64,000 nt of DNA from a virus, in IMG/VR virus record IMGVR_UViG_3300010965_000002, positions 112,944 through 176,943 of that record; one strand, given 5' to 3'. The notes under the pieces were generated by a model. That model saw only the letters and a program-made list of their open reading frames with translations, ran no database searches and was not told where the DNA came from. Each line of letters starts with the position of its first letter. Positions within the stretch are counted from its first letter, which is position 1. This document shows positions 1 to 64,000 of this stretch, in pieces. The position numbers were made by a program, and so were the translations under genes.

Positions 1-1
1 T

Positions 2-514
2 CAAACTCTGTTGCACACAGACTATCACCCACATACCGAAGCGTTCAAAGCCGCGTGTATGGAATTGCATCGTCACTTGGGTTTGTTTACTGATGACCAG
101 ATCGTAAGGTTTACCGTAACCAAACTTCGTCCTGGCCACGTTGCCGCAGAACACAGTGATTTCTACGTTCAGAAAGGCGCGCCTAACAACTTAGCGATCA
201 TCAATAACCAGCACAAGATTCATGTGCCTTTGATTACCAACCCTTTGGCACATTCGTTGCATCGGCGCACACAGTTGCTACCACACACTGCGTATCATAT
301 GCCTACGGGCTATGCTTATGCGTACAACGATGTAGCCTGGCACAAGATCGTCAACGCTGGTGCTGAAAACCGCTATCACTTGATTGTGTTTTATAAGGAC
401 CCCACGCAAACGGTTAAACGTCGAATAATGGATGCCTTGTCGATTGATTATCACAACTTCTACGAAGACCTCAGTTACAAGTACCCATTTGAACATCATG
501 TAGTGCGGGATTAA
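2..514 (+). CDS. Asp/Asn beta-hydroxylase-like Fe(II)/2OG oxygenase (5' truncated by window edge)
   Basis: Frame open from base 2; HxD (AEHSD), HKIHVPLITNP and distal WHKIVNAGAENRYHLIV motifs typical of AspH-family cupins. Confidence 0.7.
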   Translation, partial: QTLLHTDYHPHTEAFKAACMELHRHLGLFTDDQIVRFTVTKLRPGHVAAEHSDFYVQKGAPNNLAIINNQHKIHVPLITNPLAHSLHRRTQLLPHTAYHMPTGYAYAYNDVAWHKIVNAGAENRYHLIVFYKDPTQTVKRRIMDALSIDYHNFYEDLSYKYPFEHHVVRD

Positions 515-571
515 GCAGATGGGGTCAGCGAATTTTTGCTTAACGGTGGACTTGTTATAAAAGGACTCTCA

Positions 572-1423
572 ATGGTTAGCTTCGGACAAAGAGCCTTACA
601 CTCGTGGGTCGATGTTGTAAATAAACGTACTGGTGGTAGACAACCAAAACTTGCGACGCCTAATGAGACAGTAGCGGGCATAGTTGCTCACCAAAGCGTG
701 CGCAGGTTTGAAAAGCGCACGGTTAGCAGGGAACTGCTTGAGCTACTGGTGTTGGCTGCACAGTCTGCTCCTACGAGTGCTAACCTACAGTGTTGGAGTG
801 TTGTGGTTGTGACCGACCCTAAGCTCAAAGCTAAATTTCTGGTAGCAGGCAACAACAACACGACCATAGAGCAAGCGCCTTGTTATATGGTCTGGTTAGC
901 AGACTTGACCCACGTAGCCACCATTTTAGGTGATGACGTAGAGGGCTTAGATCATTTAGAAACGTTCTTGGTGAGCAGCATAGACGCGGCCCTAGCGGCC
1001 CAGTCGTTTTCCATAGCGGCACAGTCTATGGGCTTAGGCACCGTGTTTCATGGTTCTATACGGTACAAACCTGAAATTGCTATAGAAGCCTTGTCCTTGC
1101 CTAAGCACACGTTTCCAGTATTCGCTATGGCAGTAGGTTGGCCTAGTAAAGAGCTTGTGGTGCATTGGAATCACCCGGATGAAATAAAACCGCGTATGCC
1201 TCAGCATATGGTTCTGCACTATAACAAGTATGAGCCTAGAAAGTTGAGTCAGTTGTTAGATTATGACAAGGTAGTTGACGACTTCCACAGGGACAATGTA
1301 ATCTCGCCTGAAATCTATCCAGCATTAAAGCCGTGGAGGTCCAGTGCCGTAGAACGTTTCACTTTGATGTTGAACAGAAAACTTGAGGCTATGATTAAGA
1401 CCATGGGCTTTGGAACACTTTGA
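572..1423 (+). CDS. NfsA/FRP-type nitroreductase (flavin reductase)
   Basis: HQSVRRF...AAQSAPTSANLQCWSVVVV, SIDAALAAQ, GLGTVFHGSIR; start moved to ATG 572 behind AAGGA. Confidence 0.85.
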   Translation: MVSFGQRALHSWVDVVNKRTGGRQPKLATPNETVAGIVAHQSVRRFEKRTVSRELLELLVLAAQSAPTSANLQCWSVVVVTDPKLKAKFLVAGNNNTTIEQAPCYMVWLADLTHVATILGDDVEGLDHLETFLVSSIDAALAAQSFSIAAQSMGLGTVFHGSIRYKPEIAIEALSLPKHTFPVFAMAVGWPSKELVVHWNHPDEIKPRMPQHMVLHYNKYEPRKLSQLLDYDKVVDDFHRDNVISPEIYPALKPWRSSAVERFTLMLNRKLEAMIKTMGFGTL

Positions 1424-1433
1424 AAGCGCAAGC

Positions 1434-1856
1434 ATGAAAATACAAAATGAGTTACTTGAAGGCAGCGCCGCTTTACCCGCTTTCTTGCGTGCGTATGCCG
1501 AACTACTCGACCTCGGTTGGGGGCGACCATTCACAGTCCACAATGAAAAACACAAGGTGTGTTACGCCAAAAGCGACAGTGGCAACGTTATGGGCGGTAT
1601 TGTCTACGGAATGAATCCACTGACCAAGCTAGGCTGGATAGTGTTTTCCTTCACCGTACCTGAGTTTCGACGGCAAGGCGTTTATACAAGACTCCATAGA
1701 GAAGTCGAGTTGTTGATGACCCGTGGAGGTATGACAGACTTGGCTTCACATGTCCATGTAGACAATGAGGCTCAGATTAAAAGCTGCGAACGTGTAGGTA
1801 AGAAGCCTGAGTATTACCGTATGCACAAGAGTCTGAGGCAAACCGACGAAGCCTAA
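1434..1856 (+). CDS. GNAT family N-acetyltransferase
   Basis: Acetyl-CoA motif TVPEFRRQGVY; paralog of 5809-6219. Confidence 0.75.
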   Translation: MKIQNELLEGSAALPAFLRAYAELLDLGWGRPFTVHNEKHKVCYAKSDSGNVMGGIVYGMNPLTKLGWIVFSFTVPEFRRQGVYTRLHREVELLMTRGGMTDLASHVHVDNEAQIKSCERVGKKPEYYRMHKSLRQTDEA

Positions 1857-1881
1857 CCAATTTTGATTACTAACGAGGTAT

Positions 1882-2703
1882 ATGATGGACATCAATGAAT
1901 TCAAAGACCGTTATGAACGGGACGGGGCCGTTTGGCCCATTAGCATTTTCTCTGCCGAAGAAATTGCTGGATACAAGCTCAAGCTCGATCAGGCGGTGGC
2001 CGACCTCGATTTGATGAACAGCGACTACCGTTGCAAGTCTCAGGTGTTGTTTCCGTGGGTGGCAGAGATTGCCAAGTCACCTAAGCTGACGCCATATCTG
2101 ACGGCCTTGCTCGGTGACAGCTACCATTGCTGGGATACGTTGTTCTGGATTAAGCAACCGGGCGATAACAAGCGCGTGAGCTTTCACCAAGACGGTACGT
2201 ACTGGAACTTTGAACCTGAAAAAGGTCTGACCGTGTGGCTTTCGTTTGACGGTTCAACCGCAGACAAGGGTGCTATTCAGTACGTCACTCAGCCTTACGT
2301 AAAGACCATTCGCAAGCATACTGACCGCAAAAGCAATGACAACCTGTTGATGCGTGGTCAGACACTCGACCGCAATCAGGAAGAAGTTGAGCACACCTGT
2401 ATTGCCGAAGTGCCTGCTGGAAGCATCGCCATGCACAGTCCTTTCATCATGCACGGCTCTGTGCCAAACATGACAGATAACACACGGGCTGCGTGTGGCT
2501 TCTTGTTTGTCAAAGGTGATGCCAAGCCGCGTGAAGCGTATTCACCTGAGTCTACGCTGTGGATACACGGTGATGTACCTCCACATTTCATGCTGGACCC
2601 AGCACCAACTGGCGATTGGGAACTCGACAAGAGTGCGTGGCAAGCGGCCTATGATCGACAACACGCAAACTACTACAAAATGAGGGAAGTAAATGCTGAA
2701 TAA
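1882..2703 (+). CDS. PhyH-family Fe(II)/2OG dioxygenase
   Basis: FHQDGTYW (HxD), LTVWLSFD, MHSPFIMHGSVPN, RAAC. Confidence 0.85.
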   Translation: MMDINEFKDRYERDGAVWPISIFSAEEIAGYKLKLDQAVADLDLMNSDYRCKSQVLFPWVAEIAKSPKLTPYLTALLGDSYHCWDTLFWIKQPGDNKRVSFHQDGTYWNFEPEKGLTVWLSFDGSTADKGAIQYVTQPYVKTIRKHTDRKSNDNLLMRGQTLDRNQEEVEHTCIAEVPAGSIAMHSPFIMHGSVPNMTDNTRAACGFLFVKGDAKPREAYSPESTLWIHGDVPPHFMLDPAPTGDWELDKSAWQAAYDRQHANYYKMREVNAE

Positions 2704-3238
2704 ACTACACGCCTTCGTCTTTGGCGACTGGCGCGATAAGTCCACAGCGGTTGCAGGTACATTCGATGCTCCAGGTGTGTACGTGATGGCTGCCCGAGCA
2801 CATGGCTTAAAAGGCTTGCTTGGTGGTCGTCACAGCTACATCGTTCACGTAAGCGGTGGGGGTGAACACACGGTGTTTGAAATAACCGACCGTGAGACAT
2901 TGGGTTATCAAGGCGCTACAGAGTTCAAGAGCTACAAAACCAATCCAGGGTTCGACGAACCTGTGCTGTACCGTGTGCTGCGTAATGGCTATCAGGAATG
3001 GTTCGGTGCGCAGCCTTATGTTGTGTACCACACGCAAGTATGGCCTGAGCTTGTAGACTTGGACGCGCTGTTTGAACTGTACCCGCACAAGAACGATCAG
3101 TTCAAGTTGTTCTACCTGAATTGCAACACGTTTGTTTCTTGGGGTGTCTATCTGGCACGCATGATGGGGATTGACGCTTGCTTCCCTAAGACGTTTGGCA
3201 CCAAGTCCGATGCTTATTGGGAGAAGTTCTATGTATGA
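2693..3238 (+). CDS. DUF3750-like protein (permuted papain-like fold)
   Basis: VYVMAARAHG..GRHSYIV and NCNTFVSW resemble DUF3750/PPPDE His...Cys arrangement. Confidence 0.5.
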   Translation: MLNKLHAFVFGDWRDKSTAVAGTFDAPGVYVMAARAHGLKGLLGGRHSYIVHVSGGGEHTVFEITDRETLGYQGATEFKSYKTNPGFDEPVLYRVLRNGYQEWFGAQPYVVYHTQVWPELVDLDALFELYPHKNDQFKLFYLNCNTFVSWGVYLARMMGIDACFPKTFGTKSDAYWEKFYV

Positions 3239-3629
3239 GTTTTCAATGACGTTCACCCGTAAAGATACGGCGGTGGAGTGGCCTATGACTATTGAGGACG
3301 ATAATATCACGCAATTGTACGCTAGCCGACAGCGTGCCTTGCTGAGTTCTGTTGGCGTGGTGGGTGTGTTCACCAGTTTCACACCTGATGGTATGACAGC
3401 CAGAACGGTGACGGTATGGGAATCGACGGTAGCTTCGTCTCAGTTTCAATATGCAGACAGAGAGGCGTTTATAGCTGCAATCAGTAAATACTGCAAGGAC
3501 AATGACGTTAGCTTGGTAACGAATGCCGACTTTGTTCCTGACACAGAAGCCCTCAAGATCAAGAAATTGGCTAACCGCTTGTCGCCAAGTGCAGCAGGTT
3601 TGGAACTGGCAAAGGTACTAGAACAATGA
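3231..3629 (+). CDS. hypothetical protein in tailoring cluster
   Basis: ATG 3231 behind GGGAGA; coupled to both neighbours. Confidence 0.6.
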   Translation: MYEFSMTFTRKDTAVEWPMTIEDDNITQLYASRQRALLSSVGVVGVFTSFTPDGMTARTVTVWESTVASSQFQYADREAFIAAISKYCKDNDVSLVTNADFVPDTEALKIKKLANRLSPSAAGLELAKVLEQ

Positions 3630-4861
3630 ACACGCTAGCGCATCGCATAAAAGAGTTGCTACCTCAAGGGTTTGCAACAATGTCAACCATTGATGCTGTG
3701 TCTGCGTCTAATGCCTTCATCTATGACAGTGAAGGCCGTCGGTACATCGACTTTGCAAGCTCCTCTTCGGCTATGAATCTGGGTCACCGTCATCCAGAAG
3801 TTGTCGAGGCCATGCAAGACCAGTTGGACAAATTTGTTCACACCTTCTTTCAGCAAGTGCCGTACAGCAGCTATCTGGATTTGGTTGAGGTGCTGCATCG
3901 TATTACACCTGGCGAGTTCCGCAAGAAGACAGTGCTGAATTCCACAGGCTGTGAAGCCGTTGAAACGGCTGTGCGTATTGCCAAGGCACATACCAAACGG
4001 CAGACCGTGTTGTGCTTCACAGGTTCGTTTCACGGTCGTAGCTTGCTAGGTTCTGCGCTGTCAAACAATGCAGGTACAGCCCTACACGATCTGAACAACA
4101 TCGTGTGCGCCCCATTCGTGTCAATGGATGACGAGCCTTTCGATGCAATCGCGTATGCAAAGCAGTTGGCGAACCTAGTGCCGCTGGACAAGATAGCTGC
4201 GATCATCATTGAACCCGTGCAAGGCGAATCTGGTTTCAACGTGGTGCAGAAACCCTTCTTGGATTGGCTGCGTTGCCTTGCCACAAACAACGGTACAGTC
4301 CTAATCGTTGATGAAGTGCAATCAGGATTGGCGCGTACAGGTACCATGTTTGCCTTAGATCAGTATTACGTGGAGCCTGACATCATCTTGGTGTCGAAGA
4401 CATTGGGTGGCGGCTTGCCGTTGTCAGCCGTTGTAGGCCGCGCAGAAATTATGGATGCGCCCACTACGTTTGGCGGTACATTCAGCGGTACACCTTTGGC
4501 AGTTGCGGCGGCATTACGCGTTATTGAGGTCATCGAGACTCAGCAAGTGTGCCGTACCTCACAGACGTTGGGTGTACTGTGCATGAGCAGACTGCAGGAC
4601 TTCGCCAAGTACCCTTTCGTCAAAAAGATGCGCGGCTTAGGCTCAATGCTGTCGTTGGAAATCGACGTGGAGAATTATCCTCAGTTGACGACCACCATAC
4701 AACGTCGGGCACGCGACAACGGCTTGCTGTTGCTGAGTGCAGGTATCAACAAGTCGCGCATTCGGTTCCTGTATCCGCTGACGATTGAAAAATCGGTGCT
4801 AGACGAAGGACTGACCATACTCGACAACGTATTCAAGGAACTTGCGAATGAACTACGGTAA
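3626..4861 (+). CDS. class III PLP aminotransferase, GabT (4-aminobutyrate aminotransferase)-like
   Basis: YIDFAS, LGHRHP, GCEAVETAV, FHGRS, IIEPVQGESG, DEVQSGLARTG, catalytic Lys in SKTLGGGLPLS. Confidence 0.9.
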   Translation: MNTLAHRIKELLPQGFATMSTIDAVSASNAFIYDSEGRRYIDFASSSSAMNLGHRHPEVVEAMQDQLDKFVHTFFQQVPYSSYLDLVEVLHRITPGEFRKKTVLNSTGCEAVETAVRIAKAHTKRQTVLCFTGSFHGRSLLGSALSNNAGTALHDLNNIVCAPFVSMDDEPFDAIAYAKQLANLVPLDKIAAIIIEPVQGESGFNVVQKPFLDWLRCLATNNGTVLIVDEVQSGLARTGTMFALDQYYVEPDIILVSKTLGGGLPLSAVVGRAEIMDAPTTFGGTFSGTPLAVAAALRVIEVIETQQVCRTSQTLGVLCMSRLQDFAKYPFVKKMRGLGSMLSLEIDVENYPQLTTTIQRRARDNGLLLLSAGINKSRIRFLYPLTIEKSVLDEGLTILDNVFKELANELR

Positions 4862-5858
4862 GTATAGCCTTGACGACCACTACCGTTGGGGCTTTGGTGA
4901 TTCTTGGTTCAACATGCCAGAGAATCCACGGGATTGCTTTCGAGTGTCTCTGGGTTCGTGCAAACGTGGACCTCTGTCGCTGCGTGAAGAATGCGTTATT
5001 GCTGCAAAGCAGTTGTCTGAAACGATTACCAAGCCTCTGTTGGTGGGACTATCCGGTGGCTTTGACAGTCAGGTGGTGTGTCTCTCTTTCATGGCGGCTG
5101 GCGTACCGTTCACACCTGTGGTGCTGCGCTTAACCAGCGATAGCGGGGCGTTTTACAACCAGACTGACTACGCTAACGCCATGAAGTTCTGTAGCCTCAA
5201 AGGCATTGTGCCTTTGGTGGAGACACTGAACCTGGACGAGTTCTATCGTGGTGAAGGTCTGCGGCTCATTCAGGACAACTGCATCACGGTGGCTGAGATA
5301 GCTGTGCAACTGCACTTGGTAATCAAGTACAAGGACACTCATGCGTATGTCAACGGAGGCGGTGACCCTACGCTCTCGTTCATGAATGGCAAGCTGGTGT
5401 ACTCGCTTATGCCTACTCCGATTCAACAGTACATGATTAACAACGGCATCGAAGGATGTCTCAAGTTTTTCATGTATTCGCCTGAACAGATAGCGGCGTA
5501 TCTGCAACATCCTGTGATGCAGATGTACAACGCGGGCTGCGAGACACTACACGACGGCTACAAAGGTCCAAACATCTTTACGTTCGTGGTCAAGCCCATG
5601 ATGTACTTGAACCAGTGGCCGGAGTTGGTGCAGCGAAAGAAACAGACAGGCTTTGAGCAAGTTCCCTACTTTGCAAAAATGCGGGAGCTTACATTTAGCT
5701 TGAACGAGCACATAAATCCAAGGGCGAAGAAGATCACTTGGACCTATGAGCAATTAGTTGACCACCTAATGAATGGTCAAGGCGCGATTAAAACATGGAG
5801 AAGTGTTGATGAACACGATACATCTGGACCCTACCCTAGCGTATTCACAAGCGTTTAA
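4848..5858 (+). CDS. stand-alone PP-loop (asparagine synthase C-terminal-like) ATP pyrophosphatase
   Basis: LLVGLSGGFDS PP-loop, VNGGGD; no glutaminase domain; ATG 4848 behind AAGGA. Confidence 0.65.
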   Translation: MNYGKYSLDDHYRWGFGDSWFNMPENPRDCFRVSLGSCKRGPLSLREECVIAAKQLSETITKPLLVGLSGGFDSQVVCLSFMAAGVPFTPVVLRLTSDSGAFYNQTDYANAMKFCSLKGIVPLVETLNLDEFYRGEGLRLIQDNCITVAEIAVQLHLVIKYKDTHAYVNGGGDPTLSFMNGKLVYSLMPTPIQQYMINNGIEGCLKFFMYSPEQIAAYLQHPVMQMYNAGCETLHDGYKGPNIFTFVVKPMMYLNQWPELVQRKKQTGFEQVPYFAKMRELTFSLNEHINPRAKKITWTYEQLVDHLMNGQGAIKTWRSVDEHDTSGPYPSVFTSV

Positions 5859-6219
5859 CTTTGTGATGCGTGAGTGGGTCAGAATGCTTGAAGCAGGTAC
5901 CGCGAGCCAAGAACTTTGCTTTAGCAATGCAACCTCAGTGGTGTATGCTAAAGATGACCAAGACAAGGTTGTTGGTGCCATCCTGTTTTCAGTGGATGAC
6001 ACGAAACGTCAAGGCTGGATTTATCTGGCTATGGTTGACGCTGACAGACGCAAGCAGCATCTGTATCAGGACATGTATGCGTTGGTTGAACAGGAATGCA
6101 AACGCAGAGGTGCCGTTACCCTGTCGTCGAATGTGCATGTGTCCAACACACCAATGCTTAACGCGTTGAAGAAGAATGGGCGTGAAGCTCAGTGGTTGAA
6201 GACGACCAAAGCCCTGTGA
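5809..6219 (+). CDS. GNAT family N-acetyltransferase
   Basis: MVDADRRKQHLY; LSSNVHVSN matches LASHVHVDN of 1434-1856; GGAG RBS. Confidence 0.75.
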   Translation: MNTIHLDPTLAYSQAFNFVMREWVRMLEAGTASQELCFSNATSVVYAKDDQDKVVGAILFSVDDTKRQGWIYLAMVDADRRKQHLYQDMYALVEQECKRRGAVTLSSNVHVSNTPMLNALKKNGREAQWLKTTKAL

Positions 6220-6227
6220 CACAAAAT

Positions 6228-6267
6228 AAAAAGCCCCAGCAGATTCTTAGTCTGTCTGGGGCTTTTT
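6228..6267. terminator. bidirectional intrinsic terminator
   Basis: AAAAAGCCCCAG...CTGGGGCTTTTT stem between convergent gene blocks. Confidence 0.85.
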
Positions 6268-6366
6268 GCGTTCACAGGCTTGTGACTTTGAACAGTGCAA
6301 AGGCAACGGCTATGGGAGCGTTGACCAGTAGTGCGAGTGTCCAAAAGATCAAAGGGATTTCAATCA

Positions 6367-6855
6367 TCAGTAACCTGTGCAAAATTGGAAGTGCATCGGG
6401 TCGCAGTTTGCACCACTCCAATCACCACCCCATTTCCAACCGAACTCACGGAACACCGCAACAACGGCCATAGGCATATCACCACGCGAACCCATCTGGT
6501 TTGTGGCAGTGTTCAAATCAATGGCAATACCCCACGAGTGGGTGCTGTATTTGGCTACTCCACGCTTGGCGCGGTAAGCATACGCACCTCCATAAGTCTT
6601 GATTTGAGGGGCCAAACCACGGTCATTGAGGGCCTTAAACGTCGCTTGTAGCACCTCAACTAACGCCTTATTTACGCGCATGGACGATACACGTACTTTA
6701 GGGTCCCAAGCCAGTGGAATGCTAAAGGGTATAGGAACAGCCACCATTCGCTCGGTTTCCCACCGTGGGTCTACCGTGCCGTCTGGACGGACATAGTCCT
6801 TGAGAGAACCAAACGTTGCGTTGATGGCATTAAGCCCATTGGGTGCGGTTAACAT
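6367..6855 (-). CDS. M15-family peptidase endolysin
   Basis: YRAKRG...STHSWGIAIDLN...WGGDW..DPMHFQ zinc-peptidase motifs; ATG 6855 behind AAGGAC. Confidence 0.85.
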   Translation of the reverse strand: MLTAPNGLNAINATFGSLKDYVRPDGTVDPRWETERMVAVPIPFSIPLAWDPKVRVSSMRVNKALVEVLQATFKALNDRGLAPQIKTYGGAYAYRAKRGVAKYSTHSWGIAIDLNTATNQMGSRGDMPMAVVAVFREFGWKWGGDWSGANCDPMHFQFCTGY

Positions 6856-7396
6856 GTGGGAGTCCTTGTTGATTGTGAAGCTGTTGCATGTTCCGCTGCC
6901 AACAGGCAAACCGTTGTGGAATGCGATCAGGCCAACCGATGAACTCAGTTGTTGCGGAGGCGAAGTTTGTACGCGCTAAGTCTGCACAACGACGACCTTG
7001 GCGTTTATTCCAAAGCCATATCCAACTGCGGTAGCTAAGACCCATTTCAAGCAAATGGTCAGGCTCTGAGATACAGTCCACACCACTCCAACAGGAGAAC
7101 TGGTGATACACTGCACGACCTACAAGCCGGCCCCAGCCACGCTGACGATAGAGTTCTTGATCGTCTGGATGGGTGTTGCCGAATATAGGACTATCGTACA
7201 AGCGTTGGTGCGGTATGTGCTCAGGACTCCAAGGCTCAGCAATGAATGCCAGCGCATCAGAATCAACAACAAGTTGGGCTGCGAAGAAAGCTACGTGGTG
7301 TGGAAGAAAGTTCTCCTCCACGATTGTCTGATCTATTAGACGCGCAGTACGGGAGTCACTGCGTTCAAATAGTTGACCAAGAACTCTGGGTAACAT
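6830..7396 (-). CDS. divergent GH19 (chitinase/lysozyme-like) protein
   Basis: VAFFAAQLVVDS, YRQRGWGRLVG, WIWLW align loosely to GH19 AAFLAQxxHES, YRGRGLIQLTG, AWFW. Confidence 0.55.
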   Translation of the reverse strand: MLPRVLGQLFERSDSRTARLIDQTIVEENFLPHHVAFFAAQLVVDSDALAFIAEPWSPEHIPHQRLYDSPIFGNTHPDDQELYRQRGWGRLVGRAVYHQFSCWSGVDCISEPDHLLEMGLSYRSWIWLWNKRQGRRCADLARTNFASATTEFIGWPDRIPQRFACWQRNMQQLHNQQGLPHVNRTQWA

Positions 7397-7399
7397 ACG

Positions 7400-7855
7400 T
7401 CACAACGCCTTGTCTCGGTGGCGCAATACTTCTGCTGTCCACGCGTTAAGGAATTTGTCGTCTGCTACTGTAACCCACTGCTCTCGCAGTTTATTGAGCG
7501 TCACTACATGAGGTACGTTCAAGCTGGTGTCAAACTGGCGGGCTGTCAAATCAATTGTCCAGCGGCCAATGCCTACAACGTAGTGACTCCACTTGTCACG
7601 TCGTTTCTCAGCCCACTTTGGATGCGGATTTGGATACGCTGGCGCAGGACAGTTCTGGATGTGAACCAATCGTGCTTTGAACCCACGTTGTCGCAAGAAA
7701 AGTACAAGCTCATACGAGGCAAACTTGCATTTGTTGTACGCGCCCCGTTGTGTTTGCAGCTTTGGAAAAGATCGGGCAAACTCACGAATGAGTGAAGCCA
7801 GATGCTTGCCTTTGCTTGGATGCGGTTGCGGTTTGTTTGTGTCTAGGACTTTCAT
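7400..7855 (-). CDS. transglutaminase/papain-like putative Cys enzyme
   Basis: Candidate triad NKCKFAS ... SHYVV ... IDLTARQF. Confidence 0.45.
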   Translation of the reverse strand: MKVLDTNKPQPHPSKGKHLASLIREFARSFPKLQTQRGAYNKCKFASYELVLFLRQRGFKARLVHIQNCPAPAYPNPHPKWAEKRRDKWSHYVVGIGRWTIDLTARQFDTSLNVPHVVTLNKLREQWVTVADDKFLNAWTAEVLRHRDKAL

Positions 7856-8127
7856 GCCTTGCTTTCTGTTTTTGGTACTGCGTCACCACAGCGTATCTTC
7901 CCATGGAATAACGGTGGTGGCAGCACACGATGTTTTGGACTACGAGGCACGTAGCTAAAGATACGTCCGTCTTCGATATACAGGAAGTGTGGAAACATAC
8001 CCCAGTAGCTTTTGCGCATGGCAACATATCCGTGCTTGCCAGCCCTACGTCTACCGATGTATGTCCCAACCGCCCAGAACAAGCAGTTGCTCAGTTTCAT
8101 TATTGGTAAGCTCTCAACTAGGTCCAA
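7852..8127 (-). CDS. hypothetical protein
   Basis: Tightly packed ORF in minus-strand operon. Confidence 0.6.
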   Translation of the reverse strand: MDLVESLPIMKLSNCLFWAVGTYIGRRRAGKHGYVAMRKSYWGMFPHFLYIEDGRIFSYVPRSPKHRVLPPPLFHGKIRCGDAVPKTESKA

Positions 8128-8315
8128 CGCTGGTCAGGACATTTAGCCCGCTCACGTTGAACCAGTATTTCAATAAAGCAGTTGTTTAGACTGCACAAGC
8201 TACTTACCTTATAGGTACATTCGACGCAGACGGAACTGCGTTGACAGGCTGTTTCCCTATCAACGTTGCCGCCAGGTAATTGCACCAGTGCGTATGCTGC
8301 TCTGAGCAGGGACAT
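8118..8315 (-). CDS. small hypothetical protein (Cys-rich)
   Basis: Fills operon gap; several Cys residues. Confidence 0.45.
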   Translation of the reverse strand: MSLLRAAYALVQLPGGNVDRETACQRSSVCVECTYKVSSLCSLNNCFIEILVQRERAKCPDQRWT

Positions 8316-8318
8316 TAC

Positions 8319-8795
8319 TCAGACTGAGATTGGCAACAGAAAGGGACTTAGTTCCAGTACACCTGGAACAATGCGAGAGGCTGCGCGGTTCAACATTGTT
8401 GTTTTACCCGCAAGTGCTGTTGCAGCAACCAACTCAGAGCAGAACCAGCTATCGTCCTGCTGCCAGTTACGGTTAGGTGCTAAGAAGCCGAACACACCGC
8501 TCCAATCATAAGGCTTGCCAAGCTGCTGCTGTGCAAACGCAAACGCTGCACCTTCATCCCAAATGTGCAGATCGTAAATCTTGTACTCGGCAATGTTAGA
8601 CTGAGAGAGCCTTGCGCTAAGAGTGGTTTGCTGTACGCCACCTCGCCAAGTCTCACCAGCATGAAAGCCTACCGCACCGATCAAAATGTTGTTGTCGAAT
8701 ACCATGTCAACATGGTTCCACTTGCTAAGGGTTGCCGTTCGTATGGCTAACCCGACAGCAGTGTTGCTACGACTGAAAACAAGTTTCATTATCAA
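8319..8795 (-). CDS. YiiX/YaeF-like permuted papain amidase (C92)
   Basis: NHVDMV...LGKPYDW...WFCSELVA. Confidence 0.8.
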   Translation of the reverse strand: MIMKLVFSRSNTAVGLAIRTATLSKWNHVDMVFDNNILIGAVGFHAGETWRGGVQQTTLSARLSQSNIAEYKIYDLHIWDEGAAFAFAQQQLGKPYDWSGVFGFLAPNRNWQQDDSWFCSELVAATALAGKTTMLNRAASRIVPGVLELSPFLLPISV

Positions 8796-9340
8796 GCACC
8801 TGGTTTTCGTAACGCTTCTAAAGAGGCTACGGCTGTGTTGTAGATAGTCACGATAGGTTCAATGGCTGTGGCAGCACCAATACCAGTGGTAGCTGTCAGC
8901 CTCACCTTGCGAACCAGTGTCAGAATCATCTTTAACTGGACGGCAGCGGCCAATATGCTATTGGCGACTAAGGTGTAGTCCGTTGTACCCAAGATTTGAC
9001 CGTAATCGGAGATTGTGGTCGGCACTGGGGCTTGGAAGCCTCGTGCTTTGTAGTCGAGTGCTTCGACCTCAGCTAATCTGTATTCTTCAACGACGAAAAG
9101 ACCGTCGCTGAGATACGAGTTGCGCACGTCACCACTGAGGTTGTTAACACGACTGATGATGTCCTGTTTGATAAGTTTTAGCACGCCTGCCGCTATGTCT
9201 GTTGCAGAAGGGCGCGCACCTTTTGAATCGTTCCAAGCAAGAACAGTACCATCTACATCAAGGATAAAGTCTTTGCCGCTAGTAGCCTTGAACTGACGCT
9301 CAATGAACGTCGTTGCATAGGCAGGAATGTTAAAGTCCAT
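8792..9340 (-). CDS. probable tail-fibre assembly/accessory protein
   Basis: Directly downstream of fibre genes; helical EYRLAEVEA segment typical of such chaperones. Confidence 0.45.
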   Translation of the reverse strand: MDFNIPAYATTFIERQFKATSGKDFILDVDGTVLAWNDSKGARPSATDIAAGVLKLIKQDIISRVNNLSGDVRNSYLSDGLFVVEEYRLAEVEALDYKARGFQAPVPTTISDYGQILGTTDYTLVANSILAAAVQLKMILTLVRKVRLTATTGIGAATAIEPIVTIYNTAVASLEALRKPGA

Positions 9341-9361
9341 AGGTTCCCCCGAGAATGTATT

Positions 9362-10498
9362 TTACTGGTCAGTCTCAACTGTCCAGCCTAGAGAAGCCAA
9401 AGCAAAGGTACCCGTCGTGGTGTTGTTGGTCATGAACTTCCACGGCAGCAGGAATGCAGTGTTTGCAGGTATGTTTGTTGTTAGTGTACCTGAAAATTCT
9501 GCGTTAGAGGTCATGTTTTTAACACGGTAGCCTATGCCAGTACCGTTTGGAGCACCGAACAGGGTCAACTCCAAAATGTCAGGCGTGTTCACAGGGAACG
9601 AAGCGCCAAGAGCCAGCACTGTGGGCGCTGTGCCTGAAGCGTTGTTCACCAAATTCCAGTTACCAGTGTTGGTGTTAACTGCGAGGCCAATCTTACCTGG
9701 TGTGGTACTGGTCGTGGGGTCGATGTTTGTTGGTGCTGCGGTACTATCGGAAACGCCTACAAACACACGCTGTGTAGCTACCAGGGTGACTAACGCGAAA
9801 CGTTCACAGTACATAAAGCCGCCAAGACCCGCAGCGTTACCGCGCCACATTAACGTAGCCGAGGCGCGTTGACTGATTAACGTACCTGCGGTTGTTGCCG
9901 CAGCAGTAAACAGCGTTCGTCGGGTTGATGCTAACAGGTTTGTTGAGGCTAACGCCGGGGTACTAAGCGTACCAACGTTCGTTACCGTGGTACCTATGAC
10001 AGTTTGTGATGTAGTAGCTGCAGGACGCACAAACACGATACTGTTAAACATCAGTGCTTGTTGAAACGGCATGTCCCAGCCACTGGGACCAACCCATTTA
10101 GGCCAAAGACGACCAGCAATAGACTTCGCGTACAGCAGCAACGTACCAGCCGCAGGCGCAGCAGGTTCAGTTGTAATGGCATTCAGCAGAATCTTTGGAT
10201 TCGTACCAATCAAGGACAGAACGTTGTTTACGCTGTCATAGGTGAAGTTCGACGACGCACCAAAAGCACCTGCATTGTTGTACTGGATTTGTGTCGTAGC
10301 ACCAGCCGGTGTGCCACCACCACCTATCTCACTCTCTTTGGCAAAAGCCTCATAAGCAGATGTGCTTGTACCGATGGCAAACCGATTTTCATCTGTGATA
10401 AGGTACGGTTCTCCTTGTCGCAGATTTACGGCTACGCCTTGCGCATTAAGAGCGGCTCTTGTAGTGCGTAAGATTTTTATTGAATTGTTACGTGCCAT
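9362..10498 (-). CDS. virion fibre protein
   Basis: Thr/Gly/Ala-rich; N-terminal SIKILRT...LRQGEP motif; GATTQIQYNNAGAFGAS segment. Confidence 0.65.
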   Translation of the reverse strand: MARNNSIKILRTTRAALNAQGVAVNLRQGEPYLITDENRFAIGTSTSAYEAFAKESEIGGGGTPAGATTQIQYNNAGAFGASSNFTYDSVNNVLSLIGTNPKILLNAITTEPAAPAAGTLLLYAKSIAGRLWPKWVGPSGWDMPFQQALMFNSIVFVRPAATTSQTVIGTTVTNVGTLSTPALASTNLLASTRRTLFTAAATTAGTLISQRASATLMWRGNAAGLGGFMYCERFALVTLVATQRVFVGVSDSTAAPTNIDPTTSTTPGKIGLAVNTNTGNWNLVNNASGTAPTVLALGASFPVNTPDILELTLFGAPNGTGIGYRVKNMTSNAEFSGTLTTNIPANTAFLLPWKFMTNNTTTGTFALASLGWTVETDQ

Positions 10499-10568
10499 GA
10501 AATGTCCAATGTCAGGTTAGACGTGGGCTGTTTTTATTAGTCCCACGTCCGATTAAGCCACCGTTGGA

Positions 10569-12068
10569 TTAGAACGTGCCACCATCCAAGGTGATTGCGT
10601 CAATGGTGCCACCAGTGATTGCAACCGCCGAGGCATTCTGCACGGCCATAGTACCCAGACCGGAAATGTCCGTGTTCGGGATAGTGGAGCTAGCAGTCAT
10701 GATGCCAGTACCGTTGCCCTTGACGTAACCAGTCAGTGACGCTGCACCTGTACCACCGTTGGCCGCTGTGACCACGCCTGTGACGTTGGCTGCATTGCCT
10801 GTGATGTTACCGGAGATAGTGGACGCTGCAATAGTGCCACCAGTGATATTTACAGCGGAGGCCGATTGGGTCGACATCGTACCCAAACCCGTGATGTCGG
10901 TATTGGGAATGGTCGAAACAGCCGTCATCGCAGAGGTGCCGTTACCCTTGACGTAACCAGTCAGCGTTGCCGCGCCAGTACCACCGTTAGGAACGTTCAC
11001 CACACCAGTAACGTTTGCTGCACTACCTGTGATGTTACCTGTGATGGTAGAACCAGCCACAGTACCACCAGTGATTGCAACCGCCGAAGCACTTTGGGTA
11101 GCCATAGTACCGAGGCCACCGATGTCAGCAGCCACCAGAGTAACTGCACCAACCTTACCAGCAACGCTCACAACGTCAGGGCTGCCGCCTTCAACTTTGT
11201 CCCAAGTGGTGCCGTTGAAAACGATCAAGTCGCCCAAGCTCCATCCGGTGCTGCCGTCGATTGTGGTGTTACCTGCGGTTGCCACTTTGTAGTAGTAACC
11301 TTTGGTGCCAACACCGTTAGCAAGCGCAGGCGTATTGGTTGTTGCGTTCCAAGTGCCTTGGTAGTTCATACCGCCGAGCACACTGGCAGGCAGTTGCGAT
11401 GTAGGAACTTTACCAGTGCCGTCCAAACCAGCGTAGCCGTTGGCAACACCCTTGTTTGCAACGCTTTCTGGAGTGAAGCCCAAAGAGGCAACCACATCAG
11501 CATTGGACATGTTTGCACCAACAGTCACACGACCGTAGGCATCAACGGTTGTCTTGGTGTAGGTACCAGCAGTAACGCCAGTGGTAGCCAAGTCAATGGT
11601 AGGTGCACCTGCAACACCGTCACCGTTGGCAACAGTGACGCGACCTGCTGTACCAGCCAGCACGCGAGTAGCGTAAACGCCTGAACTGGTTTGATACAGA
11701 CCACCGAACGTAGCCAAGGCTGCGATTGCAGTCAGACCAGTTGCCAAAGGTTGAGCGAAGCCGCGTACCCAAGCGGTAGTAGCTGCGCTAGTGCTGTTGT
11801 TGGCACCAGCCACGGTAGGCACGTTAACCAAGCCAGTGAAGGTCTTGTCGCCTGTGATGGTTTGGATACCATTCAGACTGACAAAGTTACCAAGCAAGCC
11901 TTGACCACCGATAGCAACCACAGTTGCTGCCGTGATACCAGTAGAGATACCCTTACCGTAGTAAAGGATGTCATCTACTTCGTTGTAGGCCAACTCAGCG
12001 TTGGTAAGACCAGCGGGAGCGCCAGCGCCACCAGTGGCACGGCGTTTGATACGAAAAATGTTTGCCAT
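10569..12068 (-). CDS. virion fibre protein with internal 76-aa repeats
   Basis: N-terminal IFRIKRR..GELA-like motif; G/T/A-rich; ends LDGGTF. Confidence 0.7.
   Translation of the reverse strand: MANIFRIKRRATGGAGAPAGLTNAELAYNEVDDILYYGKGISTGITAATVVAIGGQGLLGNFVSLNGIQTITGDKTFTGLVNVPTVAGANNSTSAATTAWVRGFAQPLATGLTAIAALATFGGLYQTSSGVYATRVLAGTAGRVTVANGDGVAGAPTIDLATTGVTAGTYTKTTVDAYGRVTVGANMSNADVVASLGFTPESVANKGVANGYAGLDGTGKVPTSQLPASVLGGMNYQGTWNATTNTPALANGVGTKGYYYKVATAGNTTIDGSTGWSLGDLIVFNGTTWDKVEGGSPDVVSVAGKVGAVTLVAADIGGLGTMATQSASAVAITGGTVAGSTITGNITGSAANVTGVVNVPNGGTGAATLTGYVKGNGTSAMTAVSTIPNTDITGLGTMSTQSASAVNITGGTIAASTISGNITGNAANVTGVVTAANGGTGAASLTGYVKGNGTGIMTASSTIPNTDISGLGTMAVQNASAVAITGGTIDAITLDGGTF
10600..11115 (-). 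repeat. 228-bp (76-aa) tandem coding repeat, about 2.3 copies
   Basis: LGTM.TQSASAV.ITGGT...GYVKGNGT...TIPNTDI.G repeated with 228-nt period (anchors near 11101, 10873, 10645). Confidence 0.85.
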
Positions 12069-12082
12069 CTTGAGTCCTTGAG

Positions 12083-12457
12083 TTAGAAATTGCCGCCGTC
12101 AAGCAGTAATTGACGTGGGGCTGTTGTTGCGTGCCAGAGATTGTCCATAGTCGCATACTCAGGTATGCTTCCATCGGGAGCGGGAGTCAACGACGCCAGA
12201 TCGTTAGACCCGGTGCCGCCGCCGCCTCCGCCGTTGTTACCGGCGTTGGGGTCAGTTGTACCTACATAGTCAGGAAGCAGCGCGTCGCTTGCATTGACAT
12301 CGGGGATTTGAATGATAGTCAACAACTTGTTGACCTCAAGCCTCCGCATTTCAAGTGTGATTTGAGATACGGTTCGTTCCGAACTTGGAGGCACAAAAGA
12401 ACTATCGCTTAGGGGCAATACGCTGGCGGTGTTATTGATTAACCGAAATGATGCCAT
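12083..12457 (-). CDS. small virion protein ending LDGGNF
   Basis: ORF with Gly linker; C-terminus shared with 10569-12068. Confidence 0.6.
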   Translation of the reverse strand: MASFRLINNTASVLPLSDSSFVPPSSERTVSQITLEMRRLEVNKLLTIIQIPDVNASDALLPDYVGTTDPNAGNNGGGGGGTGSNDLASLTPAPDGSIPEYATMDNLWHATTAPRQLLLDGGNF

Positions 12458-12476
12458 ATGCGCCCTTTAGAGATAG

Positions 12477-12509
12477 TCACCCGCTACCAGCGAGTCGAGA
12501 TTTTGCCAT
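12477..12509 (-). CDS. 10-aa micro-ORF MAKSRLAGSG
   Basis: Hand-translated; ATG preceded by TAAGGAG at 5-nt spacing. Confidence 0.35.
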   Translation of the reverse strand: MAKSRLAGSG

Positions 12510-12518
12510 GTGTACTCC

Positions 12519-12905
12519 TTAGTTTGTGAGGATACCGAGCTTTGCAGCACTTAACAAAAGGCCGACAATGGCAACGCCAATAGCCGCCCACAGCTTGTTG
12601 TTCACAGCCTTGAATGTCTCTGTCAAGGCATCGTACTGAGGGAACTTTTCGTTCACTCGGTCACGCACCTTCTCGAACCGTTCTTCAAGGTCGGCCAGTC
12701 GGCCTTTGTCCTCAGCGCGTCGTTCTTCCATGATCGCTAGCTTGGTAGCTACCTCGGTAAGCATACCTAACTGCTCTTGCATGTTGTCAAGCTGAGCCTG
12801 TTGACGAGTCTGTATTGATTGTTGGCCTGCAAGCATTGTCTGCTGCTGACTAACTACCGTTTGCAGGCTGTTCAGGATTTGAGTTGATTGATCGTTCGCA
12901 GCCAT
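12519..12905 (-). CDS. holin candidate (coiled coil plus one C-terminal TM helix)
   Basis: Gln-rich coiled coil then LWAAIGVAIVGLLLSAA. Confidence 0.45.
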   Translation of the reverse strand: MAANDQSTQILNSLQTVVSQQQTMLAGQQSIQTRQQAQLDNMQEQLGMLTEVATKLAIMEERRAEDKGRLADLEERFEKVRDRVNEKFPQYDALTETFKAVNNKLWAAIGVAIVGLLLSAAKLGILTN

Positions 12906-12945
12906 CTTTGGTGTGCCTTGTAGAAAAATTAACGCCGAGGTAGTC

Positions 12946-13503
12946 TTAGACTGTCCCGGCATATACATGTTGCAGCAACAAAGTGCTGTCTTCATTAGCT
13001 AAATTAGCTGCGACGTAAGCCCACCATGCGGCGGTAGGTACATCACGTTCGGTGTAGATTTCACCTGGAGCGACAGGGATTAAGCTGTTTGCTTCGGTGA
13101 CGGCGTTACCGCCTAGCCAAACGGTTTGTGTGCCTATGTTCTTAACGCGCAGCACTCTGCGACGACGATCACTACCCGCAATCTGAACACGCGTACCCAT
13201 CGCAACCACAATCGGAGCACCCTCAGCCAGCGCATTGCTCTCTGGTGTAATGGTGCCTGAACCAATCAGTCGCACTGGAAGTGGTAGCTGACACGGGTCA
13301 AGAACGAAGATGGATTTCAGACCAGGGATTGCGTCACCCGGGTCTGGTTTGATAAGCAGCTTACCTTGACGCCAGCCACTGAGGATGTCGTTTGTCAGAC
13401 GATACACCGTGACTGCCTTTTGCTGATCGAGCGTGGTATCGTCAAAAGCAACTCGACCTGTCGAGGTGTTTGTAACTGTCCACTCGTAAATACGATTACT
13501 CAT
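12946..13503 (-). CDS. hypothetical (probably virion) protein
   Basis: 185-aa ORF in structural operon. Confidence 0.6.
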   Translation of the reverse strand: MSNRIYEWTVTNTSTGRVAFDDTTLDQQKAVTVYRLTNDILSGWRQGKLLIKPDPGDAIPGLKSIFVLDPCQLPLPVRLIGSGTITPESNALAEGAPIVVAMGTRVQIAGSDRRRRVLRVKNIGTQTVWLGGNAVTEANSLIPVAPGEIYTERDVPTAAWWAYVAANLANEDSTLLLQHVYAGTV

Positions 13504-13904
13504 TATGGCACCTTCACGTTAACACAGTTGTCCGTTCCCGCAAAGGGCACAGCCGGAGCATTGATGCTACGTTCAAATCGGTCAATTGCATGAGGACTTG
13601 ACGAAGACTTAATGTCGTTTGGAAGCCATTGCAGATTGGAAACTGCGTCACACCCGCCGCAAGCTAAAGGAATGACGTGGTTCATAGCCCATCCGGGACA
13701 AGCTCCAGTGTACAGTCCAGTTGAAGGACATTGATGTACTTTTCTGAACGCGTAAGTCACGTCTGTTCGACGAATAATCAAACCTATAGCTGTACGTCTA
13801 GGCGTGCCGCAGTATCGTACTTCTGTCAAGGCCGGGAGAGTTGTCATCTGTGACCAAGCAAGCTCAGTCACAAACAACGTCAGGAGCAGTAGCACTCTCA
13901 GCAT
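13503..13904 (-). CDS. HNH-motif protein with N-terminal signal peptide
   Basis: CPSTG...CPGWAMNHVIPLACGGCDAVSNLQWL; hydrophobic N-terminus MLRVLLLLTLFVTELAWS. Confidence 0.65.
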   Translation of the reverse strand: MLRVLLLLTLFVTELAWSQMTTLPALTEVRYCGTPRRTAIGLIIRRTDVTYAFRKVHQCPSTGLYTGACPGWAMNHVIPLACGGCDAVSNLQWLPNDIKSSSSPHAIDRFERSINAPAVPFAGTDNCVNVKVP

Positions 13905-13905
13905 A

Positions 13906-15648
13906 CTACGCCTGCAACTTAGCTAAGAAGCTAGGTGGCCGAACACCTATGTCTTTGAACTTGTCATAGAATTCAACCATGACGCTCGGGTCAACATAAT
14001 TCTTTGCCGCTGTGCTCCACACAGTAGTCTGGGCAACACCTATACCCTTAACGTGACCAAGAATACGACCAACATTTGTCAGTGCAGCCTTGAACGCTTC
14101 GTCAACCATCTTCTGATTGAGACCTCGACGCGCTGCAAGTTTCTCAGCAGCTAAGTCCAATTCGGTACGGGCCAAACGTGTACCACGCAGATGCCGCAAC
14201 TTGTGAGGACTGGCTTCGGGCACACCACTTACTTGACGGAAATACAGGCGCAGCTTGTTCGCATTGAACACAGTACCATCAAACTCCCACAGCAAGTCTT
14301 TGCGTTGTTTACCTTCGCACAGTGTGTCCAACAGTGCAATCACCTGACGCATGTGAACCGTCTCAGGCTTCAACGTATGCTTTTGTTGCGCACTGTCTTT
14401 GCCAACGTAGTCAAGGATGATTGTGTTGCCTCGACGCTTCACGTTACCAACCAGCAACGTTGTCAAACCAAAGGTCGCACCGTTTTTATTGGCGTTGTCC
14501 TTACCACCGACTCGCGCACAGGTTTCGTACACCAACTCACACTGCGCTGCAAGCACCTTGGTGTTGAAGTCTTTGCCAGCAAGATCACGACGCCAGGCTT
14601 TCACCATGCGTGCTTCCTTGGCAATCAGCTTGTCAACCAGGCCAAACTTGTGGGCTCGATTCAGCAGCAGCTTTGTGCCCGTGTAGAAATACTGTTCGTT
14701 GTTCTTGCCAGCAGCGTCTTTGGTAGGCAACACAGCTTTGAACACCCAGTTGCCGTTGCGTCCAGGGATAGCATCTTTCTTTGGGTCGTAAGCTGGATTC
14801 ATGACGATCTTCGACGCTGGGTCGAGATTATTAACGTCACCGCCAGTGCCAGTCTTCAAAGCCTCACCATCGCTGGTCATCAAGGCTCCGTCTTCACCGA
14901 CTTTACCGTTGAAGCCTTTTGGCAAGCGGTGAGGGATGCCACGACCATCAAGGTGCTTGCGTGCGTCAGCTATGTCCACAGCGCCGCCTTGGTCACGCAC
15001 GAATTCACGAAGCTCTTGCTTGTAAACAACAGTGAGGGCCCGACGCACGCTCAGATATTCACTCCACAGTTCTGGGTTATCAGCACGTATTTGAACTTGC
15101 TGCTCCAGAGGAATGTTCAATGCTGATTGACCTGTCAGCTTCTTGACCACACGTTTGAGTTCGTCAACCAGAGGTGCTACGTCTTGAGCCTCAGTCTTGA
15201 ACTGATTGAGCAAGATGGGCGGCAAATCAAGTTTACCAAGCGAGGACCGGATTGTTTCCAGAGTAGCAGGGTTCTCGCTCTTGTGCCACAGTCGTGCCTT
15301 GTTGATGATAGCCAATTCAAGATCGCTAACCTCTTGGTTTTTCTTGATGGATGGCAACGCCACCCGCAAGTCGTTCAAGTGATTGAGCAGAATCTCTGCA
15401 AGGACGTCAGCATCGTCAGGCGGTGTAGCTGTAATCCATTCCGTGTAAGAACGGTAGGGCTTGATTGGAATACGGTGACGACGGCAGAAGGCTTCACCTT
15501 CTGGAACAGCTTTGCGCCATTCAGTCATCAACGTCTTTGGCAAGCATTCCTTCGTGGCACCAGCCCCAACACGAAGCCAGTACACCATGCTGGAAAGCAG
15601 AACAAATAAGTAGGAAGAGCTTGGAGTATTGGAGGCTAGTACGCGCAT
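13906..15648 (-). CDS. DNA topoisomerase IB-like protein with long N-terminal extension
   Basis: ARVG, FGLTTL, DYVGKD, KLRHLRGT, ILGH, KNYVDP = R/K/R/H/Y catalytic pentad in C-terminal half. Confidence 0.8.
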   Translation of the reverse strand: MRVLASNTPSSSYLFVLLSSMVYWLRVGAGATKECLPKTLMTEWRKAVPEGEAFCRRHRIPIKPYRSYTEWITATPPDDADVLAEILLNHLNDLRVALPSIKKNQEVSDLELAIINKARLWHKSENPATLETIRSSLGKLDLPPILLNQFKTEAQDVAPLVDELKRVVKKLTGQSALNIPLEQQVQIRADNPELWSEYLSVRRALTVVYKQELREFVRDQGGAVDIADARKHLDGRGIPHRLPKGFNGKVGEDGALMTSDGEALKTGTGGDVNNLDPASKIVMNPAYDPKKDAIPGRNGNWVFKAVLPTKDAAGKNNEQYFYTGTKLLLNRAHKFGLVDKLIAKEARMVKAWRRDLAGKDFNTKVLAAQCELVYETCARVGGKDNANKNGATFGLTTLLVGNVKRRGNTIILDYVGKDSAQQKHTLKPETVHMRQVIALLDTLCEGKQRKDLLWEFDGTVFNANKLRLYFRQVSGVPEASPHKLRHLRGTRLARTELDLAAEKLAARRGLNQKMVDEAFKAALTNVGRILGHVKGIGVAQTTVWSTAAKNYVDPSVMVEFYDKFKDIGVRPPSFLAKLQA

Positions 15649-15649
15649 G

Positions 15650-15901
15650 TTAAAGGAATCGTTTTATGGCCGACACTTCATCAGCCGTGAGGTTGATCGT
15701 CTCAGGCTTTCCGACGCTACCGATTTTAACGATAGTCACAGAGCCGTTCGGGTTGTTGCGAATCATGCCTTTGTCCAGTGGCAATTCGTTTGGTGTCAAA
15801 CCAAGAACTGCCTGGGACATTCCAAGACGCATATTCTTAACGTCGAAGAAGGCATGCACTTTTGTTTTGGCCTTTGTTAGCCGTGCGAGAATTGTTTTCA
15901 T
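15650..15901 (-). CDS. hypothetical protein
   Basis: Abuts neighbouring genes. Confidence 0.6.
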   Translation of the reverse strand: MKTILARLTKAKTKVHAFFDVKNMRLGMSQAVLGLTPNELPLDKGMIRNNPNGSVTIVKIGSVGKPETINLTADEVSAIKRFL

Positions 15902-15907
15902 ACTCCG

Positions 15908-16144
15908 TTAGGCGTTAGGCAAGCGATTGGGGTGTGACTCGTGGTAAACAGTTTGGCCGTTGATAATCACCTCAGTGAATTTACCGTTGGCCGTTGGCTT
16001 ACCAAAAACGTGCTGCGGCAAAGGACTCAGACCAGAGTACAGTTCGCCGCCATGTTGTACGCGATAAGGTGTTACCACCTCATGCATACCATGATTCTCT
16101 TGCTCGGCGTACACGCCTGCAGGGTTTGGTGTTCCATCAATCAT
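15908..16144 (-). CDS. hypothetical protein
   Basis: Abuts neighbouring genes. Confidence 0.55.
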   Translation of the reverse strand: MIDGTPNPAGVYAEQENHGMHEVVTPYRVQHGGELYSGLSPLPQHVFGKPTANGKFTEVIINGQTVYHESHPNRLPNA

Positions 16145-16156
16145 GGTAGGTCCTTA

Positions 16157-17026
16157 TCAGAAGGTTGTTGCGCTGATGCAGATGTACTTGCCGCTTGCAC
16201 CTTGATACTGGAATTGGTAGATGGCTTGAGAACCAGCAGCCGCCAGCAGAGGCGTGTACACAGAGCCTGCAACGATGTCGGTGTCCAACACCATGCTACG
16301 ACCGCCAGTACCGTCCTGGTACACACGGAAGGTAACAGTGCGTCCGTCGATACCATTGCTGATACTGAGGATGGTGTTGCCTGTCAGTGTCAGATCGTAA
16401 ACGTCTGCGTCGTTGAAGTCTGCAACAACGTTTGGCGAGAAGGTCAGGACGCTGACAATTGGAGCCGCCAGCGAAGCAGACAGAGGCACAGCACGAGAAG
16501 GGAACAAGTGAACAGTGTTTTGGCTCAGTGCAAACCCAACTGGCAGCACCCAACCAGTTGCCGGAGGTACTTGCGTGAGCACGCCGCCAGCAGCGATGTA
16601 CACAGGTTGATTGACAACGAAGTTCCAACCGCCTGTACCGTTGATGGTGTTGACAACAGGACCACCCCAAATAACGCTTGCCAGTTGACCAGCAGTTACG
16701 GAAGTCACGTTGATGCCCCACACAACGTCACGATGTGCAGGATTGGTGATGTCAGCCAAGATCACGCCGCCGATGCCCATGACTACAGCCACAAAAGCAG
16801 GCAGTGGAGCCAGAGCCACAACGGGGACTGGATTCTGACCTTGCTGGATTGCACCAATGCCGTTACCGGGCACAGTTGGACACACGCAGGAACCAGTAGT
16901 CGTTGGGCAAGCGCCACCAGTTCCGCTACCGCTAGTGCTACCGCCGCCAAGACCCGTATTGAGCACAGGCTCAGAGATAGAAACGTTCAGAGGCAGACCG
17001 CCGAAAAGTACATTTGTCGATGTCAT
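16157..17026 (-). CDS. virion decoration/fibre-like protein
   Basis: Central DUF2190-like cement segment (QPVYIAAGGVLTQ..P) plus fibre-type C-terminal domain (TLTGNT...VYQDGTGGR). Confidence 0.55.
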   Translation of the reverse strand: MTSTNVLFGGLPLNVSISEPVLNTGLGGGSTSGSGTGGACPTTTGSCVCPTVPGNGIGAIQQGQNPVPVVALAPLPAFVAVVMGIGGVILADITNPAHRDVVWGINVTSVTAGQLASVIWGGPVVNTINGTGGWNFVVNQPVYIAAGGVLTQVPPATGWVLPVGFALSQNTVHLFPSRAVPLSASLAAPIVSVLTFSPNVVADFNDADVYDLTLTGNTILSISNGIDGRTVTFRVYQDGTGGRSMVLDTDIVAGSVYTPLLAAAGSQAIYQFQYQGASGKYICISATTF

Positions 17027-17028
17027 GA

Positions 17029-17415
17029 TTAAACCCTTGAAGAAGGAAAGATTTGAGGTTGTGTTGGACTACGCGGTTGGCAGTGTAAGATGCCACGTAA
17101 CACGGTATCACGGAAACCAAACGGGTCGATTGCAAAGTTTGGTGCAACTAAATCTAAATACCATGAGGCGCGTGTCCACTGCCAGGTAGCGGTTTCGGCT
17201 TGTGAAAAACCGACCCACAAAATGCCATCGGCCACCCAAGCCGCCTTGTTATTGGCGACAGTGGCGACCGAATAGATTTCATTTGGATTGTCAGGATTGA
17301 CCAAGCCGAATTCAGCACCCCAACCAGCTTTGCCGACCCATTCGACCAAGTTACCAGGTAATGTGCGTGTGAAGGTGAACTGTTTGCCCCAAGAGGAACC
17401 AGCTAACACGTTCAT
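17029..17415 (-). CDS. hypothetical virion protein
   Basis: ATG 17415 just after o-spanin stop. Confidence 0.55.
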   Translation of the reverse strand: MNVLAGSSWGKQFTFTRTLPGNLVEWVGKAGWGAEFGLVNPDNPNEIYSVATVANNKAAWVADGILWVGFSQAETATWQWTRASWYLDLVAPNFAIDPFGFRDTVLRGILHCQPRSPTQPQIFPSSRV

Positions 17416-17419
17416 CTTT

Positions 17420-17761
17420 TCATTTTGTAAGAGATTCATTTGGCACCTTGCAAGATGGTACAGGCTCGCAGCCTGGGTTGGTGAGCTTACACAACATATT
17501 GCGGGCTTCACGGTGGCGACAAGCGCAGGCATTCAACTTGTCAATTGACTCCTTGTACGACACAAAGAAATCAGACGTTTCAGGTGTGTCGGAGATAGGA
17601 GTAAGAGTTACGTCGCAGACTTGGACGATGCGGGCGTCAACAACAGGCTTCGGCGCTTCGACCACACCGTTGTCCCGATTGCGTAGCGCATCCAGCCAAG
17701 CACAACCACTCAAGGCTGCGGCAACAATCAACGCTGTAAGGATTTTTGCAACTCGTTCCAT
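17420..17761 (-). CDS. o-spanin (Rz1-like lipoprotein)
   Basis: Lipobox ALSGC after hydrophobic stretch; overlaps end of i-spanin. Confidence 0.75.
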   Translation of the reverse strand: MERVAKILTALIVAAALSGCAWLDALRNRDNGVVEAPKPVVDARIVQVCDVTLTPISDTPETSDFFVSYKESIDKLNACACRHREARNMLCKLTNPGCEPVPSCKVPNESLTK

Positions 17762-18126
17762 GTCTTACTCGCTTCCGTTGTAGGTTTGCAATCGCCCTTG
17801 GCATTTGGTACAACCAAAGGCTTGTTCTTGATCTGAATCAGAAGGTTTGCCGTGCTTGTGGCAAACGCCTTCTGTTGAGCGTCCAGTGCATCGGCCCGCG
17901 CAACGCTGTCTTTGCTCAGGACCAGTACCGCGTCGGTGAGTTCCTTGAGCTTGTCAGCTTGAGCCGCTTCAAGTTCCAGACGGGCTTTCTCATAGCCCTC
18001 TTTGTAGATGTTGTCACGCCAGTTGTTGACAGCCCACAGCGCAGCAGCTACCAACAGGAGAACGCTAACCAGTCCGGCAACAGGCTTAAACCAAGCCTTT
18101 GCGAGTAATGTTCCAAGTCCAAACAT
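17728..18126 (-). CDS. i-spanin (Rz-like)
   Basis: Single N-terminal TM helix followed by coiled coil; upstream of lipoprotein. Confidence 0.75.
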   Translation of the reverse strand: MFGLGTLLAKAWFKPVAGLVSVLLLVAAALWAVNNWRDNIYKEGYEKARLELEAAQADKLKELTDAVLVLSKDSVARADALDAQQKAFATSTANLLIQIKNKPLVVPNAKGDCKPTTEASKTWNELQKSLQR

Positions 18127-18186
18127 AGGAATTTTCCTTTATGATTCGTTCCAGTTGAAATTAGTGAAGAATTGCCTCCAGAAACG

Positions 18187-18216
18187 AAAAAGGGCTGCCA
18201 ATTGGCAGCCCTTTTT
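18187..18216. terminator. intrinsic terminator, perfect 30-bp palindrome
   Basis: AAAAAGGGCTGCCAA|TTGGCAGCCCTTTTT just 3' of primase. Confidence 0.75.
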
Positions 18217-18226
18217 ATGGTCAGTT

Positions 18227-19276
18227 TTATCCGATGGGATAGTAGTCAGGTAGCTCTCGAACGTTGGTTGTCTCAATCTTCCAACGCTTTTTCCAGGCTC
18301 GAATCTGCTCGATTGGTACGTTTCCAGGGTCTATCTTTCCGTCACCCTCAAATTGAATCTTGACGCGATGCACGTAGTCTTTCAACATGGGACTCACCAG
18401 CTTGATAGCTCCCTGGCCAGCCGAGTCGTTGTCAAAAGACAGGAAGATACGGTCTGGGTCAAGCGTCATCAGCAAGTCACGCTTTTCTTCGCCCCAGTTA
18501 TTCGTACCGAGCAAAGCAAGTGCAGGTATGCCACAACCGATCAGTCGAATAGCATCACGAGGACCTTCAACCAGAAAGATGCTGCGATCTGTACGCACGG
18601 CCAGCATGGCCTCAACCACATGGTAGGGAAACAGCGCATGAGTCTTGACCCATTCACCGGGAGCACTCAGATACTTGATACGTGTCTTCTTGAATACCTT
18701 GCAGCGTGCTTTGATTGCACCAGTGAGGACGTCGCCATTCCACTGTGGCAGAATACATACCTGGTTGTCGAACTTTTCATCCAGACTTAACCAGCCGCCT
18801 ATCTTGCGTACCAGCCATCCGGGTACACCACGCCATGATTGATTCTCAGGCCACGGTGCGTAGAACCCACAGTTCCATTGCTCAAGCAGAGTATCTATGT
18901 CCCAACCTTCACTCGGGTCGTATTGATCTTCTTCAACAGGAGATTCACGACGCACGTAGTTGGTGATTTGTGCGGAGTCACCCTCAATGGTTGCAAGTCC
19001 CAGCAATTTAGCCAATCCATTCCATCCACCGTTCTTGCCTGTTGATGCACGACAACCAAAACAGTAGTAACCACCAATGGGTGCCTTGCGATTGTTGCTA
19101 TCCAGATTGATGTACAACGAGGGTTGAGTCTCATTGTGAAACGGACAGGGTATTGCTACCCGTTTCTTGTTGTGCAAACGTTCACCCATGTGACGTTCGA
19201 GTTCAGCGACGATTACCTGATGGGCATCGCTTACGAATTTAGCCATGATCTGTTCCTTATTGTCCGACGCCTTCAC
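18227..19276 (-). CDS. DNA primase (zinc finger plus TOPRIM)
   Basis: CPFHNET...YYCFGC zinc finger; FLVEGPRDA and SFDNDSAG TOPRIM motifs. Confidence 0.9.
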   Translation of the reverse strand: MKASDNKEQIMAKFVSDAHQVIVAELERHMGERLHNKKRVAIPCPFHNETQPSLYINLDSNNRKAPIGGYYCFGCRASTGKNGGWNGLAKLLGLATIEGDSAQITNYVRRESPVEEDQYDPSEGWDIDTLLEQWNCGFYAPWPENQSWRGVPGWLVRKIGGWLSLDEKFDNQVCILPQWNGDVLTGAIKARCKVFKKTRIKYLSAPGEWVKTHALFPYHVVEAMLAVRTDRSIFLVEGPRDAIRLIGCGIPALALLGTNNWGEEKRDLLMTLDPDRIFLSFDNDSAGQGAIKLVSPMLKDYVHRVKIQFEGDGKIDPGNVPIEQIRAWKKRWKIETTNVRELPDYYPIG

Positions 19277-19297
19277 ATTGCTGTGCGCATCACATCA

Positions 19298-19306
19298 TAT
19301 TTACAG
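19298..19306 (-). promoter_or_regulatory. CTGTAAATA putative phage promoter
   Basis: 21 nt upstream of primase ORF. Confidence 0.65.
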
Positions 19307-19764
19307 TAAGCGTGTGCCCATGCAGATTCAAACTCTGGTCTGCCGTTGCCAATGTCAAACAAGACTCTACAGCAAGTAGTTCAGTTGTCAACTGATATTG
19401 ATCTATTAGGATAGTAATGGGAATACACTGTATTGGGACATATATGTATTCCGCTGTCTCTAATAAGAGTGTGAATGATCTATGAACTATATGGGAAGTA
19501 GAGCTATGGCTATGGCTATTACTCTCATTCTCCAATAATGATACATGGGCCAGCTACGGTCATCTTTCAGGCACAGCTACGTCCCAACTAATGCAATCCA
19601 TTGAATACGTGCATATCACGAACTATGCCTGTAAAAACACCGCAACGAGGCCCTCAATGGCATGGTTGACAACCTAACCAAAGCTATGCGAAGTTGTATA
19701 ATTACATACAACTCTACACAGTTCCTATGCCTATGATGCTGAAACATTCGCTTGTAACAGAAAG

Positions 19765-19773
19765 CTGTAAATA
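19765..19773 (+). promoter_or_regulatory. CTGTAAATA putative phage promoter
   Basis: 29 nt upstream of 19803 ORF. Confidence 0.65.
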
Positions 19774-19802
19774 GTTCGTGTCAGTCAAACAACCAGGAGA
19801 AT

Positions 19803-20153
19803 ATGATGACGCTTCCTTATCCAGACATCAACAGCAAGCCAGTACAGCTAATGACCCCAACAGAACGTGTATTCGACGGGTGTTTCAACGCAGCGGTGTA
19901 CAGCCCGGTATGGAAATACTTGATCTATCCCATACGCACTGCATTACGACAACACCCTACGCGCTTGGTACGTGCAGCGGCTGTGTGTAGTCCTTGGCTC
20001 CTGTTTCCATACACATTGGGCATGTGGATTGTTTGCCTTGTTATGCGTATTTCGCTCATGCTTGTAGGCATAGTCATATTGCTTGGCGGATTGCTGCATA
20101 GCCTGCCCAGCCGTACATATCAACGTATCGCAAAGTGGTACAACAGCCTTTAA
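19803..20153 (+). CDS. hypothetical membrane protein
   Basis: AGGAGA RBS; hydrophobic C-terminal half. Confidence 0.6.
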   Translation: MMTLPYPDINSKPVQLMTPTERVFDGCFNAAVYSPVWKYLIYPIRTALRQHPTRLVRAAAVCSPWLLFPYTLGMWIVCLVMRISLMLVGIVILLGGLLHSLPSRTYQRIAKWYNSL

Positions 20154-20166
20154 GGAACTACAGATT

Positions 20167-20490
20167 ATGAAGAAAAGTACATCATCTAAGCCTGCTATGG
20201 CTATTCGCAGAGAACGGGGCCGAACAGAAGTGGACATTGCTCCTGTTAAGCGGAAGAAGGTGGCTGCCGTTGTTGGTGCAGACCAAGTTGTGCGGGTTGA
20301 CCGTGAGACTCTGGCTCAATTGGTTGCTGAGACATTAGAGAAAAAGCGCAAGTCAGAGGGTAAACGCAAACAGTATGTTTCACGCAGCAGCGAGATTATC
20401 CGCGTGCCCAATGAGTTGGTAAAGAAGGTCAAAGCCATGATCGCTGAGTACCGCAAGACCCGTCGTGAAGACCCTGACCGCTACATCTAA
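20167..20490 (+). CDS. basic hypothetical protein, possible DNA binder
   Basis: K/R-rich; IRVPNELV resembles a ribbon-helix-helix strand. Confidence 0.55.
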   Translation: MKKSTSSKPAMAIRRERGRTEVDIAPVKRKKVAAVVGADQVVRVDRETLAQLVAETLEKKRKSEGKRKQYVSRSSEIIRVPNELVKKVKAMIAEYRKTRREDPDRYI

Positions 20491-20495
20491 CCACT

Positions 20496-20771
20496 ATGCC
20501 TAAACATAAGAATACCAATTTGCTGACCGTCGCCCGCTTGCTTGCAGTAGCCGATGAATGCCGCGCAGCAATAGCCGCAGGTGAAATGGATGCCAATTCG
20601 GTTGTCTACCTCTCTGTTGAAGTCTGCAAAGACGGGGACGAAAGTACCTACAACAATCGCGTACACGGTGGCGACGTAATTGAATTCGGTGTAGCGACCC
20701 AATTGTTTGCAGGCAAATACGTACACATGCAAGTAATAGGCGAACCAAACTTTGAGGTGTACAAACCGTGA
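20496..20771 (+). CDS. hypothetical protein
   Basis: Operon-packed ORF. Confidence 0.6.
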   Translation: MPKHKNTNLLTVARLLAVADECRAAIAAGEMDANSVVYLSVEVCKDGDESTYNNRVHGGDVIEFGVATQLFAGKYVHMQVIGEPNFEVYKP

Positions 20772-21289
20772 CCGATATGACCGATATGACCGATATGACA
20801 GACAGCATCCCAGTATTTCTTGACATCGACGGCGTCCTGCAATCAGCGGCATCCGTTATGGCTGGAACACCCATTGTGCATTCTCACGATCTACCTGGTG
20901 TACAGCGTATGAAGACCACACAGGCCACGGCGCTGTTACTACGTGTACAAAATCTGCATGAACCTCGCATTCACTGGTGGATAGCAAGCAGTTGGTGCAA
21001 CCACAACCACCCTGATGAACTGTGTGAGGCTTTCACCGCATTGGGATTCAAGAACGTGCATACGTGTGCATCAGGTCATCGCTTGACTCGTGTACAAAAG
21101 GTGTTGGCTGGCATGACACCAGAAAAACGTGAGGCTGCTATCATCATCGACGACAGCGCAGCGTTTCGAGGCACAGAGCTAGAAGGTTGCTGGATTGACA
21201 TTGACGCCCGTAACGGATTTGATGGCACAGCCTACTACCAGATGCTGCATATGTTGGGCGTCAGCAAACCGGAGCTATTCCTGTGGTGA
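20768..21289 (+). CDS. HAD-family phosphatase (Swiss-army-knife RNA-repair-like)
   Basis: VFLDIDGVL, IASSW, IIIDDS, DARNGFD. Confidence 0.75.
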   Translation: MTDMTDMTDMTDSIPVFLDIDGVLQSAASVMAGTPIVHSHDLPGVQRMKTTQATALLLRVQNLHEPRIHWWIASSWCNHNHPDELCEAFTALGFKNVHTCASGHRLTRVQKVLAGMTPEKREAAIIIDDSAAFRGTELEGCWIDIDARNGFDGTAYYQMLHMLGVSKPELFLW

Positions 21290-22973
21290 ACGCATCAAAG
21301 CAACGCAAGCGCCTGCAAGCTGCGGAACAACTGCGCCGGGAATTTGAACTCTGGTTGTTGACAACAGAATGGGCTGATATGACCAGTCCTCCCTGTACTG
21401 AGCGGCGTCCAGAACGTCCAGGTGCTTACTGGTATGCTCACGTTGATCTGGCGTGGCGTGCTTATCAGGCAATGCACTCACGCTTACGGCTACGTGCCCA
21501 CATTGTGCATCATGCGATGGCCGAACCTGAACTCAGTTGGAACAAACACGTTACGAGTTTGCGTGACGCACCACTGTATGTATTGAAACGCCAACGAGGC
21601 CCAAAATGAAGATGTATGCGCGAACCAAGATCAAACTGATTTGGCTGTTCCTGTCAATGGCAGTGTTCTATTTCACTGTTATCGAATACGGTCACACCCG
21701 TGATGTGTGGTGGTCGTTAGGTCATGGCTGCCGCATGGTGGCCTTGGTATGGTTAGGTCAATGGATTCATCAACTCAAAGGAATACGATCATGACAATCG
21801 GAACTGGTTTAGCTTGTATGGGTATGTGGTTGTGTACAGCAGCAATGTGGTTTTCGCCAAGTGTACGTGGCTGGGTTTGCCTTGTGGTGACGGCAACAGC
21901 ATTCGTATTCACAGGCTACATGATGTAAATAGAGCATAGCATGTCAATGATCTTAACCTTCGTAGACACGAAGGGTGAAACCCTTTTCAGCAATCACAAC
22001 GCTCAGTCAGTTCCTCGTGCTGGCGATCAGATTGTGTATACCTTCAACATCCACGACGAGGACGAGTGGAACCAAGAAAGCCTTAACGAACATCGTGCCT
22101 TGCACGGTCGTAGCTGGCGCGTGGTAACTGTTGTTCATGAATTCGGGCGGCATGAAATCAAGGCCGAGAGCCACCGCATCTTCATTACCCTTGCAAAGCC
22201 AAAACAATGACACCTTTTGAAATCAGTCCTGCCAACCGACGCTTCATCAAGTTCGAGGGTGAGTTTCTCGAACTGCCTACCAATGAAGATGCGGAACGTC
22301 TGTGCACCCAGTTGAATCGCTTGATGGCTAAACGCGCTTGTGTTCATCACGCAAGCCAGGCCCAACGTGTATTGCTGGACAGCACCCAACTCGATCAACT
22401 GATCTATTGGTACGGCGATCAACCCAATGTCTTGGTGCAACAACACCAACAACGGGACCACTCGGTTGTTACGTCAGCATCCCTACCTCATGACACAGAG
22501 CAATGTGCTATCGTGCTGGAGGCCAAGACACCATTCCCATTTGTGAGGAAAACATGACCACAAAATTCAACCCTGAGCCGTGGAACCGAGCGATCAATGC
22601 AGCCCTTGATCTGTTGTTCACTCAACAACATGGGCGCACTATGAGCCACTACGCCAACCTTGCCGATTGGTCGCACATGCACAACACTGTGGCACTGGCA
22701 GCAGGTTGCACTACGGGGCTGAGTACGTGGATTCATACGCAGGCCACTGAGCACGATCTGATTGTGACTGTCACCACAGACGAAGCCCAACGCAATCGAC
22801 GCACTATGGCTCCAAAGGCTCCGGTGTTGGCCGTTGAGGAGCTTATCAACATGGCTACCGTTTACCAACGCATTTACGTTGACGGTGCTTCCCGCTTGGG
22901 ACCAAAAGAGATAGACAAGATTTTCCGCTGTACCGCCCGTACACCAGAGCAACGCTGGTTGCTGTTAGGCTAA
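21283..22973 (+). other. run of six small hypothetical CDS (21283-21609, 21606-21794, 21791-21928, 21941-22210, 22207-22557, 22554-22973)
   Basis: Consecutive ORFs, mostly with overlapping stop/start; two are short and hydrophobic. Confidence 0.6.
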
Positions 22974-22974
22974 T

Positions 22975-23832
22975 ATGTCAACCGTTACGTTTTATACCGC
23001 CGCAGGCACAGAGCTTGTCTACAGCATCAACGATACCAAGGTAGCGCGTGCTTGGTTGCAGTTGCTGCACACTGCCAGCCCTGATAGCCTGCTGCGCCAG
23101 CAAGAGAACTCTCTGCACGGATTTGCCTCGGCCGAGGTTTACGCATTGCGCTGTCAGCAACTACGTGAGGTTTGCACTGCATTGTCTATCGAAGTACCGG
23201 AGGTGCTTGACCAACAGGCTCTTAACGTCTTGCACTTGAACTTCCCCAACGGCACACACGGTTTATCCAAAGATGAATCGGCACAGGCCCGCAAGCAGTT
23301 GATGACCTTGAACTTGTTGGTTCACTGGATTGAATACGAGCTTGCCAATCAAACACATCAGCGCCATCAGTACCTGGTCAACCTTGACTTCAATCACGAC
23401 GCTGCCCATTACAGTCAACCTGGCTACATCGACCAAGATCAGCTAAAAGGCTTTAGTGCTGATATGTCCTTTGGTTCACTGCATCTGCATTACACGTACA
23501 CTGGCCGACACTTCTTGGAAATGTTCGATGCCCTTGACAACGCCTCACCTATTGCGCATTTCCGACCACAACGCAATTTCAATGCGACCTGCGGCTTGAT
23601 CTTTTCGGAGCCACAGGACAATGCAGCACGACGGGTCGCTATGCTCAAGTATTACAACGACCGAGGCGCACGCCGATTCTGGCCGCACGACTTTGAAGAC
23701 CCGCGCATGTGCATAGGCTTCTACCAACTAGGTCAGCTACAAAACTTTGACGCCAGTGCTGATGCCCGTGACCAATTGCGTGCGCAACTGTCAACTGACC
23801 CTATCGTTAACTGGACAATAAATGATTCCTAA
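22975..23832 (+). CDS. hypothetical protein coupled to glycosyltransferase
   Basis: 285 aa; overlaps GT start. Confidence 0.65.
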   Translation: MSTVTFYTAAGTELVYSINDTKVARAWLQLLHTASPDSLLRQQENSLHGFASAEVYALRCQQLREVCTALSIEVPEVLDQQALNVLHLNFPNGTHGLSKDESAQARKQLMTLNLLVHWIEYELANQTHQRHQYLVNLDFNHDAAHYSQPGYIDQDQLKGFSADMSFGSLHLHYTYTGRHFLEMFDALDNASPIAHFRPQRNFNATCGLIFSEPQDNAARRVAMLKYYNDRGARRFWPHDFEDPRMCIGFYQLGQLQNFDASADARDQLRAQLSTDPIVNWTINDS

Positions 23833-24487
23833 GATCATCCATCAAACATGGGCAACGTCTGCGATTCCAGAACCTTATCTTGGATGGTCAGCAACATGGA
23901 TTGACAATCATCCAGGCTATGACTACCAACTGCACACGGATGCCGACAACCTTCGGCTAGTGGAACAGCATTACCCACAGTGGTTGCCAACCTACTTATC
24001 GTATCCACATAACATTCAGCGTGTTGACCTCGCACGTTTGATGTGGCTGCACAAGTATGGAGGCATTTACGCCGACATGGATATGCAGTGCCTGCAAAAT
24101 ACAGAGGCGTTGTTCATCACAGATATGCTGGTGCTCGAACCCTCGTCCAATTATTTAGGCGCTACTTGGCTTCCAGCTAATTGGGTCATGGCGTTTGAGC
24201 CAGGCGCAATGTTTCTGACTAACGCTCTTGATCGCGCACTGGACCCTTTCATCTACACGGGTGTGAAGCGCAAAGACGTATGCTGGTCAACAGGCGCTGG
24301 TTTGCTGCTCAGAACTTGGCGAACACTCAAGAACTACAACTTGCCAATGCCTGCTGTATCATCGTCGTTCCTGTTTTCACCGTACACGCATCAACAAATG
24401 CAGCGGGCCCAACGTGGCAATCAAGTCATCGACACAGACATCGAAGGCGCATACGGCATTCATCATTTCAAAGGAAGCTGGTGGTAA
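23822..24487 (+). CDS. GT32-like (OCH1/DXD) glycosyltransferase
   Basis: IPKIIHQTW, RVDLARLMWLHKYGGIYADMD, STGAG, HHFKGSW. Confidence 0.85.
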   Translation: MIPKIIHQTWATSAIPEPYLGWSATWIDNHPGYDYQLHTDADNLRLVEQHYPQWLPTYLSYPHNIQRVDLARLMWLHKYGGIYADMDMQCLQNTEALFITDMLVLEPSSNYLGATWLPANWVMAFEPGAMFLTNALDRALDPFIYTGVKRKDVCWSTGAGLLLRTWRTLKNYNLPMPAVSSSFLFSPYTHQQMQRAQRGNQVIDTDIEGAYGIHHFKGSWW

Positions 24488-24488
24488 T

Positions 24489-25065
24489 ATGAGTCACACA
24501 ATCATCCATCGCAACGGTGTGTTCAACCTGTACAGTTCAATCTCGGATTCACCCGTGTTTGAATCAGGTTTGACCGAAGAACAACTTACGCAGTACACGG
24601 CTTCGCAATACGGGCTGAATGGTTTGAAGACGCTGCCCGATCGTATCAAGCGTGCTCAACTCAAAGGCACTAGCAGTCATATCGCAATGAGCCTTGAGTC
24701 AGAAATCATGTGCAACCGAGCCGGCCCCAAAGAGTCGCAACTCCCTCTCGACGTGTTTGTTGCACAGTACCTCACACTGAAAGCACAAAATGAAAATCCC
24801 AACTGAACCCTTCTACGCTGTGACGTTTGAAAGCTCACAGACAATCCCCGGTGATGAACGTAGTCGCACACATCCTGGCCACGGCTATCCAGAGCACACT
24901 GTCAGCACCCAGGAGCTCAAAATCTTCAAGGACCAAGACGAATTCAAAAACTGGATTCTTGATGAAGCTAATAAGGGTTATGGGAAACGCAGCTACACAG
25001 CACTGCACTGCAAGCCCTTCACTGTAACACTGGATGTGCAAGTAAACTTGCCACCTAACATGTAA
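24489..25065 (+). other. two small hypothetical CDS (24489-24806, 24790-25065)
   Basis: Operon-packed ORFs. Confidence 0.6.
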
Positions 25066-25080
25066 TACAAGGAGTCTGTT

Positions 25081-26229
25081 ATGGAAGCCGTAGTCTGTGT
25101 AGACTGGACACCCTTGAATCAAGTGTGGTCGCAGCACAACCCAACTGAGAAACGTTGGCAGAACTGGTTGAACCGTAATCTGCGCAACCACCTGCAACGC
25201 AAAGTCTCAGAAGGCTTAATTGGTACGTCTGGTTCCATAGGCATAAGTCATGCAACCAACTGCGTAGGACTCGCGCACCATGTTGGCCTTACACCTCGCG
25301 ATGCTATGCTGCACACCAATCGAGGCCTGTCGATCAGTTACCGTACCTTGGATATGTATGGCATCGACGCTAAACTGCGCCAGCACTATGAGTACGGCGG
25401 CATTCTGTACGCTTGGGACGATACCAGCTTTGCTGAACACCGTCAGCAACTAGATCACCTGTACGAAGCTATGGTCGCCACACAAAAGCGGCCTGACTTC
25501 TCGGTTATCACTGTTGAACAGGCTCACAAGATTGCCGAAGATTGGGTTGCAGAACTCAATCGTCGTGCAGTAGAAAGCGGAGGCACCACCAACATCGTTT
25601 GGTCTTGGACAGCGCGCTGTACCTCGCCTACTATCGTCACTGACGAAAACTTTGACAAGCCGCCTACTGAGAAAGAGACTACTGAACAGTGGGAAGCGCA
25701 CATATTGCTTGACCAACCTGCTTATCAGGCAGAAGGTCAGAACATGGCGCACTGCGTTGCAACGTACTGGGGCAAAAAGTGTAAAATATACTCACTACGT
25801 TGCGATGGTGTTCGTAAAGCCACCTTGGAAATCAATGACGACACTTTGAGCTACTCAGGTGGCAAAACTGTATGTACTCAGATACGAGGTGAGCGTAATG
25901 CCCGCCCCGAGCAACACGTTCTCGACATAGCTCACCGCTTTCTTGAACACATCGGATGTGCTAAGCCCTCAGCTATAACTACTGGTCTGCTTCAAGGCGA
26001 GATTGGTCGTATGCACGGCGTTAACATTGTGGCGAACAACAATCATGGGATGCAACTAGGTAATCTTGCAAACGGTCTATCTGTTGGCGGTGCACCTATG
26101 TTTGAGTACATACGTGATATGCAGGTCACACAAGACTTCAACGGTCGTGGCCCCGAGATTACTTTAACTGGCGTACCAACCCGTGCGGGCATGGATGCGC
26201 TTCAACAAATTTGGAGAACAGTTCGATGA
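25081..26229 (+). CDS. PcfJ-like domain protein
   Basis: EGQNMAHCVATYW...YSLR...KATLEI...QIRGERN; AAGGAG RBS. Confidence 0.65.
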   Translation: MEAVVCVDWTPLNQVWSQHNPTEKRWQNWLNRNLRNHLQRKVSEGLIGTSGSIGISHATNCVGLAHHVGLTPRDAMLHTNRGLSISYRTLDMYGIDAKLRQHYEYGGILYAWDDTSFAEHRQQLDHLYEAMVATQKRPDFSVITVEQAHKIAEDWVAELNRRAVESGGTTNIVWSWTARCTSPTIVTDENFDKPPTEKETTEQWEAHILLDQPAYQAEGQNMAHCVATYWGKKCKIYSLRCDGVRKATLEINDDTLSYSGGKTVCTQIRGERNARPEQHVLDIAHRFLEHIGCAKPSAITTGLLQGEIGRMHGVNIVANNNHGMQLGNLANGLSVGGAPMFEYIRDMQVTQDFNGRGPEITLTGVPTRAGMDALQQIWRTVR

Positions 26230-26810
26230 TTAAATGGAGCCCCTCAACAGACGAAGCACTACTTCTGTCTACTCCTCACGAACGTGTGTTGCGTCACTAC
26301 TGCATCGAGCCTGATGTGGACACCGCGCAAATTGTCATGTGCGCGTCTTACGACGAAAAGGTGATCGCAAGTGCCGCTGCCTATTACGACAGCCAAAAGA
26401 TTGGCTACAAGCGTGTGGACAGTCAGTTCTTCAAAGCAGGGCCGGCAGTCCCTTGCTTGGTGCGCAAGCGTTTGATTCACGGCTACATCGGGATTGATCT
26501 TGATGGCACGCTGGCTCATTACGAAGGCTGGAACGACGGTGTTATTGGCAAGCCTATACCTTTGATGGTTGCACGTATGTGGCACTGGTTATCAGAAGGT
26601 CGTGAAGTTCGCATTGTCACTGCACGAGGTGGCGATGCTGCTGAACTCGACCGCGTGTACAAATGGCTGTGGGAGAGCTTCCACCTGATGATTCCAGTGC
26701 AGAACACCAAGACCTTCCGTATGCACGAACTCTGGGACGACCGTGCTATTCAAGTTGTGGCTAACACAGGCTTGACTCTACGCGAAACCATCCAGGATGA
26801 TGGTCGCTAA
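26226..26810 (+). CDS. HAD-like phosphatase with N-terminal extension
   Basis: GIDLDGTLAHY, IGKPIP, IVTAR, WDDRA. Confidence 0.7.
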   Translation: MIKWSPSTDEALLLSTPHERVLRHYCIEPDVDTAQIVMCASYDEKVIASAAAYYDSQKIGYKRVDSQFFKAGPAVPCLVRKRLIHGYIGIDLDGTLAHYEGWNDGVIGKPIPLMVARMWHWLSEGREVRIVTARGGDAAELDRVYKWLWESFHLMIPVQNTKTFRMHELWDDRAIQVVANTGLTLRETIQDDGR

Positions 26811-26831
26811 CTTACCACTCAAGGAACTCAA

Positions 26832-28826
26832 ATGAGCGAACCCGTACTGCTGTCAGTAGTTAACAGCCTCCGTGACTTAATGCGTCGTCCAGCAGTACCT
26901 GCTGGCCGTGTTCTTATCGACCACGAACTGAACAAGAAGCGTGACCCGAAAATGGCCGTGGCCTTGAACAACGCTATTCGTTGGCTTGTTCAAGAAGGTG
27001 AGCTTGCCCGTCAGACAAACGAAACAGAACCTCGTTGGTGGTTAGTTGATCGTGGTATACCCACTGATCGTGACGACCAAGTGATTCCGTTGACCACGGG
27101 TCTTGAACGCCCCTTTGATGGTGAACTGATTGACGACACCAAACCAAAACGTGTTGTCAAGGAAGCAGTCAAAGCACCAGAGCCTGCACCAGTTGTGAAA
27201 GCCGTTGAACCAGAAGCCAAGCCTGCGTTGGACAATTGGTTAGCAACCTCGGCTGGTCTAGCTGTCAAGCCACCAGAAGGCAGTCTTGACACTCGAATCC
27301 TTGCTGTGGTCACACGGCTTTGTGCAGTGGCTAATCGGCCTGTGTCACGTACCGCCATTCTGGAAGAAATGGAAGGCGCTGCGGCTGATCGCATGTTGAA
27401 AATGCGTTTGGCCTACGTCTGCAAAGTGAAAGGTGCTGTCATCTTCTGGGAAGAGACAAGTGACCGCGAAGCAATGTACTGGCCCAAAGGTCAAGAACTT
27501 GACGAAGACATTGCCGATTCGTTTGGCCCTGTGTCAAACAAACGCAAGCCAAAGAAAGCACCAAAGCGCAAAGCTCCTGAACCCGAAGTAGTCGCACAGC
27601 CTACTGTCTTTACTCTCGATGCAGAGGCTGACCCTGTATGGAGCATCGACAGCACTGGTGAACTCGGCTGCATTGTCGAAGGTCAGTACGTAATGGTGCT
27701 GCTACCCAAACATGCCAATTCTCTAAACCGCTTCATGCAAGCAACCAACGGCGTACACGCCAACAAGGACTCAAATGCTACTTAACCTTTTACTCACGGC
27801 TGTCTGCGCCTTTTGCATCGGCGTACTATCCATCATTCTGATTGCGCGTGACAACGGCCTCTGGATTGCTGGTGGCTCATGGGGCACTGCATCCGGCAAC
27901 GTCTTTGTGCGTACCCGAATCTACAGCTTCTGCCTCTTTGGCTGGTACCCTTTCGTGCGTCTGCGCTTTCGTTACTGGGCACGTACTCCAGAATACCGCT
28001 CAATGCTCGCCGCCGAGGTACGTGACTTGCTACACGTTCAGGGCGTTGATGGCACATGGAACCACAGTCCGTACCAACAAGGTATGTACAACGGCCTCGA
28101 AGTGGCAACTGCACTTCTTGAGCAACGGGAAGCCGAATTCCGTGAACCACCTCAACAGTGGCTTTGCGACTTGGACTCTACCCCAGACAACGACACTATG
28201 CTTGAAGGCGTAGCTATCAGTCTCACCGTGCGTGATGACTACGACACTTGCAATCCCTAACATTTAACAGGAGTAGAAATATGAAACCGTGGCAATTCCC
28301 CAGTGGTCAATGGCTTGACCTTGAGTGCATCCAGACAGTATCTGTCATCATGGAGCAACCTGAACAACAAACCGAAGACGCGCCTGTAACGTATCGCCGT
28401 TGGTTCTCGCTGACCTTGGCGTTCCAAACACAACCCTTGGTCATTCAAGTGTTCAGCCAACATGAAGGCAGCGTGTTGACTGATGAACAATGGCTCAAGG
28501 CTTGCGCAAGTCTGAACCATGAACGTGACGCGGTGTTGAATGCCTGGCGTGGCAGTGATGCTATCGAACTGGTGTTTGATGCGTCCTCAGTGACTGACGC
28601 CATTACCAACGTCACACCCGAAGGTTACGAACTCGAACTGACGCTGCTGATCGCAAACGATGTGTCAGGTACTGCACTTGTCAACTTCATTCAGCAACTG
28701 CCGCAACTGCAACCTCCGGTTGATGAAGTACCAGCACTGCCACCCATTGCTGCCGAAGCACTGAACCCTATGGACTCTACCGCCACTGGTAACGAAGGTG
28801 ACGAAGAAAGCGACGAGTGGCAATAA
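26832..28826 (+). other. three hypothetical CDS (26832-27785, 27775-28260, 28281-28826)
   Basis: Long ORFs, two with AGGA RBS; no recognisable family. Confidence 0.6.
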
Positions 28827-28829
28827 GCT

Positions 28830-29417
28830 ATGGCAAACATCGTCCTCGATATTGACGATACACTAATGAGTACAGCCCGCCTTTTGGTGGCTGCGCTCAA
28901 TAGTCTGACAGGTCAAGCGCACAACCATCACACGTTGTACTCCTATGATCTGTCCAACGTGTATCTGCTGCCTGCTGACGTTATTCAAGATTGCTTCCGT
29001 GACCAAAAATCACTGGAGCAGGTTGAGTGGTCAGGCGATCAAGAAGTTTGGAACTCACATGTATGGCGTTGGGCCGAACAAGGGCACAATGTTGTTTACT
29101 GCACTGCGCGTGGCTGGCATCCTGATGCTGATGCAATCACCACACAACATCTGACGCGAGTAGGCGAGACACCGTGTGAAGTGGTCATCGTACCTCATGG
29201 TGAATCGAAGATCACAGCACTCGCACAACGAGGTATTGTCCCTCATGTGTTTGCCGACGATGTTTACGCGCACGTTGTTGAAGCACATCATGCAGGTGCA
29301 CGATCAATTCTCTTTGGTCAACCTTGGAACCATTTGAATGTATGGGGCAACCGCGTACTGACGCAACAGGAACTTGTTGACGCAGTTGACGAAGCCTTGC
29401 ACGCACGTACTGGTTAA
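28830..29417 (+). CDS. 5'(3')-deoxyribonucleotidase-like HAD protein
   Basis: VLDIDDTL, YCTARG, FADD, QPWN. Confidence 0.75.
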   Translation: MANIVLDIDDTLMSTARLLVAALNSLTGQAHNHHTLYSYDLSNVYLLPADVIQDCFRDQKSLEQVEWSGDQEVWNSHVWRWAEQGHNVVYCTARGWHPDADAITTQHLTRVGETPCEVVIVPHGESKITALAQRGIVPHVFADDVYAHVVEAHHAGARSILFGQPWNHLNVWGNRVLTQQELVDAVDEALHARTG

Positions 29418-30363
29418 TTGCGCATACGGTAAATACACTGTGTACAGCTACCTCTTTTGTCAAGCACTAGAAGTAGCTTGTCACGTTTGTGGAGTGCTGA
29501 AAGTGAACCCGATAAATGACTATGAAATCAATAGCGGCTTGAACAGGTCTATCCGCTACACTGACAGTCCACAAGCCCAACGCTGGGCTAAAACCGTTTG
29601 GAGAAACTGGCTGCTTCGACAGCCAGAATTCGTTTGTGCGGTACCTACAGTCATAGGACCTGCTGCACGAATCACAAGTCAAGTAAGCTCTACGTTTAGC
29701 CGAGGCCATCAGCGAACCATCGACCTTGACAAAGTTCTTGAGCACGCACAGACTCACAAGCTAGGCTACATCTACGAACTGGAAATCTCAGGCAACTGGT
29801 GCATGATGTACGCACCCTGGCAGTGGCTGTTGTTGAACAAGCCTCAAGTTGATTGGTGGCGTGTAGATAGTCGTGAAGCCTTGCGCGGTATTCTGGATTG
29901 GATGCACGCCGAACAAACGGCTTTGCCAAAAGACATATCCCGTCTGTCTGCCGATCAAGCGCAGGAGCGCAGCTTCGATTGGCACTACAGGATGGAGTTG
30001 AAATCCGAGTCACGAAAGACCGATGTAGGTGAACGCATTGAAGTAGCGCCCGGCGTTTACCAATTGTGTGATGAACAAGCTCTGTGGTATGAAGGCCACC
30101 ACATGCACCACTGCGTTGGTGCCTACTGGTCAAGAGTAGAGGCCAAGCACATTCTCGTTTACCATGTAGACGAACCCAAAGCTACGGTTGAAGCCGTAGA
30201 AGGCCGCGTTGTTCAGTTCAGAGGCGTGTGTAATGCCAACGTTGAACTGAGCCCTGAGACAGTCGAAGTAATTACAAAGCACTCAATTTTTAATCATGAA
30301 AAAACTCGCATACAATCTTCTGTACCGTCTTGGCAACAAGCTGCCTATCCGGGTAATCTCTGA
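29374..30363 (+). CDS. second PcfJ-like domain protein (start uncertain)
   Basis: LWYEGHHMHHCVGAYW...ATVE...QFRGVCN. Confidence 0.6.
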   Translation: MLTQLTKPCTHVLVNCAYGKYTVYSYLFCQALEVACHVCGVLKVNPINDYEINSGLNRSIRYTDSPQAQRWAKTVWRNWLLRQPEFVCAVPTVIGPAARITSQVSSTFSRGHQRTIDLDKVLEHAQTHKLGYIYELEISGNWCMMYAPWQWLLLNKPQVDWWRVDSREALRGILDWMHAEQTALPKDISRLSADQAQERSFDWHYRMELKSESRKTDVGERIEVAPGVYQLCDEQALWYEGHHMHHCVGAYWSRVEAKHILVYHVDEPKATVEAVEGRVVQFRGVCNANVELSPETVEVITKHSIFNHEKTRIQSSVPSWQQAAYPGNL

Positions 30364-30889
30364 TAACGGAATGCCGTACCTTGAGCGTTACTACGTCTGT
30401 ACTCTCTTTGGTCTGCGGGTGTACCTACATCGTTTCGTTGGCAGCGACCCAATGCGTGGCTGGCACGATCATCCGTTCTATCCTTGTCTCAGCGTAGTGC
30501 TGTGGGGCGAGTACGGTGAAGAACGTGGCACACCATCTGACGTTGACTACATGATGCGTGATGTGCAGGCTACCTCTCACTTTGACATCAAGCCTCAACG
30601 TGTTCGCTGGTTCAACTGGCTTTCACGTAACACAGCCCATCGCGTTGTCATTGGCGACGATTGGACACCCGGTGTTGCTGGTGGCAAGTATTCCTCACGC
30701 AGCAAAGAGTGCTGGACGTTGTTCGTGCATCCTGCTGAGTATCGTACCGCGTGGGGCTTCTGGACACGCAATACTTGGGGACTATCATGGTCGCCGTTCG
30801 ATGGTGGTGCAGGCACCAAGTCCAGCGGTGAATGGTGGAAGACGACACACATTGGGTCTGCTCACCCACAACGTCAGCCGTCACTGTGA
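30296..30889 (+). CDS. cupin-like phage hypothetical protein
   Basis: YLERYY...YLHRF..SD..WHDHPF...GEYGEE...HRV. Confidence 0.55.
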   Translation: MKKLAYNLLYRLGNKLPIRVISDNGMPYLERYYVCTLFGLRVYLHRFVGSDPMRGWHDHPFYPCLSVVLWGEYGEERGTPSDVDYMMRDVQATSHFDIKPQRVRWFNWLSRNTAHRVVIGDDWTPGVAGGKYSSRSKECWTLFVHPAEYRTAWGFWTRNTWGLSWSPFDGGAGTKSSGEWWKTTHIGSAHPQRQPSL

Positions 30890-31104
30890 TGCAGCAGTCA
30901 GCCCTATACACATTGGCTGACAACACCGTATTCGACCTAGGTTCTATTGACGCGATTCAATCTATTTCCGACCACCTGTTCTTGGTAGTCGTGAATGGAC
31001 ATCCTGTTAATGTCAGCGACGAAACTAACACACAACGTCAGGCTCTTAGTTGGGCCTGGAGTTGTTGGCGGCTTAACCACACACGTGAGGGCCGCCTATG
31101 TTAG
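30889..31104 (+). CDS. small hypothetical protein
   Basis: Fills gap; start uncertain. Confidence 0.4.
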   Translation: MQQSALYTLADNTVFDLGSIDAIQSISDHLFLVVVNGHPVNVSDETNTQRQALSWAWSCWRLNHTREGRLC

Positions 31105-32207
31105 ATGGCATTCACATTGGTTTAGACCCTGACGGCATAAGAGTGTTATGCAACGAACGGTGGATGGCTCCAAAAGACATCCCTAAAAATACGCCTGACA
31201 GAAGCAACTGCTTCAACGTCAAGAGCCACACGTCTGAACACAAACTGTCCATAGGCTTCAAGAAAGACAAGCTCATTTTCAAAATGAACCCCACGTCTTT
31301 CTTGTCTGGACAGAATGTGGCAGGCTCCAATAACGCCCATCAGTTGGTTGTGCAGACAATGCAGCGACTTGAACAGATGGGTATCATTCAGTTTAGTCCT
31401 GCGGCCAAACAACGAGTCAAAGAAGGCAACTACGACATTCACCAAATGGCATTCAACAAGTATCTGGAGTTAGGCAACCGACCTAAGATGGAGGTGTTCG
31501 ACCTGCTTAAAACGATTTACGGTGGCGTGTGTTCGCATATCGCGTTCATACTCAATGAGGCTTACCACATGTACTCTGGTACAGGCTTCATTGTCACTAA
31601 CAGATCGTTGGCCCTGACAGTGTACGACAAAGAGCTTGAGATTGCGTCGAAGAAAAGAAAATATGTAGGCCAAGCGTTACCCGACCTACCACACTTGCGC
31701 ACTAAGATGAGGTGTGAAGTAACTGTAAAGTATAGTTACTTCTCCAAAAGCAAACGGCGCATGTCTTGGTGGATTGGTAAAGACTGGGACGCAGAGGCCG
31801 AAGACATCATTGCTGCCGGCCTTGAACGTTTCCGTGTTGACTATCTACTGGGCTGCCCCAATGTTTTTGAACCTGACTACACTGCGTCTTGGAAGCCAAA
31901 GCATAAAAACTTGTTCAAGTCGTGGGAAGCAGGTAGTGCCCTAAGCAAGAATCAACGTGGTACGTTGCTACGCTTCTACGGGTTTGATGCAGAACTCAAC
32001 GTGACTGCGCATAGAAATACCTTGTGGACGTTGCGCCGCACTATGGATGGGTCTCCTCCGCGAGTGTCAGAACTCACTGGTGTCGATCACTTCCCAGGCA
32101 AAGACTTGTGTGCGCCACTTTTGCCATTCAACCGCCATCTGTGCCTCGGTGCAGATACCAAAACCCTTCGCGACATAGCTGAACGTTGCAAAACTCACAA
32201 GGCGTAA
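31098..32207 (+). CDS. phage/plasmid replication protein gene II/X (Rep_trans-like) family nickase
   Basis: MNPTSFLSGQNVAGS resembles GNPAKxLQGHNxFG; LTVYDKELE (YxKxxE) and MRCEV motifs. Confidence 0.6.
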   Translation: MLDGIHIGLDPDGIRVLCNERWMAPKDIPKNTPDRSNCFNVKSHTSEHKLSIGFKKDKLIFKMNPTSFLSGQNVAGSNNAHQLVVQTMQRLEQMGIIQFSPAAKQRVKEGNYDIHQMAFNKYLELGNRPKMEVFDLLKTIYGGVCSHIAFILNEAYHMYSGTGFIVTNRSLALTVYDKELEIASKKRKYVGQALPDLPHLRTKMRCEVTVKYSYFSKSKRRMSWWIGKDWDAEAEDIIAAGLERFRVDYLLGCPNVFEPDYTASWKPKHKNLFKSWEAGSALSKNQRGTLLRFYGFDAELNVTAHRNTLWTLRRTMDGSPPRVSELTGVDHFPGKDLCAPLLPFNRHLCLGADTKTLRDIAERCKTHKA

Positions 32208-32266
32208 GACTAATTTTACTGTCTCCGCAATGTGAGATTTTCCAACTTAACTACAGTCGAGAACGC

Positions 32267-34606
32267 ATGAAAACAGAGGACCTAATGAACGTCACTAAAC
32301 GCAACGGGGAAAAGCAACCCCGCGATATTTCCAAGATTCAACGCGCAGTTACTTGGGCCTGCCAAGGACTCAACGTCAGCCAAAGCGATTTGGAAACGCG
32401 CATCCATTTGAATCTGACCGAAGGCGTCAAGACAATTGACATTCAGAAGACCCTAATCATGGCAGCCGCCGATATGATTAGCGAGTCATGCCCCGACGCT
32501 GCTTACGTGGCCGCCCGCTTCTTGTTGCAGACCTTGTACAAGTACGCCAACAATGGCAGCATCACTTACCCCAACTGGCTCGAATACGCCAAGCTGGGTG
32601 TGGCGCACAAACTGCTTGATGCAAAACTGATCGACCCCACACAGTTTGATCTGACTGCTATCAATGACGCAATCAAGCCTGAGCGCGATTTGGCGTTCGA
32701 CTACCTTGGCTTGCAAACACTTGCCGACCGCTATCTGCTTCGTATCGAGGCCGAAGACCGTATCATCGAACTGCCTCAGCACATGCTGATGCGCGTTGCT
32801 ATGGGTGTTGCGTCACGCGAGGAAACTCTGGAGAAGCGTACTCACTACGCAATCGCCTACTACGAGTCCTACAGTGATCGTCGCAGTATCAACAGCACGC
32901 CTACATTGTTCAACAGCGGCACACTGCATCCTCAGTTGAGCAGTTGCTTCGGCACCTTCATCGGTGACAGCATTGACGGCATCATGGACGGCATGAAGGA
33001 AGTTGCTCAGTACAGCAAGTTCTCAGGTGGTTGCTCTATCGACATTGGCGGTGTTCGCAGCACAGGCTCACGTATTGGCAGCACACGCGGCAAAGCTGGT
33101 GGCCCCATTCCGTACCTCAAGTTGTACAACGACGTCCTGATTGGCTTCGATCAAAGCGGCAAACGCAAAGGCAGCGGCAGCGCATACATCGAACCTTGGC
33201 ACGTTGACGTGTACCGTTTCTTGGACTTGCGTGAACCAGGTGATGAACGCTTACGTGCTCACGACATCTTCCCGGCCATGTGGATTCCAGACTTGTTCAT
33301 GCAGCGCGTTAGCGAAGGCGGCATGTGGTCACTGTTCGACCCCAAGGTTGTTCCGCAACTGCACGAAACATACGGTGAAACGTTTGAAGCCCTGTACATC
33401 CAAGCTGAAAAGGATGGTTTGGCCGCAGAGCAGATTCATGCCGAAGACCTGTGGTTCACCATCATCGAACGTCTTTGGACACACGGCGTGTACTGGCCTT
33501 GCTTCAAGGATACTGTCAACTACCGTTACGCACAGCCTGAGATTGTTCACCAAAGCAACCTCTGTACTGAAATCACACTGCGCAACGACGACGACGTGTC
33601 CTTTGTCTGCAACTTGGGTTCGGTGAACATGGCGCATCCAAAGCATTTGCTGAAACGCGATGCGTTGGGTAACTTCCTGTGGAATGCCGAACTGGAAGCC
33701 ACCACCCGATTGATGGTTCGCAACCTTGACAGCGTGATTAGCATTGGCATCATTCCACATGCCAAGGGCAAGCGTATGCAAGAGCTTGATCGTCCTATCG
33801 GTCTTGGCATCATGGGTTGGGCAGAAGCGTTGTACGCATTGGGCATTGACTACGAAAGTGCCGACCACGTTGTTTATGCGAATGAAGCCTTGAAGCAAAT
33901 CTCGCTGACAGCCATTGACGAAAGCGCCAACCTTGCAGCCGAATGGGGTTCGTATCCGACGTTCGACGTTAGCACCTGGAAAGACGGCCAACTGCCAATT
34001 GACAGCCTGCGTCATCGCCGTGTTGTTGACAAGTTCAAACTTGACATCGTGAACACCAATGCCCCGTTTGGTGACATGGATGCACTGCGTGCGAAAGTTC
34101 AGAAGGGTATGCGTAACAGCACCTTGATGGCTATTGCACCTACTGCCACTATTGCCAACATCATCGGTACGACGCCTTGTACGGAATTGCCGTGGGACAA
34201 AGTCTTCACCAAGAAGAACCTCAGCGGTACGTTCAAGTATCTGGCGCACACGTTGACCAACAATCCAGCAGGTCTGCCTTTCAAAGCGGCAAACTCTGTT
34301 GACCAATTGTGGACTGTGTGGAGTACAGCAGCCCGTCAGTTCTGGATTGACCAGGCACAGAGTACGAACTACTATGTGAACCCGGCCATTCCCGAAGACA
34401 AAATCGGTGACAGCATCAGCGACATGTACAAGGAAGCATGGCTGTGCGGCAACAAGACTTCGTACTACCTGTACGGACAAGCCGAAGAAGGTGCTGTCAG
34501 TTTGGAAACTCCTCTGGTTGGAACCGACTTGGTTGTTGCTGACGCAGAACCTGAAGGTCGCTTCTGTTCTATTGATGCCGGCCCTGATTGCGAAGCATGT
34601 CAGTAA
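32267..34606 (+). CDS. nrdA: ribonucleotide reductase class Ia alpha subunit with ATP cone
   Basis: VTKRNG ATP cone, STPTLFNSG, SSCF, SNLCTEI, VCNLGS, APTAT, TSYY, C-terminal CxxC. Confidence 0.95.
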   Translation: MKTEDLMNVTKRNGEKQPRDISKIQRAVTWACQGLNVSQSDLETRIHLNLTEGVKTIDIQKTLIMAAADMISESCPDAAYVAARFLLQTLYKYANNGSITYPNWLEYAKLGVAHKLLDAKLIDPTQFDLTAINDAIKPERDLAFDYLGLQTLADRYLLRIEAEDRIIELPQHMLMRVAMGVASREETLEKRTHYAIAYYESYSDRRSINSTPTLFNSGTLHPQLSSCFGTFIGDSIDGIMDGMKEVAQYSKFSGGCSIDIGGVRSTGSRIGSTRGKAGGPIPYLKLYNDVLIGFDQSGKRKGSGSAYIEPWHVDVYRFLDLREPGDERLRAHDIFPAMWIPDLFMQRVSEGGMWSLFDPKVVPQLHETYGETFEALYIQAEKDGLAAEQIHAEDLWFTIIERLWTHGVYWPCFKDTVNYRYAQPEIVHQSNLCTEITLRNDDDVSFVCNLGSVNMAHPKHLLKRDALGNFLWNAELEATTRLMVRNLDSVISIGIIPHAKGKRMQELDRPIGLGIMGWAEALYALGIDYESADHVVYANEALKQISLTAIDESANLAAEWGSYPTFDVSTWKDGQLPIDSLRHRRVVDKFKLDIVNTNAPFGDMDALRAKVQKGMRNSTLMAIAPTATIANIIGTTPCTELPWDKVFTKKNLSGTFKYLAHTLTNNPAGLPFKAANSVDQLWTVWSTAARQFWIDQAQSTNYYVNPAIPEDKIGDSISDMYKEAWLCGNKTSYYLYGQAEEGAVSLETPLVGTDLVVADAEPEGRFCSIDAGPDCEACQ

Positions 34607-34800
34607 TTGACCAAATCCTACAAGTGCTGGTTGCACTGTGGCTCTGGGATGTGTCAGTATTCTCCAACCCTTGGATGTACTGGCCGTTACTTGTGCCTGT
34701 GATGTTCTTCTTCATCTTCTTCATCTGCAAGTGGATGGTGTTAACAGCCCCGCTATGGTTGCCTATCGCAATCATTGCCAACCAGTTCAAACGCCGATAA
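34597..34800 (+). CDS. small membrane protein
   Basis: Hydrophobic ORF between nrdA and nrdB. Confidence 0.5.
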   Translation: MSVIDQILQVLVALWLWDVSVFSNPWMYWPLLVPVMFFFIFFICKWMVLTAPLWLPIAIIANQFKRR

Positions 34801-34841
34801 ACCATAAGGCCCGCTTCGGCGGGTCTAACTTTCTGGACTAT

Positions 34842-35870
34842 ATGAAAGATAAACGGACAACCGCAGAGATTGTCAACGCCCGGCGTATTATCAACGGGCC
34901 ATCTGACATGCTTCGCGCAGTAAGTGCTACGCGATACCCATGGGCGCGTGATGTTTGGAAGAAGATGATCGCAAACACCTGGTTTGTGGAAAACATCGTC
35001 CTCACACGCGACGTTGGCGAGTACCAGCTTTTGGAAGAAGGTCAGCAAGTTGCGATTCAACGCGCACTTGGCTTCCTGTCGAACTTGGATAGCATTCAGG
35101 TCGACAACTTGACACGCAACGTGATGACCTTTGTTACCGACCCCATGATCGCGCAGTTGATGCGTCGTCAAGCGGCGGAGGAAGACATCCACGTTGAAAC
35201 CTATAGCGCCATTGTCGAGACAGTCATCAAAGACCCTATGGCAGTGTATGACCTGTACTACCATGTGCCTCAACTGGCTGACAAGAATGACTACATCGTT
35301 GCACAAGGTGCTACAGTCAGCAATGCGCCGACAGACGAAAACAAAGTCAAGGCCTTGGTCAGCAACATGATTCTGGAAGGTGTCTACTTCTTCTCTGGCT
35401 TCCTGACGTTCTACACGATTGGACGCAGCACCGGAAAGATTCAAGGCATCATTGACGGTATCAAGTACATCCAACGGGATGAAGTGACTCACTTGGAATT
35501 GTTCCAACTCACCTACTTGAGCTTGCGCCAAGAACGTCCTGATCTGTTCACTCCTGAACTGATTGAAGAATGCCGTCAGATGTTCCGTTATGCGGCGGCG
35601 CTGGAAATTGAATGGGGTTGCTTCGTTATCGCTAAAGGCGTGCTCGGACTTACCCGTGAAATCTTCACTGGCTTCATTCAGACCTTGGCTCACGAACGTG
35701 CTGCTGCAATTGGTATCGACGGTGTGTTCCCTGATGCCAAGATCACTGTGCCTTGGTTCGACGATTATGCCAAGATCAACAATGGTCAAAGCAACTTCTT
35801 CGAGGCCAAGCCACAGACCTACTCGCATCGCAAGCCTAGCTTTACGCGAAGTGCTGCTACACGACAGTAA
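34842..35870 (+). CDS. nrdB: ribonucleotide reductase class Ia beta subunit
   Basis: LD, EDIH..TY (radical Tyr), LEGVYFFSGF, RDEVTH di-metal ligands; NFFE C-terminus. Confidence 0.95.
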   Translation: MKDKRTTAEIVNARRIINGPSDMLRAVSATRYPWARDVWKKMIANTWFVENIVLTRDVGEYQLLEEGQQVAIQRALGFLSNLDSIQVDNLTRNVMTFVTDPMIAQLMRRQAAEEDIHVETYSAIVETVIKDPMAVYDLYYHVPQLADKNDYIVAQGATVSNAPTDENKVKALVSNMILEGVYFFSGFLTFYTIGRSTGKIQGIIDGIKYIQRDEVTHLELFQLTYLSLRQERPDLFTPELIEECRQMFRYAAALEIEWGCFVIAKGVLGLTREIFTGFIQTLAHERAAAIGIDGVFPDAKITVPWFDDYAKINNGQSNFFEAKPQTYSHRKPSFTRSAATRQ

Positions 35871-35883
35871 GTGACGTTCCTAA

Positions 35884-35959
35884 CTAGACCTTGCAGGCTA
35901 ATAACGGTCTGCAAGGTCTAGTGCATTCGGCGCTGTAAATAGACCATGTAGAATGCACT
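35884..35959. promoter_or_regulatory. 13-bp hairpin plus 9-bp inverted repeat enclosing a CTGTAAATA motif
   Basis: CTAGACCTTGCAG/CTGCAAGGTCTAG; AGTGCATTC/GAATGCACT flanking 35933-35941. Confidence 0.6.
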
Positions 35960-35981
35960 CTTAACCTAAAGGTAATCAACC

Positions 35982-37328
35982 ATGCAAATTCACGTTTTAG
36001 ACCCACAGTACGCGGGTGACCCCGAAGCCGTTGCGATGTTGCAGGCTTTCTATAGCCGCAGCGGTGAAAGCATTGTCTCTCGCCTCGAACGCCTCGGCAA
36101 CAATCTGACCGCCGTTAAAAAGGCGTTGCATCGCTACTTCATTGGCTACGGGCATCAAAGCATCGGTGACTGTGGTGTTGTCACTGTGTTCATTGAAGGC
36201 GTGTCTATTCTTGCAGCCAAGGCACTCCAAGAAAACCCTTTGTACAACGGTCAAGAATGCAGCACACGCTACATCGAACTCTCAGGCGCTATGCACGTTG
36301 GTTCGCCTACGGCTATGTGGTGGCAAGCTGAGTACCACAAGGTACGTGAAGCTGTACTCAAAGGTGTGCGTGCCGAGCACCCTTACGAAGCTGGCGACGG
36401 TTTCGACATCAACAACCCTGAGCATACCAAGCCTGGCTCGAACTACGCTACTTGGGAAAACGCAACAACCGCGCGTGCGTTTGACATTGCCCGTGGCTGG
36501 ATTCCTTGTGACGCATTGACCAATTTGAGTTGGTCTATCACACTGCGCAAAGCAACTGAAATCACTACCCAACTCAGTGGTCATCCAATGGCTGAGGTAC
36601 GTGAAATGGCTATCGCCTTGCGCCAGAAACTGTGTGAAGCCTATCCGCATGGTATTGCTGCACCAACAAAGGCCGACTCCGAACATGCCGAATGGTTGCG
36701 TTCAAATCTTGACGCATGGTATTGTTCGCCTGTATTGCCGTTGGACTGCACTGTTGACGCAAAGGCTTCTGCACCTTACGCTTGCTTTACGCAAGAGCAG
36801 TTGACATTCATCAACAACCGTCCTCGCCATACTCCGTTGCCTCACGGCTTGGAAACGATGGCTCACTTTGTTATTCAAGGTCAGATCGACTACGGCACCT
36901 GGCGTGACATGCAGCGTCATCGTCGCAACATCGGTCTGCCTCCAGCAGTTCGACCCACAGAGTTCCACACTTGGTACTGTGAGCAGGTGCAACGCTACGT
37001 TCCTGGTATGGCAGGTGATGACTTCGTGGCTGCCGCTATGAACCAACTGGACAAGCAAAAGAAGAACGACTGGAATCCCGATGTGTCGCAGTACGACTGT
37101 CCACTGGGTACTGTTGTTCCTTACCGCTACGAAATGGGTCTGTCACAAGCCCTGTACTTCGCTGAATTGCGTAGTGGTAATACGGTACACGCCATCCTCC
37201 GACCGATTGCACAGCAACTTGCTGATGCTTTACGCGGGTACGGTATCCGTGTTGACAATGACAATCAACCCGCACGCTTTGATTTGCGTCGCGGCACTCA
37301 AACTATTTATGCAAAGGAATCAGCATGA
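35982..37328 (+). CDS. thyX: flavin-dependent thymidylate synthase, long two-domain type
   Basis: YGHQSI, QECSTRY, RDMQRHR, ELRS, H..LR motifs. Confidence 0.8.
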   Translation: MQIHVLDPQYAGDPEAVAMLQAFYSRSGESIVSRLERLGNNLTAVKKALHRYFIGYGHQSIGDCGVVTVFIEGVSILAAKALQENPLYNGQECSTRYIELSGAMHVGSPTAMWWQAEYHKVREAVLKGVRAEHPYEAGDGFDINNPEHTKPGSNYATWENATTARAFDIARGWIPCDALTNLSWSITLRKATEITTQLSGHPMAEVREMAIALRQKLCEAYPHGIAAPTKADSEHAEWLRSNLDAWYCSPVLPLDCTVDAKASAPYACFTQEQLTFINNRPRHTPLPHGLETMAHFVIQGQIDYGTWRDMQRHRRNIGLPPAVRPTEFHTWYCEQVQRYVPGMAGDDFVAAAMNQLDKQKKNDWNPDVSQYDCPLGTVVPYRYEMGLSQALYFAELRSGNTVHAILRPIAQQLADALRGYGIRVDNDNQPARFDLRRGTQTIYAKESA

Positions 37329-37606
37329 ACTTCGGTCAAGTCCTAGACGCAATGCACGGCGGCAAACGCGCACGCCGCCCTCACATGGCTCCAGGTGTAT
37401 TCATCTATCTGGTGCCTGGCAGTGAATTCACTGTTAGCCGCGCACCCTTGAATGTCATCTATCCAGAAGGCACGCAGATCAAGTACCAGCCCCACATTGA
37501 CATCGCGTATGGCAGTGGTGTGTGTGGTGTTTGGCCGATGCCTCAAGCTGACGTTCTCGCTGACGATTGGCAACTCCTCGAAACCTTTACGCCAGGCGCA
37601 GCGTAA
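37325..37606 (+). CDS. DUF2829 / Tad2-like anti-defence protein
   Basis: MNFGQVLDAMHGGKRARR...W.MPQADVLADDW. Confidence 0.7.
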   Translation: MNFGQVLDAMHGGKRARRPHMAPGVFIYLVPGSEFTVSRAPLNVIYPEGTQIKYQPHIDIAYGSGVCGVWPMPQADVLADDWQLLETFTPGAA

Positions 37607-37648
37607 ACCACCTGCCTCTTAACGGCAACTACTCGTTAGAAAGAAATC

Positions 37649-38581
37649 ATGCTGCAATCAAATGAACTAGAGCGGGCGATACGTCGTTTCCGTCAAAGCT
37701 ACGAAGCGAACGTTAGTAACGGGAACCAGGAGCTCCGCGTTAGTCAGATGCTTGAGCATGATCGCAAGAACTGGGAAAAGCGCGAAGGTGAATTGCACCC
37801 AAGCTCTTTTCCGTTCTGCGGTTTACGCTACGCCTATGAACTGGCAAATCGTGAAGAAGACCCAATTGTCAATATGGACTTTGGCCGTGACTACTTCCTG
37901 AATGCAGGTAGTGTGTTTCACAGTGCAGTTCAAAAGTGGATGGGCAATGGCGGTCAAATGCTTGGAGACTGGAAATGCCTTGAGTGTGGTGCCAAACACA
38001 GCTTCAAAGCCAAGCCCGAGAAATGCCGTAAGTGTGGCGGTATGCACCTTGAGTACCATGAGCTTGGTGGCACATGGGGCAAGAACGTCCACTGGCATAC
38101 TGATGGCCTATGGAAAAACAAGAAGCTCTGGGTTGTTGACTACAAGACAACGAGTTCCTACGCTATTGAGCAACAGCGTAAAACAAAGCAGGTGTTTCCA
38201 TACACCTCCAATCGCTTTCAGATTGAAACGTATGTGCCTTTGATTGAAGACACCTACGATGTTGAAATTGCTGGCTGGCTGCTAGTCTACTGTGCCCGTG
38301 ATAATCCAAATCACATGTTCAAAGTAGAAGTGGTAGGCGGCCTGATTGATGATGCGCGACGCGAACAATTACGCGAACGCCTCGAAACCGCAGACAACGA
38401 TTGGACTATTGCACGTAAGGTTGTTGAACAGCCCGTCAAAGTTTACAAGCGTCTGCAAAAAACCAAGCTGTGTGAGGACAAAGATTTCTACGATCACTTC
38501 ATACATGACAAATACAACCCATGCCCGCTGGCGAAAGTCTGCTTTGGTAGTAAGCTCAACACCAAGTTAGGAATTGTTTAA
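37649..38581 (+). CDS. Cas4-like PD-(D/E)XK exonuclease
   Basis: PSSFPFC, GSVFH, HTDG, VDYKT, QIETY, C-terminal CPLAKVC. Confidence 0.75.
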   Translation: MLQSNELERAIRRFRQSYEANVSNGNQELRVSQMLEHDRKNWEKREGELHPSSFPFCGLRYAYELANREEDPIVNMDFGRDYFLNAGSVFHSAVQKWMGNGGQMLGDWKCLECGAKHSFKAKPEKCRKCGGMHLEYHELGGTWGKNVHWHTDGLWKNKKLWVVDYKTTSSYAIEQQRKTKQVFPYTSNRFQIETYVPLIEDTYDVEIAGWLLVYCARDNPNHMFKVEVVGGLIDDARREQLRERLETADNDWTIARKVVEQPVKVYKRLQKTKLCEDKDFYDHFIHDKYNPCPLAKVCFGSKLNTKLGIV

Positions 38582-39078
38582 TGAGCGACGAAGAACTTTC
38601 ACCCGAAGCACATGCACTGTACCAACTGTTTGACTCCCTAGTGACAGACGATTGGGCTGATGTACACTCGTATGCAGCTTACGTTGCACCCATTGCTCGA
38701 TGGCTACCTCCACCGAAGTGGAGAGCGTTGTGGCACGAACTCGGGTCACATCACATGTTGGCCTACAGCGTAAGATCAGGCACTGACTGTGTATCTCGCT
38801 GGCGTGATCGCTATCCGTCCAATCCAAAGGACCACTTGTTAACCCAGACGGTCTTTGTAAATTTGGAAGCACGCTACGCAGAATGGACTACCTTCTGCTG
38901 GGACGCATGGAACGAATTCCTACTGTGGTGCGGTATCCAAACCGAAGCCCTTTGGCAACTGAACAACGCCTTCTTGATTCTCAGTCAGGCAGGCGTATTA
39001 GAAACTCGAAATAGCGGCACCGAAATACGGGTGACGCCAGAAAGCGCAAAATGGAAATTAAACAAGGCGTCTACGTAA
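38581..39078 (+). CDS. hypothetical protein
   Basis: Coupled to both neighbours. Confidence 0.6.
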   Translation: MSDEELSPEAHALYQLFDSLVTDDWADVHSYAAYVAPIARWLPPPKWRALWHELGSHHMLAYSVRSGTDCVSRWRDRYPSNPKDHLLTQTVFVNLEARYAEWTTFCWDAWNEFLLWCGIQTEALWQLNNAFLILSQAGVLETRNSGTEIRVTPESAKWKLNKAST

Positions 39079-40019
39079 TTGGTAACGACGGTAAGAAGAA
39101 CTGGTTGATGCAGGTCTCCAGCGTGAACGATGGCATGGTTTACGGTCACCTAGACTCTAACCGTGCATACGCACCTCAGCAAGGTGAGTTCATGCTTAAA
39201 CAGATCGTTGCCATCTTGGGTGACAAGCCAGCACCTGGTAGTGCTTACGGCTGTACCATTGAACCCTTCTGCCGTACACTGGTGCATCCAGATTGGGGCA
39301 ATGTTCACTGGCACATGCAGATGCCCAAGACCGAAAAGCTGGCGCTGAAAAACGCCTTGGACTCAGTTGCCAAGAAACTCAACCGGGCAAAGCTCTTTGC
39401 CTTCGTAGCAGAAGGCGCTCTTGAACTTGAAGTGCGTCCACCGAAGGGTCGATACACAGGCATGTATCACTACAAGATCAAGAACGGTGAGAACCTTGAC
39501 CGCATGATCTTGCGTCCAAAGATGGGCGTGCCAATGGACTACGTGGTTGCACACGAAAGCGGGCACGGCGTCTGGTATCGTTTGCTGACACCCTCACAAC
39601 ACGCACGTTGGATTCGCCTCTATCACAGCTATACCAAGCTGCAAGAGTTTGAACCCCATCATCTGCGTAAGCTGCGGGATGACTACATTGCCGACAGCGT
39701 ACCTGTGCGTGACTTTCGAGGTCAACTCGAAGAAGCTCAAGTCCTGCTGTTCGACAACCTAATTTCAACTCTGTGCGGCAACACACGATTGACCAATCGC
39801 CACCTTGATGTACTTGCTGAGACAGCCTCACTGGAAACTATCAAGGAAAGCTGGCCGACGCACATTGAAGACAGCGACTTTGAAATCGCAGTCACTGAAT
39901 ACGGCACTAACAACCCCGAAGAATTCTTCGCCGAAGCCTTTGCTTACTGGTTGCTAGGTCAGAAACTGCCTAAACGTGTGCAGGCCGCTATGGACAAAAC
40001 CGTTAAGGCAATAGTGTAA
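39051..40019 (+). CDS. zincin-like metallopeptidase
   Basis: VAHESGH (HExxH) and distal EEFFAEAFA. Confidence 0.7.
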   Translation: MEIKQGVYVIGNDGKKNWLMQVSSVNDGMVYGHLDSNRAYAPQQGEFMLKQIVAILGDKPAPGSAYGCTIEPFCRTLVHPDWGNVHWHMQMPKTEKLALKNALDSVAKKLNRAKLFAFVAEGALELEVRPPKGRYTGMYHYKIKNGENLDRMILRPKMGVPMDYVVAHESGHGVWYRLLTPSQHARWIRLYHSYTKLQEFEPHHLRKLRDDYIADSVPVRDFRGQLEEAQVLLFDNLISTLCGNTRLTNRHLDVLAETASLETIKESWPTHIEDSDFEIAVTEYGTNNPEEFFAEAFAYWLLGQKLPKRVQAAMDKTVKAIV

Positions 40020-40028
40020 ATATGCACT

Positions 40029-40226
40029 ATGGACACACTGACTAACTGGCAACTCTACTCCTTGGTGGCAACACTGATTACGTTAGCCTGTTGCTTATAC
40101 CTTCCAAGCAAACTCAGCGGGTTTAACAATCTCGTTGGTTCCATTCTAGTCGCTGCATTAGGGCCCATCGTTTGGCCCTTCTGCTTGGCGGCTGTTGTTA
40201 AACATTCTCAGAGAAAAACCTCATGA
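40029..40226 (+). CDS. small membrane protein
   Basis: Two hydrophobic segments; GTGTAAATA 6 nt upstream. Confidence 0.55.
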   Translation: MDTLTNWQLYSLVATLITLACCLYLPSKLSGFNNLVGSILVAALGPIVWPFCLAAVVKHSQRKTS

Positions 40227-40912
40227 GCAAAATTCCAAAGCAAGTAGCTGACCTCAAAGGTGCAAACTACAACCCTCGTTACATCACTGCCAAGCAACTG
40301 GCTGCCCTGAAAAAGAGCATCGAAGAATTCGGTGACCTGAGTGGTGTGGTGTTCAACCGTTCAACTGGCGTGCTGGTGTCAGGTCACCAGCGTATCAAGT
40401 CAATCAAAGGCAAGCCCTCAAAGATCGTCAAGACAACGGTGAAGAAAGACCGTCAAGGCACTGTTGCCCTCGGTACGATTGAAATCACCGAAGTCGATAA
40501 GACAATCACACGCATCCCCTATCGTGAAGTCGAGTGGGATGACAAGCTGCAAGAAATGGCTGCTAACGTGGCTGCTAACGCCGCAGGTGGTGAATTCGAT
40601 CAAGCCAAGCTGGGCGCGATCATGGCTAAACTCGAAAAGGGTAAGTTCGACGTTGAACTGACCTCTATTGACAATTGGACAACTGCCAAGGCTATCGGCA
40701 AGTTCAAGAAGTCAAAAGACGAAGATGGCGATGGTGAAGGCAGTGCTGGTGACGAAGAAGAAGGCTTCGCAGTTGTTGACCCTAAAGCAATGGAGTTCCA
40801 ACATACTTGCCCCAAGTGCAGCTATCGTTGGAGCGACAAGGTGGTCAAGACCGTGAAGAAAGTTTCTGCGCCCGCTGCACAACCTGCGAAAAAGAAACCT
40901 AAGAAGGCTTAA
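40223..40912 (+). CDS. ParB/Srx-like protein with C-terminal zinc ribbon
   Basis: NYNPR, LKKSIEEFG, LVSGHQR; CPKC; Lys-rich tail. Confidence 0.75.
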   Translation: MSKIPKQVADLKGANYNPRYITAKQLAALKKSIEEFGDLSGVVFNRSTGVLVSGHQRIKSIKGKPSKIVKTTVKKDRQGTVALGTIEITEVDKTITRIPYREVEWDDKLQEMAANVAANAAGGEFDQAKLGAIMAKLEKGKFDVELTSIDNWTTAKAIGKFKKSKDEDGDGEGSAGDEEEGFAVVDPKAMEFQHTCPKCSYRWSDKVVKTVKKVSAPAAQPAKKKPKKA

Positions 40913-40914
40913 CC

Positions 40915-41487
40915 ATGACAACCATCGTAGGCATTCGCCGTGAACAACATAAAGAAGTGTGGATTGGTAGCGACACGCTGTTGACCAGTCCTGGCCTGCG
41001 TCTTGGCAAAATGAGTAAGACTGCATTGGTTAATGCAGGTACCGAAGATGAAACCTGTATAGCTATTGCCGGCCCTGCCACTGCAATCTTGGCGGTACAG
41101 GACATCTTGTCCACTCACGACTTCGATGACTGGTCAACTACCTTGGCCGTGTATCGAAACATTCTGGCAATACACTGCGTTATGAGGGACCACCACGGTC
41201 TAATCACGCAGGAGCACGAAGACGATACCTTTGAAAGCTCACAGTTTCAATCAATCGTGGCTAACTCCCACGGTATGTGGATGACGCTCAATAGCCGAGA
41301 AGTCATCCCCGTGGTTAACCTGTGTGCAATCGGTTCCGGTAGAGAAATCGCAATCGGCGTTGTTGAAGGTATGGGAATGCTTGACCCAGAAGCCACAATC
41401 AAACGTGCGCTTATGGTTGCAAGCCAGTATGACAAGAGCACAGGCAAAGAGGCAGAAATATGGTCAAACGAAAGAAACCCGCACTGA
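40915..41487 (+). CDS. Ntn hydrolase (proteasome/HslV-like, N-terminal Thr)
   Basis: MTTIVG, GSDT, AIGSGREIAIG, ASQYD..TG. Confidence 0.75.
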   Translation: MTTIVGIRREQHKEVWIGSDTLLTSPGLRLGKMSKTALVNAGTEDETCIAIAGPATAILAVQDILSTHDFDDWSTTLAVYRNILAIHCVMRDHHGLITQEHEDDTFESSQFQSIVANSHGMWMTLNSREVIPVVNLCAIGSGREIAIGVVEGMGMLDPEATIKRALMVASQYDKSTGKEAEIWSNERNPH

Positions 41488-41840
41488 CTTTGCGCAAAGC
41501 AAAGCAGCTTGCACAGCACATGATAGTAAGCGGCCTCCTCACAAGAGCAGTAGCCGCTGAAATCGAACGCCGAGGTCTAGTACCTAACGCACAGTTCAAA
41601 GCAATCGTTGCGGCCAACGACATCGGTAAGAAGCTGCAAGGCATGTTACCTCAGCTTGGTATGCAGTTCAAAGATGGCAATCCAGAGTTTCCCTACACTG
41701 TTTGGCGTGGCGCAAGTGCGCCTTTCATTCTGGCTACACCGACAATCGTTGCAGAGGCTGAGGCGCAAGCCTTGAAACTCAGCGACGAGGTGTACACCAG
41801 TTTGACAACCGTTGCAGTTGCCACTGAGGTAGCACCATGA
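41460..41840 (+). CDS. hypothetical protein
   Basis: Overlaps neighbours in the modification cluster. Confidence 0.55.
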   Translation: MVKRKKPALTLRKAKQLAQHMIVSGLLTRAVAAEIERRGLVPNAQFKAIVAANDIGKKLQGMLPQLGMQFKDGNPEFPYTVWRGASAPFILATPTIVAEAEAQALKLSDEVYTSLTTVAVATEVAP

Positions 41841-42973
41841 TTCTCGCTTCCAAAATGCCTTCAATGGCAGAGATAAACAAGAAAGCCAAGACTGCGAAAT
41901 TCACCGCTGTCAGTTTCTTTTCTGGTATGGGTGGTGGTAGCATAGGCATGAAAATGGCTGGCTACTCTGTTCGCTACGCAAACGAATTCGTCCCTGTAGC
42001 CTCGGACGTTTACGATGCAAATAGCGGAGGCTTGAAGATTGACCGTCGTGATATTCGCAAGGTGACTGCAAAGAGCGTTTATGCTTTGAGCAAGATTCCA
42101 AAAGGCGAAATCGACTTGATCGAAGCCAGCCCTCCATGCAAGGCATTCAGCAGCACGCAAGCACGCAAGCAAGGTCGTGACTTCGGTGAAGAAGTTGATT
42201 ACAGCGAAGGCATCAAACAGCGCGTTGACGATCTGTTCTTTGAATTCTGCCGTGTCCTCAAACACCTGCAAGGTAAAGTCTTCATTGCGGAGAACGTGCC
42301 TGGCTTGGTGAAAGCAATCAACCGTGGATACTTTGTTGAAATCCACGAGGCACTTACCAACTGCGGTTACAACGTACAGGCTGTTGTCATTGACCCGTCG
42401 CGTCTTGGTGTTCCTCAGAAGCGTGAGCGTCTGATCTTCATGGGCATTCGCAATGATCTATACAAAGCCGGATTCCGTCATGCTTGGCCTAAGCCATCAA
42501 AGCATGAAACCACCGTTCAGGAGTGCTTGCCGCACATCGAACGCATTAAGACCACCCGTGGCTACAGTCATGCAAAGTCTCCGAGCCCTACTATTACCGC
42601 ATCAGATCACAGTATTGGAGAGACTGCAAACTTCTCTTGCGGCGGGTTCGTGGAAACCAATGAAGGTGTGTCCCGCAAGTACACCATCGACGAACTGAAA
42701 GTTCTCAGCAGTGTGCCCAAAGACTTTGTGTTCCCACCGCAAGAAAAAGAATCGAAGTCTAAGCACTTCATTCGCAGTTGGGAACGTCTTGGTCGCATTC
42801 ACGTCCCATTGCAGGTGTATCACATTGCGTCTGAAATACGCAAGAACATCTTAGAGCCTTACTACCAAAACAAAGGTAAACCAAATGACAACCAAAGCCC
42901 TCGAAGCGCAAAGAAAGCGCCAGCAGCAACAAAGCCCTCAGCCAGCAAGCCCGCAAGTAAGAAGCCGCGATAA
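41837..42973 (+). CDS. C5 DNA cytosine methyltransferase fold, probable carboxymethyltransferase
   Basis: FSGMGG (I), SPPC (IV), ENV (VI), QKRER (VIII); motif X reads GRIHVP instead of GN(A/S)VP. Confidence 0.85.
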   Translation: MILASKMPSMAEINKKAKTAKFTAVSFFSGMGGGSIGMKMAGYSVRYANEFVPVASDVYDANSGGLKIDRRDIRKVTAKSVYALSKIPKGEIDLIEASPPCKAFSSTQARKQGRDFGEEVDYSEGIKQRVDDLFFEFCRVLKHLQGKVFIAENVPGLVKAINRGYFVEIHEALTNCGYNVQAVVIDPSRLGVPQKRERLIFMGIRNDLYKAGFRHAWPKPSKHETTVQECLPHIERIKTTRGYSHAKSPSPTITASDHSIGETANFSCGGFVETNEGVSRKYTIDELKVLSSVPKDFVFPPQEKESKSKHFIRSWERLGRIHVPLQVYHIASEIRKNILEPYYQNKGKPNDNQSPRSAKKAPAATKPSASKPASKKPR

Positions 42974-43631
42974 GCTCGAAGTCCCTACCGACTGGACTTT
43001 CCACAGCAAGAACGTGGCCGACAACTTTGACATCCATGTGCGGGAGCAGTTGCCTTGGTACGATCTGGCTACAGGCATGGTTGCACACATTGGTCGCCAC
43101 TATCTGCCTGAGAATGGTTTGATGTACGACTTGGGTGCAAGCACTGGCAATATCACTCACGCTCTGGCCTCTGAACTGGACAAGCGTAAAGTCAAGGCAA
43201 TCAGCATTGACAACGCCGAACCCATGAAAGACGTGTGGCGTGGCGTAGGCGACTTTGAAGTGGCCGACATTCGTGAATACGACTACAAGCCTTACGACTT
43301 CTGCGCTTGCTTCCTCGTGTTGATGTTCTTGCCGCCAGTACAGCAGCGTCAGGTGTTTGAAAAGCTCTACAAGAGTTTGAACCCTGGTGGTGCGCTGGTG
43401 ATCTTTGACAAGACTGCCTCGTTCAATGGATACCTTGGAACTGTGATGCACCGCGTTACTCTGGCAGGCAAAGTTGCTACAGGCGTTCCGTCCGAAGCCA
43501 TCGTCAAGAAAGAGTTGTCCTTAGCTGGAGCACAACGTCCGATTGACCCTGATGCTCTCCTGTTCAATCAGTACGGTGTCAAGGAAGTGTTTCGCTTTGG
43601 GGAGTTCGGTGGTTGGGTCGCTACAAAATGA
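42885..43631 (+). CDS. CmoA-like carboxy-SAM synthase / class I methyltransferase
   Basis: DWTF...VADNFDIHVREQLPWY, YDLGASTG, IDNAEPM, LVLMFLPP..R, LNPGGALVIFDK. Confidence 0.75.
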   Translation: MTTKALEAQRKRQQQQSPQPASPQVRSRDKLEVPTDWTFHSKNVADNFDIHVREQLPWYDLATGMVAHIGRHYLPENGLMYDLGASTGNITHALASELDKRKVKAISIDNAEPMKDVWRGVGDFEVADIREYDYKPYDFCACFLVLMFLPPVQQRQVFEKLYKSLNPGGALVIFDKTASFNGYLGTVMHRVTLAGKVATGVPSEAIVKKELSLAGAQRPIDPDALLFNQYGVKEVFRFGEFGGWVATK

Positions 43632-43634
43632 ATG

Positions 43635-43643
43635 CTGTAAATA
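43635..43643 (+). promoter_or_regulatory. CTGTAAATA putative phage promoter
   Basis: 37 nt upstream of 43681 ORF. Confidence 0.65.
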
Positions 43644-43680
43644 ACCTGTAGACGAAATCAACACCGCGAGGTAAACAAAA

Positions 43681-44100
43681 ATGTTCAATCCTTACAGACA
43701 CTTAATGTCTAAGGTAACAGCTCTGCTGCGTACCGAAGCCAAAATGAGTGCAGACGAACGAAGGGCCAATCAATGGCAACTACTCGTCAAGTTTTGTGAC
43801 ACCCAGATTACTGTCGGCAAAGGTGATGTGAACACCATCTTTGTCCAGATGGGTGTAAACGGAAAACGCCGCACTTGTTATCCTGATCAGATACTTGAGA
43901 AGCTCAGTGAACTGGGTAGCCAGAAGCACCATCGCTACGAAGTTGTCAATGCAGAAGGCGAGTCAGACATGTTTTTCAGCCTGGTGACTTTGAAGCAGCA
44001 AGTTACGCCTGAAAAGGGTATGAAGCTGTACGGTCACACTGACAAGCGTGTGCTTCTGCATAAAACACATCAAGCCCTTAACGGCTACGACTGGAAATAA
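43681..44100 (+). CDS. hypothetical protein
   Basis: GAGG RBS; abuts AsnB-like gene. Confidence 0.6.
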   Translation: MFNPYRHLMSKVTALLRTEAKMSADERRANQWQLLVKFCDTQITVGKGDVNTIFVQMGVNGKRRTCYPDQILEKLSELGSQKHHRYEVVNAEGESDMFFSLVTLKQQVTPEKGMKLYGHTDKRVLLHKTHQALNGYDWK

Positions 44101-44101
44101 C

Positions 44102-45019
44102 ATGGGTAAGAAAAACCTAACCAAAGAACAGTTCGCTATGCACACTAAACGTGCTGAACGCCTAGCGAAAGTCATGGTTGACCACGTTGCTGGTTTCAAG
44201 CCCAAGAAGGTTGCAGTGCTGCTTAGTGCAGGCGTTGACAGTCATGCTTGTCTGTTCGCAGCAATGCGGGCAAAGAAACAGATCACCTGTTATTCATTCA
44301 CCCTGGATGATCGCAAGAGCACTGACTTCCGCCTCGCTGAACAAACAGCCGCCGCTTTCGGCTTGCCTTTTGTAGGCGTAAAGCTATCAACTGATCTACC
44401 TGTTCTCAAAGACTACTTGTGGGATGTTTTCAACGTCTACAACACAGGTAGCATCCATGTGAACAAGTCAAGCGTCGAATGCCTATGGCCTTTGTACAAC
44501 GCTTTGAACCGCACTACTGAGGAACACGGTGCGACTATGATCGGCTTCGGCGGTGATGCCTTCTTTTGCACCTTGCGTAGTCAAAAGAAACGTCTGCATG
44601 AGTACGAACTTGTCAAGCAGGAATACTTCAATAACGTTGTCACCAACAAAGGCGACGTGCAAACCCTGATGCTTGAGTCATGGCTTGCCAAACACTCACC
44701 AAGGCATCGTTTGATTATGCCTTTCCATACCAAAGAAGTCTTCGACATCTTCAAGGGTATGGGTCCATTTGACCCTGGCTGCAAGCCTATCCAGAAAGCT
44801 CCAATTCGCTTAGCCTTCTGGGATGAATTCCAGCAGACTGACGTGCGGGTACATCAGAGCTTCCAGAAAGGTGACAGCGGTATCTCTGACCACTTCGCAG
44901 AACTCCTTATTCCTAGCGATTGGAATACACGAGGACTAAAGAGTGTTAAAGGCGTCTACAACGACCTGGAAACTGGTGTTATCCGAAAGCCGGGTCGGTC
45001 ATTGTTTAGGTCTCACTAA
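44102..45019 (+). CDS. asparagine synthase C-terminal-like ATP-dependent amide ligase (no glutaminase domain)
   Basis: VLLSAGVDS PP-loop, YSFT, GFGGDAFF, MPF, K..IR.AF, FQKG. Confidence 0.75.
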   Translation: MGKKNLTKEQFAMHTKRAERLAKVMVDHVAGFKPKKVAVLLSAGVDSHACLFAAMRAKKQITCYSFTLDDRKSTDFRLAEQTAAAFGLPFVGVKLSTDLPVLKDYLWDVFNVYNTGSIHVNKSSVECLWPLYNALNRTTEEHGATMIGFGGDAFFCTLRSQKKRLHEYELVKQEYFNNVVTNKGDVQTLMLESWLAKHSPRHRLIMPFHTKEVFDIFKGMGPFDPGCKPIQKAPIRLAFWDEFQQTDVRVHQSFQKGDSGISDHFAELLIPSDWNTRGLKSVKGVYNDLETGVIRKPGRSLFRSH

Positions 45020-45166
45020 TTTGATATTGTGAAAACGGTTGTGGCACTCCTGCTGTAGGACCTCAAAAAGGACCTAGAGTGGAACCCAAAGTTTGTGGAC
45101 ACTAATTTCATTATGTAGGACCTTGGTACTACATCCTTTTAACGTTCAATCCTCATGAGGCCATAT

Positions 45167-45319
45167 ATGAACAAATCTCACGCTCTCCATGCTTTCGCCA
45201 ACGGCGGCGGCGCTGCTGCTAAGCCTGCCAAAAAGGGCGGCAAAGCTGCTGCTAAAGGCAAGCCTGCTGCTGGCAAGAAGTCTGCTGCCAAGAAGCCAGT
45301 AGCCAAGAAAAAGCGTTAA
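45167..45319 (+). CDS. 50-aa Lys/Ala-rich histone H1-like protein (below ORF-track cutoff)
   Basis: Hand-translated MNKSHALHAFANGGGAAAKPAKKGGKAAAKGKPAAGKKSAAKKPVAKKKR; GAGG RBS; own terminator. Confidence 0.8.
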   Translation: MNKSHALHAFANGGGAAAKPAKKGGKAAAKGKPAAGKKSAAKKPVAKKKR

Positions 45320-45361
45320 TTCGCCTTTTCTGAATCGCCAGTAAAATGATGATTCAAAAAG

Positions 45362-45397
45362 AAAACCCCGCCCGGAGAAATCTTGGCGGGGTTTTTT
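45362..45397 (+). terminator. intrinsic terminator
   Basis: AAAACCCCGCC...GGCGGGGTTTTTT. Confidence 0.85.
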
Positions 45398-45429
45398 CGT
45401 TTCTGCGGCAGACCAGTCTATGCCCTCAA

Positions 45430-45438
45430 CTGTAAATA
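45430..45438 (+). promoter_or_regulatory. CTGTAAATA putative phage promoter
   Basis: After terminator, 6 nt upstream of ATG 45445. Confidence 0.65.
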
Positions 45439-45444
45439 ACTCTT

Positions 45445-45831
45445 ATGGACAACGAGACAAAACAACAATTCGCCCAAGTCAAACGCAAGACCCGCTCTGT
45501 AGATGACTACACAATCGTAGCCGTAGCTTCTGTGCCTTGCAACATGCCCCGCTGGGACAGGGTTCTCTACGAAATCGAAACCCATTTGACTGCCGCCTTG
45601 GTTCATGTGCTTCGGCATACACCGAACCAAGACTGGGCATACTTCAATACGTTAGAGGCACGCCACTGCTCCTTCTCTGAGAGTACGGTCGTTCATTCGG
45701 AAGCGCCTCATACAATAACCTACCGATACGTGGTAATCAAAGGTCCAGTTCCATTCAACATATCCTTTGAAGAGGCTCAAAATGCCAATGACCGTAACAC
45801 AAATTTTAGCCGCGTCTTTACCTGCGGTTAA
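45445..45831 (+). CDS. hypothetical protein
   Basis: ORF directly after promoter motif. Confidence 0.55.
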   Translation: MDNETKQQFAQVKRKTRSVDDYTIVAVASVPCNMPRWDRVLYEIETHLTAALVHVLRHTPNQDWAYFNTLEARHCSFSESTVVHSEAPHTITYRYVVIKGPVPFNISFEEAQNANDRNTNFSRVFTCG

Positions 45832-46228
45832 AGAAGCCTCGCGCTACGTCGTAATCAAGGACGACGCGGTGCCTACGTTCGTCAACAAGCCTGCTGACAA
45901 GAAACTGCACCGAGCGCCTAAGCTCGATGTGACCGTTTTCAGTACGGCAGACAATCATGGAACTCCCAAGACGGGCGCTTCACGTAAGTACCGAGTTCAG
46001 ATCATCAGCCTTAACGCAGACAAGAAGCTGCACGAAGCGCCTGTGTTGGTTCGTTGCACTTGTGACTACTTCACCTTCAATTGCGAAGTGGCACTCACCA
46101 AAAAAGGTGCATCCAAGATCAAACAGAGTAACGGTGACAAGCCTGTGGTGCGTAACCCAAACATGATTCCAACGCCATGCAAACATCTGCATAAGGTTTT
46201 GACCATGATAGTGAAAAGGCGAATGTAA
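45782..46228 (+). CDS. SWIM-type zinc finger protein
   Basis: VRCTCDYF...PCKHL. Confidence 0.7.
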   Translation: MPMTVTQILAASLPAVKEASRYVVIKDDAVPTFVNKPADKKLHRAPKLDVTVFSTADNHGTPKTGASRKYRVQIISLNADKKLHEAPVLVRCTCDYFTFNCEVALTKKGASKIKQSNGDKPVVRNPNMIPTPCKHLHKVLTMIVKRRM

Positions 46229-47214
46229 TGGCGAATGCACTTGACAGTTTGAAGCGCGTCAAGGAGCAGTTAGGGCATAACTACACCAGCTTCCAACTGC
46301 TGAGTGTTCTCGATCAACTCCTCTGGAAAAGTATGTGGCCTATCTTGCGCACTACTGATTACTTTGACCGAGTTCTAGCCAACGTAATAGGCTGGAGTGC
46401 CACTAACCCCAGACGTAAGTTATCGTCTTTACCCAAAGACCGATTCAATACCTATGCTGCGGCATACTTGGTAGCAGACACACCCAAAGTTAAGTTGCGT
46501 ATCCTCAAGAAGATGCGCATTGAGCGTAACATCCTGTTTTACGTGGTTGCACGTTTTCTGGAAGTTATGAAGGACGTTCCGCCAGCAAAGCCTTCACAGA
46601 AAGTAGTCAATGCCCTGGCTGTTTTCGACCATGAAGGTCTATGGTTTGCCGCACGCGAAAGCGACTATTGGCATCAGCAAGCCATAGCCTTCAAAGGCAT
46701 GATTATGGAAAAGTACATGCGCTTTGTCATGATGGAGGCGCAGCAATTCCATAAGCAGCAGAGGCAGCACAATCCACACTTGAATTTTGACCTCGATGAC
46801 ATCGCTCAGAATTTCATTCTGGCGGTTAACAAGGCGATTGACAAGTGTGATGCGCAGCAAGGAACACTGACAAGCTATATTCAGAATTGGATTAAAGACG
46901 CTAAAGGTAACCCACAGCTTCGCGGTGAGTATGGAATAGCTTACACCATACCTGCATCGCAACGTCGTGCGGTGGCTCAGAGCCCTAAAAACAAAGCTGT
47001 AAATATCAGTGTCAGCATCGACAGCGACGAACTCCAACATTTACGAAGCGAAAGCAACGTTGAGGAAGAGTTTGAACGGAAGCGAACCGTTGAGCTTGTA
47101 CGCCTGCTGGCAAAACGTGCCGACCCAACCGGCATAAGCCGAATGTTCTTAGGTATCGGAGAGATACTTGAGCCTCAAGAACTAAAGCAATTAGAAACCC
47201 AACTTCCTAACTAG
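46228..47214 (+). CDS. phage RNA polymerase sigma factor (sigma70-like region 2)
   Basis: DDIAQNFILAVNKAIDKCDAQQGTLTSYIQNWIK matches DLIQEGxxGLxKAVxKFDxxxGxxFSTYAxWWIR. Confidence 0.75.
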   Translation: MANALDSLKRVKEQLGHNYTSFQLLSVLDQLLWKSMWPILRTTDYFDRVLANVIGWSATNPRRKLSSLPKDRFNTYAAAYLVADTPKVKLRILKKMRIERNILFYVVARFLEVMKDVPPAKPSQKVVNALAVFDHEGLWFAARESDYWHQQAIAFKGMIMEKYMRFVMMEAQQFHKQQRQHNPHLNFDLDDIAQNFILAVNKAIDKCDAQQGTLTSYIQNWIKDAKGNPQLRGEYGIAYTIPASQRRAVAQSPKNKAVNISVSIDSDELQHLRSESNVEEEFERKRTVELVRLLAKRADPTGISRMFLGIGEILEPQELKQLETQLPN

Positions 47215-47222
47215 GAGAAAAC

Positions 47223-48671
47223 GTGAAAGCTCAATTTAAGAACTCTACTGGATTCGAGGCTGCAAAGCCCAGCGTCGGTGGCCGTCGTGAAACCGTCAAG
47301 ATTTCCGACCTCGTGGAAATGCTCGAATGGCCGAAGAAAGGCAAAGGCGTAACCGTTCGTTTGGTTGGCCCTATTGCTGGCCGTGGTATCCACAAGATCA
47401 AGGTGCGTAAGAAAGATGGCAACGAAGTCGAGATTCAGAAGCCTTGCTTGGCATACAACCCCAAGACTGATGACAAAGACAGTACGGTGAAATGCCCGTA
47501 TTGCAAGATGCCTGCTGAACTGGCTAAGTTCTCCAAGCTGTACTTCGGCAACGCCATTGTGCGCGAACTGCAGGAAGACAAGCCGGGCAAGCTCAAGCGC
47601 CCAACCAAGGGTGAAACCGAAACGGGTTTCAAAGAAATGGACAGCGACACCTGGACTCCAGTGCGCGTTGTTCGCATCCCATCCAGCCTGATGCTGCGTA
47701 TCAAGCAGTTGGGCGAGAAGAACATTGTCAAGTCGAAGACTGGTGACAAAAAGCACTTCTTCCCGATGCACGAAAAGTTCGGCTTCGACCTGGACATCAC
47801 GTTCGACAAGACGTTGCCTGCCGCCAGCATGTACTCTGCTGACCGCACTGAATCGCCTGATGGTGAAAAGTATTCGGTGTTGACCGAAGACGAAGGCAAC
47901 TACTTGCTGTGGGACACCGATCAAGTCTATCCTGCGGAAGAATTTGAAGAAGCCAAGAAAGAAGCCAAGTCGCTGCAAGACCGTTGGGGCGGCGGCGACA
48001 AGGATGAAGACGACGAAGACGAAGATGACGACGAGCCTAAGAGCCGTAAGAAGCCTTTGTCAAAAGCAAAGCACGTTGACGACGACGAAGACGACATGGA
48101 CCTCGATGACGAGGATGATGAAGACGACGCTCCGAAGAAGTCTTCCAAGAAACCAGCGGCCAAGGGCAAGAAACCTGCTGATGACGAAGATGACGAAGAT
48201 GATCTTGACCTCGACGATGATGACGAGGACGACGAGCCACCTAAGAAGTCTTCCAAGAAACCGGCTGCCAAAGGCAAGAAGCCCGTAGCATCTGATGACG
48301 ATGACGACGAAGATGAAGACGATGACGAGGATGAAGAAGACGACGAGGACGACGAGCCTCCGAAGAAATCTTCAAAGAAGCCTGCCGCCAAAGGCAAGAA
48401 GCCAGCCGCCGATGACGAGGATGATGAAGACCTCGATGACCTCGATGAAGACGATGAGGACGATGAAGAAGACGAGGACGATGAACCGCCCAAGAAGTCT
48501 TCCAAGAAGCCGGTAGCTAAGAAGCCTGACGCTAAAGGCAAGAAGCCTGCTGACGACGAAGACGACAGCGACGACCTCGACGATGAAGACGAAGAGGAAG
48601 AAGCTCCGCCCAAGCGCACGGCCAAAAAGCCAGCGGCAAAGTCTGTTTCCGTCAAGCGTAAAAGCCGTTAA
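47223..48671 (+). CDS. gp32-like single-stranded DNA-binding protein with long charged tail
   Basis: Globular N-terminal ~250 aa with two Cys pairs, upstream of RecA; ~225-aa D/E and K block tail; AGGAG RBS. Confidence 0.65.
   Translation: MKAQFKNSTGFEAAKPSVGGRRETVKISDLVEMLEWPKKGKGVTVRLVGPIAGRGIHKIKVRKKDGNEVEIQKPCLAYNPKTDDKDSTVKCPYCKMPAELAKFSKLYFGNAIVRELQEDKPGKLKRPTKGETETGFKEMDSDTWTPVRVVRIPSSLMLRIKQLGEKNIVKSKTGDKKHFFPMHEKFGFDLDITFDKTLPAASMYSADRTESPDGEKYSVLTEDEGNYLLWDTDQVYPAEEFEEAKKEAKSLQDRWGGGDKDEDDEDEDDDEPKSRKKPLSKAKHVDDDEDDMDLDDEDDEDDAPKKSSKKPAAKGKKPADDEDDEDDLDLDDDDEDDEPPKKSSKKPAAKGKKPVASDDDDDEDEDDDEDEEDDEDDEPPKKSSKKPAAKGKKPAADDEDDEDLDDLDEDDEDDEEDEDDEPPKKSSKKPVAKKPDAKGKKPADDEDDSDDLDDEDEEEEAPPKRTAKKPAAKSVSVKRKSR
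47990..48668 (+). repeat. coding repeats: poly-D/E blocks alternating with PKKSSKKPAAKGKKP units
   Basis: Four near-identical basic units plus two degenerate ones. Confidence 0.9.
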
Positions 48672-48679
48672 CTAAAGGG

Positions 48680-48703
48680 ACGAGGTGGCGCAAGTCACCT
48701 CGT
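48680..48703 (+). promoter_or_regulatory. GCAA-tetraloop hairpin between SD and recA start
   Basis: ACGAGGTGGC-GCAA-GTCACCTCGT, AAGGG immediately 5', ATG 6 nt 3'. Confidence 0.55.
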
Positions 48704-48709
48704 AATCAA

Positions 48710-50107
48710 ATGGTAACTAGAAAGAAACCGACCGCAGCAGCAGCGAAGAAAGCCTTTGCTCCTGACTATGGTGGCTTACTTGACCAAGTTGAACGCAAGT
48801 ACAGCTTAGGCCAAGGCGCAATGAGCTTGGAAGCACGACTGTCTAGCCAAGTTAGTACCGGCCTGCTCGGTTCTGACTTGATGCTCGGTGGTGGCATTCT
48901 TGCAGGCCGTTGGTACACCTTCTTTGGTGGCGAAGGTAGCGCAAAGTCTACGCACATTGCTCACATCAAGTTGTCAGCGGCTGATTCCGGCGTCCCAGTG
49001 TTGAGCGACTTCGACTACGAAGGCAGTAGCGATCCTACTTACTATGAAGGCATCATGGAGTTCTACTCCAAGCTGAAAGGCGTTGATGAACTTTATGGTG
49101 TTCAAGACGACAAGGGCAAGTGGATTGTTCCACGCCGTGTTCGCTACAACGAGGTGACAACTGCGGAAGACTTCTTCAACAGTGCCTCAGCATTCTTGCG
49201 TCGCATCCCCAACAAAGAGTACCTCGAAAACAAGTGGTGGTATTCGTGGGAAGATGACAAAGCGGGCAAAGCCGCCGCTGGCACTCAGTACAGCAAGGTC
49301 ATGAAGCAGCGTTACGGCCGCCTGATGATCGAAGCAGAGAACGGTTTGCCTCAAGCAATGTTCTTTCTGGACAGCTACCCTGCTATGTATCCAGAAAAGC
49401 TGGACGAGGATGACAAAGGCGTTGGTATGGCCGCTGTTGCCCGTGCAATGGCAGAGAACATCCCCAAGATTTTCAGTAAGCTGCGCCGTAGTTCAGTCAC
49501 CATCATCGGTGTGAACCAATTGCGCCTGCGACCTGCGGTGATGTTTGCCAATCCAGAATACGAGCCAGGTGGTGAAGCTCTCAAGTTTGCATCCTCTGTG
49601 CGTGTTCGTCAAGCTGCACGTAGCGTTCCGCACGGCAAAGGACCTGTTGAAGAAGAACAGAGTGCCCTGTTTGAAGATGCAACCGACAGCTACCGTTACA
49701 TCCACATGAAGGCAATCAAGAACAAGACTTCAACACCTTATCTTGAAAGCTGGCAACGTATCTGGATTAACGACGGTACAGGTACCGCTCACGGCTTCGA
49801 CCCTGTGTGGGATACATTCCAGTATCTCAAGAACACTGGTCAGCTTGAAGCAGGCTCCACCATGAAGAAGCTCAAGATTCCCATGCTTGGAATCAAGAAG
49901 CCGATCACCTGGTTGGACTTCAAATCGTTGGTCACATGCAAAGGCAAAAACCTTCAAGCCACTTGCAAGTCGCTCGGTATCACAAAGCCTCCAAAGCTGC
50001 GTGAACGCTGCGCAGCACAAGTTGCCAAGGGCGACGGCACAACCATGTTCTTCAACAACCTCCGCTCCGAAGCCGAGGAAACTGAGGAAGACGGTGACGA
50101 CGAGTGA
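48710..50107 (+). CDS. RecA/UvsX-like recombinase
   Basis: STGLLGSDLMLGGG, GGEGSAKST Walker A, FFLDS, VNQLR, EPGGEALKFASSVR, KNK. Confidence 0.9.
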   Translation: MVTRKKPTAAAAKKAFAPDYGGLLDQVERKYSLGQGAMSLEARLSSQVSTGLLGSDLMLGGGILAGRWYTFFGGEGSAKSTHIAHIKLSAADSGVPVLSDFDYEGSSDPTYYEGIMEFYSKLKGVDELYGVQDDKGKWIVPRRVRYNEVTTAEDFFNSASAFLRRIPNKEYLENKWWYSWEDDKAGKAAAGTQYSKVMKQRYGRLMIEAENGLPQAMFFLDSYPAMYPEKLDEDDKGVGMAAVARAMAENIPKIFSKLRRSSVTIIGVNQLRLRPAVMFANPEYEPGGEALKFASSVRVRQAARSVPHGKGPVEEEQSALFEDATDSYRYIHMKAIKNKTSTPYLESWQRIWINDGTGTAHGFDPVWDTFQYLKNTGQLEAGSTMKKLKIPMLGIKKPITWLDFKSLVTCKGKNLQATCKSLGITKPPKLRERCAAQVAKGDGTTMFFNNLRSEAEETEEDGDDE

Positions 50108-51132
50108 GCTTCATCGGCTGCGCAATAGGCGACTTGCATCTGGACAAACTCACAAAGTATTGGCCTAATGCAAACGCCTTACAACTCGGAAGCGCACGCC
50201 GTGTTGTAGACGTGGCACGTCGCAAAGGAGCCGAGCAGGTATTCTTGCTCGGCGACATTGCCGAAGGTATACGCGACAACACTGGTAATGCAATGAGACT
50301 TAGTGAGCCTGCGCAATGCGAGCTTCTAAGTTTCCTGATGGAGCTAGATCAAGTGATCGACACTCACATCATTCTCGGGAATCATGATTGGGCGTCTGAG
50401 GGTAGCCACTCCCTTAGCATGTTCATCGAAATGCAAAAGCACGGTGTATTCAAGCGTGTGCGTTTCTACCCAGAGTTAGAGAAGGTTTCAATCGCTGGCA
50501 AGAAAATTGCCATGATGCCCTATCCAAACGTCGAGCCGCCGAAAGGCTGTCAGCTTGGATTCGCGCATTACGAAGTGAGCGGGGCTGTTGGTGACAATGG
50601 CAGAGCAGTTCACAGCCAAGATACTTTTGATTGGGAGTGTCCAATCATTCAAGGTCACTTGCACACTCACCAGCGTGTAAGGAATCACTGGTATCCTGGT
50701 ACGCTGTATCAAACCAGCTTTGGTGAGAATGCTGACAAAGGCTACGGTCTGTTTCAATTGGGTCAAAAGCTCAAGATGCAATGGGTGCCGCATACGCCTC
50801 CGTTCAAGCTAGTGAATCTGCGAGTGAACAAACGTGAGGACTTCAAGCAGTTGGTCAACGACGAACTGACGTTGTTCAAGTTGTTCGTTCATGAGGATGT
50901 CAAAGTCCCTGACGATCTGTTGACTAAGTTCCCAAACATTGTCAACCGTCTGGCCTTCGCAAGCGATGTTGAAGCCGAGGCTTTGGAGCATGATGAATTC
51001 CAAACAGAAAATCAGCGTATCGACCTGAATGACCGTGCAGCACTGCCTGACTTCTTAGTCGGCAAAGGTGCTAACAAACGGCAAGTCGAACGCGCACTGC
51101 AAATTGTCGATGACTTTCGCAGTATCAAGTAG
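50104..51132 (+). CDS. SbcD/Mre11-like metallophosphoesterase nuclease
   Basis: GDLH, LGD, GNHD, GHLH, YPGT motifs. Confidence 0.85.
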   Translation: MSFIGCAIGDLHLDKLTKYWPNANALQLGSARRVVDVARRKGAEQVFLLGDIAEGIRDNTGNAMRLSEPAQCELLSFLMELDQVIDTHIILGNHDWASEGSHSLSMFIEMQKHGVFKRVRFYPELEKVSIAGKKIAMMPYPNVEPPKGCQLGFAHYEVSGAVGDNGRAVHSQDTFDWECPIIQGHLHTHQRVRNHWYPGTLYQTSFGENADKGYGLFQLGQKLKMQWVPHTPPFKLVNLRVNKREDFKQLVNDELTLFKLFVHEDVKVPDDLLTKFPNIVNRLAFASDVEAEALEHDEFQTENQRIDLNDRAALPDFLVGKGANKRQVERALQIVDDFRSIK

Positions 51133-51166
51133 TTAGGTTGGGGTGCGTTGGGTGCACACTTTCTTT

Positions 51167-51196
51167 GGCCGGGGCAGAAATGTCTCGGCCTTTTTT
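51167..51196 (+). terminator. intrinsic terminator
   Basis: GGCCGGGGCA-GAAA-TGTCTCGGCC followed by T6. Confidence 0.8.
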
Positions 51197-51212
51197 CTTG
51201 GTGGTACCTGAA

Positions 51213-51221
51213 CTGTAAATA
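51213..51221 (+). promoter_or_regulatory. CTGTAAATA putative phage promoter
   Basis: After terminator, 8 nt upstream of ATG 51230. Confidence 0.65.
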
Positions 51222-51229
51222 AACAATGT

Positions 51230-52648
51230 ATGAAAACACCGAACATCATCTTTGTTTTTGGGTCTAATCTTGCTGGTCGTCATGGCAAAGGCGCTGCACT
51301 GTTTGCCCTCGAGAATTATGGCGCTGTGTACGGCAAAGGCATTGGACGAACTGGCCGTGCTTACGCCATTCCTACCAAAGACGGTAGCTTGAATGTTCTC
51401 AACCTGAAAGTCATAAAGACTCACGTTGAAGCCTTCATAGTTTACGCACTAGCTAATCCAGACTTGACCTTTCTGGTAACACGTATAGGCTGCGGTCTTG
51501 CTGGATACGACGATTCAGAGATAGCACCTTTCTTCAAGAACGCACCATCAAATTGCACACTCCCTATAGAATGGAACCACATGCAAACCGTTGACCCTTG
51601 GGCTACAAAGTATCGCCCCAAACATTTTGAAGACATGGCTGGTCAAGCTAACGCAATTGCTCGACTGCAAGGCACCATCAAGCGTAAGGCTCTGCCGAAT
51701 GCCATCATGCTGACAGGTCCAAGTGGCACAGGCAAGACAACACTCGCCAGAATCTTTGCCCGATACATCAACTGCAAAACGCATAATGCGTGTGGCAAGT
51801 GCCCAAGCTGTCTGCTGACAAAGCACCCGGACATTGACGAAAGCAACGCCGCTGACGCACGAGGCATTGATGACGTTCGCGCATTGATTGCCAAGGCCAA
51901 GTACAAACCGCACCACAACGTGCGCGTGTTCATTATCGACGAGGCTCACCAGATGACGCCTCAATCGTTGCAAGCGTTTCTCAAGCCGCTTGAGGAGCCA
52001 CCTAAGAACACCATGTACATTCTGTGTACCACTGACCCACAGAAGTTTCCGAATACGGTTTTGAATCGGTGCCTGCAACTGCCGCTTGGCTTGCCCTCAG
52101 TAGAAGACATCGTTGCGCGGCTGCGTGTGATAACAAAGGCCGAGAACCAGCGATTGCCAAAGACACTCTATACGGCTATTGCCGAAGCCTCGGGTGGACA
52201 CTTGCGTGAGGCAGTCAATCTGCTTGAGAACGCAGTCAACCTGATCGCTACAAAACCAGACATCCAAGAGGCAGAACTCATTGAGACTGTCTCCTCAACT
52301 GGTGGCGTTGAAACTGCTCAGGCGGCAAAGAAGATGTTGCTCGGTATGTATCTGCGTAAGCCTAGCGTTGTTGCCAAAGCTGTGTTCGATATGCAGGACG
52401 GAACTCAGACTGTTAATCAGGCGCTGTGGTTCAACGAATACTACCTGGCTCAGTTGCTCAAGCACGACACCCGCGCAGTATTCCATAGTCCCGCGAATCG
52501 TGACTTTGCCGCCGCCGCTCGTAAGTCTGCACCTGAGGCCAAGATCGCAGACATTCTGGATGCTCAACGTAAACTGGTTGGGCTTCGCAACCAGATGCAC
52601 ACCGTAAGTACAAAGGAAGTCAGCTTGATGCTGGCTGCATTATCCTGA
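51230..52648 (+). CDS. macrodomain-like (VFGSN..GRHG.GAA) domain fused to DnaX-like clamp-loader subunit
   Basis: aa 1-117 macro-like; from Met118 KYRP, GPSGTGKTT, CGKCPSC, IIDEAH, NRC. Confidence 0.85.
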   Translation: MKTPNIIFVFGSNLAGRHGKGAALFALENYGAVYGKGIGRTGRAYAIPTKDGSLNVLNLKVIKTHVEAFIVYALANPDLTFLVTRIGCGLAGYDDSEIAPFFKNAPSNCTLPIEWNHMQTVDPWATKYRPKHFEDMAGQANAIARLQGTIKRKALPNAIMLTGPSGTGKTTLARIFARYINCKTHNACGKCPSCLLTKHPDIDESNAADARGIDDVRALIAKAKYKPHHNVRVFIIDEAHQMTPQSLQAFLKPLEEPPKNTMYILCTTDPQKFPNTVLNRCLQLPLGLPSVEDIVARLRVITKAENQRLPKTLYTAIAEASGGHLREAVNLLENAVNLIATKPDIQEAELIETVSSTGGVETAQAAKKMLLGMYLRKPSVVAKAVFDMQDGTQTVNQALWFNEYYLAQLLKHDTRAVFHSPANRDFAAAARKSAPEAKIADILDAQRKLVGLRNQMHTVSTKEVSLMLAALS

Positions 52649-53185
52649 TGGCTAAAGACAAACCAGCAGACCCTCAAGCAATCGTCAAATCCTACTTACG
52701 TTGGATTGCAGACGGTCAACCAAACATCACCCGTTGTCAAATGAGTCATGCAACCCTGCACGACTTCTGCAAGAGTAAGCAGGTAGCTGCTCTGACTTCC
52801 ATAGCAACTGAAATTCTCAAAATCGTTTAACCTCAAAGGAAACATCATGCAAGTATTCGCTATCCTCACACTGTTCGGTGAACTCATTGGCCGCGTGCCC
52901 GACGATCTAACCGAAGAAAAGATCGAAGCTCAAGGCTTCATCGAACTGGAACGCCCATTGAAGTTGCACATGATGGCAACACCACAAGGCATGATGAACG
53001 CGATGGTGCCTCTGACGCAGTTCATGCCTACAGAGTCATTGCCTATCGCACTGCCGCACATCGTGACTTTCGGCCCAGCCATTCCAGCTATTGCCAAGAG
53101 CTATTTGGAAATGACCTCTGGCATTGCACTGCCTGGTTCGGCTGGCGGCAAATCAGCTCCGAAACTGGAAATCGTCTCCCGCTAA
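52648..53185 (+). other. two small hypothetical CDS (52648-52830, 52847-53185)
   Basis: Operon-packed; second has AAGGA RBS. Confidence 0.55.
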
Positions 53186-53221
53186 CAGCGTTTGTTGGCT
53201 AACTACCACCGTAGACAATAA

Positions 53222-53291
53222 GGCTTAAATTGATGCTCTTATCAGGCTCGTTGACACCCTCAACGGCCTGTTTTATGGCCTCAATTAAGCC
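53222..53291 (+). other. nested stem-loop (terminator or structured RNA)
   Basis: Outer GGCTTA(A)ATTGA/TCAATTAAGCC, inner CAGGC(T)CGTTGA/TCAACGGCCTG. Confidence 0.5.
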
Positions 53292-53319
53292 AAATCTGCG
53301 TTCTTACCGGAGTAAAAAT

Positions 53320-53904
53320 ATGGCTCATATCATTGGTTTTACGGGTGCACACGGCACAGGCAAAAGTACCATACTTAAAGCGTTGGGTGCACGTAATCTG
53401 CCCAACGTTGTCATCGACGTATTCTCTGTCCCACGGTCAGTCCAAGCTGACTACGGGAAGCCTCTGGCTGAGATTGTGGCGTTGCCAGAAAACGTTCCTG
53501 AATATCAAGAGCGCATCAGTCGTCGCAAGGCTGAACACTTGGCGTCTCTGCGTGACCAATACGACGATGACGTTTTGGTATTCACCGACCGTACACCCAT
53601 TGACTTCTATGCTTACGCCCGCACATGGGTCGAGCAAAACAACTACGGTCATGACTGGTTGATTAACTACAGGAACCACTGCGCTCGTCAGATGCTAGGC
53701 TACAACAAAGTCTACCTGGTGCCTCCACGCAAGTTTCCATTCGTCGCCGAAAGCAATCGTGGTTCTGAGGACACGCAAAAGAAAAATCATGAACTCTGTA
53801 AGGATTTCATTCGCACGTTCGCACGACCATTCAAAATGGTTACGCCTCTAAGCGTAGAACAACGCGTTGACTTCTGCTTAAAACATGCGCGAGGCTTTCG
53901 ATGA
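53320..53904 (+). CDS. P-loop nucleotide kinase (AAA_28/NadR-like)
   Basis: GFTGAHGTGKST, FTDRTPIDFYAY. Confidence 0.75.
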   Translation: MAHIIGFTGAHGTGKSTILKALGARNLPNVVIDVFSVPRSVQADYGKPLAEIVALPENVPEYQERISRRKAEHLASLRDQYDDDVLVFTDRTPIDFYAYARTWVEQNNYGHDWLINYRNHCARQMLGYNKVYLVPPRKFPFVAESNRGSEDTQKKNHELCKDFIRTFARPFKMVTPLSVEQRVDFCLKHARGFR

Positions 53905-55121
53905 TCTTCCTTCTTCAACTTAGCATCACGGCCATTGCACTGTTCGTTACCTACGCGAGTGTCTTTGGTCTTGGTGCCCTGTTCGCAACCATAGCGTATC
54001 CAATCATGGCCGCAGGCGTGGCACTTGAACTTGGCAAGTACGTTGCGGTCAGCTACTCCTATCAACAATGGACGGTGATCGGCTACTTGGAACGCGCCTT
54101 GTTGGCCTTCTTCATTACATTGATGATGATCTTCACCTCGGCTGGTGTGTTCTCGTACCTTGGTCAAAGCTATCAGGCGAGTTACGCAACGCTTGATTCA
54201 CGCAAGACAGAACTAGCCTCATTGACCACGCAGGCTGAAAGCGTGAGTAAGCGCGTTACTGCAATCGAAGCTCAGATCAGCAACCTGCCAAGTAATTCCG
54301 TAACTGGACGCATTCGCCTCATGCGTGAGTACGAAGCTGAACGTACACCTTTGGTCGCGCAGTTAAACCAGTTGAACACAAAGGTTGCAGAGCTTACGCA
54401 GGCTGTAGCTGCTACTGAAATTCACGCTGGCCCTATTACGTATATCGCCAGAGCAACAGGCACAACGGTTGAACAGAGTGCCACTTGGATTATTCTCGCA
54501 CTGACAATCTGCTTAGACCCATTCGCGTTGTTCCTAACAGTGCTGATGAACAAGCTGTTGATGTTGAAGGCTAAACGTAAAGACGAAGCGTTGCACTTTC
54601 TACCCAGAGCGCAAGAACTTCAACCAGTGATGGTGCCTACACCAGCACCTGTAGTTGTTCCAGAACCAACGCCGGAACCTGTCGTACCGATCATTACGGA
54701 GTCGGAACCTGTTGAGCCAACACCAGCACCACAGGTTGCCATTATGGACGCACCTCTGGAGTTTCCATCATTGAACATCCTGTTTCCACACCCTGTTGAG
54801 ACACCTGAAGTTGCAGAAGTTGCGCCAGTTGTTGAGGTCGAAGCACCAGCACCCGTAGTTGAACCAGTAGCGACACCAGCACCTGTGGTGGCTGAGATTC
54901 CCGCCATACTGCAAGCATCAACACTTGACAAGGTGTTAGCTGCAACTAAGCCAGCCGCTAAGAAGGCACCAGCGAAGAAACCTGTTGCGAAGAAAGCTGA
55001 TGCAGCAAAGCCTGCTGTGAAGCGCATTCGCAAGAAGCCAGAACCCAAGACGCTACCCAAAGTAGATTTGCCATCAGCAACATTGCCTAAGCCAAGCAAG
55101 CCGCAGATCAACGAAGTGTAA
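53901..55121 (+). CDS. membrane protein with coiled coil and Pro/Lys-rich cytoplasmic tail
   Basis: Three N-terminal TM segments, LELGK, coiled coil, fourth TM, PEP/PAKK low-complexity tail. Confidence 0.7.
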   Translation: MIFLLQLSITAIALFVTYASVFGLGALFATIAYPIMAAGVALELGKYVAVSYSYQQWTVIGYLERALLAFFITLMMIFTSAGVFSYLGQSYQASYATLDSRKTELASLTTQAESVSKRVTAIEAQISNLPSNSVTGRIRLMREYEAERTPLVAQLNQLNTKVAELTQAVAATEIHAGPITYIARATGTTVEQSATWIILALTICLDPFALFLTVLMNKLLMLKAKRKDEALHFLPRAQELQPVMVPTPAPVVVPEPTPEPVVPIITESEPVEPTPAPQVAIMDAPLEFPSLNILFPHPVETPEVAEVAPVVEVEAPAPVVEPVATPAPVVAEIPAILQASTLDKVLAATKPAAKKAPAKKPVAKKADAAKPAVKRIRKKPEPKTLPKVDLPSATLPKPSKPQINEV

Positions 55122-55143
55122 TTGATTTCACCTAGAAGAAAAC

Positions 55144-57345
55144 ATGAATAACATACGGGCCCTTAACCTAACAGACATTGTTTACTTCAAAGGTCAGACG
55201 CGCTTTGAGTTTGAGCCTGGACTTACGTTCATCCAAGGACGTAATCTCCAACGCCGTGGTCCCAACGCAAGTAACGGCAGTGGCAAGAGCTTGCTGTTTG
55301 GGACACTTCCGAACATCCTGTTCGACACACATCCGACTGTCACCAAGAACGTGCGCAGTGTGCAGCGTCAAATCTATGCAAAGGGCAGCGTTGCCTCAGT
55401 AGAGTTTGACACCTCAAAGCACAAGTACATGTATTCAAAGGCTGGCGCTAAGACAGAAATTACCCGTGACGGTAAGAATCTGAAAAGCCGCATTGCCCGT
55501 GACCAGTTGCGTTCACTGATTGATCTGACTGAGGAAGAATTCTTTTCCACAGTGTATCTGGACAGCCGCAGGAACAACAACTTTCAGTTGGGTACAAGTG
55601 CAGATCGCTTTGCCTTCATCACAGAGTTGTTCCGCTTGCAAGACATTGATGACCTGCGTAAGCACGTCAACAAGTGCATCAACGAATTGAACAGTGATGG
55701 TCGTGTCCTAGACCAAAACAAGAGCGATCTTGAAGCGGCACGCGCACAGCTTGGTCAACTCCCACGCGAAGCTCAGGACAAAGCCGACGCTATCAGCGAC
55801 TGGTTGAAGAAGGCCAGCATTCGTGCCCAACGACTTACTGCTTACCAGCATCAATGGGAGAACTATCGCCGTTGGTCTGTAGAGAACGACAAGCTCGAAG
55901 GCATGACAAAGCCTAAGCACACGGTCAAAGAGATTCGTCAGGCCCTTTCGGAGCTAGACGGATACGAGGCAGAGTTGCGTCAGTGGAAGAAACAGCAGGC
56001 AGCACAGCAAAGTCTACAAGAGGAACTTGATGCGCTCAATCTGGATGACAGCACCTACGATGCAATGCTCAAGCGCAAGAATCGTTTGGTGGAAGTTGAC
56101 GAGCCTGAACAACCAGAAGGTGATCTTGCTGCCGCCAAGAAGTTAGCGGCTAAGGCAACACTTGACCGTGCAGAAACCCTGCTGAATAAAGCGCGTGCAA
56201 AGTCCTCGATGCTTCAAGAGCAATTGGATACGTTCAATTCTGAGGTTGGAGAAGCCGATCAGTGTCCTACGTGTCACAGCGACTTGTCTGCTAAGACCAA
56301 GAAGGCCATTCGTCAAAACTTTGAAACGCAAATCACTGAGCTTGCCAGCAAGGTGAAAAGTGCCAAAGCCTGTATCGAAGCACACCGACTGTTGAAAGCA
56401 CACGCTGTCTATACGGTGGAACTGACAGCCTATGAAGCGTACAAAGCTGAGGCCGCTGCATTGCGCAAGTATCCGTTCAAGGATGTCAAGCGTCAACTGG
56501 AATTGAAGTCTATGCTGAGTAACGCAGCAGGCATCAAGAAACCAAAGCCGCCCATGACTTTGATCTTTGGTAACGACCGTGAAAAGCTAGAGGCTGAGTT
56601 GACCCGTGGTCAGAAGTGGACGCAGCAACAGCAGGTAGTAGCCACGTTGAAAGTTGACAAGCCTGAGTCAGAAGTTGACGTTGACGCGGTGAAAAAGCTC
56701 AATGCCGAGGTGAGCGAGAAAATGAGTGCGTTGCCTGAACTGCAAGCACAAGCAACCGAACGCAAAACCGTTCTTAGAACCATCAAGGCACTCAAAGAAC
56801 GTGTTGCCGAAATGCAAGAGAAGCTAGCCGACCTGCCTGTGTATCACATGCTGTCGGAAGCGTACAGTACCAAAGGCATCAAGATGCTGATGGTGCAGCG
56901 TATCGCCAAAGCCCTTGAGAAGAATTTGAATCGTTATGCGCGTCAGATATTCTCTGAGGACTTCAAGTTCACGTTTAGCGTGGTCGATGGGAAGTTTGAT
57001 GTGAACGTAACGCGCCGCCATGCACGTAAGGAAACGACTTCGGACATTCGCCACATGAGTGGGGCTGAGTCTCGACTGTTCATCTTCCTGTTTGTGCTGG
57101 CACTGTTGCCTTTGATTCCAGATCGCCGCCGCATGAACATCCTTGTGCTTGACGAACCTGATGCGAACATGGACGTTGAGACACGCGAGATTTTCCGTGA
57201 TAGCTTGCTACCTCGCTTGGCGAAAATTGTGCCTAGCGTGATTGTCATTAGTCCGAACAGCGATGTGGTTCCGCAACACGCACGGGTCTACACTGTTGTC
57301 AAAGACAAGGGCGCAAGCAAACTCGTACAAGGCTTTGTGAAATGA
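55144..57345 (+). CDS. SbcC/Rad50-like ATPase
   Basis: NGSGKS, CPTC zinc hook, MSGAES signature, LVLDEPD. Confidence 0.9.
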   Translation: MNNIRALNLTDIVYFKGQTRFEFEPGLTFIQGRNLQRRGPNASNGSGKSLLFGTLPNILFDTHPTVTKNVRSVQRQIYAKGSVASVEFDTSKHKYMYSKAGAKTEITRDGKNLKSRIARDQLRSLIDLTEEEFFSTVYLDSRRNNNFQLGTSADRFAFITELFRLQDIDDLRKHVNKCINELNSDGRVLDQNKSDLEAARAQLGQLPREAQDKADAISDWLKKASIRAQRLTAYQHQWENYRRWSVENDKLEGMTKPKHTVKEIRQALSELDGYEAELRQWKKQQAAQQSLQEELDALNLDDSTYDAMLKRKNRLVEVDEPEQPEGDLAAAKKLAAKATLDRAETLLNKARAKSSMLQEQLDTFNSEVGEADQCPTCHSDLSAKTKKAIRQNFETQITELASKVKSAKACIEAHRLLKAHAVYTVELTAYEAYKAEAAALRKYPFKDVKRQLELKSMLSNAAGIKKPKPPMTLIFGNDREKLEAELTRGQKWTQQQQVVATLKVDKPESEVDVDAVKKLNAEVSEKMSALPELQAQATERKTVLRTIKALKERVAEMQEKLADLPVYHMLSEAYSTKGIKMLMVQRIAKALEKNLNRYARQIFSEDFKFTFSVVDGKFDVNVTRRHARKETTSDIRHMSGAESRLFIFLFVLALLPLIPDRRRMNILVLDEPDANMDVETREIFRDSLLPRLAKIVPSVIVISPNSDVVPQHARVYTVVKDKGASKLVQGFVK

Positions 57346-57626
57346 CTACACCCAGCGTTATACACAAACGTGACGCTGACAATTTTCCAAACGTCGTTTA
57401 CATAGGTCGACCAACCAAGTGGGGCAACCCATTTGTCATTGGTCAAGATGGTACGCGCAAGGAAGTCATTGCCAAGTACAGAGCCTACGTGTTGGCAAAC
57501 AAGGATTTGCTGGCAGCAGTCAAGTCTGAGTTGAAAGGTAAGACGCTCAGTTGCTGGTGCAAGCCTAAAGCCTGTCATGGTGACGTGCTTCTACAGTTGG
57601 CAAACGCCAAAAGTCTATTCAGTTAA
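57342..57626 (+). CDS. DUF4326 family protein
   Basis: VYIGRPTKWGNPF...LSCWCKPKACHGDVL. Confidence 0.8.
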   Translation: MTTPSVIHKRDADNFPNVVYIGRPTKWGNPFVIGQDGTRKEVIAKYRAYVLANKDLLAAVKSELKGKTLSCWCKPKACHGDVLLQLANAKSLFS

Positions 57627-57634
57627 GGCTCAAT

Positions 57635-58006
57635 ATGATTCGACACGGTGTAGCTCCTTTCTTGGAGTGTAGCTCCAAGGGTGACAAGCGATTCAGTGCT
57701 TTCTACGCTACTGTTAAAGGTCGTGGTGGACAAAGCATTGAAACCATCTATCAGGCAGCGAAACGTTTGGATGATGGGTCAACTGGACTTGGCTGGCGTG
57801 AAGCTAAAGGCCGCAAGCCAATCAATTCAAAATACTGCGCTAGACTCTACACCCGTTTGTGGTCTGAGTATCTAGCCGAAAACCCCGAGCTTGTGGCTGT
57901 CTTGAAAGCTGCCACAGGCCTATCCGATATTTTCGGTCAAGCCGGACACGTTTGTCAGGCAACCGAACTTTGGCACTTAAGGAATTCTCTATGCGTTGTT
58001 GCTTAG
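57635..58006 (+). CDS. NADAR-like protein
   Basis: LECSSKGDKRFSAF...SIETIYQAAK resembles NADAR E..(Y/F)QA.K. Confidence 0.55.
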   Translation: MIRHGVAPFLECSSKGDKRFSAFYATVKGRGGQSIETIYQAAKRLDDGSTGLGWREAKGRKPINSKYCARLYTRLWSEYLAENPELVAVLKAATGLSDIFGQAGHVCQATELWHLRNSLCVVA

Positions 58007-58608
58007 GAGTAAGCACGGAATTACCAGAAACCGTCATCCAAAAATTTCCACGAGGCACCACCTACGGTTATCCAGATACCGTAGCCGCTGATGTACTGAT
58101 TGTGCCTGGCATTGATACTCTGCGTAGAGTGTGGGCACAAATTAAAGGTCAAGACGTTGCAGTGATTGTGTTTGATGCCGACATTCGGCTAGAGGCATGG
58201 CGCATACCAATGCTTGACCTGACTCAGCCTATTGGTAAACAATTGAAGACTGCAAACAAGATCAAGTATCAGGTGCGCAATCCTATTGCCAAACTTTTGA
58301 AACGTACAGCTAAGAGCTTTGTCTCCAACTTCGTGACCTTGGCATACAAGACACGCGACGTTGAAAAGCAAGCCCAACTGCGCAAGGAAGTCTTCGGTGC
58401 GTTGTGGCGTGGTGATCGCATTCTGTTTACCTCGGCAATCAACAAGAAGGCTGCCGATCTGATTGGTTTGCTGAACAGTGAAGACGCTGTGAACCTAGAA
58501 GCGGCTCTACAAGAAGTCAAGGCCGGAAAGAAAGTTGCTGTAGTTGCCAAGGCGTACAAGCTCTCAACCTTCGATCTGAATTACGTCATAAAGTTCCAGG
58601 CTAAGTAA
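57991..58608 (+). CDS. hypothetical protein
   Basis: TAAGGA RBS. Confidence 0.6.
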   Translation: MRCCLGVSTELPETVIQKFPRGTTYGYPDTVAADVLIVPGIDTLRRVWAQIKGQDVAVIVFDADIRLEAWRIPMLDLTQPIGKQLKTANKIKYQVRNPIAKLLKRTAKSFVSNFVTLAYKTRDVEKQAQLRKEVFGALWRGDRILFTSAINKKAADLIGLLNSEDAVNLEAALQEVKAGKKVAVVAKAYKLSTFDLNYVIKFQAK

Positions 58609-59060
58609 TGGCAACTAGAAAAGAAACTGCTGATGCCTTAAAGCAAATGGTTGTGATGCACTTTTGCAAACGCAACTATGCCTGCTTTGTTGAACAAGGC
58701 GTTAATCGTCGAGGTCGCTTGCGTGCTGACGTTATCGCAATGGCGCTGACAGGTCACATCGTGATTGTTGAAGTCAAAAGCTGCAAGGCTGATTACACCA
58801 CAGACAAGAAGCATCAAGACTACCTGCCCTATTGCGATCAGTTCTATCACTGCTGGCCTAAAGACTTCGGTGTTGAACTGCCTGCTGGCACTGGACTGCT
58901 GTTGCCAAACACAGTAGGCCACCTCAAAGTTGCAAAGCGTGCGTCTATCAACAAGATGGAAGGTGCAGTTCGCAGAATGCTGATTACACGATTGGCCTGG
59001 CGTGCTGGCACCTTTAGCAAACGTACTGGCGTAGTACGTCGGCGCATATTCATTACATAA
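58608..59060 (+). CDS. MmcB-like PD-(D/E)XK endonuclease
   Basis: RADVIA...IVEVKSCKADY..DKK...YLPYCD.FY. Confidence 0.7.
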   Translation: MATRKETADALKQMVVMHFCKRNYACFVEQGVNRRGRLRADVIAMALTGHIVIVEVKSCKADYTTDKKHQDYLPYCDQFYHCWPKDFGVELPAGTGLLLPNTVGHLKVAKRASINKMEGAVRRMLITRLAWRAGTFSKRTGVVRRRIFIT

Positions 59061-59070
59061 GGCGGTTACG

Positions 59071-60540
59071 ATGCGTGACTACGAAAAAGAAGCCACTGAG
59101 CTTGAAGGCTTGCTCAGTCAAAAAGGTATCCTGAACGCAGACACAGCACACTTCTCCTTGGCAGACTTGGTGAACTTCTATGGTGTTGCTTACACTCAGT
59201 ATGGCCCGCTCTGCACTGTAGCATCGTTGTTCCCAGACTACGCAGCACCAAAGCCTGCGCCGTTGCCGTGGGAAGAAGACGAACCAGTGAAAGACATCAA
59301 GGCGCTCAAACTCAGCAATGACCAAGCAGCCGCATGGGCCAAGTTGCAGAAGTGGGCTGTCAACAACAAGCCTTACTTTGTGCTGAAAGGTTTTGCTGGT
59401 ACAGGCAAGACGCACTTGTTGCAGTTGCTTAACGAATTACCTGTCAGCATTTTCTACAGTGCACCTACAAACAAAGCAGCCAAAGTTTTAGGCAAAGCTG
59501 TTGGTCGTGCTGCCAAGACAACCTACTCCATGCTCGGTCTAAAGATGGAGCAGGACGAAGACGAACTGATCTTGACAGCCAGTGGCAACCCTCCGTACTT
59601 TCCACCTGGTTCTATTCTGGTGATTGACGAAGCCAGTATGGTTGGGCGTCAGCTTTGTACTGCGGTGCGTGATGCCTGTGAGCGATGCGGTATCAAGATT
59701 CTGTACGTTGGTGACCCTGCACAGCTTCCACCCGTTGGAGAAATCTCCAGCAAGGCATGGCGTGTTACGGATGACCCAGAATGCATGGCGATGCTCAAAG
59801 AGGTGATGCGCTATGACAATCAGTTGTTGGTACTGGCAACCTCATTGCGTGATTGCATCAAGAACAAGACTTGGTGGTCGCCTCTGCACAGTGACCATAC
59901 TGACACGGGCATTTGGAAGTGGCGTTCGCAGGAACAGTTTGAACGCAATTTGGTCAAGCGTGTCCTGGCTGGTGAAATGCTTGACACCAAGGTTATTGCA
60001 TGGCGCAATAAAACGGTCAATCGTTACAACGACCTGATTCGTGGCACACTTGGCTATAAGGAAACGTACTGTATCAACGATCTGTTGTTGCTTGCAGACC
60101 CGATCGAGGACGGCGGTTCCATCATTGCTCACACTGACGACGAATTCAAGGTTCAAGAAGTTGGACATTCAAACGTGGTGATTGATGGTGCAAACATCGA
60201 CACCTGGCAACTGCACGTTAGCGGCGATCAGTCCTTGGTACTTGACATTGCCAAAGACCAGTCCCAAGTTGATTCAGTGCTTGCACGTAAAGCTCGCGTT
60301 GCACGAGGCAGTTCTGGCGCAGGCCGACGCATGGCATGGCAAGACTTTTGGGCAACCAAATCCCGCTTTCACAAAGTGCGTTACGGTCATGCCTTGACTG
60401 CGCATAGAGCACAAGGGTCTACGTACACAAACGTATGGCTCGATCAGATGGACATATTGGCAAACCCCAACAAGCGTGAAGCCTTTAGATGTCTGTACGT
60501 GGCCGCAACGAGGCCGACAACCAACCTGTACTCGTATTGA
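59071..60540 (+). CDS. Dda/RecD-like SF1B helicase
   Basis: GFAGTGKT, APTNKAA, IDEASM, GDPAQLPP, ALTAHRAQGST, LYVAATR. Confidence 0.9.
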   Translation: MRDYEKEATELEGLLSQKGILNADTAHFSLADLVNFYGVAYTQYGPLCTVASLFPDYAAPKPAPLPWEEDEPVKDIKALKLSNDQAAAWAKLQKWAVNNKPYFVLKGFAGTGKTHLLQLLNELPVSIFYSAPTNKAAKVLGKAVGRAAKTTYSMLGLKMEQDEDELILTASGNPPYFPPGSILVIDEASMVGRQLCTAVRDACERCGIKILYVGDPAQLPPVGEISSKAWRVTDDPECMAMLKEVMRYDNQLLVLATSLRDCIKNKTWWSPLHSDHTDTGIWKWRSQEQFERNLVKRVLAGEMLDTKVIAWRNKTVNRYNDLIRGTLGYKETYCINDLLLLADPIEDGGSIIAHTDDEFKVQEVGHSNVVIDGANIDTWQLHVSGDQSLVLDIAKDQSQVDSVLARKARVARGSSGAGRRMAWQDFWATKSRFHKVRYGHALTAHRAQGSTYTNVWLDQMDILANPNKREAFRCLYVAATRPTTNLYSY

Positions 60541-60557
60541 GTACGTCATAGGAGAAA

Positions 60558-61571
60558 GTGATGAATGCAACCCTGTTGATTTCTGGCGCAACCGACGCCA
60601 TTCGCGGCCTGGCCGCACCAATCGTGAAGATGCCTCTGGATAGTACCAGTGGTGTCCAAAGCGTAGAGTTGTTGCTACCTGATGATCTTGGAAACGATCC
60701 TTTGGTGGCACACTCGTTCAACGTAGTGAAGGCTGCTATGCAGGCTGATTCCAGCTATGCTTGGTCTTGGCACTGCAACATCGCAATGGCAATGTTTGAT
60801 GAAGGCGTGCCTCATGAAACGGCTAATCGCGGTGCAGTTCGTTTTATGCAAATGGCCTTCGACGTTGATACCTCAGCGTCCGAAGAATTCAAAAGTCTCG
60901 AAACCCAATGGAAAGAAGAACCCGTTATGACCACACCAACACAAGAACAAACACAAGCACCTAAGGTGAAGAACGCACTCTGCTGCGCAATGCACCATCT
61001 ACCTGTCAGCTATCAGAACTCACCAATCCTGGCCGTGACCGACATTCCAGAATCGTTCTGGTCAATCGAAACCAAGCTGGTTGATCGTGCCTTGTGCGAA
61101 ACCGATGAAACGCTGCGCCAGTTCATCCCTTACATTGTGCTGCGCAACCCAGTTGACAACACCTACTTCACGTACTCACGCGGCCAAGGCAGCGCCGAAG
61201 CTCGTTTGCGCGGCAACCTCAGCGTTGGTCTGGGTGGACACATGGATGAACTCGTACCAGAAGGCCATACTCTGGCTACTTGGTGCTTGGCCGAAGCCCG
61301 TCGTGAACTCGAAGAAGAAGCAGGTATCACCACGCTGCTCGACTTTGGCTTTGAAGGTCTGCTGTGTGACCCAACCAATCCAGTTGGTCGCGTGCATCTG
61401 GGCTTGCTGGCGGTTGTCGATGTCAACCCTGAAATCATCGAAACCCTGGAAGCTGATGTGATCGAGAACGGTGAATGGCTCACGCTTGCCCAGTTGAACG
61501 GCAATGACCGTATGGAACACTGGAGCAAGGCAGCAGTCTCTTACCTGTTGCACAAAGCTGCTACAGCCTAA
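60558..61571 (+). CDS. NUDIX hydrolase with N-terminal extra domain
   Basis: QFIPY, GLGGH, ARRELEEE NUDIX box; N-terminal AWSWHCNIAM domain. Confidence 0.75.
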   Translation: MMNATLLISGATDAIRGLAAPIVKMPLDSTSGVQSVELLLPDDLGNDPLVAHSFNVVKAAMQADSSYAWSWHCNIAMAMFDEGVPHETANRGAVRFMQMAFDVDTSASEEFKSLETQWKEEPVMTTPTQEQTQAPKVKNALCCAMHHLPVSYQNSPILAVTDIPESFWSIETKLVDRALCETDETLRQFIPYIVLRNPVDNTYFTYSRGQGSAEARLRGNLSVGLGGHMDELVPEGHTLATWCLAEARRELEEEAGITTLLDFGFEGLLCDPTNPVGRVHLGLLAVVDVNPEIIETLEADVIENGEWLTLAQLNGNDRMEHWSKAAVSYLLHKAATA

Positions 61572-61592
61572 TTTCCACAAAGTACAGACGTA

Positions 61593-61630
61593 AAAAAGGC
61601 CGCATAGAAATCAATCTATGCGGCCTTTTT
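61593..61630. terminator. bidirectional intrinsic terminator
   Basis: AAAAAGGCCGCATAGA...TCTATGCGGCCTTTTT between convergent genes. Confidence 0.9.
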
Positions 61631-61641
61631 CTTTGCTTGCA

Positions 61642-63231
61642 TTAAAGCTCAATGTCTGATTCAACATCAGCACTGGGCACCACTGCGTAGAACACTTCGT
61701 TTTTCACCAAGCACACAATGCAGCCTTCTGCCGTAGCACTGTTTGCATTTGAGCATCCACCAGGTACCAACGCCAAGTCACCAAACGTGAATTCATGCCG
61801 GAACATAGGAACCGTAGCAGTGTCTTGAAAGACGATATGGGCAGCAGCATTACCTACTAGGGCCAATTCACGAATCTCTTTCGCAGCTTCGGGTGTCAAT
61901 TTGTGATGCAACGACAATATCGGATACACCCATTCACCGACTTCATTGATACGCCCTGCCGTATATTCCCAACGGCAGATAGCCAACGACAGCGCCTCAA
62001 GCTCAACGTTTTCAGCATAGAAGACAACCTCATGCTGAAACTGTTTAAGCGCGGTTGGAAGTTCAGGCTTCATCGTCGGCGTCCTGAGCGGCAGTCTGAC
62101 TTGCCTTCAATTGCTTGATCTGTTCAGCCGCATGTTTGCCTGTGCTTTCATAGCGCAGAGCACGGGCACGCTTGAGGATGTGACGATGTTCTTCGATCTT
62201 CAACACACCCATGTTTCGCAAGCTCATGAGAGCTTCCTTGTCGCTCATGGTGTCCATGAGGTCGGCAAACTGTTGCACAGGGTTACCGACGTTGGCTGTT
62301 TGAATTACGGCTTCAACAGGGTCGGCTTCTTTGCCAACGCCGTATTGCGCCTCAGCAGTCATGCTGCCAACGCTTTGCTGTTTGACCTTTTCGTATTCTT
62401 CGCGCATCAGCGGGTCGAGCAACATGCGTTGTGCTTCTTCCTCGGTGATGATCGTTAGCAAACGGTGGTTGACGGCCTTGCGGAAGGCGCTGCTTTCCAG
62501 CACTTGCTTGCGTGTCACCTGGTCAGTGATACAAGTGGGTGCGGCAGTCGTGAAGATGGTAACGGTGTCTTCGCGGCCTGTCTGGTTACTTGGCACTGGG
62601 AAGAACACGTTGCCGCGCTTGTCACCTTGCGAAGTATTGAGAACCCAAATGTCTGCATGGTGTTCTTGTCGGGCGAGTTCACTGAATGTGAGATATTTGC
62701 TCATTTGCTGTCCTTTGTAGCAGTTTTGAAAATTTGTGCCAGCGTGTTTGCCACGCCGACATCAATACCTAAGAGTTTCAACCAATCAATTTGTTTGCCA
62801 ACATGGGCGTTGAATCGAAGCAGGGTAGCCTTATGAACGGTCGCTGCAACTTTTGCAGGTGTCCAATGTAGCTCAGGGACCGAATACGGCCACGTCTGCT
62901 TACTCACGTTATTTACAGCTTCAATTACTGTAGGTAGACACGTTTTGTCGTACCACGGCCACTCCTTTTTAGGCTGCTGATCGAGCCATTCAAACAAATT
63001 TTGCAAGGTAATAAGCGCCTCGATACGTTGACTGCCAGAGGCTTTCCATGCTACGATCTGTTCGACGCTGACGCCTTTGTGTCTAGCAAGTGAAGCGTCA
63101 CTAAGTTCGTCAGGGTCTGGTGCTTTAGGATACGCCATACACCCTAGCTTGTTAGTGCTCCACCACATACAGGTGGTTACCTTGCACTGCTTTCTCATGG
63201 GCACATGAGTTACGTTGCATTCAAACTTCAA
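61642..63231 (-). other. three hypothetical CDS (61642-62073, 62063-62704, 62701-63231)
   Basis: Overlapping ORFs downstream of RuvC. Confidence 0.6.
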
Positions 63232-63751
63232 TTAGGGCACCTCCAATTTGCTTTGCGAACTTGTCGGCGTTGGGCCAACTACCACCCTGCGTCTTGATAC
63301 ACCAGTATGTACCAACCCAGCAAGCGTCTACAGGATGAGGCTTGATACCACACATCTTGTAAAATGGTGGTATCTCATGTCCAAGATGTTTCTTGACCGC
63401 AGCCTTCCAAGTCATAGGCATGAACACTTGCACAGTGCCCTCTGGCTGGATGTTTAGGAACTCGCGCACTGCAATTCCAATCATCATGTTCACTGCTTCA
63501 CCTGTCGTTCCACGAATACGGGTGCTGTACCGTTCGCTGACTAAGACCGTAGCCCTCGAATTTCTGATAAGTTTTCTGATGCCTTTTGTATAGAGGGCAA
63601 CATCGTTTTCAAGTGGCAACACAAGGTCTTTTACCAACCCATCAAGCATACCACAACGCACTACTCGGGTACGTTTTCTGTTGTATTCAAGGCAACTCCA
63701 ACCGAAGTTTACGGTGCCTGGGTCGAGTGATAAGATGCGAATTTTGTTCAT
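63221..63751 (-). CDS. RuvC-like Holliday junction resolvase
   Basis: ILSLDPGTVNFG, VSE, PMTWK, VDA. Confidence 0.8.
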   Translation of the reverse strand: MNKIRILSLDPGTVNFGWSCLEYNRKRTRVVRCGMLDGLVKDLVLPLENDVALYTKGIRKLIRNSRATVLVSERYSTRIRGTTGEAVNMMIGIAVREFLNIQPEGTVQVFMPMTWKAAVKKHLGHEIPPFYKMCGIKPHPVDACWVGTYWCIKTQGGSWPNADKFAKQIGGALIEV

Positions 63752-63798
63752 GGATTTTCAAAGGTTTGACTAATTTGATTGTGTTCGTCGTTGCTGTG

Positions 63799-63807
63799 TA
63801 TTTACAG
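63799..63807 (-). promoter_or_regulatory. CTGTAAATA putative phage promoter
   Basis: 47 nt upstream of RuvC-like start. Confidence 0.65.
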
Positions 63808-63844
63808 CATTTCTTAACTGGCACTCCGCCTAGGACTCCGAATT

Positions 63845-64000
63845 ATGACCTTGATACTCCGTAACAATCGGAGTTTGCAACCTCGCAATAATGGTAGCGT
63901 CAACATAGCCCGATCGGCAATTGACCAAACGCTACCTCGGGCAATCCGACAGTACGAAAACGCGCTTTCAGTTAATGGTTTCCCCATTATCTACTACCGC
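63845..64000 (+). CDS. 5' end of a CDS running off the window
   Basis: Hand-translated MTLILRNNRSLQPRNNGSVNIARSAIDQTLPRAIRQYENALSVNGFPIIYYR, open to the end; AGGA upstream. Confidence 0.6.
   Translation, partial: MTLILRNNRSLQPRNNGSVNIARSAIDQTLPRAIRQYENALSVNGFPIIYYR

Follow-up and report, generated by a model that had tools for sequence, protein, structure and literature searches.

The seven plus-strand ORFs at positions 40,223 to 45,019 of the window, i.e., the whole 64,000-nt stretch of the viral record IMGVR_UViG_3300010965_000002 that was analysed, very probably constitute a jumbo-phage version of the published CmoA/CmoX/CmoY system of post-replicative DNA hypermodification, with a ParB-like protein and a 139-aa protein as conserved accessories and with a BPH-type proteasome homologue and the product of ORF 41460 as a lineage-specific insertion. 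All seven ORFs, which are designated here by their first position, were found where the original prediction had placed them, and profile or structure matches, with E-values far beyond chance, upheld each of its family calls (Table 1). CmoA, CmoX, and CmoY of Synechococcus phage S-B43 have been characterised; CmoY amidates 5cxmC with glycine, and the resulting glycine amide, 5gcxmC, is present in the virion DNA (Yang et al., Nat Commun 2025, PMC12783734). That a stand-alone AsnB-like ligase encoded beside an MTase/CmoA pair amidates 5cxmC in an ATP-dependent reaction, as had been predicted from the present locus, has thus been shown for S-B43 CmoY, of which 44102 is a homologue. The accompanying suggestion that this chemistry could be undescribed was forestalled by the publication of the two-step pathway, carboxymethylation followed by amide ligation, in December 2025 (Yang et al., 2025).

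Based on homology to the characterised enzymes of phage S-B43 (SpCmoA, SpCmoX, and SpCmoY), we propose that modification may proceed in three steps. The CmoA homologue 42885 would convert SAM and prephenate into carboxy-SAM (Cx-SAM). The next step would fall to the CmoX homologue 41837, which, by means of Cys101 and of Arg320 as the carboxylate-binding residue, would place the carboxymethyl group on cytosine C5 in double-stranded DNA. Finally, the PP-loop of the CmoY homologue 44102 may adenylate the carboxylate of 5cxmC and couple it to an amine, yielding an amide. By analogy, the amine would most likely be glycine or another small amino acid or amine, and the host pool is its likeliest source because the record encodes no glutaminase. 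A role in DNA loading or substrate presentation is proposed for both accessory proteins, the ParB-like 40223 and the 139-aa 43681, and the Thr protease 40915 and 41460 would represent a two-gene insertion at the ParB–CmoX junction that is dispensable for the chemistry. Neighbouring genes of the run lie close together: some overlap, by 4, 28, 4, and 89 nt, and the others are separated by 1–49 nt.

Table 1. Predicted genes of the modification cluster and its flank (positions in the window)
Coordinates	Strand	Predicted product	Length (aa)	Supporting match or context
39051..40019	+	Zn-metallopeptidase-like, flanking the cluster	322	phrog_17197 'peptidase' 6e-60
40223..40912	+	ParB-like protein, conserved accessory	229	phrog_620 1e-30
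40915..41487	+	BPH-type proteasome homologue, Thr-Ntn peptidase	190	BPH structures, phrog_1040
41460..41840	+	Clade-restricted, mostly helical protein	126	No family match
41837..42973	+	CmoX, DNA cytosine C5-carboxymethyltransferase homologue	378	PF00145 1e-45
42885..43631	+	CmoA-like carboxy-SAM synthase homologue	248	TIGR00740 top family
43681..44100	+	CmoY partner, phrog_23597 (function unknown)	139	Conserved beside CmoY
44102..45019	+	CmoY-like PP-loop ATP-dependent amide ligase without glutaminase domain	305	PF00733, PF06508, phrog_26038

The closest solved relative of 41837 was SpCmoX (8yf3, 5e-41), and its identity to the orthologues of Pseudomonas phage PaBG and of lineages L010 and L018 was 46–53%. 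The protein has a C5-MTase fold with the catalytic SPPC motif at residues 98–101 (Cys101), ENV at residue 152, and a basic tail rich in Lys, Pro, and Ala. In SpCmoX, the Arg at position R350 (motif X; Asn in HhaI) binds the carboxylate of Cx-SAM (Yang et al., 2025). The ERLGRI motif of 41837 aligned with ERVGRM of 8yf3, and Arg320 thereby occupied the R350 position, which was placed as the Arg of GRM through the R350N primer. Judging from its sequence, 41837 is thus predicted to be a Cx-SAM-using dsDNA carboxymethyltransferase.

The co-conservation envisaged for all seven ORFs held for five of them, namely those encoding the ParB-like protein, CmoX, CmoA, the 43681 family, and CmoY, but not for 40915 and 41460, which were absent from every related CmoX/CmoY locus, and every whole record, that was examined. 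The five genes occurred together in at least five jumbo-phage lineages (L010, L011-16, PaBG [L001 = L017], L018, and L020), in varying order but with the ParB–CmoX and 43681–CmoY adjacencies conserved. In phages Y3 and Yoloswag, the ParB-like gene lies beside cmoX, and the genes for CmoA, CmoY, and the 43681 homologue form a second block. Bioinformatic analysis has tied CmoX to CmoA and AMP-forming ligases, with ParBc-domain proteins as frequent neighbours, and has revealed ligase clusters with unknown amines (Yang et al., 2025).

The ParB-like protein 40223 matched phrog_498 (1e-23) and five further ParB-like/nuclease PHROGs in addition to phrog_620. Pfam ParBc (PF02195) gave no match to it even at E ≤ 1, and its family profile gave none in the PDB. 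It has a CxxC near the C-terminus, a Lys-rich tail, and an SGHQR motif (GxxR-type) that was invariant in the family alignment. Its identity to the CmoX-adjoining orthologues of PaBG, L010, L011-16, L018, and L020 was 41–51% (44% to PaBG_00176, annotated as a ParB-like nuclease), and orthologues also adjoin cmoX in Y3 and Yoloswag.

Homologues of the 139-aa protein 43681, a type of protein absent from the description of Yang et al. (2025), were detected in 51 phage records. The family lies no more than 2 kb from cmoY in every locus examined: its gene directly precedes or follows cmoY in PaBG, L010, L011-16, L018, and L020 and is 1.9 kb away in Y3. The AF2 model (pLDDT 93.6) has two domains; Foldseek returned no match to it in the PDB, and its sole match in BFVD was the PaBG orthologue. 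Residues 1–81 gave a VIA Z score of 6.4 to YkuJ and Pur-alpha, a value under the reliability mark, and W32, G46, K47, N51, T52, F54, P68, and W138 were invariant in the family. The protein may possibly bind nucleic acids. A bolder reading of the locus, which we consider unlikely, is that five components make up the jumbo-phage system, with the 43681 family and the divergent CmoY attaching an amine other than glycine and so producing an undescribed cytosine base, and that in the present phage the DNA adduct or DNA-trapped enzyme is also a target of the BPH-type protease and the 126-aa protein encoded next to it. If true, this would be the first link between any proteasome-family enzyme and DNA modification.

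ORF 40915 starts with MTT and matched the HslV family phrog_1040 at 3e-12. Its single sequence matched Pfam PF00227 only at E 0.086, and its profile matched BPH structures alone (5ovu, 2.8e-22; 5ovs, 4e-13). The residues T2, D20, K35, G53, and GSG140–142, invariant in the alignment, correspond to Thr-1, Asp-17, Lys-37, Gly-50, and Ser-139 of Td-BPH, so that all the active-site residues accompany the similarity. No homologue was found in 50,697 phage records or the IMG/VR collection. Close relatives for which only metagenomic sequence is known retain the gene, down to 43% identity. For 41460, four relatives at 36–75% identity were aligned from among 1.84 billion representatives, indicating a real but very narrowly distributed gene; its AF2 model (pLDDT 84.7) gave no structural match. 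Judged by equal contig sizes only, which are a proxy for context, 41460 homologues apparently share contigs of 1829, 14954, and 5416 bp with BPH homologues, and the most distant of them apparently shares contigs of 33720, 15671, and 5027 bp with CmoY homologues. The flanking ORF 39051 has a weak gluzincin motif of the ATLF/Zmp1 type at its C-terminus and is 31% identical to the endopeptidase PaBG_00182; homologues lie within approximately 4 kb of the cluster in four of the five lineages (L010, L011-16, L017, and L018, not L020).

Because their frames overlap or nearly abut within the same packed run, 40915, 41460, and the modification genes are probably expressed together, so that a functional link is conceivable. 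The protease, with 41460 and perhaps the Zn-metallopeptidase, might clear CmoX that is covalently trapped on DNA, degrade the modification enzymes, or trim an amino acid or peptide that CmoY has added. The C5-methyltransferase-type mechanism of SpCmoX, which passes through a covalent Cys–C6 intermediate with DNA (Yang et al., 2025), would offer a target for the first of these roles, and the position of both genes between those for the ParB-like protein and CmoX, the recurrence of the Zn-peptidase near the cluster, and the apparent contigs shared by the most distant 41460 homologue and CmoY point in the same direction. However, both genes are missing from all other lineages with the full five-gene core, and the ParB–CmoX junction, a 12-nt gap in PaBG, holds approximately 1.9 kb of unrelated small ORFs in L010, as expected of a permissive insertion site. 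Moreover, the shared contigs are only a proxy for common context. Such a role is thus improbable, and we favour an insertion dispensable for the chemistry.

The ligase 44102 matched PF00733 (Asn_synthase, 2e-7), the QueC PP-loop family PF06508, TIGR01536 (4e-5), and phrog_26038 (1.5e-54). Its 305 residues comprise the PP-loop domain, with SAGVDS at residues 42–47, and no second domain. The ATG at 44102 is favoured over the GTG at 44048, as the homologues start with MGK or MGR. Its identity to SpCmoY, which tblastn matched at 3e-11 in the phage collection, is 29% across 83% of the length, and the alignment shows motifs common to both; its identity to the ligases of PaBG, Yoloswag, Y3, and Sen-NF is 33–36%. 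This homology, the AsnB-type PP-loop without a glutaminase, and the neighbouring CmoA and CmoX together mark it as a CmoY-like ligase. Because the identity to SpCmoY is only 29%, its amine is not readable from sequence.

The original prediction named the Ntn hydrolase 40915 as a possible source of ammonia or amine. As a separate amidohydrolase subunit serving 44102, it would complete a split amidotransferase that yields 5-carbamoylmethylcytosine or a related amide. The ligase has no glutaminase of its own, and class I/II glutamine amidotransferase domains (PF00117 and PF13537) were not found elsewhere in the 177-kb record, by a search that was positive for 14 of 14 control genomes. In addition, 40915 is part of this run of genes, three genes upstream, and a second ligase cluster in the literature bears a fused class II glutaminase domain; ammonia-using variants thus probably exist. 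However, 40915 has Thr instead of Cys as its nucleophile, gave no GATase match, and retains every active-site residue of a BPH/HslV-type peptidase, its profile matching BPH structures only; it falls outside the Cys-Ntn class II glutaminases. To our knowledge, no member of the proteasome family acts as a glutaminase, which also counts against 40915 as the amine donor. Furthermore, it is missing from the 50,697 phage records and from each other locus or record with a homologous ligase, and SpCmoY is active without such a partner (Yang et al., 2025). The donor role is thus very unlikely, and supply of the amine from the host pool remains the preferred reading.

The CmoA-like ORF 42885 overlaps the tail of cmoX, and no alternative in-frame start was found for it. 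TIGR00740 scored 4.7e-22 (78.8 bits) against 1e-5 for the next unrelated family, and the best PDB matches were the CmoA structures 4gek and 1im8. Tyr39 and Lys198 were invariant in the CmoA alignment. Among the phage CmoAs, this protein diverges most, being 21–25% identical to the majority of the others, and it falls under the TIGR00740 equivalog cutoff (193.3 bits). The validated SpCmoA (115.6 bits) and the proteins of PaBG, Y3, and L010 also score too low for this cutoff, which is thus uninformative for phage CmoAs. Arg199 of E. coli CmoA, which contacts the carboxylate of Cx-SAM, is replaced by Glu in 42885, and the same Glu is found in the biochemically active SpCmoA. Arg199 is therefore not required in the phage enzymes, and its absence is no ground for excluding them. 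That 42885 makes no carboxy-SAM, so that the MTase transfers another group and the base is not a 5cxmC derivative, would accord with this Glu, the low score, and the divergence, but is hardly credible given that SpCmoA shares the first two features, that no other family comes close to CmoA, which also gives the best PDB match, that the partner MTase retains the carboxylate-binding Arg, and that a carboxylate-activating ligase is encoded alongside.

Taken together, the locus mainly extends the published pathway to a PaBG-like jumbo phage known solely from a metagenome. The conserved accessory genes beyond those of Yang et al. (2025) provide a clear, testable list, with the 139-aa ligase companion as the most notable entry. 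Since PaBG and the Erwinia phages are cultivable, the role of this protein and the identity of the final base are directly testable. Separately, 40915 is a phage-encoded proteasome homologue of the BPH type, a family not listed in phages before: a 2021 survey of proteasome homologues recorded PPH, AAH, and CPH in phages, BPH not among them.

Among known systems, BPH (Fuchs et al., 2018, PMC5777263; 5OVU/5OVS) shares with 40915 the active-site Thr1, Asp, Lys, Gly, and Ser and a Met-Thr start without a propeptide; 40915 differs in being phage-encoded, and no connection between cellular BPH and DNA modification is known. AsnB has the PP-loop ATP-pyrophosphatase domain in common with 44102, for which an acyl-adenylate mechanism may be assumed, but 44102 lacks the N-terminal Cys-Ntn glutaminase domain of AsnB, and the similarity is weak, on a par with that to QueC and NAD synthetase. 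Furthermore, AsnB acts on free aspartate, whereas the substrate of 44102, by analogy with SpCmoY, would be a DNA base.

PaBG genes 176–180 and the blocks of Erwinia, Dickeya, and Yersinia jumbo phages contain the same five-gene core, with protein identities of 21–46%, and PaBG also has a Zn-peptidase nearby; its genome paper did not connect these genes to DNA modification. In PaBG, the ParB-like gene abuts cmoX and an extra 203-aa gene follows the ligase, whereas in the Erwinia phages and Sen-NF the ligase is followed by a 2OG-Fe(II) oxygenase; the record of the window has neither of these genes and differs from PaBG-type blocks in the insertion of the BPH gene and 41460. Compared to S-B43, the window has these two extra genes, and neither the ParB-like gene nor the 43681 homologue is present at the S-B43 locus examined. 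The proteins are only 31% (CmoX), 23% (CmoA), and 29% (CmoY) identical, and the GC target motif and the glycine amine of S-B43 may or may not be shared by the present system. Common to both phages are three adjacent enzymes: a homologue of Cx-SAM synthase, a C5-MTase homologue in which SPPC and the Arg that binds the carboxylate are present, and an AsnB-like PP-loop ligase that lacks a glutaminase.

The IMG/VR viral record that ends with the 64-kb window comprises 176,943 bp and is 72% complete according to CheckV. From 39.0 to 45.0 kb, genes follow one another in an unbroken run on the + strand with tiny gaps or overlaps, and the ORFs are named here by their start coordinates. Profile searches confirmed each family call made for the cluster genes in the original prediction, the observation of which was thus correct. 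Searching 35.5-46.5 kb for promoters and terminators gave fewer sites than shuffled controls did, and no operon boundaries were therefore drawn from it.

Genes of the cluster and its upstream flank, in window coordinates
Feature	Coordinates	Strand	Remark
Zn-metallopeptidase-like gene	39051-40019	+	phrog_17197; weak ATLF/Zmp1-type gluzincin motif
65-aa ORF		+	between Zn-peptidase-like and ParB-like genes
ParB-like gene	40223-40912	+	
Thr-Ntn gene	40915-41487	+	
126-aa ORF	41460-41840	+	
C5-MTase homologue (CmoX)	41837-42973	+	
CmoA-like gene	42885-43631	+	
139-aa ORF	43681-44100	+	
PP-loop AsnB-like gene	44102-45019	+	

The locus belongs to the already known CmoA/CmoX/CmoY system. Work on Synechococcus phage S-B43 assigned carboxy-SAM synthesis to CmoA and the formation of 5-carboxymethylcytosine at GC sites to CmoX, a C5-MTase homologue; CmoY, a glutaminase-less AsnB homologue, ligates glycine in an ATP-driven reaction to give 5gcxmC, which was detected in S-B43 virion DNA (Yang et al., Nat Commun 2025; PMC12783734). 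The proposal that carboxymethylated cytosine is amidated by the AsnB-like ligase is borne out by the biochemistry of S-B43 CmoY, though this had been published earlier (PMC12783734). The survey in the same paper counted 5,615 CmoX, 4,257 CmoA, 2,251 ligases and 1,660 ParBc proteins, and it already recorded a link with ParB as well as ligase clusters whose amine is unknown.

The best solved relative of the window's CmoX (41837) was the S-B43 enzyme SpCmoX (8yf3, 5e-41); SPPC is present, with Cys101, and ERLGRI aligned to ERVGRM of SpCmoX, in which the R350N primer identifies the Arg as R350. The ligase (44102) carries the PP-loop SAGVDS, shows 29% identity to SpCmoY across 83% of the ligase length, and has the K..EC, G..D, KPxQK and H..Q.G motifs in common with it. 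The CmoA-like protein (42885) is divergent, scoring 78.8 bits against TIGR00740 (cutoff 193.3), and has Glu at the position of Arg199 in Escherichia coli CmoA. However, the biochemically active SpCmoA has the same Glu and, at 115.6 bits, also falls under the cutoff, so neither feature argues against Cx-SAM synthesis; a different cofactor, which the Glu might have implied, was rejected because SpCmoA has Glu too. By homology to characterised enzymes, the pathway would consist of Cx-SAM synthesis, then C5 carboxymethylation, and then adenylation with amide formation, and it is likely that all three steps take place.

The CmoA start lies 89 nt inside CmoX (42885-42973) in another frame, and no alternative in-frame start is present, so the basic tail of CmoX and the N-terminal extension of CmoA (approximately 22 aa) are encoded by the same DNA. 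Lys/Pro/Ala-rich basic tails end both CmoX (42858-42973) and the ParB-like protein (40838-40912), and a 54-aa ORF 3' of the ligase (45155-45319) consists almost wholly of such tail sequence. Among the ParB orthologues, several carry long tails rich in Lys (alignment A7). Unlike the window's CmoX, its orthologues in PaBG and locus L010 have no basic tail.

The IMG/VR search for CmoY gave no match with a single sequence and matches when it was alignment-based; with alignment A3 of ligase homologues, 11 IMG/VR loci were fetched. Every window ORF was compared with these loci and with Pseudomonas phage PaBG, Erwinia phages Y3 and Yoloswag, Salmonella phage Sen-NF, and S-B43. A five-gene core of the ParB-like protein, CmoX, CmoA, the 43681 homologue and CmoY was found together in at least five jumbo-phage lineages (L010, L011-16, PaBG = L017, L018 and L020). 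Co-conservation had been predicted for seven ORFs and held in the compared loci for these five, but not for 40915 and 41460; neither of the latter was found in those loci or in 50,697 phage records, and a search of five related records in full, including a 100% complete one, likewise yielded no Thr-Ntn gene. Gene order varies by lineage, with the ParB-CmoX and 43681-CmoY adjacencies kept. ParB adjoins CmoX in Y3 and Yoloswag as well, and the junction tolerates insertions, as the two genes are 12 nt apart in PaBG and separated by approximately 1.9 kb of unrelated small ORFs in L010. The ParB-like family profile had no match among PDB sequences.

The 43681 homologue adjoins CmoY on either side, with a gap of 1.9 kb in Y3, and the family was found in 51 phage records; no homologue was found in the compared S-B43 or Sen-NF loci or in the Staphylococcus phage record carrying a ligase homologue. 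ORF 43681 has a confidently predicted fold of two domains (pLDDT 93.6), for which Foldseek found no match in PDB; among viral models, only the PaBG orthologue matched. In VIA, residues 1-81 resembled YkuJ/Pur-alpha with a Z of 6.4 (rmsd 3.6-3.7, 73-80 aligned), which is under the reliability mark. From this weak PUR/Whirly-like resemblance of the model and the invariant residues of the family (W32, GKG46-48, NT51-52, PD68-69 and W138), our best guess, at low confidence, is that 43681 may be a nucleic-acid-binding helper of the ligase. The main interest of the locus, which is moderate, lies in this undescribed conserved CmoY partner and in the amine of the ligase.

The Ntn hydrolase (40915) had been suggested to release ammonia for the ligase, but this was not borne out. 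Among solved structures, the 40915-family profile matched only the bacterial proteasome homologue BPH (5ovu, 2.8e-22), and the equivalents of Td-BPH Thr-1, Asp-17, Lys-37, Gly-50 and Ser-139 are invariant in the family, including seven metagenomic homologues (43-94% identity), all of which start with MTT. Judged from its sequence, 40915 is a proteasome-type peptidase and not a Cys-Ntn glutaminase; since, in addition, no class I or II glutamine amidotransferase domain was found in the whole 176,943-bp record, the ammonia-donor idea is without support. The BPH gene had no match in the IMG/VR scan, and its profile found no close cellular relative among GTDB genome contigs; in metagenomes, the one match was a distant bacterial BPH (28%), which adjoins MoeA and Lnt and is irrelevant to the phage context. 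In a published survey, the proteasome homologues recorded for phages belong to other families and do not include BPH; the phage BPH is thus a small novelty. The N-terminal nucleophile of 40915 is Thr. Cellular BPH outside Betaproteobacteria has a Ser nucleophile (Fuchs et al. 2018, PMC5777263), and the Thr could point to a source or host among Betaproteobacteria.

ORF 41460 has four relatives among 1.84 billion representatives and no match in the IMG/VR scan. With contigs matched by size, which is only a proxy, three of the four are on contigs with BPH homologues and the most distant is on contigs with CmoY homologues. The protein is predicted to be mostly helical (pLDDT 84.7), and fold searches gave no reliable match; the ESM Atlas held no usable match for either 41460 or 43681.

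Downstream of the cluster, 46228-50107 contains a gene for a sigma-70-like protein (27% identity to the RpoD-like one of Sen-NF), one for an SSB-like protein, and a 465-aa ORF placed where Sen-NF has a RecA-annotated gene; the modification cluster thus lies within a replication/recombination module. Homologues of the Zn-peptidase occur a few kb from the cluster in four of five related jumbo-phage lineages (PaBG_00182, L010, L011-16 and L018), and this gene could conceivably be linked to the covalent chemistry of CmoX on DNA.

In the Erwinia phages Y3 and Yoloswag (at 25.7-32.5 kb of their records), an open frame of 705-742 aa contains the CmoX homologue and, after approximately residue 100, a large insertion; the ParB-like gene is directly upstream with a single TAA between, and approximately 12-17 kb upstream, a block of its own is made up of CmoA, the ligase, a 2OG oxygenase and the 43681 homologue. 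In Salmonella phage Sen-NF (PV359490.1, 6887-8410), the gene after a CmoY-like ligase (36% identical) encodes a 2OG-Fe(II) oxygenase; the 108-kb genome as a whole yielded neither a CmoX nor a ParB-like homologue, and this ligase-oxygenase pair may therefore act on a different carboxylate. The 2OG-Fe(II) oxygenase that follows the ligase in the Erwinia phages and Sen-NF has no equivalent in the window's record, nor has the additional 203-aa gene of PaBG; in the phage of the window, the amide is probably the end of the pathway.

Follow-up and report, generated by a model that had tools for sequence, protein, structure and literature searches.

A probable CmoA-CmoX-CmoY-type DNA hypermodification cassette in an uncultured PaBG-like jumbo phage

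The analyzed window is a stretch of 64,000 nucleotides (positions 112,944 to 176,943) from the IMG/VR virus record IMGVR_UViG_3300010965_000002, a 177-kb record that is ∼72% complete and represents a PaBG-like jumbo phage, known from metagenomes alone, without an isolate. Within the DNA-metabolism module of this phage lies a cluster that encodes a ParB-like protein, homologs of CmoX, CmoA, and CmoY, and a small protein denoted ORF139 (Table 1). A preliminary description, made from the sequence alone, had presented the locus as a gene pair consisting of a cytosine C5-methyltransferase (C5-MTase) and an overlapping CmoA-like gene; both members of the pair hold up, but the CmoY-type ligase gene and the ParB-like gene had been missed. 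A megablast comparison of the cassette with cultured phages produced zero matches. The closest cultured relative is the Pseudomonas phage PaBG (Baikalvirus), in which gp176 to gp180, annotated but uncharacterized, follow the same order as in the window: a ParB-like protein, a C5-MTase with the Arg discussed below, a CmoA-like protein, a small phrog_23597 protein, and an Asn-synthase-like protein. Unlike PaBG, the window contains two extra genes between those for the ParB-like protein and CmoX, encoding an HslV-like Thr Ntn-hydrolase and a 126-aa protein (ORF126). Both were considered as pathway members and rejected; because none of 81 related loci has either of them next to CmoX, they are treated as unrelated insertions. 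Contigs from RNA libraries span the whole stretch; contigs cannot show transcription.

Table 1. Features of the predicted hypermodification cassette (positions within the window)
Feature	Coordinates	Strand	Basis or remark
ParB-like gene, 229 aa	40223..40912	+	phrog_620; PaBG gp176 homolog
HslV-like Thr Ntn-hydrolase	40915-41487		between ParB-like gene and CmoX
ORF126, 126 aa	41460-41840		between ParB-like gene and CmoX
CmoX homolog, DNA cytosine C5-carboxymethyltransferase type, 378 aa	41837..42973	+	PF00145; 8YF3 match
Catalytic Cys101 codon, SPPC motif	42137..42139	+	alignment to Sp S95-C98
Arg320 codon CGC, predicted carboxylate-binding residue, motif X	42794..42796	+	alignment to SpCmoX R350
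CmoX 3' / CmoA 5' overlap, 89 nt, two reading frames	42885..42973	+	
CmoA homolog, carboxy-SAM synthase type, 248 aa	42885..43631	+	TIGR00740; phrog_4752
ORF139, conserved accessory protein	43681..44100	+	phrog_23597; PaBG gp179 homolog
CmoY homolog, Asn-synthetase-like ATP-dependent amide ligase, 305 aa	44102..45019	+	PF00733; phrog_26038

The point of reference for these genes is the Synechococcus phage S-B43, the CmoA, CmoX, and CmoY of which first produce 5-carboxymethylcytosine (5cxmC) and subsequently convert it to the glycine amide, 5gcxmC (Yang et al., Nat Commun 2025, PMC12783734, December 2025). For S-B43, carboxy-SAM (Cx-SAM) synthesis, 5cxmC formation, glycine ligation, and the presence of 5gcxmC in virion DNA are all proven (PMC12783734). 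This phage supplies the cyanophage precedent to which the preliminary description had pointed.

The CmoX homolog is a complete C5-MTase, as originally proposed: it matches PF00145 (E = 1.2e-45) and contains motifs I (FSGMGG, residues 28 to 33), IV (SPPC, 98 to 101, ending in Cys101), VI (ENV, 152 to 154), and VIII (QKRER, 194 to 198). Motif X reads ERLGRIHVP (residues 316 to 324), with Arg at residue 320, exactly as first reported. No second C5-MTase was found in the 177-kb, ∼72% complete record. The best PDB sequence match is SpCmoX, the S-B43 enzyme (8YF3; E = 4.8e-41), to which the window protein is 35% identical, compared with 46 to 48% for the PaBG counterpart. The AF2 model (pLDDT, 87.3) likewise has 8YF3 as its top Foldseek match (E = 4.5e-26), with M.HhaI behind it (3e-21). 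In the crystal structure 8YF3, R350 contacts the carboxymethyl group of Cx-SAM (PMC12783734), and R320 of the window protein pairs with this residue (N304 in M.HhaI) in both the HMMER and MAFFT alignments. Alignment of SpCmoX F25, E47, F48, D69, C98, and R350 with F28, E50, F51, D72, C101, and R320 of the window protein shows all six to be identical. Outside this shared core, the window CmoX has a disordered, Lys/Pro/Ala-rich C-terminal tail of ∼38 aa, and its target-recognition region is shorter than, and different from, that of SpCmoX. Because the two regions differ in length, a GC target cannot be assumed for the window enzyme.

To place Arg320 in a broader context, the 81 related IMG/VR loci were compared, 79 of which were scored at the R320 column. 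The SPPC motif is kept in 81 of 81 loci, and Arg occupies the R320 column in 77 of the 79 scored, which argues against a chance substitution; the two exceptions carry Leu (locus L014) and Asn (locus L035). A cmoA gene is present within the flanks of 74 of the 77 Arg loci and of neither locus without Arg (Fisher p ∼0.003, hand calculation), so that the co-occurrence of the motif X Arg with cmoA neighbors, put forward earlier as a check, was indeed observed. A basic residue at the motif X Asn is known to enable the use of Cx-SAM, with 5cxmC as the product, in the M.MpeI N374K variant (cited in PMC12783734). That variant is an engineered CpG enzyme with Lys that relies on the CmoA of its E. coli host, whereas the window enzyme is natural, carries Arg, and has a phage-encoded CmoA as well as a ligase encoded downstream. 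Taken together, sequence and structural modeling support the assignment of the window CmoX as a Cx-SAM-dependent C5-carboxymethyltransferase with 5cxmC as its predicted product.

The CmoA-like identity of the overlapping gene was confirmed by its best NCBIfam matches, TIGR00740 (E = 4.7e-22, 78.8 bits) and PRK15451, and by its three best PDB sequence matches, 4GEK (the best), 1IM8, and 4IWN, all of which are CmoA/YecO proteins. It also shares phrog_4752 (E = 2e-50) with the validated SpCmoA. Among the three proteins compared (window, SpCmoA, and PaBG CmoA), the window CmoA is the most divergent, being 23% identical to SpCmoA and 24% identical to PaBG CmoA; it belongs to another lineage than the latter and is nearer to the homolog from Moraxella phage Mcat8 (43.6%). 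In a 67-sequence alignment, it keeps the columns of E. coli W18, F20, F28, Y39, D62, G64, S66, G68, F137, K165, K185, and K198. A 99%-conserved Arg column (R143 in E. coli and R133 in SpCmoA) aligns with Gln154, but the adjacent residue is Arg155, so this mismatch in an RQ dipeptide is probably a one-residue register shift. E. coli R199 had been considered a key residue, but by our reading of the alignments phage CmoAs, the validated one included, do not conserve its column, and it was therefore left out of the comparison. The window protein additionally carries an N-terminal extension of ∼30 aa. As part of the cassette reading as a whole, which we consider probable, the window CmoA would make Cx-SAM.

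The contrasting possibility is that the window MTase is an ordinary SAM-dependent 5mC enzyme and that the CmoA-like gene encodes an unrelated tRNA or small-molecule methyltransferase. Generic methyltransferase Pfam domains do match the CmoA homolog, and its TIGR00740 score lies below the NCBIfam equivalog cut-off (78.8 versus 193.3 bits). The latter point weighs little, because the threshold was fitted to bacterial enzymes acting on tRNA (455 for E. coli CmoA) and the validated SpCmoA, at 115.6, falls below it as well, as does PaBG CmoA at 130.5. Furthermore, Arg320 replaces the canonical Asn, and wild-type SpCmoX, which bears Arg, made no use of SAM (PMC12783734); the strong association of this Arg with cmoA across relatives also speaks against two unrelated enzymes, as does the failure to find in the record a CmoB (TIGR00452) that would serve a tRNA role. 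AroQ chorismate mutase (PF01817) was not found in the record either; because the record is only ∼72% complete, the absence of CmoB and AroQ is not proven. On this evidence, an ordinary 5mC enzyme is very improbable, and the carboxymethyltransferase assignment is retained.

The 89-nt overlap between CmoX and CmoA was exactly as previously noted. It is not an ORF-calling artifact, because no ATG, GTG, or TTG start other than ATG 42885 precedes the conserved PxDWTF block; a reading of the codons upstream of this block also found no CTG or ATH near-cognate start. The sequence AAGGT lies 7 nt upstream of this ATG, and the overlap is kept without an indel in ∼96%-identical contigs from other metagenomes. 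In relatives, the CmoX/CmoA junction is mostly a 4-nt ATGA overlap or a zero gap, and sequence comparison marks the 89-nt overlap as a peculiarity of the window's own lineage. A seemingly recurrent 88-nt overlap in six relatives was rejected as an artifact of an in-frame ATG inside the conserved QQWER codons, the true junction being the 4-nt ATGA.

Analysis of the last gene of the cassette bears on the identity of the final base. The CmoY homolog matches PF00733 (E = 1.8e-7, 31.6 bits, cut-off of 21) through a synthetase domain alone and is devoid of a glutaminase domain. It starts at an ATG 1 nt past the ORF139 stop, although the ORF itself opens at GTG 44048, giving a range of 305 to 323 aa. 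phrog_26038 is the best PHROG for the window protein (1.5e-54), SpCmoY (2.2e-30), and the PaBG protein (5.7e-138). Identity is 35 to 36% to PaBG gp180 and 27% to SpCmoY, and a PDB sequence search with the window CmoY gave no match at E ≤ 0.01. The PP-loop (S42-G44-D46-S47) is conserved, and K122, E126, PxQK (229 to 232), H251, and Q255 are kept. However, two otherwise conserved columns are substituted: SpCmoY R150 corresponds to Phe176/Asn177 and N199 to Cys227. At these Arg and Asn columns, the window protein departs from the residues shared by at least 85% of the 26 family members, SpCmoY among them; the CmoY of locus L003 deviates at the same two positions, whereas PaBG CmoY retains both residues.

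Because a CmoY-type ligase is encoded downstream and S-B43 virion DNA contains the glycine amide and no free 5cxmC (PMC12783734), the final base is, by analogy, probably an amide of 5cxmC, with 5cxmC as an intermediate. Thus, the preliminary proposal that the phage writes 5cxmC stands with respect to carboxymethylation, for which the sequence, the fold, and the match to S-B43 all argue, whereas 5cxmC is probably not where the pathway ends. CmoY occurs within the flanks of only 29 of the 81 related loci, so many phages with CmoX and CmoA probably do stop at 5cxmC. This distribution, along with the two unusual substitutions, would fit 5cxmC being the end product in the window phage as well, with the Asn-synthetase-like gene inactive or otherwise employed. 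Such an outcome appears improbable here, given that the gene is tightly packed in the operon and is the sole Asn_synthase-type gene in the record, that the PP-loop and further invariant residues are present in its product, and that the same arrangement recurs in PaBG and in loci L003 to L006; the lack of free 5cxmC in S-B43 virion DNA points the same way.

With an amide as the preferred final product, the nature of the amine becomes the issue. Because the Arg and Asn columns are substituted, the amine may differ from glycine or the activity may be altered. Attachment of a non-glycine amine, yielding a 5cxmC amide other than the published 5gcxmC, is possible, if on balance doubtful. The two deviant columns, shared with L003, and the low identity to SpCmoY are compatible with it, and ligase clusters with different pocket residues, the amines of which are unknown, have been described (PMC12783734). 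Conversely, the best PHROG is common to the window protein and SpCmoY, most invariant residues are retained, and the deviant columns may lie outside the amine pocket.

The remaining two genes have no assigned enzymatic step. ORF139 (139 aa), situated between cmoA and cmoY, is 26% identical to PaBG gp179 (E = 4e-12) and matches phrog_23597 (E = 1e-15), a family in which one instance of fusion to a winged-helix domain occurs. The family comprises 84 representative clusters among 1.84 billion proteins, and in 7 of 7 sampled contexts its members adjoin CmoA and/or CmoY homologs. It does not always accompany CmoY: in locus L086, the gene after CmoA encodes ORF139 and the next one a helix-turn-helix-like protein, and CmoY is missing from the ∼6-kb flanks. 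The AF2 model has a pLDDT of 97.9, but a Foldseek search against the PDB found no match at E ≤ 0.001, and a comparison with the protein atlas returned nothing but scores <0.8. An exhaustive VIA search gave best Z-scores of 6.4 (2IT9), 6.3 (Pur-alpha, 3K44), and 6.3 (YkuJ), covering residues 1 to 81 only; these are below the usual background, and therefore no fold was assigned. The ParB-like protein, the gene of which is a conserved upstream neighbor of CmoX among PaBG-like phages, matches phrog_620, "ParB-like partition protein" (E = 1e-30), and is 44% identical to PaBG gp176, which is annotated as ParB-like and directly precedes PaBG CmoX; a Pfam search gave no match at E ≤ 0.01 (ParBc is PF02195). 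ParBc neighbors have been reported for 1,660 CmoX contigs (PMC12783734). In certain phage thymine dioxygenase systems, an adjacent ParB homolog activates the enzyme on double-stranded DNA (PNAS 2026, PMC13229309). The likeness consists of a ParB homolog beside a post-replicative DNA base-modifying enzyme; the enzyme in that system is a 2OG dioxygenase, of another kind than the window CmoX. We infer that the ParB-like protein and ORF139 are lineage-specific helpers. More speculatively, the undescribed and structurally novel ORF139 family may be a DNA-associated component of the pathway and the window CmoY may attach a non-glycine amine to form a new 5cxmC amide, although it is rather unlikely that both hold together.

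Taken as a whole, the stretch from 40223 to 45019 is probably a CmoA-CmoX-CmoY-type cassette for the hypermodification of phage DNA. Its likeness to the S-B43 system encompasses the three enzyme families, the SPPC motif, the carboxylate-binding Arg, four cofactor-contact residues, the glutaminase-less ligase, and the clustering of the genes. The two differ in gene order (ParB ... CmoX-CmoA-ORF139-CmoY in the window versus CmoA-CmoY-CmoX in S-B43), in the extra basic tail of CmoX and the 89-nt overlap, and in the ORF139 family, which is absent from the whole S-B43 genome. The bacterial CmoA/CmoB pathway to tRNA cmo5U shares the Cx-SAM synthase family with the cassette, as reflected in 4GEK being the best PDB match; there, the acceptor is ho5U in tRNA, whereas in the window it would be C5 of DNA cytosine, reached via a C5-MTase fold, with no CmoB found in the record. 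All of the cassette chemistry is extrapolated from S-B43, the observations in the window being homology, conserved residues, fold, and gene linkage. In the proposed pathway, CmoA would convert SAM and host prephenate to Cx-SAM, and CmoX would flip target cytosines out of double-stranded phage DNA after replication. Cys101 would then attack C6, and the carboxymethyl group would be moved onto C5 to give 5cxmC, with Arg320 holding the carboxylate of the cofactor. Finally, CmoY would adenylate the 5cxmC carboxyl and join it to an amine, forming an amide; glycine is suggested by analogy but is not settled here. DNA modified in this manner would be protected against host nucleases.

The system itself is already published, natural 5cxmC and its amide having been reported in December 2025 together with thousands of candidate CmoX genes counted in viral metagenomes (PMC12783734). 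The window therefore adds little in principle; it is a further example with a few lineage-specific extras. One of these is the well-folded, conserved accessory protein ORF139, which is tied to such cassettes and absent from the account in PMC12783734; another is the ligase variant, which may point to a different amide. PaBG-like jumbo phages carry the system, and members of this group in culture, which infect Pseudomonas, Erwinia, Dickeya, and Yersinia, would allow the chemistry to be checked directly. These leads are small but testable, and they concern research on hypermodified phage DNA as well as enzymatic tools for placing carboxyl handles on DNA.

The carboxymethylation reading of the C5-MTase homologue (CmoX) and the CmoA-like gene that overlaps it is supported and already published: the cyanophage precedent mentioned in the preliminary description is Synechococcus phage S-B43 (Sp, proteins of this phage). 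In S-B43, CmoA converts SAM and prephenate to carboxy-SAM (Cx-SAM) (Yang et al., Nat Commun 2025, PMC12783734), and the C5-MTase homologue CmoX uses this cofactor to carboxymethylate C5 of cytosines in GC sites. In the SpCmoX crystal structure (8YF3), Arg350 lies on the cofactor's carboxymethyl group, where M.HhaI has Asn304; the wild-type enzyme uses Cx-SAM as its sole cofactor, and the R350N mutant is dead. CmoY, an Asn-synthetase-like ligase, then converts 5-carboxymethylcytosine (5cxmC) to a glycine amide, and virion DNA contains the amide and no free 5cxmC. In a survey from that paper, 5,615 genes qualified as CmoX candidates by having both SPPC and R350, and their neighbors included CmoA (4,257), the ligase (2,251), and ParBc (1,660) (PMC12783734). 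The pair proposed to write 5cxmC was nevertheless incomplete, as a downstream CmoY-type ligase and an upstream ParB-like gene had been missed. Given that ligase, present as in S-B43 and in Pseudomonas phage PaBG, the closest cultured relative, the final base here would, by analogy, more likely be an amide of 5cxmC than 5cxmC itself.

Features of the cassette and its surroundings (window positions)
Feature	Coordinates	Strand	Position or evidence
448-aa protein	35982-37328	+	weak thymidylate-synthase PHROG match; ~4.5 kb upstream of CmoX
Putative Zn-metallopeptidase, 322 aa	39051-40019	+	phrog_17197, E 6e-60
ParB-like	40223-40912		upstream of CmoX; phrog_620, 1e-30; 44% identity to PaBG gp176
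HslV/proteasome-like Thr Ntn-hydrolase, 190 aa	40915-41487	+	begins MTTIVG; phrog_1040, E 2.9e-12
ORF126, 126 aa	41460-41840	+	stop overlaps CmoX start (ATGA)
CmoX, C5-cytosine methyltransferase homologue, 378 aa	41837-42973	+	ORF listing and translation
CmoA homologue, 248 aa	42885-43631	+	NCBIfam and PDB sequence matches
ORF139	43681-44100		between CmoA and CmoY; phrog_23597, also matched by PaBG gp179
CmoY, Asn-synthase/PP-loop protein	44102-45019		likely start ATG 44102, 1 base past ORF139 stop; PF00733, 31.6 bits
Very basic 54-aa protein	45155-45319	+	directly 3' of CmoY; Ala/Lys/Pro/Gly-rich histone-H1-like tail

The ORF listing, a motif script, and family and PDB matches place the MTase, its motif X Arg320, and the overlapping CmoA-like gene exactly where they had been described. 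CmoX matches PF00145 (E 1.2e-45) and TIGR00675 (E 1.7e-39) and contains FSGMGG at residue 28, SPPC at 98 (Cys101), ENV at 152, QKRER at 194, and GRIHVP from 319, with Arg at 320 (codon CGC, 42794-42796). Its best PDB sequence match is 8YF3 (E 4.8e-41), in which ERVGRMVPP pairs with ERLGRIHVP, followed by M.HaeIII and M.HhaI (about 1e-16). When aligned with PaBG and S-B43 using MAFFT, Sp F25, E47, F48, D69, C98, and R350 are identical to window F28, E50, F51, D72, C101, and R320. The AlphaFold2 model (40 homologues; pLDDT 87.3) likewise retrieves 8YF3 as the top Foldseek match (E 4.5e-26; TM 0.67/0.75), with M.HhaI lower (3e-21); disorder is predicted for residues ~346 to 378. Within phrog_36001, a profile of 715 positions, CmoX covers 460-708, which hints at longer, fused forms.

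The co-occurrence of the motif X Arg with cmoA across homologues, a check that the preliminary description had proposed, holds in 81 related IMG/VR loci fetched with their flanks. SPPC is present in all 81, a CmoA homologue lies inside the flanks of 76, and 77 of the 79 loci whose sequence reaches the R320 column have Arg there. The only non-Arg loci, L014 (Leu) and L035 (Asn), both belong to the five that lack cmoA, so that cmoA accompanies 74/77 Arg loci versus 0/2 non-Arg loci (Fisher p ~0.003, calculated by hand).

CmoA is divergent, with 23-24% identity to SpCmoA and PaBG CmoA, with which it shares phrog_4752; its nearest relative is from Moraxella phage Mcat8 (43.6%). Its two best NCBIfam matches are CmoA equivalogs (TIGR00740, E 4.7e-22), and E. 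coli (Ec) CmoA (4GEK and 4IWN) and Haemophilus influenzae YecO (1IM8) take the first three places among its PDB sequence matches. The TIGR00740 score (78.8 bits) falls below the cut-off of 193.3, as do those of validated SpCmoA (115.6) and PaBG CmoA (130.5); E. coli CmoA scores 455. In a 67-sequence alignment, W37, F39, F48, Y59, D82, G84, S86, G88, F148, K176, K196, K209, L213, and F241 are retained. Q154 occupies a 99%-conserved Arg column, which can be read as a one-residue register shift because the adjacent R155-Q156 matches Ec R143-Q144.

CmoY shares phrog_26038 with SpCmoY and PaBG gp180 (27% and 36% identity, respectively), and Pfam detects no glutaminase domain in it. The columns of Sp R150 and N199 are Arg and Asn in at least 85% of 26 family members; the window has Phe176/Asn177 and Cys227 there, and the related locus L003 deviates too. 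The amine joined by the window ligase may accordingly be glycine or a different one. In L093/L003 (an IMG/VR 3300028829 contig) and L098, an additional DUF1611 (PF07755/PF17396) P-loop protein, which may provide a further tailoring or substrate-supplying step, is encoded between CmoA and CmoY.

When 1.84 billion representative proteins were searched exhaustively, the ORF139 family comprised 84 clusters (E<=0.001), almost all with lengths of 130-180 aa; all seven members sampled, down to E 1e-5, adjoin CmoA and/or CmoY homologues. Its AlphaFold2 model is very confident (pLDDT 97.9) and has no convincing PDB counterpart. One member shows a weak N-terminal winged-helix match, under Pfam cut-offs: P0011 (263 aa; L096:1181-1972), in which a weak MarR-like N terminus is joined to the family domain and which has a CmoA-like gene (379 aa) on one side and an Asn-synthase-like gene on the other. 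The family is unmentioned by Yang et al. (PMC12783734), and a profile search found no member in the complete S-B43 genome, consistent with the published reconstitution succeeding without ORF139. ORF139 is an accessory, outside the core chemistry.

The 89-nt overlap between CmoX and CmoA is also distinctive. In relatives, CmoA starts at or adjoining the CmoX stop (4-nt ATGA overlap or zero gap), immediately 5' of a conserved PxDWTF block. The window has no start codon at that position, and CmoA can use only ATG 42885, which an AAGGT precedes by 7 nt; therefore, the extra DNA encodes, in two frames, a Lys/Pro/Ala-rich CmoX tail and an N-terminal CmoA extension of ~30 aa, whereas PaBG and S-B43 have neither. 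The overlap is indel-free in ~96%-identical metagenome relatives. The tail is probably a DNA-affinity appendage; the only other such tail in a genome-wide scan is that of the 54-aa protein. The C terminus of the ParB-like protein has a similar, weaker tail.

In one published case (2026, PMC13229309), a base-modifying enzyme that acts after replication is activated on dsDNA by phage ParB homologues, and by analogy the ParB-like protein could plausibly activate the modification enzyme here. Gene order is the same in PaBG (ParB-like, MTase, CmoA-like, 150-aa protein, Asn synthase). In the window, the HslV-like gene interrupts the stretch from the ParB-like gene to CmoX; it is probably outside the modification pathway, because none of the 81 related loci has a homologue beside CmoX. 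ORF126 has no family match and is absent from those loci. An endopeptidase gene also lies near the PaBG cassette, which suggests synteny with the window at the metallopeptidase gene. A 437-aa ThyX (PF02511) gene stands two genes upstream of CmoX in another related locus (L090:1576-2889).

The IMG/VR record (176,943 bp, linear, ~72% complete according to CheckV) holds one C5-MTase and one Asn-synthase-type gene, and neither CmoB nor AroQ chorismate mutase was found in it. Around the cassette are genes for ribonucleotide reductase, an exonuclease, a sigma-like factor, SSB, a UvsX-like recombinase, SbcCD, and a clamp loader. The ~96%-identical relatives come from wastewater and freshwater metagenomes of several studies; one contig covers the whole cassette, and paired compensating indels keep the ORF139 and HslV-like reading frames intact. 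The closest cultured relatives for the cassette genes are jumbo phages, namely, PaBG and phages of Erwinia, Dickeya, and Yersinia. In many of the latter, only CmoX residues 101-351 align, and CmoA and CmoY lie ~17-20 kb from the CmoX match; the cassette is therefore split in these phages. The window cassette is a further example of an already known system, beyond which it offers three modest lineage-specific leads.
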